From the IMG/VR virus record IMGVR_UViG_3300005528_000053: a stretch of DNA of 64,000 bases; one strand, written 5' to 3'. Shown one piece after another: positions 1-64,000 of this stretch (the stretch's first letter is position 1; every line of letters starts with the position of its first letter). The notes under the pieces are model-generated. The model saw only the letters and a list, made by a program, of their open reading frames with translations. It made no database searches and had not been told where the DNA came from. Position numbers and translations under genes: made by a program. Origin of the DNA: an uncultured virus (IMG/VR IMGVR_UViG_3300005528_000053). Lineage: Duplodnaviria > Heunggongvirae > Uroviricota > Caudoviricetes.

Positions 1-1170
1 TTGGAAACAGCTAACAATCTGAGAGTATGCATCGTTAATAACTCGCCAACCTGTACCGCCAAAACTTAACATGGTAAACGCATTAGCAACCATGGATTTA
101 CCTTGACTTGGTGCCGGACCGCTTACGGGATTTTCAACTTCTAACTGGGTCGGTGAAGTGTTAGGATCTATAACTTTACTACCGTCAATCAATACACCAT
201 TACCGCCTAAGAAACTGATAATAGAACAGTTCTGAATGTATGGAGAAGTTGTAATAACTGGTTTTGTGCTTGGTAGATATGTGTAACCTACTCTGCTAGT
301 ACCTGCATCGGTGTAATCGTCAAACGATACTGTATAGTCCCATGTAAATTGCGGAACAAAGCTGGCATCAACTGCATCTCTAAATGTCATTTCTGCAAAA
401 TAACAACCGTTACGCACACGTAACATATCTTTATTTGCATTCAGTGGTCTAATAATACAACTTCTTAGACCGTCACCTTTAACAACAACATTGTCTGGTA
501 CAATAATTGGGTTGTCTTCAGAATAGTCGCCGGCTGCTACTGAAACAATTACTCTAGTACCGTTAACTGCTCCCCCCGACGTGTAAACAAGTGCCGAAGC
601 TAGTTGTAGCGCACGTTTAACAGTTTTAACCGGAGCACTAACTCCGTCATTTAAATCGTTACCTTTAGCATCTGACACATAAATTCTATTACCGCCAAAT
701 GTATCTACATCTCTAAAACTAAGATTACCTGATCCATCAGTTCCTAATACTTGTCCAATAGATCCTGTTGCTGTAGGTAATGTTAAGGTGTAATCTGCAA
801 CAAGAGTGTCAGGTGCTTTGATGCCTATATAATTGGAGCCATTGGCAGTAAGTTCACTTAATTTTATACTGTTGGCATTTTCGACTACAATGTCGCCGTG
901 CGATTGGACTTCTGTTGGGGTTATGATAAGTTGATCAGCGCCGTCAATTGTAGCCTTAATATTGCTTGTTGTAACACCATCATCGTAAGCTTCTATTTTT
1001 GTGTCGCCTTGGAATGATCGTTTTGTAATATCACTAACAGTTGTATCTTCTTTTTTAATGAAAACTTTACCGTCAGCCGTATTAATTACAAATTCTCCAG
1101 TGTCAAGTTGCCCGTCTGTGGGAGCTACACCAGATGTTGTTGACCGTTTGTGTCTAATACGAGTTGACAT
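1..1170 (-). CDS. Virion structural / tail-fibre-like protein with pectin-lyase-like beta-helix region (partial, runs off the left edge)
   Basis: Not in the ORF track. ATG at 1170 overlaps the upstream TAA (TAATG) and the frame is open to base 1: MSTRIRHKRSTTSGVAPTDGQLDTGEFVINTADGKVF...RIYVSDAKGNDLNDG..APVKTVKRAL..VSVAAGDYSEDNPIIVPDNVVVKGDGLRSCIIRP. This pattern is typical of phage fibre and beta-helix proteins. Confidence 0.7.
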   Translation of the reverse strand, partial: MSTRIRHKRSTTSGVAPTDGQLDTGEFVINTADGKVFIKKEDTTVSDITKRSFQGDTKIEAYDDGVTTSNIKATIDGADQLIITPTEVQSHGDIVVENANSIKLSELTANGSNYIGIKAPDTLVADYTLTLPTATGSIGQVLGTDGSGNLSFRDVDTFGGNRIYVSDAKGNDLNDGVSAPVKTVKRALQLASALVYTSGGAVNGTRVIVSVAAGDYSEDNPIIVPDNVVVKGDGLRSCIIRPLNANKDMLRVRNGCYFAEMTFRDAVDASFVPQFTWDYTVSFDDYTDAGTSRVGYTYLPSTKPVITTSPYIQNCSIISFLGGNGVLIDGSKVIDPNTSPTQLEVENPVSGPAPSQGKSMVANAFTMLSFGGTGWRVINDAYSQIVSCFQ

Positions 1171-1664
1171 TAAATTGTTCCTCCGTCAATGACGTCTGTC
1201 CATGTTGGTATGTTTGAACCGTCAGTGGTTAAAATTCCATAACTTGTTGTGGCATTTGATCCTGGATTACTAGCGGCAGTAACTTGTAATGCGCCAGTAG
1301 TGTTTCCAAATATTATACCGTTCGCTGTAAATGTTCCAGCGCCAGTGCCTCCATATTGCACTGCTAAATCTGTTCCTAAACTTAATTCGGTTGCATATAC
1401 ATTACCGGTCAGTCCGTCAATAATTGTAGTTGAATCGTCAGCAAATACTGAACCTATTAAGTCTCCAATCAGTCCGCCAGTTGCAGATATTGTCCCAGAT
1501 AAAGTTAATGATGATGCTTGAATAGTGTTTGCAACTAGTAAACCGCCATTTACTGTTACTGTTGAAGTTGGATTTAGCTCAATATTGCCGTCAGACGTAA
1601 CTACTAGTCTGTTAGCAGTTATTAAATTACCACTTAAACTTTGTCTTAATAGTGTACCTGCCAT
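1170..1664 (-). CDS. Putative virion structural protein (G/T/S-rich, fibre-like)
   Basis: 164-aa ORF with an LAVQYGGTGA motif and a C-terminal IDGGTI, both typical of phage fibre segments; coupled to its neighbours. Confidence 0.6.
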   Translation of the reverse strand: MAGTLLRQSLSGNLITANRLVVTSDGNIELNPTSTVTVNGGLLVANTIQASSLTLSGTISATGGLIGDLIGSVFADDSTTIIDGLTGNVYATELSLGTDLAVQYGGTGAGTFTANGIIFGNTTGALQVTAASNPGSNATTSYGILTTDGSNIPTWTDVIDGGTI

Positions 1665-1666
1665 AA

Positions 1667-1984
1667 TTAAATATCCACATAACTCACTGTCGCTGCTACT
1701 ACGCTAGGTGTTGAACAACTAGCTTGAATAGAACTGTTGGTTGATAAAATCATTCTTTCTGCTGAAAACACAAATGTATCGTTCGGATCAATTGGTACAG
1801 CACTCAATACTATATTAGTTGCACTAGGTGATGCTGATGGCTCGCAAACATATAAGTCTACGGTTACACCTGCACCACTATTATTACATAAAAATACTGT
1901 AGTCACTGCAATACTAGTACCTGCTGCAATTGTAGGAATTATGTTTTGATTACTTCCAGTTAAAAGTGTGTTTTTAATTGCCAT
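1667..1984 (-). CDS. Small putative virion protein (beta-rich)
   Basis: 105-aa ORF with a GGA RBS, in a tightly packed structural operon. Confidence 0.6.
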   Translation of the reverse strand: MAIKNTLLTGSNQNIIPTIAAGTSIAVTTVFLCNNSGAGVTVDLYVCEPSASPSATNIVLSAVPIDPNDTFVFSAERMILSTNSSIQASCSTPSVVAATVSYVDI

Positions 1985-1993
1985 TTGAATTCC

Positions 1994-2986
1994 TTATAAA
2001 ATTAATGAGTACAACAAAGATTTTGTTTTACTGATTAATTCATCTGTTGTTCCGCCTTCGTTAATAAAATATAATCCTGTGCCGCCGTTGCCTTCTCCTG
2101 CTTTTGCGTAAATCTTTTTGTAGCCAGCTCTTAGTGCAGGGTCAGATGCTTGATTTTCTAAATTCATATAAGCATCAAAATCAATATTATTTGTAGTTGC
2201 TGTAATAATTAAATTACCTGTAGTAGTTGTAACAGTACTGCTAGATAAATTTAAATTGTTTACATTAAGACCAGTTGAGTTAATAAAGGCTTTCTGTACT
2301 CCGTGTACTAGAAAATCAACTTTATTTGCTAAAGATACTGCGCCAGTATCTGTTACTTGAACTGATGTAATTAACGGATTGCTTCCTGATTTTATTCTAT
2401 CACTAGTAGTATTAGTTACATAAGATTGTACATAATCTACTAATGCTTTCATGTTTGGAACTATATCATCGCCTTTACTTGTATACGGAATTGCACTATA
2501 GTTAATAACTTGTTGTTCGTAGTTAACTGTATTTTTAACTGTTATAACTCCAGTACCGTTACCTATAAGATTTAGATCTTGATTGGTTCCTGTTTTAATG
2601 CTGTTAGTTTTAATACCTAATAAAGATCCGTCAGCTTCCTCAAAAACCCATGTACCAAAAGTAGTTAGAGCAGTTGAAGGATCGTAATGAGATTCTGTTT
2701 CTTTAAACAATAATCTTGCATCGCTGTACGCACCACGTTGAATATTAACACCGGCAGAGTTCCCGTTTTGAGAAACTCCGTTACCTTGTTCGCCGGCATT
2801 AATTTCAATAACATTGTCAGTGACAGTTAGATTAGTTGACTGAACTGTAGTCGTTGATCCGGTAACTAATAGATCGCCGTTTACGGTAATAAGCCCATTT
2901 CCGTCCGACGTATCTAAAAATATACTACTACCATTATCAACGACTATTTTGTAGTCGCCGCCAGTTACTCTAACTATCTTTGACAT
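1994..2986 (-). CDS. Putative virion structural protein
   Basis: 330-aa ORF; the segment GDLLVTGSTTTVQSTNLTVTDNVIEIN resembles one in the fibre protein at 45995..47914. Confidence 0.6.
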   Translation of the reverse strand: MSKIVRVTGGDYKIVVDNGSSIFLDTSDGNGLITVNGDLLVTGSTTTVQSTNLTVTDNVIEINAGEQGNGVSQNGNSAGVNIQRGAYSDARLLFKETESHYDPSTALTTFGTWVFEEADGSLLGIKTNSIKTGTNQDLNLIGNGTGVITVKNTVNYEQQVINYSAIPYTSKGDDIVPNMKALVDYVQSYVTNTTSDRIKSGSNPLITSVQVTDTGAVSLANKVDFLVHGVQKAFINSTGLNVNNLNLSSSTVTTTTGNLIITATTNNIDFDAYMNLENQASDPALRAGYKKIYAKAGEGNGGTGLYFINEGGTTDELISKTKSLLYSLIL

Positions 2987-2999
2987 GTTTATTTCCTAA

Positions 3000-3416
3000 T
3001 TATACTGCGGTTAATGTTAACTGTGTCGATGTTGAATCGTCGTCAACAGTCCATGTATAACGATTGTCACTCCAGTCGTATGCATAGTGCGCTGTTAGTC
3101 TTTTAACTCTAACAGATCCTGCGCCAACTACGGCACCAATAATATTCATTTGTCCAGCAGTTAATGAACCAGTTGCTACGTCAACATTAGTACAGACAAA
3201 TGCTGTACCAGCAGTTATTTCTGCTTCAATTGTAGTAACGGCTGAGTTAGAACCTGTGGTATTGTTTTTACAAGCAAATTTATTACGACTTGTCTGCTTT
3301 AGAATATTTCTATCCTGTCTAATAGCAGTTCCATCGTGGAAGTTACATTTGATTGATTGATCTGGATTTTCGTTGCTTAAAGACCCGAAGTGTCTTTTGT
3401 TAAGAGGGCGTCCCAT
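3000..3416 (-). CDS. Hypothetical virion-associated protein
   Basis: 138-aa ORF with a strong AAGGAG RBS, downstream of a late-promoter motif and a structured leader. Confidence 0.65.
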   Translation of the reverse strand: MGRPLNKRHFGSLSNENPDQSIKCNFHDGTAIRQDRNILKQTSRNKFACKNNTTGSNSAVTTIEAEITAGTAFVCTNVDVATGSLTAGQMNIIGAVVGAGSVRVKRLTAHYAYDWSDNRYTWTVDDDSTSTQLTLTAV

Positions 3417-3430
3417 TTGTTTTCTCCTTT

Positions 3431-3500
3431 ATGTTGACGTTCTAAGTCTACGCGGCGGGCTACCGCATAAGTCTCATTGCTGAGTTCTATAATAGACATA
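3431..3500 (-). ncRNA. Candidate structured 5' leader RNA (multi-stem)
   Basis: Minus strand: GUCUA/UAGAC closing helix, CUCA-GCAA-UGAG GNRA hairpin and AUGCGG-loop-CCGCGU hairpin, lying between the ATAAATA motif and the RBS. Confidence 0.4.
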
Positions 3501-3501
3501 G

Positions 3502-3508
3502 TATTTAT
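3502..3508 (-). promoter_or_regulatory. T4-like late promoter motif (ATAAATA)
   Basis: Intergenic match to the core of the T4 TATAAATA late promoter; the motif recurs upstream of many structural genes in this window. Confidence 0.6.
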
Positions 3509-3522
3509 CCGTGCGGAGATTT

Positions 3523-4035
3523 CTACGAATCGTGGTATATTTTAATAGCTATAAAATCTATTAGACCTAGCTCACTGTGGGGGTAAAATAAATGAGGTTG
3601 TAGTTCTATTACTACACCAAACGATGGATCTTGGATTTCTTCGGCTGTCCAAACTCTGCCCCATAGATCGTTATTTGATCCGTAAGTTTGATCATTTTCA
3701 GCTTTAAGATTAAACTTGTTTTCCTCTATGATTTGATCTTGATAACATAAAGATATAAGTTTATCTTGTATTCTTGAAAGACGTTGTGTAACTAGTTGAA
3801 CTTCTATTCCTAAAATAGTACCTAAATTTTCAAAATTAAATTCTGTTGCCCAGACTTGTGCTGCAGAATTTCTAAAACTTACATTAGTGACTCCAGAAAT
3901 ATAGTATAATTCTTTATCAGTAAGTGCAAACCCATCAGGTCTTTTTATTGCATCTAAGTTTGTCCAATTTACATTGTCGTCGCCGGTTGGCATTTGAAAA
4001 ATAGTTTGTGGGGTTTTTCTAATTTCAGTAAGCAT
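3523..4035 (-). CDS. Hypothetical protein (possible beta-sandwich virion accessory protein)
   Basis: 170-aa ORF after the capsid-gene terminator, with its own GTAAATA motif at 4041-4047. Confidence 0.6.
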   Translation of the reverse strand: MLTEIRKTPQTIFQMPTGDDNVNWTNLDAIKRPDGFALTDKELYYISGVTNVSFRNSAAQVWATEFNFENLGTILGIEVQLVTQRLSRIQDKLISLCYQDQIIEENKFNLKAENDQTYGSNNDLWGRVWTAEEIQDPSFGVVIELQPHLFYPHSELGLIDFIAIKIYHDS

Positions 4036-4049
4036 AAAAATATTTACCT

Positions 4050-4078
4050 AAAAAAAAGGACTCCGAAGAGCCCTTTTT
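4050..4078 (-). terminator. Rho-independent terminator of the major capsid gene
   Basis: Minus strand AAAAAGGGCTC-TTCG-GAGTCC-T-run: a UUCG tetraloop hairpin followed by a U-tract. Confidence 0.9.
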
Positions 4079-4108
4079 AAAATTAAAAACTTTTGTAAAG
4101 TTTTTAGA

Positions 4109-5275
4109 TTAGCTAAACTTAACGTTAGCTGTAGTGATGTTAACAAGACCTAGGTAGTCAGCTGCGTTACCTAAAGAACTTGCTGTGTTGCTTAATTCAA
4201 CATATCCATAACGAGTCATAAAGCTTACGACTGGTTCGAATGTTGCTGGATCTAGAACAACACCACTGCTCATTAATGGAATATATGGGCAGTAGAATGC
4301 AGCAGCATCACTTTCGCTTGTACCTTTGTAACCAACTAGAACGTTATCAGTAGTTGCATAGCTGTTTACATAGATCTTCATTGCACTGTTCAATGTACCA
4401 ACAAACTTAGTGTTTGTAGGTGCTTCGAATGTACCTTCTGTTGTTCTTGCGAACGCAGAAGTTGTAGCACTTTGAAGGATTGTTAATGCTGTTGGGCTAA
4501 CAACTGCCCAGTTACCAGCACCGCGACGTGTACGCTGAGCGATCAAGTTAGCAACACGATTGATTTGAACAGCTAATGCAGCGTGTTCGTCACCAACGAA
4601 TGTAGCTGTACCTGATACAGCAGCTTGGTTGTATGTTTCAACAGCTGAACCAGCAAGAGTTGTTAGACTAGCTAGAACTTCTTGATCGATTTCAGCGGTA
4701 ATTTCTTGTGCTAAAGCAGCCATGATTTCTGCTTCGATGTCAATGCCTTGTTGAGCTTGTGCATCTTGAGCAGCTTCAAAAGTCCAACGAGCACTTAACT
4801 TACGAGTTTTTGCCTCGACAGTTTGCTTTAGGATTTGGATGCTTAGTTTGTTTCCAGCAGCACCTTCTAGAGTTGCTGTTGATGCACCTTTACCGGTACT
4901 TTCGTTACCGGAATATGCTTCAGCAATCTTGAATGGGCTTAATGCTTCTTCACCAGCAACAACACCAGCACCTGCTGAAGTTGTAGCATAGCGAACACGT
5001 AAAGTGTGAATTTGACCAACAGGTCCAGTCATTGGTTGTACACCAACTAGTTCGTTAGCAATAACTGTTGGCATTACTCGGCGGATAACCGGTAGAATAA
5101 CGCGATTCAGTGTTGCAACGTTTCCAGCAGAAGTAGCACCAGCAGAAGGACTCTCCATCAAATACTTACGAGTATTCTCAAGAGTGATTGACATTGTTGA
5201 TCTACGAGTGCCGGAAAGACCTTCTAAAAGGGCCTCTCTTGTTTCATTCCAACGGCCGTGTAGTAGTTCTGACAT
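4109..5275 (-). CDS. gp23: Major capsid protein (T4 gp23 family)
   Basis: Contains the gp23 motifs VGVQPMTGPVGQI, VEAKTRKL, EITAEIDQE, AFYCPYIPL and MTRYG; strong RBS; follows the scaffold and protease genes. Confidence 0.95.
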   Translation of the reverse strand: MSELLHGRWNETREALLEGLSGTRRSTMSITLENTRKYLMESPSAGATSAGNVATLNRVILPVIRRVMPTVIANELVGVQPMTGPVGQIHTLRVRYATTSAGAGVVAGEEALSPFKIAEAYSGNESTGKGASTATLEGAAGNKLSIQILKQTVEAKTRKLSARWTFEAAQDAQAQQGIDIEAEIMAALAQEITAEIDQEVLASLTTLAGSAVETYNQAAVSGTATFVGDEHAALAVQINRVANLIAQRTRRGAGNWAVVSPTALTILQSATTSAFARTTEGTFEAPTNTKFVGTLNSAMKIYVNSYATTDNVLVGYKGTSESDAAAFYCPYIPLMSSGVVLDPATFEPVVSFMTRYGYVELSNTASSLGNAADYLGLVNITTANVKFS

Positions 5276-5286
5276 TTAATTTCTCC

Positions 5287-6381
5287 TTAAATTTTTAATC
5301 CAGCGAGACGTCGTATATCTACAATATTTGAGTCGTTCTCGCTACTACCGAATTGATTTTCGTTTTTGTTACCTGTAACTTCTTTTGCCTCGACAAGTGC
5401 CTGTTTCTTCTGTGGAGCATTGCCAGCTATTACGGCTGGTAGGTACTTATTAAAACTATCATGTAGTTTTGATGTCTGTACGCTTTCTAACAATTCAACC
5501 ATGATTTCTTTATGGTCTGCACTTAGCGGACTTAATAATTCGTTCATTGCTGATTGACGTTCTTTGCTCTCCATAAGAGCTTTAATTTCTGCATTTTTAC
5601 CTTCGACAATTTTTTGTGCTTCTGCTGCTCTTGCTTTAGCTTCAGCAACTTCTAAATCTTTTTTGTCTACGATTTTTAGCAGTTTTGATGTTTCTGATTT
5701 TTCGCTTAGGTAACTTGTTTGGTATTCGCTAGCGAATGCTTCAAACACTTTACGTCCAAAATCATTTTTACGAGCAACATCGATATCTTCTTTCAGTTGT
5801 TTTAGTTCTTGAGTTAGACCTTTTTCAACTGTAGCTTCAACTAATTTTGCTGCTCTCTTAATAAATGCCTCTTTAATCTTTTCAAATTGCTCACGACCTT
5901 CGCGTACTACTCGTACTTTAGTCTCTGCTAGGTCTTGTTTGTCTGCGTAAAATTCTGCAATTTCTTGAGCCAAAGCTTCGACAACAAAGCTTTCAAGTTT
6001 CATAAACTTGTCAGCCATTTGAACTTGATCTTCATGCAATTCACGAACTTCAGCTGCTAGTTGACGAGCAATAAACTCTTTCACTTTTTCAGCATCTTTT
6101 TTCATTTTAACTGCATACTTGGCTTTTGCTTCTGCTAAGCCTCTGCGATCATCTTCAAACTCTGCGATTTCTTCTGCTAGTCTATCAGTTAACATACGGT
6201 CAATGGCTTCCACCATAACTTCTTTGTCATGCTCATAGCGTTGTGCAAATTCTTCGCGTAGTTGTTGGGTTACTTGTTCGCGATTCTCTGTAAGTCTCGC
6301 ATCCCAAGCAGCCTCAATCTCTGCTTTGATCTCTTCCGAAATCACATTGTTTTCCATCAGGGTTTTTAGTGCTTCCAACAT
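5287..6381 (-). CDS. gp22: Prohead core scaffolding protein (gp22-like)
   Basis: E/K/A-rich coiled-coil protein of 364 aa between protease and capsid genes, matching T4 synteny. Confidence 0.8.
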   Translation of the reverse strand: MLEALKTLMENNVISEEIKAEIEAAWDARLTENREQVTQQLREEFAQRYEHDKEVMVEAIDRMLTDRLAEEIAEFEDDRRGLAEAKAKYAVKMKKDAEKVKEFIARQLAAEVRELHEDQVQMADKFMKLESFVVEALAQEIAEFYADKQDLAETKVRVVREGREQFEKIKEAFIKRAAKLVEATVEKGLTQELKQLKEDIDVARKNDFGRKVFEAFASEYQTSYLSEKSETSKLLKIVDKKDLEVAEAKARAAEAQKIVEGKNAEIKALMESKERQSAMNELLSPLSADHKEIMVELLESVQTSKLHDSFNKYLPAVIAGNAPQKKQALVEAKEVTGNKNENQFGSSENDSNIVDIRRLAGLKI

Positions 6382-6393
6382 GTGATTCTCCTT

Positions 6394-7029
6394 TTATTGG
6401 AGTTTGCTTATTATACCTAATAAGCTCTCTTTGAGATACTGCTGCGCTCTAGGGTCACCTTGCACCTCTTTAGCAACACGTATGCTGCGATACCCTCCTC
6501 GGGTATTCATCAAATGTTCATAAATTGGTGTAGGGTAAGCGCCTGGAGCACTTGGTTGAGCCACCACATCAACTGTGATGATCTCAAAATCTGACACTTC
6601 ACCGGAACCGTCTTCTTTGACGTTTCCGGATCCGCGACTCGATACTCCTAATTTGACTCCACTCTCCAACATGGTCTTAACTAATTGGCCCATTGGGGTA
6701 GGTAGAATCTTTAATTTTCCATAACCATTTGGACCGTCCATCCACATCTCAGTAATCATGTGGCTAACTCTGTCCAAATTTACTTTCAAATCGTCAGGAT
6801 GATCAACTTCACCTAAAACCGAATATCCACCGCCGATTTGATCATTGAGGGTCTTGACAGCCTTGCCGATCTCGTTTACAGGATAAACTCGTTGATTTTG
6901 ATTTCTAATTCCGCCCTGAATGCAAATACCTTTCATGTAAAGATTTTTGCCATCGTGCGGATCAGACTCAACGATAATCTTCGCCTGATCAAACGATAAA
7001 TTTTCTCTTAGGTATGATGTTATTGTCAT
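6394..7029 (-). CDS. gp21: Prohead core protease (gp21)
   Basis: Motifs NQRVYP, LGEVDHP, VSHMI, GVSSRGSG and DVVAQPSAPGA. Confidence 0.93.
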   Translation of the reverse strand: MTITSYLRENLSFDQAKIIVESDPHDGKNLYMKGICIQGGIRNQNQRVYPVNEIGKAVKTLNDQIGGGYSVLGEVDHPDDLKVNLDRVSHMITEMWMDGPNGYGKLKILPTPMGQLVKTMLESGVKLGVSSRGSGNVKEDGSGEVSDFEIITVDVVAQPSAPGAYPTPIYEHLMNTRGGYRSIRVAKEVQGDPRAQQYLKESLLGIISKLQ

Positions 7030-7041
7030 CTAACGATCCTA

Positions 7042-7908
7042 TTAACGGCGGCCAATAATACTTTTTGTATTTGTTCCGCCTACTTCACCTGCGCCCTTTT
7101 TTTCTGCGCCGTGACCTTTGGTATTGTTCCACTTGGTAGCACTTTTGCTGCCTGGAGTGTTAACATTACCTGCATTGTTTTCTTTGGTTGAAGGATTTAA
7201 TAGTCCACCTTTGGTGCTTGCACTTTCAGGTTCTACTCCGCCTTTTGTAATATTAGCAGTTGTTCCGCCCATATTATTTTTACCAGCTACAATGCTTTTT
7301 GTGTTGTCAGCTTTTTCGCCTGCGCCTTTCTTTTCAGCGCCATGTCCTGCTGGTACTTTTTCTACGTACTCACGCATAAACATATCATCTTCCATTTTTG
7401 AATCTTCTTCGTCGTCCATGCCCATATCCATGTCGTCGTCGCCCATGTCGTCACCGCCCATGTCGTCACCCATGTCGTCATCGGACATTAGTTTTTCAAA
7501 TTCTGCTTTTAGATCTTCTAGAGCATCTTCTAAATCTTGTACGCGATCTTCTACATCGCCTTCGCCGTCCATGTCGTCGCCTGCTTCAATATCGCCCATG
7601 AAATCATCTGTAGCATCCATTGAATCATCATCTTCGTCGTCCATGCTCATTTCCATGTCGTCGCCTGCTTCGTCAAACGCAAAATTTTCTTCCATTTCTT
7701 CGTCGTCTTCGTTGCCAGTAGACTCGTCTACTTCTTCGTCGTCTTCATCTTTAGCTTCTTCAATATCGTCAAAGTCTTCTGCTAAAAGATTTTCATAGAT
7801 TTCGCGAGATTTTTCTACTACAATAGTGTGAAAAATTTCTTTGGCTTTTTCTTGGTCTTCGTTAATTAGGTATTCAAGCATCTGCTCGAATTTAGCGCGA
7901 TCAGTCAT
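7042..7908 (-). CDS. Highly acidic prohead-core-like protein (gp67/68 position)
   Basis: 288 aa with an extreme D/E/M-rich centre and a K/G-rich C-terminus; lies between portal and protease; GTAAATA motif at 7943-7949 and GGAG RBS. Confidence 0.65.
   Translation of the reverse strand: MTDRAKFEQMLEYLINEDQEKAKEIFHTIVVEKSREIYENLLAEDFDDIEEAKDEDDEEVDESTGNEDDEEMEENFAFDEAGDDMEMSMDDEDDDSMDATDDFMGDIEAGDDMDGEGDVEDRVQDLEDALEDLKAEFEKLMSDDDMGDDMGGDDMGDDDMDMGMDDEEDSKMEDDMFMREYVEKVPAGHGAEKKGAGEKADNTKSIVAGKNNMGGTTANITKGGVEPESASTKGGLLNPSTKENNAGNVNTPGSKSATKWNNTKGHGAEKKGAGEVGGTNTKSIIGRR
7428..7480. repeat. Coding tandem repeat (CCATGTCGTC units encoding GDDM repeats)
   Basis: About four 12-15 bp units inside the acidic ORF, all in frame. 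Confidence 0.75.
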
Positions 7909-7996
7909 ATTAGGTCTCCTGTAAGTTAAAAGGCTGTCGATTTATTTACGTGATATTTCAAAAAATAGTACTATAATGGTGTAAAAATTAAGTTTT

Positions 7997-8572
7997 TTAA
8001 TTCCATACTTGCATTAGTCTTCGAAATTCAGAATACTGCATGTGTTTAAAATTTTTAAACTTCCACAATGGATCGTGATATTTTTCTAAAACTAGTCTAT
8101 AAAACTTTGTATGTGGATGTTTTTTTATAACATTTTCTGTTTGTCTAAGCCAATTTCCATAGTATGTAGCATGATCTGTAGAGCGTTTATAATTTTCTGT
8201 ATCTGCATATACATTATTAAAATGAGTTTCGGTTCCTGTAAAATCAAACCCTAAAATAAACACTTCATCTGCTCCGTGAGTACAGGCCAATTGCAGTGCA
8301 GTTGGTCCAGAACTCCATCCTAGACTAGGTTTAAAAAAGTTCAATCCTTGAATATCTTTAAATCGAGCACTGTTATTTGTCCAAACTTGATTGTTTAGTT
8401 GGTACCCTGTTTTAGAAATTTCTAATATCATTTTAACATCTACAGCTATTAGATAATCCGGGTTAAAGGTTCTATATAGGGCGTTGCACCCGTAAATTGT
8501 CCCGTGGGGTCTAAGTTCTTCTGGTTGAATGCAGAGGCGGCTGCGCCCGTTTCCAAGTACAAAACTTCTCAT
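7997..8572 (-). CDS. Putative sialyltransferase/Maf/MptE-like (DUF115-type) fold protein
   Basis: Motifs FVLGNGRSR, IYGCNALYR, PDYLIAVD, GWSSGPTA and VFILGFDF. Confidence 0.6.
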   Translation of the reverse strand: MRSFVLGNGRSRLCIQPEELRPHGTIYGCNALYRTFNPDYLIAVDVKMILEISKTGYQLNNQVWTNNSARFKDIQGLNFFKPSLGWSSGPTALQLACTHGADEVFILGFDFTGTETHFNNVYADTENYKRSTDHATYYGNWLRQTENVIKKHPHTKFYRLVLEKYHDPLWKFKNFKHMQYSEFRRLMQVWN

Positions 8573-8579
8573 TTATTTG

Positions 8580-8819
8580 TTATGCAGGTGGTGCTTCAGG
8601 AACTTTGTACATGTCAGTAATGAATTCAAGCTCTTCTTCCTGTTCTAATATATGCTGTTCAGAGCTTTTTCTTAATTCATTAATTTGTTTTAGTGTTAAT
8701 CTTGTTTTTCTTGTGTCTTGTCGCGAGAGTACGCTTTCATCCTTAGAAGGATCATATCTCATGTCATTACCAAGACCTTTGATGTCTGGATCAATATAAA
8801 ATAATTCTCGCAATATCAT
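8580..8819 (-). CDS. Hypothetical protein in the head module
   Basis: 79-aa ORF directly downstream of the portal gene; ATAAATA motif at 8825-8831. Confidence 0.65.
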   Translation of the reverse strand: MILRELFYIDPDIKGLGNDMRYDPSKDESVLSRQDTRKTRLTLKQINELRKSSEQHILEQEEELEFITDMYKVPEAPPA

Positions 8820-8827
8820 AATAATAT

Positions 8828-10558
8828 TTATGCTGCCGGTGGAGCTGCTGGTGCTGCTGGTGCTGCACCAGCGCCCGGAACTGCTGCTGCTGGTGTTGCT
8901 TCTGCAGGTGCCATTTCAGGTGGAACCGGTTGATCTGCTAGTGCGCCCATGTCTGCGCTTAGGCCGGCTTGACTTACTCCTGCGCCCCGCATTTCTGCCG
9001 AACTGTCAGTAGGTATAGGATTAGCTTTACCGTTTTCTTCAGCCCATAAACGTTCGTTTTCTGCAATTTCTTCTTCGTTCATTCCTAAGAATCGTTTTAA
9101 TGCAAAACGTTTTGACATAAACGGTACTTGCGATAACTGAGCAAATGTACTAATTCGTTGTGTATCCAATTCTGCTTGTCGATAGCTGGCAAAATTTTGT
9201 GGAGGCTGAAACTTTAATTCAAATAATGCAGAATCAATATTAACACCTCTCTTATGTAGGTATCGTTTAAATTCTTGATCAAACATATCTTGAACTAGAC
9301 TCTGTAGTCGTTCGCAATATCTATTAAATCTAAGTTCCTGTATGTAAGCAGTTCCCACACGACCATCATTATACTGTGCTTGACTGTCGTCTGCACCAGT
9401 AGGTAGATAGCTACTTGGAATACGTAAGCCGCGGAATAGTTTATTAGTAAAATATTTTAAATCGTCAATTTCGCCCAAGTTAGTGCCGCCAGGCAATGTT
9501 TCTACTTTTGAACCTCTACCTTCAGCAGTCTGAGGGAAAAAGAAGTCTTCATTGATGCTTAATGGATTATATGCCGAGTCTACAACATTTGTGCCGCCGC
9601 CAGTTTGACTAGGAATTCTTCGTTGATGGATTTCGTTCTTTACTCTTTCAACAAATCCCATGGCCAAGTGACTGGGCATGTTACCTACATCAATATAAAA
9701 AACTCTACGCTCTGGAGCACGTTGCACTCGATAGATAATAATAGCGTCTTCAAGTAATTCTTTTTGTTTATAAACTTTAAAAATATTTTCTAATAAACTA
9801 TTACCAAAAGGAAAGTTATTGTCTAAACCTTCACTAAGACTTAGATGCACTACATGTGTTGCATCAATTGCAAATTCGTTGTCGTTATTAAAAAATCGTG
9901 TACCTGAGCTTTGTGGGTAAGATCCTACCATGCCTCGAACGGCTGCGCCACCTGCTACGTATGCTGTTCCTCTATTGTTAGTACTAGTTGTATTTGGACT
10001 TATTTGTGTTGTAACTAAGTTTTGAAAATTAATATTCAAATCTTTAACTACATACTGCTCGGGCTTTTTGCCTTCGCTTTCGTTGACTATAACTTTAACA
10101 ACTTTCCCAGCATCTACATAGTGCCATTTGCCGTCTTCTGGATCTCTAACAAAGAATACATCTCCAAATTTAAAAAGATTTCGCATGATTCTAAAAATTC
10201 TAGTCTCAAATTTTTGCATTTTTGACCAGTGTTGCAGGTATTCTTTTAGAATCCTAACTTCAGTGTTAGTGGCTTTATTCTTATAATATATAAAAAACGG
10301 TGTATGATTAGACTTGTCTTTTTGGCTACAGAAATCTGCTAGAATATCTAAGGCTGCGTTGACCTCTGAATCCATATCCATAGTATCGTATTGAAGATAA
10401 CGCTCAATACGATTAGGAGCGCCAACGTATACATCTGGAAGGTACGAACTGTAATTAGTTTTAGCTGGACCTGCACGATTAGACGACAGCGTCAAAGGGC
10501 TGTAGGTTCCTTGTTGAGATCCGGCCGGTACCGGTGTAAAGTATTTTTTCCAACTCAT
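8828..10558 (-). CDS. gp20: Portal vertex protein (gp20)
   Basis: Motifs LEDAIIIYRVQRAPERRVFYIDVGNMP, EDFFFP, VETLPGG, LGEIDDLKYF and LRIPSSYL. Confidence 0.95.
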   Translation of the reverse strand: MSWKKYFTPVPAGSQQGTYSPLTLSSNRAGPAKTNYSSYLPDVYVGAPNRIERYLQYDTMDMDSEVNAALDILADFCSQKDKSNHTPFFIYYKNKATNTEVRILKEYLQHWSKMQKFETRIFRIMRNLFKFGDVFFVRDPEDGKWHYVDAGKVVKVIVNESEGKKPEQYVVKDLNINFQNLVTTQISPNTTSTNNRGTAYVAGGAAVRGMVGSYPQSSGTRFFNNDNEFAIDATHVVHLSLSEGLDNNFPFGNSLLENIFKVYKQKELLEDAIIIYRVQRAPERRVFYIDVGNMPSHLAMGFVERVKNEIHQRRIPSQTGGGTNVVDSAYNPLSINEDFFFPQTAEGRGSKVETLPGGTNLGEIDDLKYFTNKLFRGLRIPSSYLPTGADDSQAQYNDGRVGTAYIQELRFNRYCERLQSLVQDMFDQEFKRYLHKRGVNIDSALFELKFQPPQNFASYRQAELDTQRISTFAQLSQVPFMSKRFALKRFLGMNEEEIAENERLWAEENGKANPIPTDSSAEMRGAGVSQAGLSADMGALADQPVPPEMAPAEATPAAAVPGAGAAPAAPAAPPAA

Positions 10559-10561
10559 ATA

Positions 10562-12910
10562 TTATCTAGCGTAAATGTTGCCATTTAGTCCTTTGGTTGC
10601 TTTAATCTGTCGCTTAGTATTGTCGACCATGTTATTAGTACTTGAAAGCATCTGTGCCATTAGCATATTTAAGCTTTGTAGTGATGTATTGAGGTCGTTA
10701 AGAGTAGCAGTTCCAGAATTTATTGCAGTTGTTTCTGATGGCGTATCTGCCTTTTTGGTAGGCTGAGGCACTTCAGCCATATTCATTTTACTAATACCCT
10801 TGGCAAGATTAGCCAATTGATTTTCAGTCATAACAGTTTCTTTACCGTGCAGCATTGCCATAGTACCTGAGCCAAAATCTTCTATAAGTTTACCTACACT
10901 GCCTACAGATCCGTTTTGTCTTGAGATTGTTGGCATACTTAATACTCGAACGTTTAATCCTTGATTGCCAGTTGCTAGTCTCATAAGTGACGACACTGTA
11001 TCTCCGCCACCTTCTGCTTCCTCAGCAGCCGCTTCTTCTTTCTTTCTTCGTCTATTTTGAACGTCTTCTAATCTACTTTCTCCAGGAGTCTGTCGAGCTT
11101 TTCTTTGCTCTTCGGCAGTCCGTCTGTTACTTTCAGATAGAGCAGCGTCAACAAGTTGTTTAGTTGCACCAGGACCTTGTGCTAATATATTTTGAAGATA
11201 CTTATTAGTATCCATATTTTGAGCCTTGGCTTGTTTTTCCATTGTAGCCATTAATGCATCTTTACTTTTATCATTTTTCAAGAACGCCAGTAAGCCTCTC
11301 ATCTCTGCAGAGTCAGCAGTTAGTCCTGTACCTCGTTCTTTTGACTCAGCTAGCCCCTTTTGTATTGCGTCTATCATTGATTTACTGTCTGGTCTTTGAT
11401 CAGAAATCATACCTAACAAGTTTGTAAGTGCTTTATCAGTTTTTTGTTCGGCTTCTGCTCGTATTTTATTATCTTTACCTTTTGCAGCATCTAGAGTCTT
11501 GTAATAATCGTCAAATGCTTTGCCAATAACTTTGTTATTCTGTAATTGTCCGTAAGTTGCTTTTTGTACGCCTGCAGAAAGATCGTTTAGATTGTTGGTT
11601 ACAGCTTTTGTTGTCCTAGTTACACCGTCGCCGTTTGACTTTTGCTCTTTAGCAGTATCTGCATTAATCTTTTCTAAAACTTTTCTTTGACCTTCTCGAG
11701 TGTTAAGATCAACTTTAAGTTCTTTAGCAGTAGCTGCCATCCGATCAGAAAACGCTGCTACATTCTGATTAGATTCTATAGCAGACTGATTTCCTTGCGA
11801 TGCTAGAGTCATCATAGCTTCTGATCTTTGATTCGCAGCGTAGGCTATAGCAGCTTCTTGTGTCAGACGTTTAGCAGTAGCTTCGTCGCCGCGTTTAGCT
11901 GCATCAGCTGATGCTTTCATTAATCTTTGAGCTTCACCTCCGGCCATAGCGAACTTTTCTGCCATGTCTTTAGAAGGACGACCCATAGCAAACATCTGTT
12001 CTTGTAGTTTAGCAAAGTCTGGTCCTGCTATTTTACTGGCTGCGGTCATAGAATCAAATGCTGTTTTTACACCTTCGCCACCTTTTCTTAAGGCAAGGTC
12101 AACTGCTGCTCTTACTTGTCCGTTTTCTTTTTGTTTTCTTAACTCGTCTTCTTGTTCTTTACGACTTTTGCCTGTTATCTTGGCAATAGCATCCATCTCA
12201 AACGCTAATGATTCTGCTTGTTTTATAGCATTAGCTGTTGCTTCAGCGTCATTTAAATTTAAGCGTTTTTGTTGACTAATTGTGTAGCTTAGGATACTGT
12301 TCAAATCTGTAGAGGTATATCCCATTTTGGTCAAATTATCAATTAGACCGCTTTTGTCAAACATCTCCTCACTAGCTTTAGCAAATAACTTTGCTCCTTC
12401 ATTAACACCACCTGGTAGTTTTGCAAATGCTGTACTGTTCTTAGCAATTACCTCACTAAACTCTCTAAGAGGTAATCTTGTACCTGCACTGGCCATTCTT
12501 AATTCTACTAGACTATTTCCAAAAGAAGCACCGGTGTTACTGAGTCCGTCTAATGTGGTTATAGTGTCTTCAAGCGAAGTAACAATGTTACCGCCCACTT
12601 TTGCTATACCGCCAAGTGCTTTACCTATGTGGCTGTCTGATGCTATAAGATTTTGACTGACAATGTTAAATCCATCAGATACTTTAACGCCGCCCTGCAG
12701 CATTTTGCCAAATCCTTCAGACGCAATACCAGTAGCTGCTTTACCTAATCCTAGTAATTCACCGCCTACTGCATCTATTGTTTTGGTCCACTGCGAAGGA
12801 GGTTTTCCGCCTGGAACAGACGGAGCTGAAGGCATTGACGGCCCGCCATCTTTCATAGCACGTTTAAATGCTTCGCTTATAATGTCTATGTCGCCGCGGT
12901 CTAAAGGCAT
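10562..12910 (-). CDS. Tape-measure-like / tail-length helical protein
   Basis: 782-aa A/K/Q-rich predicted helical protein with a C-terminal MLHGKETVMT motif, transcribed divergently from the gp26-like gene. Confidence 0.6.
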   Translation of the reverse strand: MPLDRGDIDIISEAFKRAMKDGGPSMPSAPSVPGGKPPSQWTKTIDAVGGELLGLGKAATGIASEGFGKMLQGGVKVSDGFNIVSQNLIASDSHIGKALGGIAKVGGNIVTSLEDTITTLDGLSNTGASFGNSLVELRMASAGTRLPLREFSEVIAKNSTAFAKLPGGVNEGAKLFAKASEEMFDKSGLIDNLTKMGYTSTDLNSILSYTISQQKRLNLNDAEATANAIKQAESLAFEMDAIAKITGKSRKEQEDELRKQKENGQVRAAVDLALRKGGEGVKTAFDSMTAASKIAGPDFAKLQEQMFAMGRPSKDMAEKFAMAGGEAQRLMKASADAAKRGDEATAKRLTQEAAIAYAANQRSEAMMTLASQGNQSAIESNQNVAAFSDRMAATAKELKVDLNTREGQRKVLEKINADTAKEQKSNGDGVTRTTKAVTNNLNDLSAGVQKATYGQLQNNKVIGKAFDDYYKTLDAAKGKDNKIRAEAEQKTDKALTNLLGMISDQRPDSKSMIDAIQKGLAESKERGTGLTADSAEMRGLLAFLKNDKSKDALMATMEKQAKAQNMDTNKYLQNILAQGPGATKQLVDAALSESNRRTAEEQRKARQTPGESRLEDVQNRRRKKEEAAAEEAEGGGDTVSSLMRLATGNQGLNVRVLSMPTISRQNGSVGSVGKLIEDFGSGTMAMLHGKETVMTENQLANLAKGISKMNMAEVPQPTKKADTPSETTAINSGTATLNDLNTSLQSLNMLMAQMLSSTNNMVDNTKRQIKATKGLNGNIYAR

Positions 12911-12929
12911 TTATTTTTTCCTAAAATAT

Positions 12930-12958
12930 GAGTATATAAATACTCGTATTATATTTAT
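12930..12958. promoter_or_regulatory. Pair of opposed late promoters
   Basis: Plus-strand TATAAATA at 12935-12942 (inside the inverted repeat GAGTA..TACTC) and minus-strand ATAAATA at 12952-12958. Confidence 0.7.
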
Positions 12959-12970
12959 CTGGAGTAAAAA

Positions 12971-13795
12971 ATGAGTAATCCGCTACAAAAATACTTTAGA
13001 CAACCTAAAGTATTTGTGTCACTGCCCAGCAGAGGCATGTATTATCCTAATGGTTCGTTTATCGGCGATTCTAATAATGTACCAATTATGGGCATGACAG
13101 GCATGGATGAAGTATTAGCCAAAACCCCTGATGCGCTGTTGAACGGTGAGGCTACTGTAAAAATTATAGAAAGCTGTTGTCCTTATATTAAAAGTGCTTG
13201 GAATGTTCCTAGTCTTGATCTAGAATTATTATTAGTGGCCATTAGAATTGCAACCTATGGGGACAAAATGACTATAGATCATACCTGTAGTGAATGCCAG
13301 CATGAAAATAGTTACGAAGCTGATTTGAAAACAATAATTGATCATTTAGGCGCCATTAAAGCAGAAAATACTCTAATAATTGACCCTATAAAAATTAATA
13401 TTAGACCTTTAAATTACAAACAAATCACCGAAATTAATCTAAGAAATTTTGCAATTCGTAGGCAATTATATCAAGCACTAGAACTTCAAGATCAAGAAGA
13501 ACAGCAAAAAATTGTTGATACAGTCTACGAAGAAATGGCTGCAATCAAAGCTGAATCTATAATTGCTCGTATAGAAAGTGTAGAAACATTAGAAAATGTT
13601 GTTGATAATGTTGAACACATTACTGAATGGATTAGAAATTCAGATAGAGAACTGTTTGCCAAGGTCACTGAATTCTTTGATCGAGCACAGGCAGCATTAG
13701 AGATTCCTAAATTTCCTGCTAAGTGTTCTAATTGCGGACATCAAGTAGATCTTGAAATCACATTGGATCAAGCAAATTTTTTCGATCAAGCTTGA
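12971..13795 (+). CDS. gp26: Baseplate hub assembly protein (T4 gp26-like)
   Basis: N-terminal LPSRG, DLELLLVAIRIATYG, two CxxC pairs (CSEC, CSNC) and a C-terminal NFF. Confidence 0.7.
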   Translation: MSNPLQKYFRQPKVFVSLPSRGMYYPNGSFIGDSNNVPIMGMTGMDEVLAKTPDALLNGEATVKIIESCCPYIKSAWNVPSLDLELLLVAIRIATYGDKMTIDHTCSECQHENSYEADLKTIIDHLGAIKAENTLIIDPIKINIRPLNYKQITEINLRNFAIRRQLYQALELQDQEEQQKIVDTVYEEMAAIKAESIIARIESVETLENVVDNVEHITEWIRNSDRELFAKVTEFFDRAQAALEIPKFPAKCSNCGHQVDLEITLDQANFFDQA

Positions 13796-14016
13796 TCACT
13801 AAATCAAACTCTGACATTGAAAAACTGATCAGCCGCTTTGAAAATCAAATCAAGCAGATAAAACACGAAATTTTTAGAATAAGTTGGTATATGCGGGGAG
13901 GTGTCAGCAGCACTGACCTGTTCTATCTCTACAGTTATGAAGATAGAGAAATACTGGCCAACATCATTGATGAAAATCTCAAAGCCAGCCAAGAAGCTGG
14001 TCTTCCTTTAATTTAA
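13792..14016 (+). CDS. gp51-like baseplate assembly protein, possibly made as a -1 frameshift extension of the upstream ORF
   Basis: WYMRGGVS...LYSYEDREIL resembles gp51-type small proteins; TTG start with no clear RBS; lies in the -1 frame behind T TTT TTC. Confidence 0.55.
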   Translation: MITKSNSDIEKLISRFENQIKQIKHEIFRISWYMRGGVSSTDLFYLYSYEDREILANIIDENLKASQEAGLPLI

Positions 14017-15005
14017 AGACCAGCAGCCTGTAGAGCTTTTTTCAGTTCTGGATCTGTTGCAAACTGACTGTAGGAACCTGGTTCTCCGGGTTTAGCAGGA
14101 TCTGGTTTAGGACCATTAGGTTTCCATTTACCATCAGCTGGCTGTGTTCCCTGTCCTTGATCTGGTTTTGCAGGATCTCCAGGCTTGTTAGGCTTTGCAT
14201 CACTCTTAGTCCATGTACTGAATAGTGATTTGACTTTGTCAATTGGTGCAGTTGCTAGGAAGCCAATTGCATCGCTGGCTTTAATATCTCCAATGATTGG
14301 ATAGGTGATAATCTCTGCTATAGTTTTCTTGCCTTCATCACTGGTGGCCCAAGTCATAAAATAAGTCATAGCAATTTCAGAAGCAATTAATAATCCAATT
14401 CCGAGACCGCCAGTGGCAGCAGTTTCTACTAGACCAAACGCACGAACTAGCCATCTTAAACCCATGGCTGTGCGTAGAGCATACTTGATAAAGGAACTGG
14501 CAGCAATGATAGTTACGATTGTGGCTAATAGCTGTTTACGAGTTTCGTTGTAGTCTTCATTGGCCTGCTCTTTGGTAATTTCACCAGCAGCAACTTGTCG
14601 AGCTAGTTCCTTTTCTACAATAGCAATGTCTGTCCAATAACCAGTAGCAAGATCTGCGTAGCCTATCAGTCTTAGAATACGTGTCGTAGCACCGCCAAGT
14701 TTTAGAAAACTAGCTCTGCCCAGCTTATTGTATGCAGGCTCGTTCCTACGTTCTTGAATTAGATCAATTAGATAATTTTTACCTGACTGTATTTTTCTCT
14801 GTATTTTTCTACCTCGCTCTACCTTACTACGACGTTCTGCTCTTTTATCAGGATCAGGACCTGAAGGTGTTGGTGCAGGCGCACTAGGACTTGGTGTAGG
14901 TGTAGCTGGTGGTGTTAGTGGAGTAGGCACCACAATAGGGCTTCCAGGACTAGCGGGTACATAACTAGTAGGACCAGCTTCAGCGATAAGATCAGAAATT
15001 CTCAT
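14013..15005 (-). CDS. Hypothetical protein with Pro-rich termini and central hydrophobic helices
   Basis: 330-aa ORF; TAAATA motifs at 15013-15022 immediately upstream. Confidence 0.7.
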   Translation of the reverse strand: MRISDLIAEAGPTSYVPASPGSPIVVPTPLTPPATPTPSPSAPAPTPSGPDPDKRAERRSKVERGRKIQRKIQSGKNYLIDLIQERRNEPAYNKLGRASFLKLGGATTRILRLIGYADLATGYWTDIAIVEKELARQVAAGEITKEQANEDYNETRKQLLATIVTIIAASSFIKYALRTAMGLRWLVRAFGLVETAATGGLGIGLLIASEIAMTYFMTWATSDEGKKTIAEIITYPIIGDIKASDAIGFLATAPIDKVKSLFSTWTKSDAKPNKPGDPAKPDQGQGTQPADGKWKPNGPKPDPAKPGEPGSYSQFATDPELKKALQAAGL

Positions 15006-15029
15006 GATATTTTATTTATTTAGAATGAT

Positions 15030-15497
15030 TTAAGATGAACTGCGTTCATCTGCTCTTCGCTAACGCTCGAGCTTTTCTTTATTTAATGATATAATTAGAA
15101 GTTATCACGTATGTGATAACTGTTTAAAATTCATGTAGATTGTTTAGGTCAAACGGAACCTCCTACAGGTTCCAATTTTCATGTGAGTTGCCCCAGCCAT
15201 ACGTGGAAGTAGGTGTTTTTACCGTGTACTAATGGGCTCTGACCTTTCCCAACCTACGTCGATACGCTTAAAAAGCGCCTTAGACCTCGTTCCTAGTGTC
15301 TAAGTTTTTATAGCACGGTTTTTCGTATGCTAACATTCATACTATATCAATGCGTTGGGCATATGGTTCGAACCCTCTGACTCGCTTCCAATTTTTCAGG
15401 ATAGTGGATTAACTCCACGGGAGTGCATCAATATGTTACGTGTCCGATTTCTTACGTCGGTTTTTCCACAGCGGTATTACAAACTGGCCCGCTAACC
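15030..15497 (-). ncRNA. Candidate large structured non-coding RNA or structured cis element
   Basis: Longest ORF-free stretch in the window, with more than 10 complementary segments, including crossing (pseudoknot) pairings and G-U pairs that form only on the minus strand. Confidence 0.55.
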
Positions 15498-15962
15498 TTA
15501 AGTGTTAGATGATTTTAAATTGTGTTCTAGAAGAGCCTGTCTAAGCGATGGTGAACTGCCTACACGTACATTGATTATGCCATTATAGTAGTCGTCAGTT
15601 TCGAGAACTCTACGATCAAATTGTTCTCTTGCTTCAATATAACTACATTCTGACTTGCTTTTACAGTAAAAGAGAATTTCTCTGAGAAAGCGATCAGGAC
15701 CTAATGTTGTAACATCTTGATTGAGCCTGTCGTTTGAGCCATAGTATTTTTGCCAATCGGAGTCTATTTTTGACTTAATGCGTTTCTTTTTTTTAGTACC
15801 GTTTTTAAGTGTTACTGTTTTATAGCTAGTTTTACTGAATTTTGCCAGTTTTTTGCCTATATATTTTCTGCCTGTAGCTGTATTAGTGATAAGATACACG
15901 AATCCCACACAGTCTTCAGGCAATTCTGTAACAAGTTGATTTTGATAATACCATGACATCAA
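15498..15962 (-). CDS. GIY-YIG family endonuclease (Seg-like, catalytic domain only)
   Basis: GFVYLITN...RKYIGKK, YYGS, REIL, a conserved E (IEAREQ) and YYN. Confidence 0.8.
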   Translation of the reverse strand: MMSWYYQNQLVTELPEDCVGFVYLITNTATGRKYIGKKLAKFSKTSYKTVTLKNGTKKKKRIKSKIDSDWQKYYGSNDRLNQDVTTLGPDRFLREILFYCKSKSECSYIEAREQFDRRVLETDDYYNGIINVRVGSSPSLRQALLEHNLKSSNT

Positions 15963-15967
15963 CTTGT

Positions 15968-16213
15968 TTATGCCTCGTCGTCTTGTTTGTCCTGTAAAAG
16001 TGATTGTTTGTATTTTGGTGATTTAATTTTTGGTTTGTTTTTTCTTACTTCGCCTATTTCTACTCGTCTAATTGTAGCTAATCTTCTAATTTCAGATAGC
16101 AGTGCCCTAGCTTCAATGCCTGAAGTATGCGTCTGTTTAGTTTCCCAACGCTGATTCGCCTCAAAATATTTTATAAAGGTTCTAATTATTTGTTCGTGAA
16201 TATCACTAGTCAT
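15968..16213 (-). CDS. Small basic helical protein (possibly histone H1-like Hc1 family)
   Basis: 81 aa; the pattern GIEARALLSEIRRLATIRR and a K-rich tail loosely resemble Hc1-like proteins. Confidence 0.4.
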   Translation of the reverse strand: MTSDIHEQIIRTFIKYFEANQRWETKQTHTSGIEARALLSEIRRLATIRRVEIGEVRKNKPKIKSPKYKQSLLQDKQDDEA

Positions 16214-17987
16214 TTAAAATCTCTAAATCTGAAGAATAAGATGTGAACCCGTTTTCTTTAATAACTTTTAAAACATTGTTTACACGCCCTACTAACTCAT
16301 CCTTATGACTGATTAGATAGATGTTTTTATTACGTTCCCTAGCCATCTTCTTTAAGACGCCAAGAGCATTTTCAACACCTATTGCATCTAGACCGTTGTC
16401 AATAAGTTCATCAACAAATAACAGATTAATATTCTGATATAAGCTTTCCCATACATCTCGGAAGCTCCAACTTAGGCCTAGTATAAGTCTATTTCGTTCG
16501 CCTCTACTTAAATTATCAAAATCTAAATCTTGACCTAGTTGTGTAATTTCTACATTTAAGTCATTTAAGAATGTTACTTGATGCGGTAAGCCCATTTTGT
16601 CTAAGTAGAACGACAACCTGTTGTTTAGATAAGCTAAATTCTGATCTATAATTTTTTTACGAATAAAAGAATCTTTGTTAGTCAGTAATTTTAACAGAAA
16701 CTCTTGGTGCTCTTTAAGATTATTCAAGACGTTTATTTGATCCCAAGTAATTTCTTGTAAGGCAGTATTTTTTAAATCTTCAATTTGTTCAGTATAGGGA
16801 TCAGTCTCCTGTTGTCTTTTACCTAAAGATTCTATTAAACTTTCAAGATTGTTTTGATGTTTAAGTGCTTCTTCAATAGTATCGTAAAAAGTTGAAGGTC
16901 TGCCGTTAATATCACCTATCTCTTCAAGTTCTTTTACAGTCTGTGCATAATTGTTAGATACACTTTCTAAGTAAGTACACGCATCTTCTAGATTTTTTTC
17001 TGCTAAAATTTTCATTTCGTCATGCTTGTGATCTTGCAGCATTTGTTCGCATGATGGACATTTATGATCTTTAAGTTTTTCTACTTCTTTTTCATATTTT
17101 TTAACAGTCTTATCTGCCTGTATAATTGCAGTTTCTAGCGTAGCCTTTTCTTTGTTTAAACTTTTTATTTTTGCTGCCAGTTCGTCATAACTTTTTAATT
17201 TTGCATGTTGCTCTAGTTCTTTTTCTATATCAACTGACTGTAGTTCAACAATTTTTTCAGCTAGTTTAAGACAATCAATCTCTCTTTGATTATGCCAAGC
17301 TGACTTTCTAGTCTCTAACCCAGCAATGCTTTGTTCAATTTTTTCGTTTGACTTTTTTGCAGCTTCAATGTTTGCGTTTTCTTGCTGCACTTGTTCTTTA
17401 GTTTCTCGTATCTGTTCTTTTAGCGACTCTGCTTTTTCACTTAGAAGAGTTATACCTAATAGTTGCTCAATAATTGATCTCTGATCATTAGCTCGCATAC
17501 TTAAAAACGGCTCAGTGTAGGTATTAAGAGCTACAATATGTTTAAACATATCGTGACTCATACCTAAAAGATCGTCTAAATCTTTTTGCGTTTCGCGCAT
17601 ATCTCCTTGAGCGTCGTCGGTTTCATCGCCTTCTTGTTCTACATCGTTGATATAAAACTTTAAGATATTAGGTTTACGTCCTCGTTCAATCCTATAATCT
17701 ATTCCATCTTTTTCAAAAGACAGGGTAACTAACATATTCTTATTGTTAATTTTATTAATTAGATTGTCTTTTTTAATATTTGTCAATGCTTGACCAAATA
17801 ATGCATAGCTTAAGGCGTTGACAATAGTAGTTTTACCAGTTCCGTTGCGACTGCCACCATCGTCGCCGCCCATGTCTAGATTTTCGCCTAGTACAAGTGT
17901 TAATTGCTCTCGTTCAAAATCTACAGCTTGGGTTTGATTACCCACACTCATAAAATTTTTAACAGTTAGATTTTTTATTTTAATCAT
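16206..17987 (-). CDS. gp46: Recombination endonuclease ATPase subunit (gp46, SbcC/Rad50-like)
   Basis: Walker A NGTGKTT, zinc hook CPSC, signature LSRGE, Walker B LLFVDE and H-loop ISH. Confidence 0.93.
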   Translation of the reverse strand: MIKIKNLTVKNFMSVGNQTQAVDFEREQLTLVLGENLDMGGDDGGSRNGTGKTTIVNALSYALFGQALTNIKKDNLINKINNKNMLVTLSFEKDGIDYRIERGRKPNILKFYINDVEQEGDETDDAQGDMRETQKDLDDLLGMSHDMFKHIVALNTYTEPFLSMRANDQRSIIEQLLGITLLSEKAESLKEQIRETKEQVQQENANIEAAKKSNEKIEQSIAGLETRKSAWHNQREIDCLKLAEKIVELQSVDIEKELEQHAKLKSYDELAAKIKSLNKEKATLETAIIQADKTVKKYEKEVEKLKDHKCPSCEQMLQDHKHDEMKILAEKNLEDACTYLESVSNNYAQTVKELEEIGDINGRPSTFYDTIEEALKHQNNLESLIESLGKRQQETDPYTEQIEDLKNTALQEITWDQINVLNNLKEHQEFLLKLLTNKDSFIRKKIIDQNLAYLNNRLSFYLDKMGLPHQVTFLNDLNVEITQLGQDLDFDNLSRGERNRLILGLSWSFRDVWESLYQNINLLFVDELIDNGLDAIGVENALGVLKKMARERNKNIYLISHKDELVGRVNNVLKVIKENGFTSYSSDLEILND

Positions 17988-18997
17988 AGATTATTGTAGA
18001 TTGATAGTAAAACTTTTGAATCATATGTCTCGCTTTCTATGTTTACTAGTTGACTGGACACTATTTGATCTACTGATTCAAATGCTCGAATATCAATATT
18101 GGTATTGATTTCAATTTCTTTCTTTTCGGGAATTAGAGTAAGTTCTCTAATGTCATAATCGCCCATAAATTTTTCTTTAATAAAACTAGCTTCTTCGTAG
18201 CTGATGTCAATGTCTAAGCTAACACGAAGATGTGCTTTAGGTAGTATAATATCTTCTGCACGATCAATCAAGTCACTAAGCTTAGTAGTTCTAAATGTAG
18301 GTTGCCCTGGCCATGTATGGTATTCAGGTTGCTTACCCCATTCAAGTACCATCATTCCACGATCGTCGTCCCAGTTATCTGCGTAATTGTGCGGGAATGC
18401 ATTGCCAATATAAATCATATTCTTTTGTTGCTGACGTTTATGAAAATGTCCGCTGAATCCTAATTCATAGTTTTGAAAATCGCTTAATTTAATGTCTCCG
18501 TGGTCCGGCATCTGCACCATGGCATTCATAAAAAACGTCGGCAATTCAAAGTGGCCAAAGATGTATTTGCCCCCTGACTTGCCAATAGTTTTCCATTCAT
18601 CGCCTACTAACCACGGACACATTGTTACATCACCTATGGTTACTGGTTTGTGTACAACTGTAATACCAGGAATGTACTTTCCAAATTCTACACTATGTAT
18701 ATCCCGTTTATCTTTGTAATAAAGATCGTGATTACCAGGAAAAAAATAAAATTGATCAAAAGCTTGGCCCAGTTTTTCAAGGGCTCTAAGGCTATAATCC
18801 ATCGTAGTGATATTAAGACTGTTGCGATTATGATGCCAATCGCCGAGAAAAATTCCAGTATCACAGCCTTCCTCCTTTGCTTTAGTAATATACCAGTCTA
18901 CAAAATCTTCGCAGTCTTGATTGTGTATGCTGCTATTTGATTTTAACCCAAAATGTATGTCAGTGAAACACGCTGCTTTCTTAAACAGGTTAGTCAT
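17984..18997 (-). CDS. gp47: Recombination endonuclease nuclease subunit (gp47, SbcD/Mre11-like)
   Basis: Metallophosphoesterase motifs DIHFG, LGD, GNHD, GHF and SGHFH; the likely start is the ATG at 18997, overlapping the end of gp55. Confidence 0.92.
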   Translation of the reverse strand: MTNLFKKAACFTDIHFGLKSNSSIHNQDCEDFVDWYITKAKEEGCDTGIFLGDWHHNRNSLNITTMDYSLRALEKLGQAFDQFYFFPGNHDLYYKDKRDIHSVEFGKYIPGITVVHKPVTIGDVTMCPWLVGDEWKTIGKSGGKYIFGHFELPTFFMNAMVQMPDHGDIKLSDFQNYELGFSGHFHKRQQQKNMIYIGNAFPHNYADNWDDDRGMMVLEWGKQPEYHTWPGQPTFRTTKLSDLIDRAEDIILPKAHLRVSLDIDISYEEASFIKEKFMGDYDIRELTLIPEKKEIEINTNIDIRAFESVDQIVSSQLVNIESETYDSKVLLSIYNNL

Positions 18998-19817
18998 CGT
19001 ACCCCTCGTTTCGCTTTGAAGCAGCAGCATACTCTGCCTGCCCCGTTCTAGTATAACTAGGATTCATTCCGTTTATTTCCAGTATGTCGTCTCTAATACT
19101 TTGATTTCTTTTTTCAATATTGATTATTCGAACGAAGCTATTAGTAACAGCAGCAGTGAAATAAGCAAAAGGATTATCTGACTTTGACTCATCGAATTGT
19201 AGTCCTATCTGTGTTAGTTGTAAAATAGCCTGTCCGCGCATTTCATCGTTGTATGTATAACCTCTAACATTACCTCGTGTGGCGTAACGTTCGCAAAGTT
19301 TAATATACATTCGGGCTAGGGTATTTGTTATTTGTCCATGATCCTTACTGAACTTTCCTTTTTCTAGATCGCCCTTCCAGTGGCTTTTTCCTACACACAC
19401 TAGTATGTCGTTTTCGTCAAATTTCCAGTGTTGGAATGGAGGAAAGTTTACTTTGTCCCTGCCATCAGCAGTTGTTTTAGGATTCTTTTTTCTAGTGGCA
19501 TTTAATGGAATATGATCGTAAGTCATGATTCTAAAAACCAAATCAGTTTTCAGAATTTTTTTGTAATCAACTTCGCAGTCGGCTTGTTTTACTTTTTCCT
19601 TGGCAGCTTTACGTCGTTCATATTCTATTTGACCAAGTCTTTTCGCTTGGTTACGTTTAGCTTCTGCGATTGTTCGAATATTAATTTTGTCAACATGCGG
19701 TAAAATTATATCATATCTGTGATATTCTGGTTTAGAATAGCTGGAATATGTATTTTTTGATTTGTGTATTTCGTCTAATAAGTCTTTATTGTTAAGATAA
19801 TTGATTTTTACGGTCAT
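18990..19817 (-). CDS. gp55: Late-transcription sigma factor (gp55-like)
   Basis: NYLNNKDL, RGYTYNDEM, FDESKSDNPFAYFT and IEKRNQ; sits upstream of gp47-gp46 as in T4-like phages. Confidence 0.85.
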   Translation of the reverse strand: MTVKINYLNNKDLLDEIHKSKNTYSSYSKPEYHRYDIILPHVDKINIRTIAEAKRNQAKRLGQIEYERRKAAKEKVKQADCEVDYKKILKTDLVFRIMTYDHIPLNATRKKNPKTTADGRDKVNFPPFQHWKFDENDILVCVGKSHWKGDLEKGKFSKDHGQITNTLARMYIKLCERYATRGNVRGYTYNDEMRGQAILQLTQIGLQFDESKSDNPFAYFTAAVTNSFVRIINIEKRNQSIRDDILEINGMNPSYTRTGQAEYAAASKRNEGYDD

Positions 19818-19837
19818 TATGAATCCTTTGTTGTAAA

Positions 19838-19866
19838 ATTATAAACTATGCACTTAATTTTGTCAA
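19838..19866 (-). promoter_or_regulatory. Perfect sigma70-type promoter for the gp55-gp47-gp46 operon
   Basis: Minus strand TTGACA (19866-19861), 17 nt, TATAAT (19843-19838), then an AAGGA RBS and the gp55 ATG. Confidence 0.88.
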
Positions 19867-19872
19867 TAAATA
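19866..19872 (+). promoter_or_regulatory. Late promoter motif for the baseplate operon
   Basis: ATAAATA followed by AAGGAG and the ATG at 19893. Confidence 0.65.
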
Positions 19873-19892
19873 ATGGACAAGGAGAACGTCGA

Positions 19893-20843
19893 ATGCCAAC
19901 AAATTTTGATCCGGCATCAATTGCAAGAACTGCCGGTACAACTGCAAGAACTATTGGGTCCGGTATTTCTGCTGGACTCGGACTAGCTGCTAACTTAGGC
20001 GCAGCACTTAACAACATATCCGATCCACAAAAGCTACTATCAAGTCTTCGAAGTATAGGATTACCACCAGGTGGAAATATCCTAGGATCGTTTGGCGGAG
20101 CAAGTGCTAGCTTTAGTGATGGACAAGACTGGCGTGTTCGTCTTAGCCTACCGCCAGGTACATTTTTTGATAAAAGTCCGGTACTGAAACCGTTAATTGA
20201 TGCTGGCGGGCTAATTTTTCCTTATACTCCTAGTATAACAATGTCCGGTGCTGCCAGTTACGGCGATCAATCTCCAGTGCATCAAAACTTTGGATTTTTT
20301 GCATATGAAAATTCAAAGGTTGATCAGATATCTATTCAAGGTACATTCTATTCCGAAGATGGCGTACAGGCAGCGTATTGGCTTGCTGTGGTACATTTTT
20401 TACGGAGTGCTACAAAAATGTTTTCAGGACAGAGTGAAAATGCTGGTAATCCTCCTGTAATTTTAAAGCTTAATGGCTATGGAGATTACGTATTTAAGAA
20501 TATTCCTGTGGTGGTAAAAAGTTTTCAAATAGGATTACCTGCCGATGTTAACTACATTACTACAAAAGTAGGAGCCCCGGGCTCCCAAACAAGCTCAAGA
20601 CCTTCGTTGTCAATTCCTGGACTACAAAATAATATAGTTGGCGGAGCCTTTGGAGCACCACCTCTTCCTTCTAGTTCTTCTTTAACTAATCAAGGTCCTC
20701 CGATGGGAACAACACATGTTCCTACTAAGAGTGAGATAACAATAACTCTACAACCTGTTTACAGTAGAGAAACTGTTAGACAATTTAGTTTACAAAAATT
20801 TGTTAACGGTGAATATGTTAATAACCCTGTAGGATTCGTATAA
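19893..20843 (+). CDS. Putative baseplate / tail-tube-initiator protein (gp48/gp54-like)
   Basis: GLIFPYTPSI and PPVILKLNGYG..FKNIPVVVKSF motifs; first gene of the baseplate operon; start moved to the ATG at 19893 on RBS evidence. Confidence 0.6.
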   Translation: MPTNFDPASIARTAGTTARTIGSGISAGLGLAANLGAALNNISDPQKLLSSLRSIGLPPGGNILGSFGGASASFSDGQDWRVRLSLPPGTFFDKSPVLKPLIDAGGLIFPYTPSITMSGAASYGDQSPVHQNFGFFAYENSKVDQISIQGTFYSEDGVQAAYWLAVVHFLRSATKMFSGQSENAGNPPVILKLNGYGDYVFKNIPVVVKSFQIGLPADVNYITTKVGAPGSQTSSRPSLSIPGLQNNIVGGAFGAPPLPSSSSLTNQGPPMGTTHVPTKSEITITLQPVYSRETVRQFSLQKFVNGEYVNNPVGFV

Positions 20844-21142
20844 TGGCCAAATATTCTACTACCAGTCCTTGGTTTACTACATCGTTTACTAATGGTTATT
20901 TAGATTTACTAGCAATACGTCCAGTAAGTGCCGAACCCGATGACTTTCTTTATACCATTGAAAGTCAATATACACACCGACCAGATTTATTAGCTTATGA
21001 CCTATACGGCACTCCAAGATTGTGGTGGGTCTTTATACAAAGAAATTTAGATATTTTACAAGACCCTATATTTGATTTTACTCCAGGAAAACAAATTTAT
21101 ATACCTAAAGGGTCAAGTTTAAAAGCAGTGTTAGGAGTATAA
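20843..21142 (+). CDS. gp53: Baseplate wedge subunit (gp53-like, LysM-like)
   Basis: RPDLLAYDLYGTPRLWWVF..N...DPIFDF..G..IYIP motif. Confidence 0.8.
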   Translation: MAKYSTTSPWFTTSFTNGYLDLLAIRPVSAEPDDFLYTIESQYTHRPDLLAYDLYGTPRLWWVFIQRNLDILQDPIFDFTPGKQIYIPKGSSLKAVLGV

Positions 21143-21143
21143 T

Positions 21144-23618
21144 ATGCCACCAGGTTTTTTCCCTCCAGGCTATACAAGCCCTAATTACCCAGGTGCAACT
21201 ACAGCATCAACTGGCAGTAATACTACAGTAGGCAATACAGGACTAGCAAAGAATCTGTCAGTTTCTGGAAATGTTAAAGATCTAGTATCAGCCGGCGGCA
21301 ATGCATTAAAGCAGATAGCAGCTAATAATTTACCAGGGATTCCTTCCTTACCTAATGTTAAAATTTCAGAGTTAGCAGATGTTGGAAAGTTATCAGAATA
21401 CAGCGCAGCAGAAAAAACTATAGTCCCTATAAATGAAACGCCACCGTTTCCTAACATTTTAGGTGTTTACTCTACAGTAAACTACATTTTTACCCTGTCG
21501 GTATTGACTGATGAAGAAATTAATTTTCCTGATGAAACATATCGAAAAGGAATATTTCGTCCAAACACTATCGTCCTTAGAAGCGGTAGCGGACTTCCGG
21601 ATAACAGAATCCCTACAGCTATAACAACACAGAATAACCCTTCGGGAAAATTTGATTTCTTTATGGATAATTTGCGTATCGAAGGCGCAATGGGGTTTGA
21701 TAAAACTACAGGAAATACAAATGCTACTGGATTAAGTTTTCAAATTACAGAAACTTATAGCATGGGATTGTTTATGCAGGCTATCCAAATTGCAGCTAAA
21801 AATGCCGGACATCAAAATTATCTTACAGCACCTTTTTTACTTAAAATTGAATTTGCAGGGCATGTAGACAGCGATAATACATCAGTTAATATACCAGGAA
21901 CTACTCGATATATTCCTTTAAAATTAAGAGAAGTTGAGATGGCAGTTGATGCTAAAGGTGCAACATATGCAGTTGAAGCATACCCATGGAACGAACAAGG
22001 GTTCGCAGATTCTTACTCAATGCTACTGACAGAAGTTAACATTGCTGGAGCAACAGTACAAGAAATGTTGCAATCAGGACCAAAGAGTCTTCAAAAACAA
22101 ATAAATGATAGAATTAGAGAAACTGCAAATAAAGACACACAAGCTCAGGTTTCTGTTCCTGATGAAGTTGTAATTTTATTTCCTACAGATTTAAAAACAA
22201 CAGGCAACGTATCAACAACATCAACAACCTCTGCTACAACGAATCCTAATCAAGTAGGTGCTGCAACTACTATTGAAAACAAATTAGGAATTAGCAAGGG
22301 AGGGGATTCTGCATATTACACTCAATCCTCAGTAAACAAAATTGGATCAGCTCAGATGGCATTTGATAGTTCTCGAGCAGCTGATAAAGAATTTGCCAAA
22401 GATAATGCTGCATACAATGAATCAAGCGGATATTATAATCGAGCAGGAGTTGTAAGTCCAGTAAACACTTCTGATTTTAGATTTAAACAGGGTAGCAATA
22501 TAACCAATGTAATCAATCAAGTTATTTTACAAAGCGATTATGCTAGACAAGCAACTAGTAATAATCAAATTACTAATGAAGGAATGATTCCTTGGTGGAG
22601 AATTGAAACACAAGTTTACAATAAATCAACTGATGCTAACTTAGGACAAACTGGAGAGAAACCTAAAATAATAGTATATAGGATAGTGCCGTATCTAGTA
22701 CACTCGAGTAGATTTATGCCACCTAATACACCTCCTCCAGGGATTGATAAACTTAAAAAACAAGCAATTAAAGAATACAACTATGTGTTTACCGGTAAAA
22801 ATCTAGATGTTTTAAGTTTTAACATGCACTTTAACGCAGGCTTTTATCAAAGTTATACTGCTGATTCTGGTATTCTTAATCAAGATGTTAAAAAACAAAC
22901 ACAAGAAAGCGGCGCAGTTGACGAAACAGTAGAAAGAGCACAAAATTCTACTGGGAATACAGTGATACCAGATAACTCAATGGGCACTCAACGAAGATAC
23001 GATGCAATTAGTACTCGTACTGATAACGCCGGCGGTGGCGGAATTGAAACTGTAGAAACACGAATCGCCAGACAGTTCCATGATATTTTAACTGAAGGCG
23101 CAGACATGCTTGCTGTTGATATGGAAATTATCGGAGATCCGTACTATCTTGGTGATAGTGGAATGGGTAATTATACTGCACCAGAAACAAGCTTAATTAA
23201 TATTAATGCAGACGGTACTATAGATTATCAAAGTGGCGAAGTAGATTTAGTTTTAAATTTTAGAACACCAGTTGATTTGAATGAAAATACCGGATTTTAC
23301 GAATTTGGTCCGGATAAATTAGTAGCAGAGTACAGCGGACTTTATAAAGTTCAAACTATTGTTAGTAATTTTTCTAGGGGTAAATTTGTACAGCAATTAA
23401 GTATGACACGAAGAATGATACAAGAACTTAAAGATGAAGCTCCTGCTACACCTTCTCTTGCAGTTGCTTCGGATAATCCTCCCACATGGGAACAGACACA
23501 AGCTAATGTTCTTGCTGCTATTACTAAAACTAACCAAACTGGTGAGAAAAATGTAGTAGATAATAAAGGAACTGTAGTACCTGTAACACCACCAGTTAGA
23601 CAACCATTTACAATTTAA
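21144..23618 (+). CDS. Putative baseplate hub protein (gp27-like)
   Basis: 824 aa between gp53 and gp5; C-terminal EIIGDPY and YSGLYKVQTIVSNFSRGKFVQQL hub-type motifs. Confidence 0.6.
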   Translation: MPPGFFPPGYTSPNYPGATTASTGSNTTVGNTGLAKNLSVSGNVKDLVSAGGNALKQIAANNLPGIPSLPNVKISELADVGKLSEYSAAEKTIVPINETPPFPNILGVYSTVNYIFTLSVLTDEEINFPDETYRKGIFRPNTIVLRSGSGLPDNRIPTAITTQNNPSGKFDFFMDNLRIEGAMGFDKTTGNTNATGLSFQITETYSMGLFMQAIQIAAKNAGHQNYLTAPFLLKIEFAGHVDSDNTSVNIPGTTRYIPLKLREVEMAVDAKGATYAVEAYPWNEQGFADSYSMLLTEVNIAGATVQEMLQSGPKSLQKQINDRIRETANKDTQAQVSVPDEVVILFPTDLKTTGNVSTTSTTSATTNPNQVGAATTIENKLGISKGGDSAYYTQSSVNKIGSAQMAFDSSRAADKEFAKDNAAYNESSGYYNRAGVVSPVNTSDFRFKQGSNITNVINQVILQSDYARQATSNNQITNEGMIPWWRIETQVYNKSTDANLGQTGEKPKIIVYRIVPYLVHSSRFMPPNTPPPGIDKLKKQAIKEYNYVFTGKNLDVLSFNMHFNAGFYQSYTADSGILNQDVKKQTQESGAVDETVERAQNSTGNTVIPDNSMGTQRRYDAISTRTDNAGGGGIETVETRIARQFHDILTEGADMLAVDMEIIGDPYYLGDSGMGNYTAPETSLININADGTIDYQSGEVDLVLNFRTPVDLNENTGFYEFGPDKLVAEYSGLYKVQTIVSNFSRGKFVQQLSMTRRMIQELKDEAPATPSLAVASDNPPTWEQTQANVLAAITKTNQTGEKNVVDNKGTVVPVTPPVRQPFTI

Positions 23619-23621
23619 AAT

Positions 23622-25199
23622 ATGCCAGAGTTAACTAGATCATCGCAAGAATCATTACCAAATCCAGGACCGTTTCTGGCAAAAATTGTCAGCCACCTCG
23701 ATACAGAGTACATGGGGACATTAGAAGTAGAACTATTACATCCTGTGGGAAACAGTGATTCAAGGGAAGGACAGGTATTCCAAGTCAAATATCTAAGTCC
23801 TTTTTATGGAGTCACTAGTGCAGATTTTTTAGGAAAAGATTCTGACAACGATACCTACGATGAAACTCAAAAAAGTTATGGCTGGTGGATGATTCCACCG
23901 GACATAGGAACTACAGTAATGGTTATATTTGCCAACGGTGATCCTAAAAAAGGATTCTGGATAGGCTGTGTTCAAGACAGATATATGAATTTTATGGTGC
24001 CAGGAATGGCATCAACAAGCTATAGTAAAGATGGCAAGAAACCTACAGTGCCGGTTGCAGAATATAACAAAGATATAAACGAAGCAGTTCAAGATCCAAC
24101 TAAAATTAAAAAACCAGTACACACTTATCTGCAAGATGTTTTAGAAACTCAAGGGTTATTAGAAGATGATATTAGAGGTCTTACAACATCTAGTGCCCGC
24201 CGAGAAGTTCCTAGTGCAGTATTTGGAGTGTCAACCCCTGGACCAGTAGATAAGTCCGGAAAAAGAGGCAAAGTTGGAAAATTTGAACATAAGATTGCAG
24301 GAGCATTTGTCAGTAGATTAGGCGGGTCAACTTTAGTCATGGATGATGGCGACGATAAGTTTTTAAGAAAAAAAACTGCTAGTGAAGGCCCTCCTGAATA
24401 TGCAAATGTAGAAGCAGATGAAACAGACGGCGACAAAAAAATTCCACATAATGAATTGATTAGAATTCGCACTCGAACTGGGCATCAAATACTATTACAT
24501 AATAGTGAAGATTTAATCTACATTGGTAATGCTAGAGGAACCAGCTGGATTGAGTTATCAAGTGATGGAAAAATTGATATCTATGCTGAAGATAGTATAA
24601 GTGTACATACTGCACAGGATTTAAATTTCTTTGCAGAGCGTGATATTAATATGCAGGCCGGACGCAATTTTAATACTAAGGTTGCAGGTGAAATGCACAC
24701 ACATGTCAATAAAGATAGTGTATTAATTGTAGATGAGAATCAACGAATTTTAGTTAAAAAGAACGTTGAGTCTACAGTTAATGAAAATTTTAAACACACT
24801 ACAAAAGGCAATGTTGATTGGAAAACTACAAAAAATAATGCATTTACTGCCGGAGCTTACACTTATATTAAGAGTGGAAGCCAACATATTGAAACAGCAA
24901 GCAAAATTCATATGAACGGACCATCTGCAACAGCCGCCGTTGAAGCTCAAGTTCCTAAAGAATTAAAAACACATCTGTTGCCTACTGATACTGGTAGTAA
25001 AGGAAACATGATTATGCGAAGAATGCCAACGCATGAACCATATCCTCAACACGAAAATTTAAATCCTACTGAAGTTAAACCTACAAAAACTGATAGAGAT
25101 GTTGACGGTAGATACGAAGGACAATCAACATCTCTATCATCAGCAGCACCACAGTGGAAAAAACTAAGCATTGTTGATACATTTAGAAAAGGGAGTTAA
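23622..25199 (+). CDS. gp5: Baseplate central spike (gp5/VgrG-like)
   Basis: OB-fold motif PPDIGTTVMVIF, RTRTGHQILL, beta-helix-type repeats and IHMNGP; precedes gp25. Confidence 0.75.
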   Translation: MPELTRSSQESLPNPGPFLAKIVSHLDTEYMGTLEVELLHPVGNSDSREGQVFQVKYLSPFYGVTSADFLGKDSDNDTYDETQKSYGWWMIPPDIGTTVMVIFANGDPKKGFWIGCVQDRYMNFMVPGMASTSYSKDGKKPTVPVAEYNKDINEAVQDPTKIKKPVHTYLQDVLETQGLLEDDIRGLTTSSARREVPSAVFGVSTPGPVDKSGKRGKVGKFEHKIAGAFVSRLGGSTLVMDDGDDKFLRKKTASEGPPEYANVEADETDGDKKIPHNELIRIRTRTGHQILLHNSEDLIYIGNARGTSWIELSSDGKIDIYAEDSISVHTAQDLNFFAERDINMQAGRNFNTKVAGEMHTHVNKDSVLIVDENQRILVKKNVESTVNENFKHTTKGNVDWKTTKNNAFTAGAYTYIKSGSQHIETASKIHMNGPSATAAVEAQVPKELKTHLLPTDTGSKGNMIMRRMPTHEPYPQHENLNPTEVKPTKTDRDVDGRYEGQSTSLSSAAPQWKKLSIVDTFRKGS

Positions 25200-25206
25200 A
25201 TAGTTT

Positions 25207-25650
25207 ATGGTTACTGGAAACAGATTATATGAAAATATAACTTTACCTGCTCCTAAGCAGGCTAACTTTATCCCTGGCGCACGGACATATCGTGGGTTCA
25301 GTACACTTTCTAGTGATACTAACTCATATACTCTCTATGATCTTAACTTGATTAAACAGGATATCATTAATCATTTCCATATCAGACAAGGTGAACGATT
25401 AGAGCAGCCCGAATTTGGTACTGTAATTTGGGATTTATTGTTTGAACCATTAACTGATCAAGTGAAAAACTTGATAACAAAAAATGTTGAAACTATCATT
25501 AACTATGATCCGCGTGTTAGAGCAGATCAAATAATTGTAACACAGTACGAAACAGGTATTCAAATTGAGTGTTCACTGACTTACTTGCCTTATAACATTT
25601 CCGAAGCCCTAAGATTTAAATTTGACCAGGATAACGGGCTTATCAATTAA
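25207..25650 (+). CDS. gp25: Baseplate wedge subunit (gp25)
   Basis: GERLEQPEFG..IWDLLFEP and YDPRV motifs. Confidence 0.9.
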   Translation: MVTGNRLYENITLPAPKQANFIPGARTYRGFSTLSSDTNSYTLYDLNLIKQDIINHFHIRQGERLEQPEFGTVIWDLLFEPLTDQVKNLITKNVETIINYDPRVRADQIIVTQYETGIQIECSLTYLPYNISEALRFKFDQDNGLIN

Positions 25651-25700
25651 ACACCCAGATAATAAATTCCAATAAATATATCTGTTAATAGGAAACAGAT

Positions 25701-28700
25701 ATGTCAGCAACTGATAGACAAAATAGACTTTTAGTCGCAGAAGACTGGAAAAGAATATACCAAAGTTATAGAAACGCAGACTTTCAAAGTTACGATTTTG
25801 AAAATCTTCGTAGAACTATGATTAGCTATCTTCGAGAAAATTATCCAGAAGATTTCAATGATTATATTGAATCTAGCGAGTACCTTGCATTAATTGATCT
25901 AATAGCATTTTTGGGACAAAATGTTGCATTTAGGGTTGATTTAAATGCTAGAGAAAACTTTTTAGAACTTGCAGAACGCAGAGATAGTGTCCTACGTCTA
26001 GCTAGATTACTAAGCTACACGCCAAAAAGGAATATTCCTGCTAGCGGATTACTAAAGTTCACTAGCGTAAGCACTACACAAACAGTTGTTGATAGTAACG
26101 GACGAAATTTATCCGGACAAACTGTATTGTGGAATGATCCTGCTAATACTAATTGGTACGATCAATTTATTAAAATAATAAATGCAGCTATACCTGCAAG
26201 TAAACAGTTTGGAAATCCGGACGATAAAAAGACAGTATACGGAGTCCCAACTGAACAATATAGATTTCAGAGCGTAAATGCAGATGTTCCGGTTTACTCG
26301 TTTACAAAAACAGTAGACGGCCGTAACATGGATTTTGAAATAGTTAGTACTGTGTTTACTGGAGCTGACGAAATATACGAAGAGTCCCCTAGCGTCGCAA
26401 ACAATCTTGCTTTCCTTTATAGAGAAGACGGAAAAGGCCCAGCAAGTAATTCAACTGGATTCTTTTTACATTTTAGACAAGGTACATTAAATCAAGGAAC
26501 GTTTACAATTACTCAACCTTCAACTAACGAAGTAGTTGACCTTGACGCTGTTAATGTTAACAACAGCGACATGTGGCTTTATAAAATTGATAACAATGGA
26601 TTTGAAACAGAGCAGTGGGCTAAAGTTCCTTCATTAGAGGGTAACAATATCATTTATAACAGTCTGCAAAAAAATATTAAAAATATTTTTACTGTTATTA
26701 CACGATCAAGTGATCGCGTAAGTTTATCGTTTAGTGACGGTACATTTGGAAACTTACCGCTTGGCACATTTAGAGTATACTATAGAATTAGTAACGGATT
26801 AAATTATACAATTAATCCAAAAGATGTTAGAGGAATCACTATTGATATTCCTTACGTTTCTAATATTGGTCAAGTTGAAACACTGACAATTACAATGTCA
26901 TTACAAACAAGTGTGGCGAATTCCGCAGCATCAGAAACAAATGCAGAAATTAAAAATAATGCACCGGCTACATATTACACACAAAATAGAATGATTACAG
27001 CTGAGGATTATAATATTAGTCCTTTATCAGTAAGTCAAAGTGTAGCAAAAATAAAATCAATCAATAGATCTAGCAGTGGCATAAGTCGATATTTTGATCT
27101 AGTTGATCCAACCGGGAAGTATAGTAAGACTAATTTATTTGCCGACGATGGGGCTGTGTATATTGAAAAATTTATTGACAATTTTAAGTTCAGTTATTTG
27201 ACTAGAACAGATATTGAGAGTGTCATTTATAATGAAATTTCATCTATCTTAGAAAAAAATACATTAAGAGATTTTTACTATTCAGAATTTCCAAATGTAG
27301 ATACCGCACCGGTTGATGTTAAGTGGATAAACGTAACTTCTGATACTAATCAGTCTACCGGATATTTTACCGACCTATCTGAAATTATTCCTTTTAAAAC
27401 AGGAGCATTTACAACTACTGAGTTAAAACATATAGAATTTGGAGCCTTATTAAAATTTGTAGTACCTAATTCTGCAACACAATATTTTGACACATCCGAT
27501 AGCAATAAAATTGTTACTACTACTGAAAACACCAGCCTAATTCCTAATGCATCATCGGTGCTATGGACTAAGGTTGTTAGCGTATACGGTGACGGCACAA
27601 ATAATAATACTGGTATTAAGCCAGATGGTGCTGGAACAGTACTATTGAACGATGTGATACCGTCAAACGCAGTGTTACAACAAATTATCCCTAGATGGCG
27701 CACTTCTCTTGAGACTACTGTAGTCAGTACAATGGTTGATTTAATTTATTCTAATAAACCATTTGGACTTCGATACGATGTTAATACAAAGACCTGGAAA
27801 ATTATTTTTGAAGCCAATCTTAACCAAAGCACAACATTTAGTTTAGGCAAGGCTGGAGATATTGGAAATTCAAAATTAGATAACAGTTGGATATTTTTAT
27901 TCACAACTGACACCGAGTACTATACTGTCCAATATAGACAACTAAGATACATCTTCGAAAGTGATAAACAGATACGTTTTTATTTTGATGCTTCGGATAA
28001 AGTATATGATGTGAAATCAAATACTACAATCAAGGATAAAATAAAAATTTTACGAATTAACACACGACCGTCGTTAACTATTCCCTATACATTAGATTTA
28101 GATTGGGAAATTTCTGAAGAGTTTAAAGGATTAGATGGTTACGTAGATACTAAAAAGATTCAAATTACATTTACTGACACTGATGAAGATAGTGTAGTAG
28201 ATAACCCAGAATTATTTGAACAACTTATTAACAAAAGCAGTTCAAAGTACTATGTAGTACTTGAAAAATATTCAATCGCACAAGGGCAAGAAGATTATAG
28301 ATATCTTTCAAATACGGGAGAAGTAATAATTCTACCCTCAGAAAGTTCTGTGATTAATTTTAATGACTACAACGACAGTCAGCATTTTTATTTTGTTGAT
28401 ACGGATGTAGTTAAAAAATTAAATCTAGCCCAAGGAAAATTAAGTTTTAGTGATTCATATCGAGTATTTCAAGGAAGAGATAATTTAAATTTTCAGTATA
28501 TTCATAATGCTGATTACGAATCTAGAATTGATCCAGGCCTTACTAATATTGTAGACATTTTTGTTTTAACTAAAAACTACGATAAAGAATATCGAAGATA
28601 CCTACAAGGAAGTTTAACGACCGAACCACTACCACCAAGCAGCGATGAGTTGTTTAATTTATTATCTACAGATCTTAATAAAATAAAATCTATTAGCGAT

Positions 28701-29165
28701 GAAATTATCTACCATCCTGTCAAATATAAAATTTTATTTGGAAATAAGGCATCTCCGGACCTTCAAGCAACCTTTAAAATTGTTAAAAATTCTGAAAAGG
28801 TAGTAAGTGATAATGATATTAAATCAAGAGCGTTATCTGCAATAAATCAATTTTTCTCTTTGGAAAATTGGGACTTCGGAGATAGTTTTTACTTTACAGA
28901 ACTAGCAACATATGTGATGAATCAATTAGCACCAGATATTGTAAATTTTATTATTGTACCTAATAAATCAAATTTATTTTTTGGTAGCTTATATGAAATT
29001 CAAGCAGAAAGAGATCAAATATTTGTAAGCGGAGCATCTGTGGATAATATTGAAATTATTTCCGCAATTACTGCAACAAAAATTAAGAGCTCTGGTGAAA
29101 TCTTTATACAATCAACAACACTAAATGAACAAAATATTCTTAGCAGCACGATTGGGAGTGTTTAA
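25701..29165 (+). CDS. gp6: Baseplate wedge subunit (gp6-like)
   Basis: DFENLR, LIDLIAF, ENFLELAERRDSV, FSDGTFG and QNRMITAEDY; ATAAATA motif at 25672-25678. Confidence 0.85.
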   Translation: MSATDRQNRLLVAEDWKRIYQSYRNADFQSYDFENLRRTMISYLRENYPEDFNDYIESSEYLALIDLIAFLGQNVAFRVDLNARENFLELAERRDSVLRLARLLSYTPKRNIPASGLLKFTSVSTTQTVVDSNGRNLSGQTVLWNDPANTNWYDQFIKIINAAIPASKQFGNPDDKKTVYGVPTEQYRFQSVNADVPVYSFTKTVDGRNMDFEIVSTVFTGADEIYEESPSVANNLAFLYREDGKGPASNSTGFFLHFRQGTLNQGTFTITQPSTNEVVDLDAVNVNNSDMWLYKIDNNGFETEQWAKVPSLEGNNIIYNSLQKNIKNIFTVITRSSDRVSLSFSDGTFGNLPLGTFRVYYRISNGLNYTINPKDVRGITIDIPYVSNIGQVETLTITMSLQTSVANSAASETNAEIKNNAPATYYTQNRMITAEDYNISPLSVSQSVAKIKSINRSSSGISRYFDLVDPTGKYSKTNLFADDGAVYIEKFIDNFKFSYLTRTDIESVIYNEISSILEKNTLRDFYYSEFPNVDTAPVDVKWINVTSDTNQSTGYFTDLSEIIPFKTGAFTTTELKHIEFGALLKFVVPNSATQYFDTSDSNKIVTTTENTSLIPNASSVLWTKVVSVYGDGTNNNTGIKPDGAGTVLLNDVIPSNAVLQQIIPRWRTSLETTVVSTMVDLIYSNKPFGLRYDVNTKTWKIIFEANLNQSTTFSLGKAGDIGNSKLDNSWIFLFTTDTEYYTVQYRQLRYIFESDKQIRFYFDASDKVYDVKSNTTIKDKIKILRINTRPSLTIPYTLDLDWEISEEFKGLDGYVDTKKIQITFTDTDEDSVVDNPELFEQLINKSSSKYYVVLEKYSIAQGQEDYRYLSNTGEVIILPSESSVINFNDYNDSQHFYFVDTDVVKKLNLAQGKLSFSDSYRVFQGRDNLNFQYIHNADYESRIDPGLTNIVDIFVLTKNYDKEYRRYLQGSLTTEPLPPSSDELFNLLSTDLNKIKSISDEIIYHPVKYKILFGNKASPDLQATFKIVKNSEKVVSDNDIKSRALSAINQFFSLENWDFGDSFYFTELATYVMNQLAPDIVNFIIVPNKSNLFFGSLYEIQAERDQIFVSGASVDNIEIISAITATKIKSSGEIFIQSTTLNEQNILSSTIGSV

Positions 29166-32100
29166 TGGCATACGATAAAAATCAAAATGAGAACGGTGTC
29201 CCTATAAATTCAAACGAAAAAAGAAGATCGTCAAGTCTTCTTCCTAGATTTTATAGAACAGATGCTAACAAAAAATTTACCGAAGCCACTATAGATCAAC
29301 TAACACAGCCTGGAAAAGTTAAAAAAGTAAATGGCTACATTGGAAGAAAAAACGCCAAAGCAGTCACGGCTAGCGATATTTTTATTGAAGCATCGGATAT
29401 TGATAGATCTAATTATCAACTTGAACCTGCAGCAATTATTCAAGACTACTTAGGCAATGTATCATTTTTAAAAGATTATATAGATCACATTAATCATGTT
29501 AAGATCAACAACGGAATCGTTGATAACCATGAGAGATTAAACAAGCAAGAATTTTATTCTTGGGAACCTCATATCTGCTGGGACAAATTTGCTAATTTTC
29601 AACAGTATTTTTGGTTACCCTATGGCCCTCCTGTTATTTCTGTAGCAGGACAACAACTAGCAATAGAAAGCACTTATACTGTTGTTACTGTTGACGAGGG
29701 AGATAACCGGTCTTTTGTTTTCACACCAGACGGATTAAGTAAAAATCCTTCTTTAACATTATACAGAGGACAAACTTATAATTTTATAATTAATTCTCCA
29801 GGAGAACCATTCAGTATTAAAACTGAACGAACTATTGGCTCAACAGATCGTTACTTGCAGGGTGTAAGTCAAAATGCTGTAGAAGTAGGAGAAATTAAAT
29901 TTTCAATTCCTGAGGACGCACCGGACTTTTTATTTTACACAAGTGAAAATAATATTGATACTTCGGGCATATTTAAAATACAAGACATTACAGAAAACAC
30001 ATTTTTAGATGTTGAAAAAGACATCCTAGGCAAAAAGACTTATACTATGTCTAATGGTGTTTCTTTTAGTAACGGAATGAAAATTAAATTTACTGGAACT
30101 GTATCTCCTGAAAAGTATTCTAATTCTATTTGGTATGTTGAGGGTGTAGGAAATAAAATTACATTAGTAAGCGAAAAAGATTTAGAAATCATCAGCACAT
30201 ATACTTCTGATAGTCAGGTGTTGTTCGATGACACTCCTTTTGATTTTTTACCTTTTAGTGATGCAAATAGTTTAGCTGCATCAAAAGATTATATTACTAT
30301 CAATAGATCAAGTCCAGATAGAAATCCGTGGGCTAGATATAATCGATGGTTCCACGAAGATGTGATTAAAACTAGTTATGAATTAAATTCTTTAGCGCCA
30401 GATATTGATCAGAGCGGAAGAGCAAAAAGACCAATTATTGAATTTGATGCAGGTGTAAAATTATATAATTTTGGATCAGTTGCAAAGAAAAATGTAGATT
30501 TAGTAGATACATTTACTACTGACGTTTTTAGTACTATTGAAGGAAGTTTAGGTTATAATATTGATAATGTAGATCTAGTAAACGGCCAGAGAATTCTGTT
30601 CACAGCTGATACAGATATACGAGTTCAAGGGAAAATTTTTGAAGTTAAGTTTATCAACGTAAAGCCAGCCAATCGACAAGTTGAATTTAACGGAATTACA
30701 AATGTAGAAATTCCGACTAACCACCTTAATCTTGATATTGATCACGGATTAGTTAACGGAAGACGAGTAGAATATTTGTCAAACGGTAACACTGCAATTG
30801 GTGGACTAGTTAATCGCCAAGTTTATTATGTTTACGTAGTTGATAATAAAAGAATTAGACTATATTCAGATAAAAATCTAACACAAGTTGTTACCTTAAC
30901 CTCGCAAAGTGAAGGAAATCACTTGCTTGATATAGTAACGGTAGCACAAGATCAAATTACTCTAATTGAAACTGACGATACTGTTCCTATTAACGGAGAA
31001 ACAGTTCTTGTAAAGTTCGGCCAAGAAAATCAAGGATCAATGTATTATTATAATGGATCCATTTGGAACAAAGGCCAGCAAAAAATAACAGTAAATCAGT
31101 CTCCTTTATTTGATTTATTTGACGAGGATGGAAATAGCTTTGCAGACATTTCTGTTTACGACGGATCAAGTTTTGCAGGAAATAAGATTTTTTCATATAA
31201 AACTTCTTCACTTAGTGCCGACTCTGAATTAGGGTTCGGGTTATCTTATCAAAATATAGCAAATGTAGGAGACATATTATTTGAATTTAATCTATTAACA
31301 GATTATTTTCAATATAAAGAAAACTTTGTTACACTATCAAAAAATACAGATACTGGATTTTTAAAAATTATTCACGGATATAATCTTGAAGAATATTCTA
31401 ATGGATGGTGTAAGAATTTAATTACTAATGCTCAACCTATTATTAGAATTTACGAAGGTACAGAATATAAGAATAACTTTCCTATTGACGTATACGATAA
31501 TGCAAACGATTTATTAGATCTTGAAGTTAGAGTTTTAATTAACGGTAAAAGAATTCCAAAGACTGCGTTTACTGTAGAAACAGGAATAAACTACAAATAC
31601 GTATCGCTTAATCAAAACAGTAGAATAACAATTACAGATTCAGATGTAATAACCTTAAAATGCTTTGCAAAACAAGCTAAGAATAAAAAAGGATATTACG
31701 AAATACCTTTAAGTTTACAAAATAATCCTTTAAACAATAATTTACAATACTTTACTTTAGGCGAAGTTATTGATCATGTATCTTCAATCTCTGAAAATAT
31801 TCCAGGATTTGTAGGAAATTATATTGGACAAGGTAATCTTAGAGACTTAGGAGACACATCCTCGTACGGTACACGGTTCGTTCAGCACACATGTCCGTTA
31901 AATTTTAGTCTTTATCATCTTGGTTCAAAAACTGCTAATGTTCTAAAATCTGTTGAAGACGCTAAAGAAACGTATGCAACATTCAAAAGATTATTTTTAA
32001 GACTAGCCGAAGAATCAGGTTCTGGCAGCAATATTAGGGACCATGTTGATGAGATTTTATATCAAATAAATCAACAGACTCCTAAAACAAATCCTTATTA

Positions 32101-35100
32101 TCTAAGCGATATGTTTGCCTATGGACCAAGTAAAAAAACTGAATATCCTGTGTTGGATTCTCGTGTAAAGATGTACCCAATTTCTGATGTATTTGATATG
32201 TCAGCATTATCAAATAAGTCAGTTTTAGTTTATCTAAATGGTGAACAACTACTTTACGGATTGAATTATACCTTTACTTCTTCAGGATATTTAGAAATCA
32301 TCTTAGACATCAACGAGGATGACTTGATTGAAGTATATGAGTACGAGTCAACTGACGGAACTTTCGTACCTCCTACACCAACAAAATTAGGCATCTGGCC
32401 AAAGTTTGTTCCTGAAATTTTTCAAGATACAACTTATATTGAACCTACAGATGTTATACAAGGACACGACGGAAGTATTACTATTGCATTTGGTGATTAT
32501 AGAGATGAATTGCTTCTAGAGTTAGAAAAAAGAATTTATAATAATATAAAAATCTCTTACAATCCAGAAATTTTTAACATTGAAGATACTATCCCAGGTT
32601 ACTTTAGAAATACAGACTATGATTTAGATGAATACAATCAAGTCCTATCAAAATATTTTTATTACTGGTCAAGCCAGATAGATCAAGATTACACTAGATT
32701 ACCAACGTATGACAGAACTAACGGCTTTACTTTCAATTATAGAGGAAACATTGCACCTGACGGAAGACCCGTGCCAGCACACTGGAGAGCAATTTATAAA
32801 TGGCTCCTTGATACAGACAGACCGCATTCACATCCTTGGGAGGTTTTAGGATTTACTATTAAACCTGTATGGTGGGAATCAGTATATGGACCAGCGCCAT
32901 ACACTGCTAATAATAGAATTCTTTGGCAAGATTTAAATGACGGTGCAGTTCGAGAGCCAGGAAAACCAGTAACTAGAAAGTTGCACTACAAGCGGCCAGG
33001 ACTGATAGATATGATTCCTGTTGACCATCAAGGAAGATTAATAAGTCCGTACGAAACCGGAATGGTCACTGGCGTAATAAATCCAAGCCCAGCCGGATAT
33101 TTAGAATTTGGAGATCAAGGTCCAGTTGAGACAGCATGGAGAAGATCAAGTCTTTATCCGTTTGCTGCGCTTCTAGCCTTCTTAACCTTATCTCCTAACA
33201 AAACATTAGGAACTTGCTTTGATAGAAGTAGAATTGTAAAAAATAAAGCCAATCAGTTAGTATACAAAGACACCAATCTTCGTATAAGACTTCAGGATAT
33301 AATTTTACCTTCGAATGTTAATGATGCTACTCGAGAATATTCCAGCGGATTAATAAATTATATCTCTGATCATATTTTTACTATCAACAATTATAATATT
33401 TCTAGTTATAAGAGTGACTTGTCGTCTTTAACAAATAGAATAGTCAGCAAACTTGGCGGATTTACCAGTAAGGAAAAATTTAGATTAATTCTTGATTCTA
33501 AATCTCCAACTTCTAAAAATAATGTATTTGTTCCGCAGGAGAATTATAACATTGTTCTTAACACTAGCTCTCCAATTAGAAAAATTTCTTATAGTGGAGT
33601 TATTATTGTTAAAGTGTCTGACGGATTTAATATTGCAGGGTATAATCAAGACGAACCGTATTTTAGTTACTATTCTAAATTACAAGACGGTCCTACTATT
33701 AGAATTGGCGGAATAAGCGAATCATTTACAGATTTTGATACTAACCAAACTTATGTAGCTGGAAAAGTAATTAGATACAACGGAAGATATTATAGAGTAA
33801 AAACTAATCACATAAGCGGAGATACTTTTGATAAAGATCTTTATGTCTTATTACCAAGTCTCCCAGAAACAGGCGGAGTAGTTGCCACTCTTGGTAAAGT
33901 TTGGGAAAAACGTAAAGTATTAAAATTAAGTTACGGAACTACACTTAGTACAATACAAGAAGTGGTAAGTTTTTTAGAAGGATACGGTATCTATTTAGAA
34001 GACCAAGGATTTGTATTTGACGACTTTAATACTAACACTGAAAGTATTTCTAATTGGAACACCAGCTTAAAAGAATTTATGTTCTGGGCTACTCAGAAAT
34101 GGAAAACTGGAGCAGTTATCTCTCTAAGTCCTGCAGCAGAAAAAATTACTCTTAATACTGAGTTTTCAGTAGTTAATGATATTAAAGATAGTTTTTACGG
34201 ATATAACATTTTAAGAGTTGACGGGCAAAAATTAGATCCTGATCTAACAAGCATTTATAGAACAGATAACAATTATTCAGTAAGTCCTGCAAACACTAGC
34301 CACGGAATTTATTCAGCTACTTTTTATCTAATACAAAAAGAACATGTAGTTGTTATAGATAATAGAACAATGTTTAATGATGTTATCTATGATTTAGAAC
34401 CAGGGTATCGTCAAGAAAGAATTAAAATAAACGGCTACCTTACTCAAAGCTGGACAGGCGGATTTAGTATTCCAGGATTTATCTATGATGAAGCAGTAAT
34501 TAAAGATTGGGAGCCTTGGACAGATTACTCGTTAGGAACAATTGTAAAGTTTAAAGAATTTTATTATAGTGCAAACAAATTTATTCCCGGAGTAGAACTG
34601 TTTAATAGTAATGAGTGGAAGCTACTATTAGAAAAACCTACACCTAGGTTAATTCCTAACTGGGATTATAAAGCAGAACAGTTTACTGATTTCTATGATT
34701 TAGACACAGATAATTTTGATGCAGGCCAACAAAAAGTAGCGCAACATTTAATTGGATATCAAAATAGACAGTACCTTGAAAATATTATTCGAGACGACGT
34801 AAGTCAGTATAAGTTTTATCAAGGTATGATTATTGAGAAGGGCACAAAGAATGTTTTAAACAAACTGTTTGACGTTTTAAGTGCAAACGACCAAGATAGT
34901 CTTGTGTTTGATGAAGAATGGGCTGTTAGAGTAGGAGAATACGGTGCAAGTGCAGCGTTTGATGAAATTGAAATTAAACTAAAAGAAGATAATTTTAAAA
35001 TTAATCCACAGCCAATTGAATTTGTTAATTCTATTGATTCTAATATTGTTGACTCTGTTTACAGACAAGTGCCAACAGACCTTGTTGTTAGAACAGTTAA

Positions 35101-38100
35101 TTATTCTAGTAATCCTTGGCCAATAAGATCTCATAAAACAAGATTTTTAAGAACTCCAGGGTATGTAAGATACGACGACGTAACACTTAGTGTTGATTCT
35201 TTACTTGACCTTTTAGATCAAAATCCAAATGAATTTTCAATAGGAGATTACATTTGGTGCGCCTTTGAAACATTAAATGCAGGCGGCGATTATTGGAATG
35301 TTTATAGAATTACTCGAGCACCATTTACTATTATAGGTGCAACATATGACAACGGAATCTTAACATTTGAATGTGATATAACTCCTAATTTATCTATTGG
35401 GGATGTATTTGGATTACAATCGTCAGGCGACGCTGACGGATTTTATACAGTGTCTGATCTAATAGACGATACTATAGTTGTAGAAAAAGAAATTCCAAAC
35501 TTTCAAGGATTATCAGGCGCAACTAGAGAATTGATTTTTGTTAGTCAGAGACTTGAAAGTATTGATTTAGCTAATGAAATTTTATCTACAAATATTAAAG
35601 CCGGAGAACTGATATGGGCAGATTCAAATGAACAGTCTAACAACTGGGCAGTTTGGAAAAATTCTCCAGTATATGCTAAAGTAGAATTAAAAAATGATGA
35701 GCCAAGAACCGAAGAAAAATTTGGTATTGCCCTAGCTACAAACAAGCTTGGAACTACTTTGGCTGTAGGAACAGAACAAAATAAAGTATTAATATACAAT
35801 GTATTCAATGGAACTTGGGGAAGACTACAAGAACTTACTGTGTCAGCCTTAGGTCCTATAGCAGATTTTACAAATAGCGGCTTTGGAACTAAATTGGCAA
35901 TGTCAGAAGATGCAGAGTGGTTAGCTATTGCTGCTCCTCGTGCTTCTAACATTAAAACAACTTACCGCGGCAATTATAATTCAACAGCAAATTATAATGA
36001 AAACGACATTGTTCGAGTTGGAAATGTTCATTGGCAAGCTGCAACTAACTTATTAGATGCTGAAACATCAACTATTGATCAATTTGCTCAAGACTGGACT
36101 CCCGCAAGATTAATCGAAGCAACTAAATCAGGAACACCTTCTGGCTATGTTGGTCAAGGATTGGTTGTTTTATACAAAAGAATTGCTGATGGAACATACA
36201 GAGTAGTAACATCATTTACTAGCCCTCATCCTGTATTAAACAACGAAGAATTTGGTACAAAGATGAAGTTCTCTCAGTCTAATGGAGAGTATATTCTTGG
36301 TATAACAAGTCCTCTATCTGGAAAATTATATCTGTATAGATACTCTAACGTAAGTGACGATAGCGGCATTGAGTGGCACATGGATTATGATAGAAGGTAT
36401 CGTGGCGCCTTTAGCAGTTTAATTGAGTATTACCAGGGAGATTTAGTATTTTATAATCAAAGTATATATGAAGCAATTGAGGATTTATCTGCCGGTGCAT
36501 TTGATATTGATCAATGGACAGTAGTAACTGATAAAAATATATTAGGATATTTCCCCAACGATGTATTAAACATTGAGGACACTAGCCCTGCTTCTGATAA
36601 GTTTGCTTATGATTTTGATTTTTCTTCCTCAGGGGATCGTTTAGCGATATCAGCCCCTAATGCAGACAAGGTATTTGTATATCAGTATAATGGCAATAGC
36701 TACGATCTTATTTTACCAGTATTAGAACCAGCGACAGGCGATCTTGAAGCAAACACAAGATTTGGAGCCAGTGTAGCATTAAGCAGTACTGGAGATTCGC
36801 TAGCCATTGGAATTACAGACATAGTAGGCGCTTCCAACAACGGAAAAATATTTGTCTATGATTTAACTAGCGAAACCTATGAAAAAGCTCAAATTATTCG
36901 TAGTATCAGTGATGAGGTTGACGAAAGATTCGGGTCAACCATTGAGTTCATGAATGATGATAAAACACTATTAGTGTTTAGTAAGAAAGGCGACACCTTC
37001 CAAGACGGCAGCACTGTTATTCTAGATAACGGAAGAATAGATATATTTGACAAGTATTATACTAACTTCATATATGGAGAAAGTTTAACGTTTAATGATT
37101 CTTCCTTACTAAAATACGGAGAAAGTATTGCGGTAGCCGATAGTACTATACTAGTTTCGGCACCAGAGTATGACGATAGCTACGTTGAAAATACAGGAAT
37201 TGTATATTCATTTAAAAAACTAAAAACTCAATACAGTTGGAAAAAACTTTATCAAGAGTCTGCAGTAGTAGACGTTGAAAAAATTAAAAAATTATTCGTT
37301 TATAATTCAAGAACAAATACATTATTAAATTACCTAGACGTAATAGATCCTGTGCAAGGAAAGATTGCCGGACCTGCTGATCAAGAAATTAAATTTAAAA
37401 CCTATTTTGATCCTGCGATCTATTCTTATAGTAATAACGACTTAAACGTAGATGAAGGTTTAGACTGGACGTCGGAACAGGTTGGCGTATTATGGTGGGA
37501 CTTAACCAACGCAAAATTTTTAGACAGCTATGTTGAAGACCTAGTATACAGATCAAGCACATGGAATACCTTGCATAAAAATGCAAGTATTGATATCTAC
37601 GAATGGGTAGAATCAAAGATTTTACCATCTGCATGGGACGATATTGCAGATACTGAATCCGGTTTAAGTCAAGGAATAAGCGGTCAAAGTTTATACGGCG
37701 ATAATGCCTACAGTATTAAGAAACGATACGATAGTATTTCAAAAACATTTAAGAACACTTACTATTTTTGGGTTAAAAACAAAGTTACAGTGCCATCAGT
37801 AGCAGGAAGAAATATCAGTGCTACTGATGTTGCAAATTTAATTTCAGATCCAAAAGCTCAGGGATATCAGTTTGTTTCTTTCTTATCAAAGAACAGTATA
37901 AATCTTTATAATTTTAAATCATTACTTGAGAATAATGATGTAAATCTAAATTTCCAGTATTGGATAATTGATAAGACAGATAACAATTCACATTATCAGT
38001 GGAAAATTATTTCTGAAAACGAGAATACATCTATTCCTAAAGAGATTGAAGAAAAATGGTTTTACAGTTTAGTAGGCAAGGATGCTAATGATAGACCTCT

Positions 38101-41100
38101 ACCGGATTTAAATTTACCTATTAAATTACGATATGGTATTGAATCTAGGCCAAGACAGAGTATGTTTGTTAATAGATTAGAAGCATTAAAACAACTATTT
38201 GAACGTGCAAATTCTGTACTAGCTAAAAATCTAATAGCAGATGATTATGACTTGAGCGATTTGTTAATGACTGAACCAAAGCCCTCGTCTGTTTCTAGAC
38301 TTTACGATAGAGTTATCGATACAGAATTAGAATTAAGATTTATTAATACTGATAGTCTCCGCCAGGCAATATTAACTCCTGTTATTACTGATGGACGAAT
38401 TACTGAAGTAGTTATTAGTAATTCTGGATATGGATATACAACTGCACCGTCTATTAAAATATACGGATCAGGAAAAAATGCAGATATACTACCAGTAATA
38501 AACTCAAAAGGCCAAATTACTGAAGTTTTAATTAATAATCCTGGACAAGGATATTCAGATGGTACACGATTAACAGTAAGATATTATAGCGTACTTGTTA
38601 ATAGTGATTCTGCTGCTCTTAATCGATGGAGCATTTATCAGTGGGATAATGTTTCCTGGTTTAGAGCAAAAACTCAAACATACGATGTAACTCAATATTG
38701 GGATTATATTGATTATTATGCTACAGGTTACAACCAATTTACTAAAGTAGATTATGCAGTAGACGGTACTTATCAGCTACCATTACTTAAAACCAAAATT
38801 GGAGACACAGTTAAAGTTAACAATATAGGATCAGGCGGCTGGATAATCCTTGAAAAATATGCAGATAGTACAAGTGTTGATTATACTCAAAGTTATAGTG
38901 TCGTTGGTCGTTATCAAGGAACTATACAATTTAAAGATAATCTTTACAAATATAAAGAAGGTGGTGTTGGCTACGATGGAAGTTTATTTGATTCTGACGG
39001 GTACGATGAATTTGCCTCAGTCGAATTAAGAGTAATTTTAAATTCTTTTAAAGATAAAATTTTTGTCGATACATTAAGAGTTGAATATTTAAAACTGTTC
39101 TTCTCAAGTATTAGATATGTACTATCGGAGCAAACATTAGTTGATTGGGTATTTAAAACTAGTTTTGTAAAGGCAAAACATAATGTAGGTAGTTTAAAAC
39201 AAAAAGTTACCTACAATAATGATAACTTAGATAATTTTGAAGATTATATTAATGAAGTTAAACCTTATAGAACTAAAATTAGAGAATTTATCAGTACGTA
39301 TAATACAGTTCAAAATACTCCGTTAAGTCTAACAGACTTTGATTTACAATCTACTATTAGTAATCAGGATACAATTATTCCAGTAAATGTTAGGGTTTCT
39401 GAGACCGTAAATGCGGTTCCTCCTGTAACAGAGATTAGTGGTACTAGTGTATTATCGGAATATCCGTGGAAACATTGGTATGATAATGTTGGATTTACAC
39501 TAAGTTCGATTGAAATCGTAGATGGAGGTTCTGGATATATAACAGCCCCAACCGTTATTATAGAAGATAGTTATGGAGTAAAAGCATCAGCAAAAGCATT
39601 TATTTCAAACGGACAGGTGTCTAAAATTCGAATAATAAATTCCGGAACTAGATTCCTTAAAGCACCAATTGTAACTCTTTCTGGGGGAACAGCCTTATCA
39701 GACAATTATGCTAGAGCTGTAGCAATTATTGAAAATGGTGTCGTTAGAAGTTCTATGATTAAAATGAGATTTGATAGAACAACTAGAACATATGCAGTAA
39801 CTAGTATTCTTGAAACAGAAACATTCTCTGGCGACATTCAAGTAACAGGAAAGAGATTACAATTTGATCTAAAATGGGCACCAAATACTGAGGTTGGGAA
39901 AACTTTAATTACAATTAATAATGTTGAAATATTAAGAGATGATTATAGATTAGTTGTTAAGAATACACAAATAAATGGATTTACACAGTACTACGGATCT
40001 GTAATTTTTGAAACTCCGCCAACAAAAGGTGCAACTGTAGTTATTAGATATAATAAATCATCTATACATCTTAATGCTGCGGATAGAATTAATTTTTATT
40101 ACGATCCTCAGACTGCTCAATTAGGTAAGCAACTAAGTCAATTAATGACAGGCGTTGACTACGGTGGCGTAAACATAGTTGGTCTTGATTTCAATATACA
40201 ATACGGCTGGGATAACTTACCTTGGATGACAATTCCGTGGGACACATTTGATGATTCTTTTGATGATTATGTCTATACCGGTGCGAATTATGAAGTAGTT
40301 TTAGATTATGTTCCTGCATTAAATGAAGAAATTAACGTTTATATTAGTAGGTACGATCCTGAGGACCTAAGGTCTGTGAACGGTTATTTGCCGCCTGTTA
40401 GAATCGACAACTATGATTATGAAGGTGTTCCTATTCCTGGATACCCTGATGCAGTAATGGCTACATTTGTAGGAGACGGAGTAAATCAAACAGTGGTGAT
40501 CCCCGAAGATAAAATTACAATTAACAGCAATGATATTGTTATTGTAAGACGATCAACAAGCGATGGCAGCTATAAACCTTTAGAAACTAACTATGACATA
40601 CGTCTTGACGGAGGACCAATTGATTATTCATCTGCTACAGGGTTAAATGCAGATGATATTATTATTGACGGTGACGGATTCGTTACACCAACGTCAAGTT
40701 CGGCACCCGAAGAAGTTGTACCAGGACATATTTCTGACACTGTAGCAATTAAAGTTTATAATAGACCAACAAGCGGGTCTGCAAAAATTATCTCTAAAAA
40801 TTACAAAGGAGACAATTCAACATCTAGTTTTACCCTTGATCAGATTCCAAATGGAAATGCTGTATTAATTGTAAAATTGGACGATCAAATTTTAACCAGA
40901 GGTGTTGATTATCAGTACGATTGGAAACTAAATGAAGTTAAGTTAACAGCAGCAGCGTCTAATACACAGATAGTTAACATTACATCTTTTGGATTAAATT
41001 CATCTAATGTAGTTGATTTAGATTATTTTATAGCTGACGGTGTTTCGACAGAATTCATAACTAGAGCATCTTGGTCAAGTAATTTTGAAGGATTCGTTCT

Positions 41101-42964
41101 AGTTAACGGCGAAGCAATAGACTATGTTTTATTTGAAACTGATGAATCATATGGAGAATCTAGTATAGGTAAATTAGGAATAAAATTTGCAGCACCGCCT
41201 GAATTAGATTCTGTGATTACCTATGCAATTACTCCTATTATCGAAGGAACACCAGTACTTGATAAGATGTCAATTATTCGATCTGAATCTTTTGAAGCAG
41301 AAGAAGAAGTGTTTAGTTATACTCTTACTATTCCTATAGGTAAAAAATTACCGTTTGGAAGAAATTCAATTGTAAGAGTAGGACAAGAAGTTTTAAGATC
41401 TCCTAGAACATTTTATTTTACATTAAGTGGAGGTCAGTTAACTTACAATATTCCTCAATATCAGTTAACTCCAAGTACATTAACTGTCTCTAATTTATCA
41501 GTGTATGTTGATGGTAAGCTGCTATCTCCTGTGATTGATTATACTTTTAATGGTGCAGGAATATCGGTTACATTGTTAAGTTCTTCGTATGTCGAAGGAA
41601 CAGTGCTATCTATTGCAATTTTAACTGATGCTGATTACAGAATTGAAATTGACAGTGGCGGCGTAACTAACTTAATACTTACAGAGTCATATCCAACAGG
41701 TACTGAGGTTGAAGTTATTACATACTACAATCATGATATCCTTAATGTAGAAAGAACAAATAACAAATTAGAATCCCAAGGTACAATAGTTCCAATGTCT
41801 GCAGACTATTATGAATTTAAGAAAAATACTGCCGGTATGTTTTCTTTAAAGGCACCAGTGTCTTCAGACGATTATGTATGGGTAACTAAGAATAGAAAAT
41901 TATTAACTCATAGTGTAGATTATTCTTTACATCCTTTAAAACAATCAATAATGCTGTCTGAAGATCTAATATCTAGCGATATAGTTGAGATTATAGTATT
42001 CAATGATCAAGTAACTGAGCAAGCAATTAGTTACATGCAATTTAAAGATATTTTAAATAGGGTGCATTATAAGAGATTACGCTCTGACAAGCAAACTTCC
42101 TTAGCAAGAGAATTAAATTATTATGATTCAGAAATTGAAGTTACTAATGGAAGTGTGTTAGCAGATCCATTAAGTTTAAAAAATATTCCAGGAATTATTG
42201 AAATTAACGGAGAACGTATAGAATATCTTTATAAAAATGGAAATATTCTAGGTCAGTTAAGAAGAGGAACTTTAGGTACAGGTGTACCTACATTACATAG
42301 TTTTGGTATGCTTGTACAAGATATTAGTTTTTCAGAAACTATTCCTTATAATGATGAGTTAATTATAGAAAATCATTATAGCGACGGTAGCACTAAATTA
42401 GTACCGTTAGAGTTTACTCCAGCATTAACATCAGGAACCGTAGCTGACGGAAGTACTTTATATACTGGATGGCGCCGATCATCAACCCCAACACAGTTTG
42501 GACAGTGCGATGATGTTGAAGTGTTTGTCGGGGGTTGGCTAGTAATGGGAGATTGGACATCAGATACAAGTTACAATTTAGGAGATATTGTAATTTATGG
42601 TAGCTATAACTATAGATGTACAAGCGATCATATAAGCTCTGATAGCTTTTTTAATGATTCAGATAAGTGGAAATTCTTTACTGGAAACAGAAGATTAAAG
42701 AAACATCCTTATGAAGTACACTGCTTAGATAACGGACCCGAAAGTCCTGGAGCAGATGTTGAATTTGATGCAGATTTTGCAGTCGATGGCACTACAAAGG
42801 GTGTATTGTTAAGCGAAATTCCAAGTATTGGAACTAAGATTAGTATAGTTAAACGACAAGGGAAGATTTGGAATGAGCCAGGGAAATCCTTATCGTTCTC
42901 TAATACTCCAATAGCAAAATTTTTAAAAAGATACGAAGGAGCATGGCCTAATAAAACACCATAA
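29165..42964 (+). CDS. Giant (4599 aa) virion structural protein, gp7-position baseplate wedge-like, multi-domain
   Basis: Uninterrupted 13.8-kb ORF coupled to gp6 (TAATG); contains FG-GAP-like propeller repeats, W..Y..GD.V modules and I...GSGY..AP repeats. Confidence 0.8.
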   Translation: MAYDKNQNENGVPINSNEKRRSSSLLPRFYRTDANKKFTEATIDQLTQPGKVKKVNGYIGRKNAKAVTASDIFIEASDIDRSNYQLEPAAIIQDYLGNVSFLKDYIDHINHVKINNGIVDNHERLNKQEFYSWEPHICWDKFANFQQYFWLPYGPPVISVAGQQLAIESTYTVVTVDEGDNRSFVFTPDGLSKNPSLTLYRGQTYNFIINSPGEPFSIKTERTIGSTDRYLQGVSQNAVEVGEIKFSIPEDAPDFLFYTSENNIDTSGIFKIQDITENTFLDVEKDILGKKTYTMSNGVSFSNGMKIKFTGTVSPEKYSNSIWYVEGVGNKITLVSEKDLEIISTYTSDSQVLFDDTPFDFLPFSDANSLAASKDYITINRSSPDRNPWARYNRWFHEDVIKTSYELNSLAPDIDQSGRAKRPIIEFDAGVKLYNFGSVAKKNVDLVDTFTTDVFSTIEGSLGYNIDNVDLVNGQRILFTADTDIRVQGKIFEVKFINVKPANRQVEFNGITNVEIPTNHLNLDIDHGLVNGRRVEYLSNGNTAIGGLVNRQVYYVYVVDNKRIRLYSDKNLTQVVTLTSQSEGNHLLDIVTVAQDQITLIETDDTVPINGETVLVKFGQENQGSMYYYNGSIWNKGQQKITVNQSPLFDLFDEDGNSFADISVYDGSSFAGNKIFSYKTSSLSADSELGFGLSYQNIANVGDILFEFNLLTDYFQYKENFVTLSKNTDTGFLKIIHGYNLEEYSNGWCKNLITNAQPIIRIYEGTEYKNNFPIDVYDNANDLLDLEVRVLINGKRIPKTAFTVETGINYKYVSLNQNSRITITDSDVITLKCFAKQAKNKKGYYEIPLSLQNNPLNNNLQYFTLGEVIDHVSSISENIPGFVGNYIGQGNLRDLGDTSSYGTRFVQHTCPLNFSLYHLGSKTANVLKSVEDAKETYATFKRLFLRLAEESGSGSNIRDHVDEILYQINQQTPKTNPYYLSDMFAYGPSKKTEYPVLDSRVKMYPISDVFDMSALSNKSVLVYLNGEQLLYGLNYTFTSSGYLEIILDINEDDLIEVYEYESTDGTFVPPTPTKLGIWPKFVPEIFQDTTYIEPTDVIQGHDGSITIAFGDYRDELLLELEKRIYNNIKISYNPEIFNIEDTIPGYFRNTDYDLDEYNQVLSKYFYYWSSQIDQDYTRLPTYDRTNGFTFNYRGNIAPDGRPVPAHWRAIYKWLLDTDRPHSHPWEVLGFTIKPVWWESVYGPAPYTANNRILWQDLNDGAVREPGKPVTRKLHYKRPGLIDMIPVDHQGRLISPYETGMVTGVINPSPAGYLEFGDQGPVETAWRRSSLYPFAALLAFLTLSPNKTLGTCFDRSRIVKNKANQLVYKDTNLRIRLQDIILPSNVNDATREYSSGLINYISDHIFTINNYNISSYKSDLSSLTNRIVSKLGGFTSKEKFRLILDSKSPTSKNNVFVPQENYNIVLNTSSPIRKISYSGVIIVKVSDGFNIAGYNQDEPYFSYYSKLQDGPTIRIGGISESFTDFDTNQTYVAGKVIRYNGRYYRVKTNHISGDTFDKDLYVLLPSLPETGGVVATLGKVWEKRKVLKLSYGTTLSTIQEVVSFLEGYGIYLEDQGFVFDDFNTNTESISNWNTSLKEFMFWATQKWKTGAVISLSPAAEKITLNTEFSVVNDIKDSFYGYNILRVDGQKLDPDLTSIYRTDNNYSVSPANTSHGIYSATFYLIQKEHVVVIDNRTMFNDVIYDLEPGYRQERIKINGYLTQSWTGGFSIPGFIYDEAVIKDWEPWTDYSLGTIVKFKEFYYSANKFIPGVELFNSNEWKLLLEKPTPRLIPNWDYKAEQFTDFYDLDTDNFDAGQQKVAQHLIGYQNRQYLENIIRDDVSQYKFYQGMIIEKGTKNVLNKLFDVLSANDQDSLVFDEEWAVRVGEYGASAAFDEIEIKLKEDNFKINPQPIEFVNSIDSNIVDSVYRQVPTDLVVRTVNYSSNPWPIRSHKTRFLRTPGYVRYDDVTLSVDSLLDLLDQNPNEFSIGDYIWCAFETLNAGGDYWNVYRITRAPFTIIGATYDNGILTFECDITPNLSIGDVFGLQSSGDADGFYTVSDLIDDTIVVEKEIPNFQGLSGATRELIFVSQRLESIDLANEILSTNIKAGELIWADSNEQSNNWAVWKNSPVYAKVELKNDEPRTEEKFGIALATNKLGTTLAVGTEQNKVLIYNVFNGTWGRLQELTVSALGPIADFTNSGFGTKLAMSEDAEWLAIAAPRASNIKTTYRGNYNSTANYNENDIVRVGNVHWQAATNLLDAETSTIDQFAQDWTPARLIEATKSGTPSGYVGQGLVVLYKRIADGTYRVVTSFTSPHPVLNNEEFGTKMKFSQSNGEYILGITSPLSGKLYLYRYSNVSDDSGIEWHMDYDRRYRGAFSSLIEYYQGDLVFYNQSIYEAIEDLSAGAFDIDQWTVVTDKNILGYFPNDVLNIEDTSPASDKFAYDFDFSSSGDRLAISAPNADKVFVYQYNGNSYDLILPVLEPATGDLEANTRFGASVALSSTGDSLAIGITDIVGASNNGKIFVYDLTSETYEKAQIIRSISDEVDERFGSTIEFMNDDKTLLVFSKKGDTFQDGSTVILDNGRIDIFDKYYTNFIYGESLTFNDSSLLKYGESIAVADSTILVSAPEYDDSYVENTGIVYSFKKLKTQYSWKKLYQESAVVDVEKIKKLFVYNSRTNTLLNYLDVIDPVQGKIAGPADQEIKFKTYFDPAIYSYSNNDLNVDEGLDWTSEQVGVLWWDLTNAKFLDSYVEDLVYRSSTWNTLHKNASIDIYEWVESKILPSAWDDIADTESGLSQGISGQSLYGDNAYSIKKRYDSISKTFKNTYYFWVKNKVTVPSVAGRNISATDVANLISDPKAQGYQFVSFLSKNSINLYNFKSLLENNDVNLNFQYWIIDKTDNNSHYQWKIISENENTSIPKEIEEKWFYSLVGKDANDRPLPDLNLPIKLRYGIESRPRQSMFVNRLEALKQLFERANSVLAKNLIADDYDLSDLLMTEPKPSSVSRLYDRVIDTELELRFINTDSLRQAILTPVITDGRITEVVISNSGYGYTTAPSIKIYGSGKNADILPVINSKGQITEVLINNPGQGYSDGTRLTVRYYSVLVNSDSAALNRWSIYQWDNVSWFRAKTQTYDVTQYWDYIDYYATGYNQFTKVDYAVDGTYQLPLLKTKIGDTVKVNNIGSGGWIILEKYADSTSVDYTQSYSVVGRYQGTIQFKDNLYKYKEGGVGYDGSLFDSDGYDEFASVELRVILNSFKDKIFVDTLRVEYLKLFFSSIRYVLSEQTLVDWVFKTSFVKAKHNVGSLKQKVTYNNDNLDNFEDYINEVKPYRTKIREFISTYNTVQNTPLSLTDFDLQSTISNQDTIIPVNVRVSETVNAVPPVTEISGTSVLSEYPWKHWYDNVGFTLSSIEIVDGGSGYITAPTVIIEDSYGVKASAKAFISNGQVSKIRIINSGTRFLKAPIVTLSGGTALSDNYARAVAIIENGVVRSSMIKMRFDRTTRTYAVTSILETETFSGDIQVTGKRLQFDLKWAPNTEVGKTLITINNVEILRDDYRLVVKNTQINGFTQYYGSVIFETPPTKGATVVIRYNKSSIHLNAADRINFYYDPQTAQLGKQLSQLMTGVDYGGVNIVGLDFNIQYGWDNLPWMTIPWDTFDDSFDDYVYTGANYEVVLDYVPALNEEINVYISRYDPEDLRSVNGYLPPVRIDNYDYEGVPIPGYPDAVMATFVGDGVNQTVVIPEDKITINSNDIVIVRRSTSDGSYKPLETNYDIRLDGGPIDYSSATGLNADDIIIDGDGFVTPTSSSAPEEVVPGHISDTVAIKVYNRPTSGSAKIISKNYKGDNSTSSFTLDQIPNGNAVLIVKLDDQILTRGVDYQYDWKLNEVKLTAAASNTQIVNITSFGLNSSNVVDLDYFIADGVSTEFITRASWSSNFEGFVLVNGEAIDYVLFETDESYGESSIGKLGIKFAAPPELDSVITYAITPIIEGTPVLDKMSIIRSESFEAEEEVFSYTLTIPIGKKLPFGRNSIVRVGQEVLRSPRTFYFTLSGGQLTYNIPQYQLTPSTLTVSNLSVYVDGKLLSPVIDYTFNGAGISVTLLSSSYVEGTVLSIAILTDADYRIEIDSGGVTNLILTESYPTGTEVEVITYYNHDILNVERTNNKLESQGTIVPMSADYYEFKKNTAGMFSLKAPVSSDDYVWVTKNRKLLTHSVDYSLHPLKQSIMLSEDLISSDIVEIIVFNDQVTEQAISYMQFKDILNRVHYKRLRSDKQTSLARELNYYDSEIEVTNGSVLADPLSLKNIPGIIEINGERIEYLYKNGNILGQLRRGTLGTGVPTLHSFGMLVQDISFSETIPYNDELIIENHYSDGSTKLVPLEFTPALTSGTVADGSTLYTGWRRSSTPTQFGQCDDVEVFVGGWLVMGDWTSDTSYNLGDIVIYGSYNYRCTSDHISSDSFFNDSDKWKFFTGNRRLKKHPYEVHCLDNGPESPGADVEFDADFAVDGTTKGVLLSEIPSIGTKISIVKRQGKIWNEPGKSLSFSNTPIAKFLKRYEGAWPNKTP

Positions 42965-43039
42965 TCTTAAAAAATAACAGATATGTTATTAAAATAGTGT
43001 ATTATGCGTGTTGATAAATAATTTATTAGCGAGATTATT

Positions 43040-43648
43040 ATGCAAGGTAAAGATCATTCAGGATTACATATAGAAGGCCATATAAAAATATGGCACCCAG
43101 ACACGGGCGAAATCGTTGTGAATAAAAGAAATGCTATTCATTATGAAAACATTAGCATTGCCCTTGCTGAAAGTATTGCGAACGAAGGGCAAGGATTTAT
43201 ACAAGAAATGGTATTTGGTAACGGGGGAACTACAATTGATCCTACCGGAATTATTACATATTTGACACCAAATTCAACAGGCACTAATGCAACTTTGTAT
43301 AATGAAAAATTCTCTAAAGTCGTTAACGATAGACAAAGAACAAATATAGACCCTACGAGAAATAGGGTCGAGACTAGACATGTTACAGGAACTAATTATA
43401 CAGATGTTTTTGTAACTTGTTTTTTAGATTACGGTGAGCCAGCCGGACAAGAAGCATTTGATAATACGTCGAATAATAACGGAGATTTCGTTTTTGATGA
43501 ACTTGGTCTTAGAGCGTACAGTGCAACAGGTACTGGAAGATTGTTAACTCACGTAATATTCCATCCCGTACAGAAATCACTGAATAGGGTAATTCAAGTA
43601 GACTACACCGTTAGAATTCAAAGTCTAACTGGTTTAAGTGAGGTGTAA
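43040..43648 (+). CDS. Putative baseplate structural protein
   Basis: 202 aa with FVFDELGL and LLTHVIFHPVQKS; ATAAATA motif at 43014-43020. Confidence 0.65.
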   Translation: MQGKDHSGLHIEGHIKIWHPDTGEIVVNKRNAIHYENISIALAESIANEGQGFIQEMVFGNGGTTIDPTGIITYLTPNSTGTNATLYNEKFSKVVNDRQRTNIDPTRNRVETRHVTGTNYTDVFVTCFLDYGEPAGQEAFDNTSNNNGDFVFDELGLRAYSATGTGRLLTHVIFHPVQKSLNRVIQVDYTVRIQSLTGLSEV

Positions 43649-43649
43649 T

Positions 43650-45998
43650 ATGGGATACTACCTAGTTAATTACACTGATACTAACAAGGAACCAATACAG
43701 GTACAAGACCAGATTGGGGATAACTCCACTAGTATAAAATTTACCGGAAGGAATACTACCTCTTACGGTGTTGACATAGCTGAAAACTTCTTACACTTAT
43801 TAGAAAATTTTGCCAGCAACGCCCAGCCAGAAAACCCAGTTACCGGACAACTTTGGTTTGATGCAAGTCCTAGCACCCAACAATTACAAGTTTTTGATGG
43901 AGAAAATTTTGTTCCTGCTGGAAATATTTTTAGAGCAAGCGCAACTCCGACCTCAGGACGTCCAGGCGATTTATGGGTTGATACTGAAAATCAACAGTTG
44001 TACCTATACAACGGTTCATCTTGGGCATTAATAGGACCAAACTTTAACGAAGTCAATAAGACTGGTGCTGAAGGCGAAACAATAACAGGTAAAGATGGCC
44101 AAGATTATAATGTTGTTACAATGTTTTCAAACGGTAATCGTGTAGCAATCATTAGTAAAGATAGATTTTCACCTAAGGCAGCAATTCTTGGGTTTACAGA
44201 AATAAAACAAGGTATTAATGTTTCTGCTTTAAACTTTAACGATAACACTGAAACTAATAAACTTTGGGGAACAGCGGAAGCAGCTGACGGGCTAGTAGTA
44301 TCTAATAAGATTATACCAGCGGCGAATTTTTTGCGGTCAGATGTAGCATCCTATACTAACTATTCTTTTTCTGTTAGAAATGATGGAGGCATTAGTGTAG
44401 GAGCAAATGCATCTACATCTATTAGTACAGATACTGCTGGATCAGCAAAGATATATCACAAAACATCTGGATCAAGTATTGACTTTGTAGTTAATAACGG
44501 CGGAACAGATTCAGTTGCATTAAGAATTTTAGCAACAGGTCCTAGAGTTGGAATTAATAATTTATCTCCTGATACAGAATTAGATGTAACAGGATCAGCT
44601 AAGATTAGTAATAGCTTAACTGTATCAGGAACGGGCGCATTATCTATTGCAACCGCTGGCGGCATAAGCGTAGAAAAATCAGTAACAGTAGGAGAAAATC
44701 TTAGTGTTGCTGGGCAAATTACCTCAAATAGTATTATACCAAACTTAGATAGTTCTTATGATTTAGGAACTAATCCGTCAGTATCTGGCGGAAAAGCATG
44801 GAGGAATGTCTATGCTGATAAAGTATATTCAGGAGAATTTATAGGTCCCGTGACCGGTAGTTTAACTGGAACAGCAACTTCGGCTATTAGGTTAGTTGGT
44901 ACTACTAACTTTAGTATCACAGGGGATATTTCAGCTCCTGCTATTGCGTTTAATGGCGAGACTGTTGGAGGGAATGTACAATTCCAAGCAACATTAAGCC
45001 AAAACCTTGTAACAAATAAAACTGAAATTTTTAGTTCCGAGTTTACTGATGAACTATTAATACACAGACCTAATACGGGTTTAAGAAAAGTAACTAAAGC
45101 AAATCTTCTAAACAATGTTCCTATTATACCAGCCGGAACTATTCTACCATATGCTGGAGAAACTCCTCCAAGCGGATATTTATTTTGCGACGGTAGCGAG
45201 ATAACCATTGGTGCTTATCCTGATTTATTTGCAGTCATTGGATACAAATATAAAGAACAAACTCTTTTAATTGGTATCAATACATTTGCCTTACCGGATA
45301 TGCGAGGAAGATTCGCACTAGGTAGAGATAGTATGGACAATCAGACCTTTATTACTAGATCTACTCAGTTTGATTTTGTGATAGACGATCCGGGCGATGG
45401 TTACGCAGCAGTATCAACAACTTATACTAATGTTCAAATTAGCGGCGGAGACGGCGTAGGATTAACTGTTGATGTGATAGTAAATTCTCTTGGACAGGTA
45501 ACATCGGTAGTTCTTAATGCCAAAGGAACAGAGTTCACTGAAGGTACATTTACCGGGGCACTTGTTGTTGGATCAGGTATACCTTCATTACCAACTCCGG
45601 TGTCACCGGCAGTAATATTTGTAACAGTAACGTTACCAATAACAGGATTTTCTGGAGCTAGACCTATCATTGATGGTAGTGTCGAAACTCCGTTTAGTAC
45701 AACTATTGGAAAATCAAGTGGTAATCCGGAGGTTTCGATAGCTGTAAGCCAACTTCCACAGCATAGCCACAATCTAAAAGGTGGTGCAGGAAATCAATAT
45801 TATGCTGTAAGACAAGTTGCTGGAACTCCACCGGATCTTGATGCGATATCGGGATTAGGAGGCACTGCACCTTTGCAAGCACAATACTTAACAAACAGTG
45901 GCGGAATTGACACAACAGGCTCGTTAGGACAACCAATTGATGTCACTAACCCATTTACAACAATTAACTACATAATCTTTACTGGGGTAATTGCATGA
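43650..45998 (+). CDS. Tail fibre / baseplate protein with tail-collar domain
   Basis: N-terminal ENFLHLLENFA..P..GQLWFD; collar motif IPAGTILPYAG..PPSGYLFCDGS...FALPDMRGRF; C-terminal NPFTTINYII; ATG at 43650 behind a GAGG RBS. Confidence 0.8.
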   Translation: MGYYLVNYTDTNKEPIQVQDQIGDNSTSIKFTGRNTTSYGVDIAENFLHLLENFASNAQPENPVTGQLWFDASPSTQQLQVFDGENFVPAGNIFRASATPTSGRPGDLWVDTENQQLYLYNGSSWALIGPNFNEVNKTGAEGETITGKDGQDYNVVTMFSNGNRVAIISKDRFSPKAAILGFTEIKQGINVSALNFNDNTETNKLWGTAEAADGLVVSNKIIPAANFLRSDVASYTNYSFSVRNDGGISVGANASTSISTDTAGSAKIYHKTSGSSIDFVVNNGGTDSVALRILATGPRVGINNLSPDTELDVTGSAKISNSLTVSGTGALSIATAGGISVEKSVTVGENLSVAGQITSNSIIPNLDSSYDLGTNPSVSGGKAWRNVYADKVYSGEFIGPVTGSLTGTATSAIRLVGTTNFSITGDISAPAIAFNGETVGGNVQFQATLSQNLVTNKTEIFSSEFTDELLIHRPNTGLRKVTKANLLNNVPIIPAGTILPYAGETPPSGYLFCDGSEITIGAYPDLFAVIGYKYKEQTLLIGINTFALPDMRGRFALGRDSMDNQTFITRSTQFDFVIDDPGDGYAAVSTTYTNVQISGGDGVGLTVDVIVNSLGQVTSVVLNAKGTEFTEGTFTGALVVGSGIPSLPTPVSPAVIFVTVTLPITGFSGARPIIDGSVETPFSTTIGKSSGNPEVSIAVSQLPQHSHNLKGGAGNQYYAVRQVAGTPPDLDAISGLGGTAPLQAQYLTNSGGIDTTGSLGQPIDVTNPFTTINYIIFTGVIA

Positions 45999-47914
45999 CC
46001 TATAAAATTAATAACACAGAAAATGTAGAGATTACTCAAATTATAGATGGAACCATTGATCAAACTACAGATCTTACCTTAATTGGTAAAAATGTTTCCG
46101 GCTACGGTGAATATATCAATGAGAATTTTTTAAAACTATTAGAAAATTTTGCATCTACTACTGAACCATCGAACAAAATAACAGGACAGTTGTGGTTCGA
46201 TACTAGCGTAAACAAATTAAAAGTATATGATGGTTCTAGATTTAAAGCAGCTGGCGGTTCAACAGTCAGTTCTACACAACCTGCACTAGCTCAAGGCGAC
46301 ATTTGGATTAACCCAACTGATAATCAAATGTATTTTTATGATGGGTCAGATTTAGTATTAGCTGGACCAGTATATAAAAGTAGTCAAGGTCTTTCAGGAT
46401 TTACAGTTGAAACAATTTTAGATACAACTGAAACAAGTAGAACTTTAGTTTATCTCTGGTGCGCACAAATATTATTAGGAATTTTTAGTAAAGACACTTC
46501 AGAATTCACACCAAAGAAAATTATACCTGGATATCCTTCCACTAACGGTATTTCAAATACAATTAGAAAAGGGTTCAATCCTGGAACTATTTCTCCTAAG
46601 TTTTATGTAACTGCTTCAGCAGCAGAAAATTTAGTTGATGAAAATGGTACAGTTAGATCCGTGTCTAATTTTATGACAACCTATCAAGACACTGGGACAA
46701 TAGGTACAATAACTATTCAAAACTCTACTCCTTTAAAGTTAGGAGAAGCAGACGAAAGCCAAATATATGTAGATGATACAATATTTGAAATCTCTAGTAA
46801 TGCGATCAATCAAGGGTTTAGTATTAAAGCATTACGGGGCGGTGGCCCGATATCTGCTTTAAAAATTGAAACATTAGAAGGTCGAGTTGGTATCTTTAAC
46901 GAATACCCAGAATATAATCTTGATGTAACCGGTGATGCAAGAATTACAGGCGACTTAATTGTCGAAGGTGAAACTGTTACAATGAATACTACAGTTATCA
47001 CTTCAGAAGATAAAAATATTGAATTGAATCGTCCTGCATTGGGCGATAGTACTGCTCAGACTGATTTAAGTGCCGACGGTGGCGGAATAATTTTAGTCGG
47101 AGCAACAGACAAAACTATATTATACAACTTGTCAAATGATGCTTGGGAACTATCTCAAACTATTAATATTCCTACCGGAACAGAATACAGAATTGACAAT
47201 TCTTTAATTTTAAGTTCTACCACATTAGGCCCATCTGTAGTTAGTTCAAGTTTAACTTCTTTAGGAACTCTAGCACAACTTAACATTGATAATATAAACA
47301 TTAACGGAAATACTGTAAGTTCTACAGATACAAACGGCAATATTATTATTAGTCCAAATGGATCAGGATCAGTTGATGTTAATTCTAGTTTAATTAAGAA
47401 TGTAACAGCTCCAGTAAGTCAAACTGATGCAGCAAACAGATCTTATGTTGATACTAGACCTGTAGGGTTTTCATTAGATATTACAGATTTACCGGCACCA
47501 ACTGATGACAGTATTGCATTAGTCTGTCATGACATTTATCCCGAAGATGAATTTCGAGTCGGTGCTGTAGCTAGAGTACACTGCACTTTAGATGATAATA
47601 TTAATCCTGTATCTAGATTTTTAAAGAAATTTCAAGTTACTGCTTCTGCAACAGTTGCATTATCGACTGCTGCTAGAGCGACAAATTTAGCAACAATTAC
47701 AGTTGGTAGTCCTCATGGATACAGCACTGGAAATGTAATTGATATTGTTTGTTCAACAGACACTACATTTAGTGCCTTAACAAGTATTACAGTAACTGGC
47801 CCAAGCTCATTTACCTACAGTAATCTGGGCACAGATCAAGGATCATTTTCAGTCGTAGGAACTGCCGAAAAACATGCTTGGTCCTTTGTAACTAACCTAA
47901 CAAGTAGCGTTTGA
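45995..47914 (+). CDS. Tail fibre / baseplate protein (paralogous N-terminus)
   Basis: LIGKNVSGYGEYINENFLKLLENFA..GQLWFD, a motif shared with both neighbours. Confidence 0.72.
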   Translation: MTYKINNTENVEITQIIDGTIDQTTDLTLIGKNVSGYGEYINENFLKLLENFASTTEPSNKITGQLWFDTSVNKLKVYDGSRFKAAGGSTVSSTQPALAQGDIWINPTDNQMYFYDGSDLVLAGPVYKSSQGLSGFTVETILDTTETSRTLVYLWCAQILLGIFSKDTSEFTPKKIIPGYPSTNGISNTIRKGFNPGTISPKFYVTASAAENLVDENGTVRSVSNFMTTYQDTGTIGTITIQNSTPLKLGEADESQIYVDDTIFEISSNAINQGFSIKALRGGGPISALKIETLEGRVGIFNEYPEYNLDVTGDARITGDLIVEGETVTMNTTVITSEDKNIELNRPALGDSTAQTDLSADGGGIILVGATDKTILYNLSNDAWELSQTINIPTGTEYRIDNSLILSSTTLGPSVVSSSLTSLGTLAQLNIDNININGNTVSSTDTNGNIIISPNGSGSVDVNSSLIKNVTAPVSQTDAANRSYVDTRPVGFSLDITDLPAPTDDSIALVCHDIYPEDEFRVGAVARVHCTLDDNINPVSRFLKKFQVTASATVALSTAARATNLATITVGSPHGYSTGNVIDIVCSTDTTFSALTSITVTGPSSFTYSNLGTDQGSFSVVGTAEKHAWSFVTNLTSSV

Positions 47915-47944
47915 TGATAAATATTTTGAATAAAGGGGTAATTA

Positions 47945-49438
47945 ATGCCGTACACAATTGATAGATACAGTGGCGCTTTCGATCCAATAATCGTAGAAGA
48001 TGGCACTGTTGATAGCACTTTAGATATCAAGTTAGTTGGAAAAAACTATGCCGGATACGGAGAAGTGCAGAATGAAAACTTTGTACATTTGCTAGAAAAT
48101 TTTGCAGGCGGAACTGAGCCACCTCGAAAAATTGCCGGACAACTTTGGTATAATTCTAGCACTAAAAAACTTAATTACTTTGACGGTACACGATTTAAAG
48201 TCGCTGGCGGCTCTATTGCTAGTGGTCAAGAACCATCGGGATTAGTAGCAGGCGATTTTTGGTTTGATACAGACAACGACTTGTTATATGTTTGGAACGG
48301 AACAGAAAAAGTTCTAATTGGGCCACAGGGTATTGCCGGACAAGGCACTATTCAAATGAAGGCACTTGAAGTTACAGCAGATGACAATACTCTAAGATAT
48401 ATTATTGCAGGTATCGTAGAAGATATTGGAGTATTTACAGTAAGTTCTTCGGCCGATTTTGTATTATCGGAACCAGATAAACCTACTGAATTAGAATACT
48501 TTACTGAAATCAAAACAGGACTCACGCTAAGTGCCGATGCAGGATATAAGTATCACGGAGTAGCATCTGATGCTGATCAGTTAGGTGGAATCCCATCTTC
48601 AGATTATGTTACTAAATCCGGTGTAAATGCAGCGTTTACTAGCGTAGCATCATTTTCTAATTCTGGTTTTACTGTAGGAACTTCGACTCCTAAACTTGAA
48701 TGTTTAATGCAAGGGTCGGATCCTACAGTAAGAGCTACTGGCTCAAGTTTAACATTAGGTGTAGGTAATGCAAAACTTATGCAGATATTTCCAACTAAAA
48801 TTATGCCCGATGTTGGAAATACGTACGATATTGGTGACCCTGGAGCAAAGTATGCTGTAGTATATGCTACACAATTTAATGGTACTGCTACACAATCTAA
48901 TACTTTAAGAGAAGCCGGCGGCAGTTATGCAGCAGCTGATATTACCGGCACTTCCGGAACGATTGTTTGTAGAACCGATACTTCAGAAGTAATAGATGGT
49001 ACTACTATACCTCCAGGCTCAATCAAAGGCGAATATTTTACAGGTATTGCTTTACAAGCACAATTTGCTGACTTAGCAGAAAAATATCTAGCTGACAGTG
49101 ACTACATTGTAGGAACCGTAGTTACTGTAGGCGGTGACGCTGAAGTGACTGCATCACAAAGTGGTGACAGAGCACTAGGTGTAGTAAGTGGAAACCCTGC
49201 TTATATGATGAACAGTACACTAGAAGGCGGCACATACATTGCTTTAAAAGGAAGAGTGCCAGTAAAAGTGGTTGGTCCAGTAAACAAAGGTGACCGATTA
49301 ATTGCGGCCAACGATGGTTGTGCCGAAAGAGTTGCGGTAGGTAACACTATTAGCAAGGGAATTTTTAATATTTTCGCTATTGCCCTAGAATCAAACAATG
49401 ATTCTGGTGTCAAATTAGTCGAAGCAGTTATTTTATAA
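47945..49438 (+). CDS. Tail fibre protein with C-terminal chaperone/peptidase-G2-like domain
   Basis: Shared N-terminal motif; C-terminal ADLAEKY..GTVV..GVVS.NPAY.MN...ALKGRVPVKV.G...KGD; ATAAATA motif at 47917-47923. Confidence 0.72.
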   Translation: MPYTIDRYSGAFDPIIVEDGTVDSTLDIKLVGKNYAGYGEVQNENFVHLLENFAGGTEPPRKIAGQLWYNSSTKKLNYFDGTRFKVAGGSIASGQEPSGLVAGDFWFDTDNDLLYVWNGTEKVLIGPQGIAGQGTIQMKALEVTADDNTLRYIIAGIVEDIGVFTVSSSADFVLSEPDKPTELEYFTEIKTGLTLSADAGYKYHGVASDADQLGGIPSSDYVTKSGVNAAFTSVASFSNSGFTVGTSTPKLECLMQGSDPTVRATGSSLTLGVGNAKLMQIFPTKIMPDVGNTYDIGDPGAKYAVVYATQFNGTATQSNTLREAGGSYAAADITGTSGTIVCRTDTSEVIDGTTIPPGSIKGEYFTGIALQAQFADLAEKYLADSDYIVGTVVTVGGDAEVTASQSGDRALGVVSGNPAYMMNSTLEGGTYIALKGRVPVKVVGPVNKGDRLIAANDGCAERVAVGNTISKGIFNIFAIALESNNDSGVKLVEAVIL

Positions 49439-49450
49439 GGAATTGAAAAA

Positions 49451-50506
49451 ATGGCAAAAATTACAGCAGCACAATATAATGCTATTCAATCTTCAGTTGC
49501 ATCTATTTTAGGCACCGGTAGCGGGAATTCTGGTTATGGACAATCAGTAGCTTCTTCTCAAGTTGTGGCAGGATCAACTATTAGATTGAGTCAGTTTACA
49601 AATCTACGAAACGATTTGATAAGAATCAGAAATCACCAGGGAGTGGGTATTACTAACGGCTCCGGAGCAACTGGTAGTCCAGCTGGTTCCTATAATCAAC
49701 TTATTGTTCCAACAAGTACATCTGTTATTTCTGATGCGCTTAGAGTACAATATACCAACATGTCCGGACAAATTGCAACAGACAAACTAGTTAGACCAGC
49801 TGAGGCTAATTTAATAGTTTCAGTTATCAACAACACAGTAACGATCCCAGCTCAGTTTTCGCTAACAACATTAGCAAATGCGGCTGGTTCAAATTCAACT
49901 ACTGCTACTTTTAATGGTACTAGAGTTCATACTATTACTGTTACTGGCAGTACTGCTAATCCAGCAAGCGGTAATCAAGGGTCAACAACAGCTAACTCCG
50001 CTGCTAATCTAAGACATTTCTTTAATGCAGGCGGAAGTTTTAGATTTAGCGCAAGTCGTACCGGTGGATCAGTTAACAATAAAAACACCTACTGGACAGC
50101 ATTGCTTAATTTTGGAACAATTGAGTTTAGAGGAGATACTGTTACTGTTTCTACTGCTGGTTTGTATAGCGGTACAGTTACTACTAGTGTTAATTATAGA
50201 ACATTAACAACTAGCCCACAGACATTCTTTACTATTGCTGGTTCAGTTGTAACTGGTGCGACTAACACTCCGTACAATACTGCTTCTGTTACTATGACAG
50301 CTCAAAAAACAGCAGACAACTCGGGAATGACATTCATCATCACTTATAATGATGCTTCAGTTGGCGGCGGTGGCCCTAACGATGAACAAGTTGACGGAAC
50401 ATTTGCTAGTAACTGTGCTTTATTAAGACCGGTTGGAACTATTCAAACTTCCGGAACTAACAGTGTTACAATTGTCGCTCCAACAGTTACATCCACAATG
50501 ACTTAA
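49451..50506 (+). CDS. S/T/G/N-rich virion structural protein
   Basis: 351 aa with very few acidic residues, an RHFFNAGG motif and an AAGGA RBS; last gene before a terminator. Confidence 0.65.
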   Translation: MAKITAAQYNAIQSSVASILGTGSGNSGYGQSVASSQVVAGSTIRLSQFTNLRNDLIRIRNHQGVGITNGSGATGSPAGSYNQLIVPTSTSVISDALRVQYTNMSGQIATDKLVRPAEANLIVSVINNTVTIPAQFSLTTLANAAGSNSTTATFNGTRVHTITVTGSTANPASGNQGSTTANSAANLRHFFNAGGSFRFSASRTGGSVNNKNTYWTALLNFGTIEFRGDTVTVSTAGLYSGTVTTSVNYRTLTTSPQTFFTIAGSVVTGATNTPYNTASVTMTAQKTADNSGMTFIITYNDASVGGGGPNDEQVDGTFASNCALLRPVGTIQTSGTNSVTIVAPTVTSTMT

Positions 50507-50530
50507 TCAAGACTTTAGATTAAGGCTTAA

Positions 50531-50574
50531 AAAAAAGATAACTATACTTGCTTAGGCAGTATAGTTATTTTTTT
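50531..50574 (+). terminator. Probable intrinsic terminator (possibly bidirectional)
   Basis: 11-bp inverted repeat ATAACTATACT / AGTATAGTTAT (50538-50568), with an A-run before and a T-run after. Confidence 0.65.
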
Positions 50575-50583
50575 GGAGTAAAA

Positions 50584-50934
50584 ATGGACGACAAAGTTCA
50601 AAAAGCGTATGAAGTTGCCAATTATATGACAACTTTAGCTAATCAAAAGTCAATTTTAAAGCAAGAATTCAAACAAAATCTAGTTTATTTTTTCCAAGGG
50701 CACACGTTCCAAGTATCAAAAGATCTAATAACTTTTGTAAAAACTCTTATAGACTTGAAACAAGATACAGATGTGGTGCTTATAGATGATAACGACCTTC
50801 CCATCAAGATCAAAAATCTTAATGTGTTTTTAGAAGATATTCTAAATCAGTACTTTATGGCAGTTAACAGTTATCAAACCAAATATCAACAATTAAAACT
50901 TTCTAGAAAGGTTGAGAGTTTAGTTCAATTATGA
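50584..50934 (+). CDS. Hypothetical protein
   Basis: ATG at 50584 behind GGAG; overlaps the next gene (ATGA). Confidence 0.65.
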   Translation: MDDKVQKAYEVANYMTTLANQKSILKQEFKQNLVYFFQGHTFQVSKDLITFVKTLIDLKQDTDVVLIDDNDLPIKIKNLNVFLEDILNQYFMAVNSYQTKYQQLKLSRKVESLVQL

Positions 50935-51764
50935 CTAAGGGTGTCTTAATCTTTGCCTTCAATAACGAAACTATTGATTATGTTAAATTAGCCAAGCTGG
51001 CTGCTAGTAGAGTCGCACAATTTTTAAAGGTACCTGTTACATTAGTTACTGATGTACAAGTTGATAAAGAAAATTTATTTGACAATGTTATTCTTTTAGC
51101 GAAAGAATTGGGTCAAAAAAGATTATTTCATGACGGGTCTTTAAAAAACTTTGTCGATGAGTGGAATAATCTTTCTAGACACACCTGTTATGACCTAAGT
51201 CCTTACGATGAAACTTTAGTAATTGACTGCGATTATATAATTAACTCTGATTTTTTAAATTGTTGCTGGGGTAAGACTAGCGATTTTTTAATTTTTAAAG
51301 ATAGTTTTGATCTAGCTAGTTGGAGAAATATCAAAGAATTTAATCACATTAGTGAATATAGCATTGATTTTTATTGGGCCACTGTTTTTTATTTTAGAAA
51401 AACTGAAAAGAATCAATTATTTTTTAATTTAGTTGAATATATTAAAGATAATTGGAGCTATTATGTGATGATGTATCAAACATTAAGTTCAAATTATCGA
51501 AATGACATCGCGTATAGTATTGCGATACATATGTTTAATGGGTTTTCTAAAGAAAATTTTATAGAAATATTTCCAGCCAAAATAGCATATGTATTAGATA
51601 AAGATCATATCTTATCATTTGAAGATAATAAAATGACATTTTTATTAGAACATCCCTCGTCTGCTAATGAATACATTGTGTCCAAGACTGAAGGTATGGA
51701 TGTGCATGTTATGAATAAACTTAGTTTACTACGATTAATGGACAATAAGGAATTATATGTCTAA
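50931..51764 (+). CDS. Putative GT-A fold glycosyltransferase (GT8-like)
   Basis: LSPYDETLVIDCD (DxD motif), ATVFYF and NDIAYSIA. Confidence 0.65.
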   Translation: MTKGVLIFAFNNETIDYVKLAKLAASRVAQFLKVPVTLVTDVQVDKENLFDNVILLAKELGQKRLFHDGSLKNFVDEWNNLSRHTCYDLSPYDETLVIDCDYIINSDFLNCCWGKTSDFLIFKDSFDLASWRNIKEFNHISEYSIDFYWATVFYFRKTEKNQLFFNLVEYIKDNWSYYVMMYQTLSSNYRNDIAYSIAIHMFNGFSKENFIEIFPAKIAYVLDKDHILSFEDNKMTFLLEHPSSANEYIVSKTEGMDVHVMNKLSLLRLMDNKELYV

Positions 51765-52611
51765 AGGTCATGTTATTTTTGCTCAAAATTCTGATGTAAA
51801 CTATCTTAGACAGGCATACGCACTTGCATTAAGTATAAAATTACATAATAAAATAAATCAAGTTTGTGTTATTACTAATGACAAAGTACCCGAGCACTAT
51901 AAAAAAGTATTTGATTATATAGTCGAAATTCCGTGGAATGATGAAGCTAAAGACAGTGTTTGGAAAATTGAAAATAGATGGAAAATAATTTATGTAACAC
52001 CGTTTAAAGAAAATTTAGTTTATGACAGCGATATGCTATTGTTGAATTCTAATGATCATTGGTGGAATGTTTTAAAAAATAAAGATGTAGTGTTATCTAG
52101 CAACGTGTTTAATTATCGAGGTAATAAAATTACTTCTAATTATTATAGACAATCTTTTGAAGAAAATAAATTACCAAATACATATTTTGGATTACATTAT
52201 TTCAAAAAAAATGAAAGTTCTTTTGAATTTTATAAATGGTTAGAAATTTTAACAAAAAATTATCAGACCTTTTATCAAAAATTTTGTCCTAGCACTCAAC
52301 AAACTTGGGCTAGTATGGATGTTTCGTCGGCATTGATTTTAAAAATTTTAGATGTTGAGGAACAATGTACACTAAAAACTCTGTCAATCCCAACCTTTAC
52401 ACATATGAAACCAGCATTACAAGATTGGTCATTGTTGCCCTTTTCTTGGTATGATACTGTAAGTAGTGTGTTTACTGATCAATGCGAATTAAAAATAGGA
52501 AATATTTTGCAAAACGGTGTATTCCATTATGTAGAAGATGAGTTTTTAACACATGAGATTATTCAAAAACTTGAAAATAAATTAAAGAAAAATGCCGAAG
52601 AAAAAATATAA
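51757..52611 (+). CDS. Putative GT-A fold glycosyltransferase (paralogue of the upstream gene)
   Basis: AYALALSIK, TPFKENLVYDSDML (DxD motif) and FTHMKP. Confidence 0.65.
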   Translation: MSKGHVIFAQNSDVNYLRQAYALALSIKLHNKINQVCVITNDKVPEHYKKVFDYIVEIPWNDEAKDSVWKIENRWKIIYVTPFKENLVYDSDMLLLNSNDHWWNVLKNKDVVLSSNVFNYRGNKITSNYYRQSFEENKLPNTYFGLHYFKKNESSFEFYKWLEILTKNYQTFYQKFCPSTQQTWASMDVSSALILKILDVEEQCTLKTLSIPTFTHMKPALQDWSLLPFSWYDTVSSVFTDQCELKIGNILQNGVFHYVEDEFLTHEIIQKLENKLKKNAEEKI

Positions 52612-53143
52612 TCCAACAGACATATTTTTATATTTTAATGATAGCGGAGTTATAGAATCTATAAGTCCTGAATTAGAAGAATCTAAAAAATTTATAGCTT
52701 TAGACTTTGACGAACAGCAAAAATTTTCAAGTAGTGGATTTCAAATTGGTAATTGTATGATAACTTTTGCCGATGACGGTAGTTATGAAATTAAAGAAGT
52801 TGAAAAATCTATACCTCCTACAGTACACAGTTATATTCACATTATTAGACCAATGATTGATTCACGTGAAGAGTGCTTGATTCAAAGAATGTCCAATTGT
52901 TGGAGATTTAGACTTTCGCCTACAGTTAAAAAAAGAATATTAAGAGATCAAAATAGGAATATAAATTTCTATATTTGTAAAAAACAAGACATACACTTTT
53001 TAATTAGAACAATAAGATTTCAATTATATGATTTAGTTGAAAATGACTTTATCGAAGTTCCGTATGCTTACGAAAACGAAAACGATTTAACAAAGTTTTC
53101 AATGGTAACAGAACAGTATTTTAAAACATATGGATTATTATGA
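52592..53143 (+). CDS. Hypothetical protein
   Basis: 183-aa ORF overlapping both neighbours. Confidence 0.6.
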   Translation: MPKKKYNPTDIFLYFNDSGVIESISPELEESKKFIALDFDEQQKFSSSGFQIGNCMITFADDGSYEIKEVEKSIPPTVHSYIHIIRPMIDSREECLIQRMSNCWRFRLSPTVKKRILRDQNRNINFYICKKQDIHFLIRTIRFQLYDLVENDFIEVPYAYENENDLTKFSMVTEQYFKTYGLL

Positions 53144-54069
53144 CTAAAACTTTTAACATTATTGATTGCGATGTGATATATTTGAGCTATGACGAGCCAA
53201 ACGCTGAAAAAAATTATGCAGATTTGCTAACTAAATGCCCGTGGGCAAAGCGTGTACACGGTGTTGAAGGATCTGATTCAGCGCACAAGGCCTGTGCAAA
53301 ATTAGCAGACACCGAAAGAATCGTTATAATTGATGGAGATAACATAGTAAATCCTAAATTTTTTGAACAAACAATTGAAATTGATTCAGAAGAGTTATAT
53401 AATCGAAGTGTAGTGTCTTGGTGTGCATTAAATGTAGTAAACGGATTAATGTATGGAAACGGTGGGATCAAAAGTTGGCCCAGAGAGTTCGTGTTGAACA
53501 TGAAAACTCATGAAAACGCTGACGCTAATAATCCTCAAAGCCAAGTTGATTTTTGTTGGGATATTAATTACATAACATTAGACGAATGCATGAGTTGGGT
53601 GTATAATAATGCTACACCTTGGCAAGCATGGCGGGCCGGATTCCGTGAAGGTGTCAAAATGAGTTTGACACAAGGAGTTAAACTAGAAAATACTAAAAAA
53701 TTTATTCACAGTGTACATAAAAAGAATTATCATAGATTGTTAGCCTGGTTAAATGTTGGATCAGATGTAGAAAACGGTTACTGGGCAATGTTCGGGGCAA
53801 GACAAGGATGTTATATGACAAATTGTACTGATTGGGATTATGTAAATGTTAGAGATTTTAAATGGTTAAATCAATTTTGGGAAGATCAAAATGCAACACT
53901 GACTGAAGATCGTATGAAAGATGAAGTAGAAATTTTAGGAGAAAAACTTAAAAGCGAATTAGATATTCCTGTGAGTAGTCCGCTTGATCCAATACAGAGT
54001 AAATTTTTTAAAGAAGTGTTTACTAACCCTTCTAGAGTAACTACTGGTGCTAGAGTTGTTAAACGATGA
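53140..54069 (+). CDS. Putative GT-A-like glycosyltransferase
   Basis: YLSYDEPNA, RVHGVEG, IIDGDN (DxD motif), NGLMYGNGG and AWRAGFREGVKM. Confidence 0.6.
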   Translation: MTKTFNIIDCDVIYLSYDEPNAEKNYADLLTKCPWAKRVHGVEGSDSAHKACAKLADTERIVIIDGDNIVNPKFFEQTIEIDSEELYNRSVVSWCALNVVNGLMYGNGGIKSWPREFVLNMKTHENADANNPQSQVDFCWDINYITLDECMSWVYNNATPWQAWRAGFREGVKMSLTQGVKLENTKKFIHSVHKKNYHRLLAWLNVGSDVENGYWAMFGARQGCYMTNCTDWDYVNVRDFKWLNQFWEDQNATLTEDRMKDEVEILGEKLKSELDIPVSSPLDPIQSKFFKEVFTNPSRVTTGARVVKR

Positions 54070-54746
54070 TGTATGACATTGTGTTTATCAGCTACCAAGA
54101 ACCTAATGCTGAGGAAAATTACAAAAATTTACTAAACAACTTTCCAATGACAAAACGTGTACACGGAGTTAAAGGAATACATCAAGCACACATTGCCGCA
54201 GCACAGAAATGTTTAACTAAGATGTTTTGGGTTGTTGATGGTGATGCAAAAGTGTTAGAAGATTTTAATTTTGATTATAATGTTTCTAATCAGTATCTAG
54301 AACATGTTCACGTCTGGAGAAGTCTAAATCCAGTTAACGGACTAGTGTACGGATACGGAGGAATCAAACTTCTCCCAAGAAAACTAACTTTAAATATGGA
54401 TGTTTCTAAACCTGATATGACAACTAGTATTAGTAGACATTTTGTTCCAGTTTCCCAGGTTAGTAATATTACTGTTTTTAATACTGATCCGTTTAATACA
54501 TGGAAAAGTGCATTTAGAGAGTGTGTAAAATTAAGTAGTAAAGTAATTGATAGGCAAAAATCTAATGAGACTGAGGAAAGATTAAATGTTTGGAGATCAG
54601 TAGGATCTGATAAGCCTTATGGAGAATATGCAATTCGCGGTGCGCATGAGGGTACTAACTACGGAACTGAAAACAAAGGCAACGTTGATGCCTTAAAAAA
54701 AATAAACGACTTTATATGGTTAAAGGAAAAATTTGATGGAAATTAA
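54066..54746 (+). CDS. Putative GT-A-like glycosyltransferase (paralogue of the upstream gene)
   Basis: FISYQEPNA, RVHGVKG, VVDGDA, NGLVYGYGG and WKSAFRECVKL. Confidence 0.6.
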   Translation: MMYDIVFISYQEPNAEENYKNLLNNFPMTKRVHGVKGIHQAHIAAAQKCLTKMFWVVDGDAKVLEDFNFDYNVSNQYLEHVHVWRSLNPVNGLVYGYGGIKLLPRKLTLNMDVSKPDMTTSISRHFVPVSQVSNITVFNTDPFNTWKSAFRECVKLSSKVIDRQKSNETEERLNVWRSVGSDKPYGEYAIRGAHEGTNYGTENKGNVDALKKINDFIWLKEKFDGN

Positions 54747-55845
54747 AGATTTGTTGGATAGATTTGAACTGTTATTCAATACTAATGAACGAATATCTGA
54801 TTTACGCAGGTCTTATACTGATAAAGACTTTTCTAGTATTTTTAGATTATTAGATAATGAAGAATTAAGAAAAGCTGTAATGGAGAAAAATCTACACAGT
54901 ATTTTTAGACTTTTTGATGAGAATGAATATACTGAGGATATAAGAAAAGCAGTCATTGAAGAAAATATGTATAGTATTTTTAGAGTTATTCCTAATTTAG
55001 AAAACGATGGAATTGAAGAATTAAGAAAAGCTGTAACTGAAAAAAATTTACACAGTATTTTTAGATTAGTAGAAAATGAAGAATTAAGAAAGGCAGTTGT
55101 TGAAGAAAATTTATATAGTATTTTTAGGATTTGTAATAATGAAGAATTAAGAAAATTAGTACTAGAAGACAACGTTTGGAGTCTTTGGAAGATTTTATCT
55201 AACGAATTAGAAACACAGTTTGTTTCAGCATTTAAAAGTTTTTATATTGAACAAGTAAATTATGATGACGATTGTTTTTCTCGAGGACAACTAGCTAGCA
55301 AAATGTGGTTAATACATGAGCTAAAGAAACTTGATTTAGATTTAGGAACGGTATTTTTATGTGCAGGCTGGTACGGTACTCTTGCTGTAATGATGTTCGA
55401 AAGCAATTTAAAAATTAACAAAGTTAGAAGTTTTGATATTGATCCTAGTTGTGTTAAAATAGCAGAAAGATTTAATAAACCGTGGGAAATGGATTCGTGG
55501 AAATTTAAAGCTGGAATTGCTGACATTTTAAGCTTAAATTATAATAAGACAACTTACGATGTTTTTAAGCCAGACGGAACAACAGTAACTTTAGTAGATA
55601 TTCCTAATACGATAATTAATACTAGTTGTGAACATATAGGAAATTTTAATCAATGGTACGAAAGTATACCAGATGGGACACTAGTGATTTTGCAAACTAA
55701 CGATTATTTTGACATTGAAGATCACGTAAACTGTTCTAGTTCTTTGATTGACTTTACAGACAAAACTCCGATGAGAGATTGTCTGTACGAAGGTGAATTA
55801 GAATTACCAAAATATAGGAGATTTTTGAGAATTGGATATAAATGA
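54736..55845 (+). CDS. Class I SAM-dependent methyltransferase-like protein with N-terminal tandem repeats
   Basis: Rossmann-type motifs SKMWL, LCAGWYG, SFDIDP and INTSCEH; five SIFR..EELRKAV.E.N repeats at the N-terminus. Confidence 0.6.
   Translation: MEIKDLLDRFELLFNTNERISDLRRSYTDKDFSSIFRLLDNEELRKAVMEKNLHSIFRLFDENEYTEDIRKAVIEENMYSIFRVIPNLENDGIEELRKAVTEKNLHSIFRLVENEELRKAVVEENLYSIFRICNNEELRKLVLEDNVWSLWKILSNELETQFVSAFKSFYIEQVNYDDDCFSRGQLASKMWLIHELKKLDLDLGTVFLCAGWYGTLAVMMFESNLKINKVRSFDIDPSCVKIAERFNKPWEMDSWKFKAGIADILSLNYNKTTYDVFKPDGTTVTLVDIPNTIINTSCEHIGNFNQWYESIPDGTLVILQTNDYFDIEDHVNCSSSLIDFTDKTPMRDCLYEGELELPKYRRFLRIGYK
54835..55190 (+). repeat. In-frame degenerate tandem repeat
   Basis: AGTATTTTTAG at 54835, 54898, 54973, 55054 and 55117 (spacings 63, 75, 81 and 63 nt, all multiples of 3). 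Confidence 0.85.
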
Positions 55846-56056
55846 TTTTGATTTAAGAACTCTTCAAAAAGAATCTGCAAGAGCTCTAGTAGCTATAGAA
55901 GCTACCAACAATAATATTTTTAAATTTAACCAGCAGGCTCATCACGATAGCCAAAATTGGTATAAGGCTGTAATTGAATGGTATATCAACGAGTATGGTG
56001 GATTACCAAGTCATGTTGGTCCAGGAAAAGATGTTAAATTAGTTTTGGATAATTAA
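55832..56056 (+). CDS. Small hypothetical protein
   Basis: 74-aa ORF with a TTG start that fills the gap and is coupled by TAATG to the next gene. Confidence 0.55.
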   Translation: MDINDFDLRTLQKESARALVAIEATNNNIFKFNQQAHHDSQNWYKAVIEWYINEYGGLPSHVGPGKDVKLVLDN

Positions 56057-56427
56057 TGTTAGAATTTACCAAGCCATTAAAAATTTATTTGTTTAAAGAA
56101 ACTAACGAAGTTAGTTTAAGTATTCTTGTCAGCTCTAACACAGTAAACACTTACATGTTAAAGGTGGAAGATTTTGAAAAAATATTAGGATTTTGGAATA
56201 AAAAAGGTGGATGTCAAATACAAACTGATAATGCAGTTTGGCACATCCAATATAAAACTTCGGGACCTAGACCAGAGTCGAAACCTGCTGCATATGTTAG
56301 AATAGCAATATACTTAAAAAGTCAAGCATTTCATTATAGAGTAGATTACGATGATGTATATGAAATGCAAAAAGATTACTTTTATCAAAAAAATAATAAA
56401 ATGTATTGGGATAAGGAAACACAATGA
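56056..56427 (+). CDS. Hypothetical protein
   Basis: 123-aa ORF coupled on both sides. Confidence 0.6.
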   Translation: MLEFTKPLKIYLFKETNEVSLSILVSSNTVNTYMLKVEDFEKILGFWNKKGGCQIQTDNAVWHIQYKTSGPRPESKPAAYVRIAIYLKSQAFHYRVDYDDVYEMQKDYFYQKNNKMYWDKETQ

Positions 56428-57698
56428 ATCGAGAAGAATTTTTAAATAGATTTTCTCCAGGTACACATCCAACAATGTGTCCTTTGTTATTCAATCATTT
56501 TAGTACAGAAACTAAAGGACAAATAAAATTTTGTTGCGAAGCAAAGTATAATCCTGACATAGAAAAAGTTGACGGTAAGTCTACAAAGATTATAGAAATT
56601 TTTAATAATTCATACTACAACGAATCTAGAAAACGGATGATAAATGGAGAAAAACTTTCAGAATGTGAATCTTGTTGGATCAAAGAAAAACAAGGATTAG
56701 TTTCTAAACGATTAGAAGAGTGGAATGTCTTTCAACAAAATTATGATACTTCATTACCTGAAGATTTTTCTAATTGGGAAAAGTTTGATACAAAGTTAGT
56801 ACCCAGCTATTATAATTTGCAAGTAGCTAAAACTTGTAACTATGCTTGCATTATGTGTTCTACAGATTGGTCTTCTTTAATTACTTCTATAGGGCAAAAA
56901 ATGGGAGAAGAAAAAAAGACAATGTTGTTAAATCAACGATGGTGGTCTAATAATCCAGGAGAAGAACAATTAGATAAAAGTGAAACTTTTTGGGAAGGAC
57001 TTAAAGACATTGCAAATAAGTTAGAGCATCTGTATGTTACAGGCGGCGAACCTTTTATTATTAAACCTCTTTGGAACTTTATAACCTTTCTTGTTGAGCA
57101 AGGTTACTCATCAAACATTGTATTCTGGTGTAATACAAATACGTCTCAGTTTAGCGAATACCAATTAAATCTTCTTAAAAGTTTTAAAAGTGTAGAATTA
57201 AATTTAAGTATTGATGCGTATGGCGAATTGAATGAATATTTAAGAACGAGTTCAGATTGGAATAATATTGAAAAAAATGTTAACTTAGCGGTCAAACATG
57301 TAGACGATAATTTCCAACTTACTTTAGTACCTGTAGTCAGCGGGTTAAATGTAAGATATTTAGATAATTTAATTTATTGGTGGAAAAAAACACTTGGAGA
57401 TAAAAGATGTGTAATTAAACCAATTATACTCACTTGGCCACGATCAATGTCTATTAATGTTCTTCCAAAAAAATATATTATGAAGTCAAAACAATCTTTA
57501 ATTAATGTTATTAACGATTGTAATTTAGATTATAAATCAGACTTTCAAAATGTTTTTGATTTATTAGACAATCACGATTTTAGTACAAGAGCAAATAATA
57601 AGTTAAAAGAAGAATTTCTGTATTTTCAAGAAGCAGTAAATAAAGATTATTTAAAACAATTTAGTTATCTATTTGAACAAGATGATATACCACTATAA
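56424..57698 (+). CDS. Radical SAM protein with N-terminal Cys-rich (twitch/SPASM-like) region
   Basis: CNYACIMC (CxxxCxxC), TGGEP and an N-terminal C...CC...CESC. Confidence 0.88.
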   Translation: MNREEFLNRFSPGTHPTMCPLLFNHFSTETKGQIKFCCEAKYNPDIEKVDGKSTKIIEIFNNSYYNESRKRMINGEKLSECESCWIKEKQGLVSKRLEEWNVFQQNYDTSLPEDFSNWEKFDTKLVPSYYNLQVAKTCNYACIMCSTDWSSLITSIGQKMGEEKKTMLLNQRWWSNNPGEEQLDKSETFWEGLKDIANKLEHLYVTGGEPFIIKPLWNFITFLVEQGYSSNIVFWCNTNTSQFSEYQLNLLKSFKSVELNLSIDAYGELNEYLRTSSDWNNIEKNVNLAVKHVDDNFQLTLVPVVSGLNVRYLDNLIYWWKKTLGDKRCVIKPIILTWPRSMSINVLPKKYIMKSKQSLINVINDCNLDYKSDFQNVFDLLDNHDFSTRANNKLKEEFLYFQEAVNKDYLKQFSYLFEQDDIPL

Positions 57699-58860
57699 CG
57701 ACATTAGAACTGTACACTTAGAAGTTACAGATAGCTGTAACGCAGCCTGCCCAATGTGTGCTAGAAACATTAACGGTGGCGAAGACAATCCTCAGTTACC
57801 AAACACAGAATTACATCTTGATGATGTTAAAAGAATATTTACAGTTGAGTTTATACAGCAATTAGACAGACTATATATGTGTGGCAATTATGGAGATCCT
57901 ATTGCTGCTAGAGATACTTTAGAAATATTTGAATATTTTAGACAATCTAATCCTAAAATGAATTTAAGTATGCACACCAACGGCAGTGCGAAGAAACCGG
58001 ATTGGTGGGCACGTCTTGCTCAAGTTATGGGAAAAAATTCTAATGTAGTGTTTAGTTTAGACGGATTAGAAGATACTAATCATCTGTACAGACAAAATAC
58101 TATATGGTCTAAAATTATGGAAAATGCTCAGGCTTTTATAAATGCTGGCGGCAGGGCAAGATGGGATTATATTGTATTTGAACACAACGAACATCAGGTC
58201 GACGAGGCCAGAGCATTAAGTGGGAAAATGGGGTTTGAAAAGTTTCAATTTAAAAAATCAGCAAGATTTTTCAGCAATGCCTCGGGCGCAACAAAAGACA
58301 CTCATCAAGCGGCCAATCGTAAAGGACAAGCAACTACTCTTTTAAAACCTCCTACTGATGACAAGTATAAAAATACAGCATTAGCAGAATTAAGTAAAAT
58401 TGATAAAAAACTAGAAGATACTATTTCTTTTGTTCCAAGTAAAGCAGAAGAAGCATTCATTGTGCAAAGTAAACAAAAATTTCATATTGATCCCTCTAAG
58501 AAAAAACCAATGGAGAAGTATTGGGACGAAGTTCCAATAAAATGTAAAGTAGCAGAAGAAAAAAGTCTTTATGTTTCAGCTGAAGGTATTGTTCAACCTT
58601 GTTGTTGGACCGCCGGACAAATGTATGTTTGGTATTGGTTACCAGAAGGCGGCCAAATTTGGCAAGCAATTAATAAAGTAGGAAAAGAAAATTTAAATGC
58701 CAAAAATCACAGTTTAGAATCAATCGTAAATGGATTATATTTTCAAGATATTGTTCCTAATAGTTGGACCAAATCTAGTTGTGCTGACGGGAAATTACAA
58801 ATCTGTGCCAAAACATGTGGTGTAAAAAACGATATGTTCAGTAACCAATTTGCCAATTAA
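57682..58860 (+). CDS. Radical SAM protein with C-terminal twitch/SPASM-like region
   Basis: CNAACPMC, GNYGDP, HTNG, FSLDG and a C-terminal C..PCC..CAKTC. Confidence 0.88.
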   Translation: MIYHYNDIRTVHLEVTDSCNAACPMCARNINGGEDNPQLPNTELHLDDVKRIFTVEFIQQLDRLYMCGNYGDPIAARDTLEIFEYFRQSNPKMNLSMHTNGSAKKPDWWARLAQVMGKNSNVVFSLDGLEDTNHLYRQNTIWSKIMENAQAFINAGGRARWDYIVFEHNEHQVDEARALSGKMGFEKFQFKKSARFFSNASGATKDTHQAANRKGQATTLLKPPTDDKYKNTALAELSKIDKKLEDTISFVPSKAEEAFIVQSKQKFHIDPSKKKPMEKYWDEVPIKCKVAEEKSLYVSAEGIVQPCCWTAGQMYVWYWLPEGGQIWQAINKVGKENLNAKNHSLESIVNGLYFQDIVPNSWTKSSCADGKLQICAKTCGVKNDMFSNQFAN

Positions 58861-58880
58861 CATAATAACTAAATATTTCC

Positions 58881-60287
58881 ATGACACAAAAATATCCATC
58901 AGACACATTTTGTATTCTTCCTTGGATACATTTAAGTACAAGACCTGACGGTAGTATGAGAGTATGTTGCACTGCTAATGCTAGCGGTGTTGGATCTACA
59001 AATGCTGAAACCGGGGGTCATGTCGGAATGTTGAAGACAGAAGAAGGTAAACCAGCTAACTTAAATGTTAGCGATTTCCAATCAAGCTGGAACAGCACTT
59101 ACATGAAAAATGTAAGAAAAATTATGTTAGATAATGGACAGCCAGAAAGCTGTTCAAAATGTTATAAAGAAGAAGAATCTGGTCATGTAAGCAAAAGACA
59201 ATGGGAAACTAACTATTGGGCTCAGCGTGTGGACATCGATCAGTTAATTGCACAGACAACAGATGATGGACAAGTCCCTCCTAATTTAAAATATATTGAT
59301 CTTAGATTCGGATCTAAATGTCAATTAGCCTGTGTAATGTGCAGTCCGCATGATAGTAGTAATTGGATTCCAGAATGGAATAAGATCCATCCTACTATAC
59401 AGAATAGAGAATTAAGCAAGACCATGGCATGGGAAAACAAGGGCAGTGTTAACGGCTCAAGTTTTAATTGGCATAAAAATAATCCTCTTTTTTGGCAGCA
59501 ATTCTATGAACAAATCCCGAATATGCAACAGCTTTATTTTGCAGGTGGCGAGCCATTAATCATAGAAGAACATTACGAAATTTTAGAAGAATGTATAAAG
59601 CAAGGACATGCTAAGAATTTAGAACTTCGTTATAACAGTAACGGAGTCGAATGGCGAGAAGATTTATTTGAGTTATGGAAAGAATTTAAACTTGTTCGAT
59701 TCCATTATAGTGTTGATGCAATAGGTGAAAAGAATGCCTATATTAGATATCCTAGTAAATGGGAACGTACAGAAGAAGTATTTAAGATTCTAGATACACA
59801 AACATCTGACAACGTAGAAATTACAGTTGCATGTGCAGTACAGGCATTGAACATTTATTATATTCCAGAATTTATCAAATGGAAATTACAACAGAACTAT
59901 AAAAAGATTAACATGTGGCCATTTGGTGCAGGTGGAATTAATCATCATTTTGTATATTGGCCACCACACCTAAATGTCAAGATCTTACCTCAATGGTTTA
60001 AAGACAAATGCGAACAACACTATGAGGAATTTATACCATGGTGGATAGAAAACTGGGAACTAGGTGTTCCTGAATGGCATAAAGGTAAGGTAACAAAAGA
60101 ACAGTGGCTTAACGCCGAGTATGGTATCAAAAGATTGCGCGGCATGATTAAATTTATGAAATCAGAAGATTGGACTAACCGATTACCTGAAACAACAGAA
60201 TATTTAAAAGCACTTGATACACATAGAGGTTTAAATTTTGAAGAAATTTTTCCAGAAATGACAGGAGTATTTTATGGAGTACACTAA
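58881..60287 (+). CDS. Radical SAM protein with N-terminal Cys-rich region
   Basis: CQLACVMC, AGGEP and an N-terminal FCILPW..RVCC..CSKC; CTAAATA motif at 58869-58875. Confidence 0.88.
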   Translation: MTQKYPSDTFCILPWIHLSTRPDGSMRVCCTANASGVGSTNAETGGHVGMLKTEEGKPANLNVSDFQSSWNSTYMKNVRKIMLDNGQPESCSKCYKEEESGHVSKRQWETNYWAQRVDIDQLIAQTTDDGQVPPNLKYIDLRFGSKCQLACVMCSPHDSSNWIPEWNKIHPTIQNRELSKTMAWENKGSVNGSSFNWHKNNPLFWQQFYEQIPNMQQLYFAGGEPLIIEEHYEILEECIKQGHAKNLELRYNSNGVEWREDLFELWKEFKLVRFHYSVDAIGEKNAYIRYPSKWERTEEVFKILDTQTSDNVEITVACAVQALNIYYIPEFIKWKLQQNYKKINMWPFGAGGINHHFVYWPPHLNVKILPQWFKDKCEQHYEEFIPWWIENWELGVPEWHKGKVTKEQWLNAEYGIKRLRGMIKFMKSEDWTNRLPETTEYLKALDTHRGLNFEEIFPEMTGVFYGVH

Positions 60288-61176
60288 AGGTTTAAGAAGG
60301 GAGCATTATATGCTTCCAATGGATCATCCTATAGCAGTTGAAAATATGCGTAGGCATATTAGCCGAGCATCAAAATCTGAAGATGCAATGTTTTCAAAAG
60401 AAGAATTAGATTGGATTTGGAAATTTGCATTTGCCGGAGGCAAAGAAGTTAGAATGAATAAAAACGGAACTGTGTTAGTAGCAGGACAGTTACATGAAGT
60501 TTATTTAAAATTTAAAGATAGAATCGATCAGTGTTTAGGTATACCTGCTGAAAAAAGTCCACAAGTGGGCGGTAATTATTTTATTACTCCCCAACAATAT
60601 GGATTACATAATGATAGTATAAGGCCTGAAGATTTTACAACTACATTTGATAAAGTCCCGTTGAATCACGAACAACGAAAATACACTTGTTGGAAAAATT
60701 GGTTGTTACCTTTATGGATAGGAACACATCTTAATGAAGAAGATGGTGGACAAATTGTATTCTTCGATCAGCGACATATTGACTGGGCGCATGTTTATAA
60801 TGGTGGCGGTCTAGTTCCTAATATTGCTAGTGTGTATAAAATTACCACTGATTACACTGAACTTCAATTCTATGACGGTCAAGGAACTGCTGTTCCTAAA
60901 GAAAACAATGCAACACCTTTTGATAAATCTGTTTTTGAGCAGGTAATGAATACTCCGTATGAAAGATTAAAAGGTTTAAGTGCTGAAACTATTTTAGATT
61001 GGGAACCAGGTAAACCTATGTGGTTCGATGCAGTACAGTTGCATAATACTAATGAAGGTACTAAGAGCAAAGGTAAAAAATTATGGAACGCTAAGATGGG
61101 TTTATTACTAACTTTCTTAGTTGAACTCGATGATGATTTACTTATAGAGTGGCGAAAAGAACAAGCTAAGATGTAA
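60274..61176 (+). CDS. Putative 2OG-Fe(II) oxygenase-fold protein
   Basis: HND facial motif, GGQIVF and a distal WFDAVQLH followed by K. Confidence 0.5.
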   Translation: MEYTKGLRREHYMLPMDHPIAVENMRRHISRASKSEDAMFSKEELDWIWKFAFAGGKEVRMNKNGTVLVAGQLHEVYLKFKDRIDQCLGIPAEKSPQVGGNYFITPQQYGLHNDSIRPEDFTTTFDKVPLNHEQRKYTCWKNWLLPLWIGTHLNEEDGGQIVFFDQRHIDWAHVYNGGGLVPNIASVYKITTDYTELQFYDGQGTAVPKENNATPFDKSVFEQVMNTPYERLKGLSAETILDWEPGKPMWFDAVQLHNTNEGTKSKGKKLWNAKMGLLLTFLVELDDDLLIEWRKEQAKM

Positions 61177-61884
61177 TTATAGATAGGGTAGTAGTCTAGG
61201 AACAATTAATTCTTCGGCTACTATCCTATTTCCTTGACTACTTAAATGGTGTCCGTCGTCTACAATATAAGAATTAAAATTGTCACCTAATTGTGTTTCA
61301 ACATCAAAATCAAGTAGATCAGTTGTGTGAGCCTGAAAGATATTATTATGTTTTTCCCACCAGATATTCCGATGACTATAGATTATGTAAGGAGTATTAG
61401 ATTTTTCTAATATTTTTTTAATCGAACATATTTGACCAAAGTATAAACTTTGATCATCCCAGTCGTAAGAGTAACTAAGTTTAGCAGCCATTCGATAATC
61501 TCTGTTATGTTTATGCCAGAATTGATCTATAGCTTTTCCGTAATTTGGATTCCAGAACACAAAACTTTTTCTTAAAGAAACATCACACTTATAAATGTTT
61601 GGATGAGAAACAGTAGGAGTCCAGTCTAAATTATAATGACCAGTTCTTATATGATGTCTACTGTCAGAAGTAACTTGAAATATAATAAAATCGTAGCCTT
61701 TACCTATCTCTGATTTTAGTACTTCAAATTGTGTTCCAAGATCGCAACCACCATGGGATGCACTGTAATAGAGAACATCAACATTTTTCTCTTTTAATAC
61801 TTCGACTGTATTTTCAGGTACTCCTTTTTGTCCTTCGTGATTAAATTGACTCCAACTGCACCCTAAATGTAATATTTTTTTCAT
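61177..61884 (-). CDS. SGNH/GDSL hydrolase-like protein
   Basis: LGCSWS block I and C-terminal DDGHHLSSQGN. Confidence 0.6.
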   Translation of the reverse strand: MKKILHLGCSWSQFNHEGQKGVPENTVEVLKEKNVDVLYYSASHGGCDLGTQFEVLKSEIGKGYDFIIFQVTSDSRHHIRTGHYNLDWTPTVSHPNIYKCDVSLRKSFVFWNPNYGKAIDQFWHKHNRDYRMAAKLSYSYDWDDQSLYFGQICSIKKILEKSNTPYIIYSHRNIWWEKHNNIFQAHTTDLLDFDVETQLGDNFNSYIVDDGHHLSSQGNRIVAEELIVPRLLPYL

Positions 61885-62615
61885 TTTAATTTTTCAATAA
61901 TTTTTGGTATTAAAACATTTTCAGCTATATATCTGTCACCGTTGGGCGACATATGAAATCCTCTGTCGATGGCAAATTTCTTAAAAGTTTCAATACCAAT
62001 GTACTCGTTAACACAAAAGTCTAGTTCGTCGTATATTTCTTTAAGTACTAATTGAGATATCCGAGTTTTATCTACCATTTGTTTCGAATCGTGTGCATAT
62101 ATTAAAAACGGAATATTTCTTTTTTTAAGTAAATTTTTAATTGTTACTATTCTACTTAAAAAAATACTTTCCCAATTAAAGTCGCCCGCATTTAAAAGTT
62201 TGGCCATTTTTAAATATGTTCCTTTATTCGACAGATAAGGCCAATGTTGATTAATAATTTCTTTATGCAGCGGCATCCAAAAAATATAGTTTTTAATAAG
62301 CCAGTTTCGACATTGTACAATATTAGGATGACTATCTTCTTTTTCCCATACAATATCAGAGTCTAATAGTTGACAATGAAATCTGTCAAATGTAGTTACT
62401 TCAAATAAAACAAAATCAATTTTTTCTTTACCGTTTAAAATGTTTAATAAAATTTCAAATTGAACACCTAATCCACAACCGCCCATAGCTGTTGAATAAT
62501 AGTTTACATCAATACCTCGATTAATAAGGCCTTCTGTTACAAAAAATGGTAAGCTATGATTAGGTACACCATTTACTTCACTCCAACTACTTCCAAGATG
62601 CAATATATTCTTCAT
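61881..62615 (-). CDS. SGNH/GDSL hydrolase-like protein (paralogue)
   Basis: LGSSWS, AMGGCG and DRGFHMSPNG. Confidence 0.6.
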   Translation of the reverse strand: MKNILHLGSSWSEVNGVPNHSLPFFVTEGLINRGIDVNYYSTAMGGCGLGVQFEILLNILNGKEKIDFVLFEVTTFDRFHCQLLDSDIVWEKEDSHPNIVQCRNWLIKNYIFWMPLHKEIINQHWPYLSNKGTYLKMAKLLNAGDFNWESIFLSRIVTIKNLLKKRNIPFLIYAHDSKQMVDKTRISQLVLKEIYDELDFCVNEYIGIETFKKFAIDRGFHMSPNGDRYIAENVLIPKIIEKLK

Positions 62616-63327
62616 ATGTTTTTTTATAACTTTCTATAACTAAATTTCTGTACTCTTTATATTGTTGAACTGGCCATCCATGTACAATAATATGTATTCT
62701 GGGAGTTTTACTATTGTTCCAAACAGCATGATTCGTGCTTATATCTATTAATCTAACATCTCCAGATTTCCATGGTATAACTCCGTAGTTTTCCATACCA
62801 AATTCGCAACCAACTGGATTATTTAACGCTATATTAATTGCTTGTAACTTTCTTTTATTGTTATCTCTATGAGGCATAATGTAGCCATCTGGTTCTAAAA
62901 GCATAAATCGTACCCTGAGAAATTTATCTAAAGGCCAACAACTTTTTAACCACATAGTTGTTATAGGACATTTGTCGGCTATCTCAGTCCAATGATAGTC
63001 GGGAAGATCTTTTAAATTTTCGTATTGTTCGTCACCTTGAGTAATATGTTTTCCTCGTCCGTGAATAACAAGACTTTTCCACCCTCTGTGATCTTCGCCT
63101 TCGTCTCGATGAGAATAAAATTCGTCAAGAAGAATTTCAGCTTCTTGATACATCTGTTCATGGGGAATCTCAACATTTAATCTAAGAGTTCTTAAGTTTG
63201 ATTCTTCAATAATCCATTTTAACTGAGCATCTAAATTTAGATGTTTTGGTATCTCAGTTAAATTATGATAATGATTTTCTTCTTTCCTTTTCTCGAAGAA
63301 TTCCGAGATATTCAGTGTAGTATTCAT
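62587..63327 (-). CDS. Aspartyl/asparaginyl beta-hydroxylase-like 2OG-Fe(II) oxygenase
   Basis: RVRFMLLEPDGYIMPHRD and HAVWNNSKTPRIHIIVHG. Confidence 0.8.
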   Translation of the reverse strand: MNTTLNISEFFEKRKEENHYHNLTEIPKHLNLDAQLKWIIEESNLRTLRLNVEIPHEQMYQEAEILLDEFYSHRDEGEDHRGWKSLVIHGRGKHITQGDEQYENLKDLPDYHWTEIADKCPITTMWLKSCWPLDKFLRVRFMLLEPDGYIMPHRDNNKRKLQAINIALNNPVGCEFGMENYGVIPWKSGDVRLIDISTNHAVWNNSKTPRIHIIVHGWPVQQYKEYRNLVIESYKKTYEEYIASWK

Positions 63328-64000
63328 ATAATTTTTGTCTCCAAGGAAAGTTGAATTCTGTATCAGGATCTAAACTAACATCTTTAACATGCATTAACGC
63401 ATATCCTCTTGTCGATGCTTCGCTAGTAGGTAACATTCCTAAAAAATAACTATCATTTTTTGCTAGTCTTTCTGCACTAGCTAATGTTTTTAACATTAAA
63501 TTAAAATGAATTTGACTGTACAAGTATGCTGTTTTCCTATAAGACAGAATATTGCTAAACGCATACAATGTATTACCATTCATCCTATTAATTAAATCTT
63601 CTATTTCAAAGAAGCTTTCTTTGAAATAGTTACAATTCAGTTCTAGTAATCTAAACTGCATTTCGGAATAAGGTTCTACAAGCCCGTTTAAAAATTCTTG
63701 TTCTGATTTTCTAATAGACTCTTGATTGCTAACTTGAAGATTGTACCCGCTAGAAAAACATAGTTGGTCATAATCTTTTCCGATATAATTGTCTAAAACA
63801 TTTTTTGTAAAATTGATTGCAGATTGACTAATATCTCTAAAATCTACAGTAGTAGCATTAGGGCACTTGTCAATAATCTGTAAGGCTTGTAGTCCGTTTG
63901 CGGGAGTTACAATTCTTTTAATTTGCGGGAGTTCAAATTTTACAATTGGTTCATTTGTACAATTAAAGATAGTGTCGTCAAACGTACATTCTATACGTAG
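63263..64000 (-). CDS. Hypothetical protein (partial; starts beyond the right edge)
   Basis: The frame of track ORF 63263..63661 stays open to base 64000 (LRIECTFDDTIFNCTNEP...IVTPANGLQAL...VDFRDISQSAI), with weak Rossmann-like motifs. Confidence 0.6.
   Translation of the reverse strand, partial: LRIECTFDDTIFNCTNEPIVKFELPQIKRIVTPANGLQALQIIDKCPNATTVDFRDISQSAINFTKNVLDNYIGKDYDQLCFSSGYNLQVSNQESIRKSEQEFLNGLVEPYSEMQFRLLELNCNYFKESFFEIEDLINRMNGNTLYAFSNILSYRKTAYLYSQIHFNLMLKTLASAERLAKNDSYFLGMLPTSEASTRGYALMHVKDVSLDPDTEFNFPWRQKLYEYYTEYLGILREKERRKSLS

Follow-up and report, generated by a model that had tools for sequence, protein, structure and literature searches.

The interval 15006-15497 of the DNA analysed here (a stretch of 64,000 nt, referred to as the window, from a virus that is a T4-like phage of lake water) is, as judged from comparative sequence analysis, the gene for a real, heavily folded and multiply pseudoknotted RNA encoded on the minus strand. 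Homologues occupy the corresponding position in over 230 related phage loci; the RNA is common to hundreds of uncultured phages and only partly catalogued. Its conserved core runs from 15497 to about 15033 and is preceded by a conserved lead-in that reaches to about 15520 and overlaps the last codons of the upstream nuclease gene, giving a length of about 470-490 nt. The original prediction of a large pseudoknotted non-coding RNA was thus borne out by covarying helices and two supported pseudoknots, but the extent proposed in it (15122..15497, about 380 nt) was too narrow: three covarying elements lie at 15033-15120, bringing the total to about 470 nt. The features of the locus are listed in Table 1.

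Table 1. Features of the RNA element and its surroundings, in window coordinates, with the evidence for each.
Feature	Position	Strand	Evidence
gp46/Rad50-like ATPase and 81-aa basic protein genes (upstream)	15968..17987	-	profile matches; synteny in relatives
SegE-type single-domain GIY-YIG nuclease gene, 154 aa	15498..15962	-	PF19835, E 1.7e-32; phrog_447
Whole structured RNA element	15030..15520	-	full-length homology downstream of nuclease gene in relatives; covariation; ORF-tail conservation
5' domain (P1, P2/P3, P4/P4b, three inner hairpins)	15344..15497	-	covariation; occupies the Polynucleobacter-1 position of relatives
Hairpin P1	15470-15493	-	100% paired, 3/5 pairs compensatory
P2/P3	15440-15469	-	part of the hairpin region 15441-15495 of the original prediction
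Closing helix P4/P4b	15425-15434 with 15344-15353	-	97% paired, 5/9 pairs compensatory
Inner hairpin P5b	15404-15418	-	4/5 pairs compensatory
Inner hairpins	15387-15401 and 15357-15375	-	within the P4-closed domain
Hairpin P6, conserved loop	15325..15342	-	99% paired, 4/5 pairs with both-side changes
Long-range (LR) helix, 5' strand (CACGGT side)	15311..15319	-	pairs with 15221-15231; cognate duplex test
Hairpin P7, conserved purine-rich loop	15279..15304	-	7/7 pairs with both-side changes, 96% paired
Hairpin P8, variable	15264..15278	-	poorly aligned, 51% paired by column; expands up to about 100 nt in relatives
Double-pseudoknot core (PK1, P9, P10, LR 3' strand)	15209..15260	-	covariation
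PK1 (GAC/GUC)	15258-15260 with 15241-15243	-	100% paired, 2/3 compensatory (23 rows); 99% paired, 3/3 (100 rows)
P9	15252-15257 with 15209-15214	-	99% paired, 1/6 compensatory
P10	15248-15251 with 15233-15236	-	96-97% paired, 2/4 compensatory
Repeat R1, ACUC then 7-mer	15178..15188	-	7-mer identical to that of R2
Hairpin P11, between R1 and R2	15155..15173	-	100% paired, 24 G-U cells vs 0 A-C
Repeat R2, AUCU then the same 7-mer	15130..15140	-	identity to R1
Hairpin P12, variable	15101..15120	-	81% paired, 7/8 pairs compensatory
Stem P13, conserved internal loop, 2-bp stem with GNNA tetraloop cap	15052..15072	-	inner pairs 98% paired
Terminal hairpin P14	15033..15051	-	99.4% paired, 8/8 pairs with both-side changes
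AT-rich, late-promoter-like spacer ahead of the next gene	15006..15032	-	(T)ATAAATA motif

When ORFs of at least 60 aa on both strands were considered, the interval was the longest internal ORF-free stretch of the window (492 nt), followed by gaps of 106, 88, 75 and 73 nt; the terminal gaps 1-1000 and 63662-64000 were excluded because ORFs there run off the window. Its GC content of 0.40 exceeds that of the whole window (0.353) and of the other spacers (0.20-0.26), with the exception of the 106-nt one (0.42), in agreement with the predicted long and GC-richer interval. That 106-nt spacer contains a different RNA motif. The comparison with shuffled sequences, a control named in the original prediction, showed that the interval folds better than its shuffles: the z score is -3.61 for the minus strand, where none of 100 shuffles did as well, and -2.88 for the plus strand. 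The element adjoins gp46/gp47, which are genes of recombination and replication. A scan of the element on the minus strand for sigma-70 promoters and intrinsic terminators found none. In 31 of 46 relatives, the element has near its 3' end a (T)ATAAATA motif, a putative counterpart of the T4 late promoter. AT-rich stretches follow both P12 and P14.

The strand was read from the mismatch pattern of the helices. Among 100 sequences, G-U and A-C cells numbered 127 and 2 in P4, 25 and 0 in P1, 47 and 0 in P6, and 21 and 0 in PK1; for the entire 10-bp helix P4 plus P4b the counts were 162 and 3. Because G-U cells are far commoner than A-C cells, the minus strand is fixed as the RNA strand, which is that of the upstream operon, as had been proposed. 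The element starts 0 nt past the nuclease stop codon in 26 of 42 window-type loci, and in relatives the final 20-25 nt or so of the nuclease ORF (15498 to about 15520) show conservation of the nucleotide sequence itself, which also holds for one locus where the nuclease is an unrelated one. A hairpin between this ORF tail and bases 2-6 of the RNA was considered and dropped because the sequences support it unevenly; about 10 of 40 have a C-A mismatch.

Covariation was scored per helix on 100 distinct window-type sequences with a median identity of 48%. In one alignment, 29 pairs were 91.5% paired, compared with 28-41% when the strands were slid; 19 of these pairs change on both sides, and none of 500 shuffles matched this. 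Similar results were obtained with a second alignment, in which 15 pairs were 92.1% paired and 14 had both-side changes. Aligning relatives for covariation, another check named beforehand, revealed compensatory changes in nearly every listed helix. The local helices predicted from the single sequence all exist and most of them covary in the 100 relatives (P7, P5b, P10 and P9 in Table 1), as does the predicted 10-bp helix 15344-15353/15425-15434. P11 (15155-15161/15167-15173) is always paired and is invariant within the window type, and P8 is a variable hairpin in a poorly aligned region.

The core is a double pseudoknot, in which the 3' strand of the long-range helix (15221-15231) lies inside P9, so that the long-range helix crosses P9 and PK1 crosses P10; alignments of relatives also contain invariant unpaired nucleotides in this core. 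The long-range pairing of ACCGTG (15221-15226) with CACGGT (15314-15319) had been predicted and was confirmed by a duplex test, in which cognate strands had a mean of -11.4 kcal/mol and non-cognate strands -6.3 kcal/mol, the cognate duplex being better than the median non-cognate one in 80 of 80 cases. The two other crossing pairings that had been proposed found no such backing, each with 0 of 6 compensatory pairs: AGGTCA 15146-15151 with TGACCT 15240-15245 clashes with PK1, and for TGGAAG 15204-15209 with CTTCCA 15385-15390 a double change in one relative (L153) keeps the hairpin 15387-15401 instead. In the 5' domain, the T-loop-like sequence GGTTCGAACC at 15365-15374 was considered as part of a tRNA and rejected because ARAGORN detected neither a tRNA nor a tmRNA in the window.

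The 3' domain carries two copies of a 7-mer. Both copies were found in 150 sequences and are identical to each other in 149 of them; 11 variants occur across the family. The copies are 48-67 nt apart in window-type relatives. They are the only short variable unpaired elements, the other variable parts being hairpins. No partner consistent across sequences was found for them in cis, and the complement TTCATGT shows no enrichment in the window, with 7 occurrences against 14.8 expected. Pairing of R1 with R2 through CAUG/CAUG was rejected, as it fails in the ACAGGAA and GAUA variants. In 12 loci of the other RNA type described below, a weak A/U/G-U match to the 7-mer was observed about 160 nt upstream. 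Further downstream, the outer stem of P13 is 77% paired by column, with 4 of 5 pairs compensatory and offsets present in the alignment, and P14 is likely the 3' end of the RNA.

Two sequence types of the RNA were distinguished. They have the same architecture, and the 3' domain is common to both. Covarying helices that correspond to those of the window type were found in the other type as well, among them a double pseudoknot, and a different covarying hairpin stands there in place of P11; cross-matches between the types in nhmmer cover the 3' domain. The first 140 nt or so of the other type are the Rfam family Polynucleobacter-1 (RF01718), which occupies this place in most relatives and matched 7 of 8 scanned loci with 81-121 bits. 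Members of this family start about 0-60 nt from the SegE stop codon, and the 5' domain of the window starts at that stop codon in the same orientation. The window itself gave no RF01718 match at the gathering threshold (37 bits) nor at E values up to 10 (801 nt and 211 nt scanned), and none of 20 window-type loci matched when E values up to 0.1 were allowed. By eye, the two resemble each other in the opening hairpin and in a CACUAUCC...GGA module, but the order of elements differs: the window combines an opening hairpin with a nested one and a closed junction of several hairpins, and RF01718 has three 5' hairpins followed by a closed two-hairpin junction. The Rfam model is 141 nt long, and the RNA described here, at about 470 nt, has some 300 nt more, comprising the double pseudoknot, the twin repeats and the 3' hairpins.

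The Rfam covariance-model search that had been suggested for the prediction matched no family to the RNA of the window: Rfam 15, including GOLLD, ROOL, OLE, group I and II introns, RNase P, tmRNA and the small ribozymes, gave no match, and permissive thresholds returned only chance-level matches (E > 0.28). The window-type 5' domain and the remaining 300 nt or so are outside all Rfam families. The claim that the RNA was unannotated consequently stands for the version in the window and does not extend to most relatives, where the 5' third is RF01718. The RNA resembles GOLLD, ROOL and OLE in being a large intricate RNA of a kind often borne by phages and found by comparative genomics (PMC12286853), but it is smaller and unmatched by their models.

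Distribution was assessed from scans of sequence collections, with at least about 120 or at least 600 matches per scan, and the counts refer to the matches listed. The element was present in 69 of 80 SegE-anchored loci, in 120 of 120 loci listed for the window-type pattern and in 114 of 119 listed for the other type; SegE together with the RNA was found in 58 of 60 listed gp46-anchored loci that had at least 1300 nt downstream. When 50,697 phage records were searched at the DNA level, neither the window locus nor either type of element was matched, and among these records the RNA is not known from any cultured phage. A scan of genome contigs found the true element in 2 of at least 121 listed loci, both on contigs shorter than 1.8 kb in Flavobacteriales/Bacteroidetes MAGs, for which reason no host is assigned. 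In four freshwater metatranscriptomes (X1-X4, low-depth contigs), SegE, the 81-aa gene and the downstream gene were matched at 100% identity, and 15055-15543 was spanned by none.

The upstream nuclease matched PF19835 over the full profile (1-123 of 123, residues 4-130) with 112.6 bits at a cut-off of 25, and the K/R-rich segment previously read as an insertion is part of this ordinary SegE_GIY-YIG domain. A nuclease gene precedes the RNA in 137 of 137 loci that could be judged from sufficient upstream sequence (67 SegE and 2 PD-(D/E)XK in one set of 69, 67 and 1 in another of 68), and a nuclease-free allele was found in none of them. In three loci (L130, L163 and L265) a PD-(D/E)XK nuclease (PF24608) takes the place of SegE before an RNA of the same type, and in the alignment the RNA of L130 has the same 7-mer as its SegE-bearing relatives. 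An extra ORF lies between SegE and the RNA in 8 of 80 listed loci, and in 5 of the 80 a SegE that is 70-77% identical to that of the window, and of nearly the same length, occurs in other contexts without the RNA. The closest SegE of a cultured phage, that of Melnitz (54.6% identity), is also in another context and lacks the RNA. These loci show no fixed partnership between the RNA and a single nuclease family, and the proposed ribonucleoprotein with the GIY-YIG protein is not supported, as the nuclease is swapped, separated or found alone in them. Nor was the presence of the nuclease sporadic, as for a free-standing homing endonuclease, given the 58 of 60 loci above. The linkage between nuclease and RNA is tighter than expected of a sporadic selfish gene, so that the two may be functionally linked.

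We favour, at a probability of roughly 55%, the reading that this is a folded RNA in its own right, conserved in the clade and made as the 3' part of the nuclease transcript, with the nuclease gene as a neighbour. The RNA would be produced as the 3' continuation of the gp46/81-aa protein/nuclease transcript, with its start at the nuclease stop codon or slightly within the gene and its end at the covarying hairpin 15033-15051, before the late-promoter-like spacer. It would most likely act as a stable scaffold that displays the two 7-nt motifs flanking P11, identical and single-stranded, for recognition by a sequence-specific partner. The nuclease gene would not be an obligate subunit but a gene of the homing-endonuclease type that has settled at the 5' boundary of the conserved RNA gene, comparable to segB in the T4 tRNA cluster. 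PMC2330249 describes SegB as recognising a conserved tRNA-gene motif and securing the inheritance of the neighbouring RNA genes, and PMC13096335 has it driving the amplification of adjacent RNA or anti-defence genes. As with segB of T4 and T6, a free-standing GIY-YIG Seg gene here lies beside stable-RNA sequence; the slot is open to different nuclease families, the neighbouring RNA is one large non-tRNA molecule, and, unlike the sporadic segB of T-even phages, SegE and the RNA occur together in nearly all listed members of the clade. The RNA also resembles 3'-UTR-derived bacterial small RNAs in starting where a coding sequence ends or just before that point, and in probably sharing the transcript of that sequence, but it is about ten times larger, is pseudoknotted and has no known target.

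Several other readings were weighed. An RNA that guides or scaffolds the upstream nuclease, conferring target recognition through the 7-mers or another segment, would agree with the same-strand nuclease gene ahead of every judged RNA, with the RNA start at the stop codon, with a nuclease that is a catalytic domain alone, and with 7-mers that differ between phages and are identical within each RNA. We regard it as rather improbable, because two unrelated folds precede the same RNA type while the L130 7-mer is unchanged, intervening ORFs and solitary SegE genes (Melnitz included) occur, and a long hypervariable unpaired segment was not seen in the alignments. IscB and TnpB with their omega-RNAs likewise combine a compact nuclease gene with a structured RNA at its 3' end, but the folds here are GIY-YIG or PD-(D/E)XK, not RuvC/HNH, and are swappable and separable, and neither guide segment nor transposon ends were seen. 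Similarly a long shot is a modular system in which the RNA would be the constant subunit, GIY-YIG or PD-(D/E)XK nucleases would dock on it, and the 7-mers would set recognition, for example of two half-sites of a nucleic-acid target. A self-processing ribozyme, by which the RNA would cut itself free of the mRNA close to or at the stop codon, would account for the conserved 5' boundary and the invariant unpaired nucleotides of the core; it has little probability, as the ribozyme and intron models of Rfam 15 are unmatched and conservation extends upstream of the stop codon. Resemblances to group I introns and RNase P were considered and dropped because no model matches and the strand order is different, the order of the pseudoknot strands here being unlike that of group I P3/P7.

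A preprimer for replication, forming an R-loop or primer at its own locus, has models in ColE1 RNA II and the T4 oriF/oriG transcripts, and the adjoining gp46/gp47 genes and the AT-rich stretches after P12 and P14 would suit it. It is unlikely: the conserved loops, GNNA-capped stem and twin motifs suggest recognition of a folded RNA and not hybrid formation alone, there are no iteron arrays past the two repeats, and the cumulative GC-skew minimum is at about 19.5-21 kb, not 15 kb, which is weak evidence because skew tracks gene orientation in the window. Also unlikely is a role in cis as a 3'-UTR element, by which the mRNA of the nuclease/gp46 operon would be stabilised or regulated. The direct continuation of the mRNA into the RNA and the lack of a promoter match on the minus strand speak for it, together with the table entry of Polynucleobacter-1 in Weinberg et al. 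2010 ('cis-reg: y', i.e., possibly cis-regulatory; PMC2864571); against it, about 470 nt with two pseudoknots far exceeds known 3' stabilisers, the RNA stays while the upstream gene (SegE, PD-(D/E)XK or inserted ORFs) and the downstream gene vary, and a late-promoter-like spacer separates it from the next gene. Hardly credible, finally, is an element acting as DNA, be it a recombination hotspot, a nuclease target array or a protein-binding region. Twin direct repeats around an inverted repeat look like iterons beside a hairpin, and SegB recognises repeated RNA-gene motifs as DNA according to PMC2330249, but the excess of G-U over A-C, the GNNA and UUCG-like loops and the covariation of long-range and pseudoknot pairs are signatures of RNA, and L130, with its PD-(D/E)XK nuclease, has the 7-mer of SegE-bearing relatives.

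The catalogued 141-nt orphan motif makes up no more than the 5' third of a far longer RNA with a double pseudoknot, and a second, uncatalogued sequence type of this RNA exists, which the window carries. Its tight linkage to a nuclease gene of either of two folds, its start within an ORF tail and its co-varying 7-nt twins are features that can be tested; if the modular-subunit reading were true, this would be a nuclease directed by RNA and without relation to CRISPR or OMEGA systems. Nearly all members of a very abundant clade of uncultured aquatic T4-like phages carry the RNA at one locus, which places it among the more widespread large phage RNAs without a known job.

The window, a segment of a T4-like phage, encodes a gp46/Rad50-like ATPase, Mre11-like and gp55-like proteins and baseplate genes. 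Among internal gaps between ORFs of at least 60 aa on both strands, the 492 nt at 15006-15497 formed the longest ORF-free interval (106, 88, 75 and 73 nt come next), with a GC content of 0.40, where the window as a whole has 0.353 and most spacers 0.20-0.26, in agreement with the original prediction of an unusually long and GC-rich interval. The folding z-score against dinucleotide shuffles was -3.61 for the minus strand and -2.88 for the plus strand. No tRNA or tmRNA was detected by ARAGORN. Rfam 15 gave no match for the element, whether the gathering threshold or a cut-off as loose as E 10 was applied. The ORF-free spacer that ranks second in length inside the window (3417-3522, GC 0.42) contains a match to the Freshwater-2 RNA motif (RF02980) at 3414-3485 on the minus strand, with 52.5 bits vs a gathering score of 49.9. 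The SegE ORF opens with TTG at 15960-15962, and the ATG right after it is the likelier start. Two neighboring minus-strand proteins matched no Pfam or PHROG family: an 81-aa basic protein (15968-16213), whose gene is syntenic in most relatives, and a 330-aa protein with Pro/Thr-rich ends (14013-15005), whose gene is not syntenic and was found in 1/80 loci.

A search anchored on the SegE protein matched at least 600 viral-contig stretches, and 80 loci were retained. In most of them, gp46 is followed by a gene for a small basic protein and by SegE; an ORF-free stretch of about 430 nt comes next, ahead of variable genes and the baseplate genes. The non-coding stretch of the window was homologous to the ORF-free region after SegE in syntenic relatives, and full-length BLASTN identity of the element was 77-80% in two of them (L002 and L003). 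Iterated nhmmer located the element in 69/80 SegE loci; six of the other 11 have less than 230 nt of downstream sequence, and five carry SegE in another context, with gp46 not nearby. Searches with the RNA only yielded at least 120 loci of the window's RNA type (120/120 confirmed by nhmmer) and at least 119 of a second sequence type (114 confirmed). When loci were sampled by gp46, SegE and the RNA were found together in 58/60 of those with at least 1,300 nt downstream. Copies of the window's phage with 100% identity were present at five loci in other samples, and the nearest related record (180,861 nt) contains a single SegE and a single RNA copy. No cultured phage record matched the element. 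True RNA copies were also present in two 1.5-1.7 kb contigs (L510 and L522) binned to Flavobacteriales/Bacteroidetes MAGs; these are probably phage DNA caught in MAG bins and carry no evidence on the host.

The structure was analyzed using 100 distinct sequences of the window's type, which share a median of 48% identity with the window and include 46 full-length ones; the helix list rests on per-helix counts over all 100. With q1 set at 15497 on the minus strand (window position = 15498 - q), the 29 pairs of q154-300 were 91.5% paired in 24 sequences vs 28-41% with slid partners, and 19 pairs changed on both sides, which was matched by 0/500 shuffles. At the RNA 3′ end, 15 pairs were 92.1% paired in 46 sequences, 14 of them altered on both sides, and the terminal hairpin P14 was 99.4% paired and compensatory in 8/8 pairs. 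The long-range helix LR, foreseen as the crossing pairing ACCGTG/CACGGT, varied in sequence between sub-groups and its cognate strands paired throughout, with a mean duplex energy of -11.4 kcal/mol for cognate vs -6.3 kcal/mol for non-cognate strands; the cognate duplex beat the median non-cognate one in 80/80 cases. Two other proposed crossing pairings were not retained: AGGTCA/TGACCT showed no compensatory change and overlaps the pseudoknot pairing PK1, and TGGAAG/CTTCCA showed none either, a double change in one relative (L153) keeping a local hairpin instead. G-U cells far exceeded A-C cells in P4 (127/2), P1 (25/0), P6 (47/0) and PK1 (21/0), indicating that the folded molecule is the minus-strand RNA, as had been deduced. 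We conclude that the RNA exists and that the original prediction had its structure mostly right.

Features of the RNA locus and of related loci (window positions unless a locus is named)
Feature	Position	Strand	Remarks
SegE-type GIY-YIG nuclease, single-domain	15498-15962	minus	PF19835, E 1.7e-32, profile positions 1-123 of 123
P1	15470-15493	minus	per-helix counts
P2/P3	15440-15469	minus	per-helix counts
P4/P4b	15425-15434 with 15344-15353	minus	per-helix counts
Inner hairpins, three		minus	limited to the window's sub-group
P6	15325-15342	minus	per-helix counts
LR	15311-15319 with 15221-15231	minus	crosses P9; cognate-duplex test
P7	15279-15304	minus	per-helix counts
PK1, 3-bp	15258-15260 with 15241-15243	minus	crosses P10; five different complementary forms
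P9	15252-15257 with 15209-15214	minus	per-helix counts
P10	15248-15251 with 15233-15236	minus	per-helix counts
R1, ACUC + 7-mer	15178-15188	minus	direct repeat, one side of P11
P11	15155-15173	minus	per-helix counts
R2, AUCU + 7-mer	15130-15140	minus	direct repeat, other side of P11
P12	15101-15120	minus	per-helix counts
P13	15052-15072	minus	inner stem GNNA-capped; per-helix counts
P14	15033-15051	minus	per-helix counts
PD-(D/E)XK in SegE's place, directly upstream of RNA	L130:1517-2071	minus	PF24608, phrog_244
PD-(D/E)XK in SegE's place, directly upstream of RNA	L163:708-1223	plus	PF24608, phrog_244
PD-(D/E)XK in SegE's place, directly upstream of RNA	L265:754-1290	plus	PF24608, phrog_244

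In loci of the second type, the first ~140 nt past SegE are the Polynucleobacter-1 RNA (RF01718), matched in 7/8 scanned loci with 81-121 bits vs a gathering score of 37. By nhmmer it was found in 49/75 SegE loci with enough downstream sequence and in 110/119 loci from the RNA-pattern search, which gave at least 119 matches. Polynucleobacter-1 is described as a candidate, possibly cis-regulatory RNA with 16 representatives that come from Burkholderiales and from freshwater or estuarine samples (Weinberg et al, 2010; PMC2864571). The other ~300 nt of these loci matched no Rfam family; in 84 distinct full-length sequences they covaried strongly, and their helices include a pseudoknot in a hairpin loop, a crossing core of three helices and analogues of P11 and P14. 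Since this covarying part extends beyond the motif, and both types cross-match by nhmmer across the 3′ domain from P11 to P14, Polynucleobacter-1 is the 5′ third of a ~440-490-nt RNA. The window RNA is the other type of it, its 5′ domain appearing similar in plan to Polynucleobacter-1 but unmatched by the RF01718 model.

Conserved sequence begins at the first base past the upstream ORF stop in 26/42 loci of the window's type. Nucleotide-level conservation extends over the final ~20-25 nt of that ORF, even in L130, where the nuclease is unrelated, and relatives share the motif ...AAUCYAACACNUAA there (15498-15527 in the window, compared with the corresponding 30 nt in 45 loci); the RNA 5′ start therefore probably lies inside the ORF tail, at ~15520 in the window. 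In one locus, an insertion of ~216 nt carrying a small ORF (L011:1882-2097) separates SegE from the RNA, and in four further loci of the window's type 251-296 nt lie there. The element probably ends with P14, followed by an AT-rich spacer (15006-15032) in which (T)ATAAATA, which we take to resemble the T4 late-promoter consensus, was found after the terminal hairpin in 31/46 relatives. Neither a sigma-70-like promoter nor an intrinsic terminator was found on the minus strand of the element, from which we infer that the RNA is transcribed together with the nuclease operon. In four freshwater metatranscriptome runs, low-depth contigs matched the flanking genes exactly and left the element uncovered.

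Both direct repeats were located in 150/153 sequences of both RNA types, spaced by 47-67 nt. The two 7-mers were identical to each other in 149/150, a count somewhat biased to identity because the extraction picks the best candidate pair, and 11 variants occur family-wide. No complementary partner was found in cis and no enrichment of the 7-mer complement in the window; self-pairing of the repeats fails in several variants. In alignment, L130 has the same 7-mer as its SegE-bearing relatives. Because the 7-mers are identical rather than complementary, their sequence suggests that both sites may be read by the same sequence-specific partner.

Every judgeable locus has a nuclease gene upstream of the RNA: 67 SegE and two PD-(D/E)XK among 69 loci of the window's type, and, among 68 of the second type, one PD-(D/E)XK and 67 SegE, of which one overlaps the start of the RNA. 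Eight loci (L008, L009, L022, L029, L034, L060, L068 and L073) carry an extra ORF of ~260-350 aa between SegE and the RNA, ~800-1,200 nt past the SegE stop; that of L073 has a weak methyltransferase match, and the other seven matched no Pfam family. SegE proteins 70-77% identical to that of the window exist without the RNA, and no such element accompanies the closest cultured homologue (phage Melnitz). The replaced nuclease, the inserted ORFs and SegE without the RNA argue against an obligate SegE-RNA particle, and the originally suggested ribonucleoprotein of RNA and nuclease is thus unlikely. Roles as an origin preprimer, a cis-acting 3′ UTR or a ribozyme are each improbable as well. We favor the view that the RNA is a stable folded molecule with a function of its own, which would be processed from the nuclease transcript or form its continuation.

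The pattern fits a nuclease gene that has settled at the border of a conserved RNA gene. T4 segB, in the tRNA cluster, is a precedent for such a neighborhood; SegB is described as recognizing a conserved tRNA-gene motif, ensuring the inheritance of adjoining RNA genes, and being able to amplify them (PMC2330249; PMC13096335). Unlike segB, the pair of SegE and RNA is almost fixed in this clade (58/60), so that some functional coupling of nuclease and RNA is conceivable.
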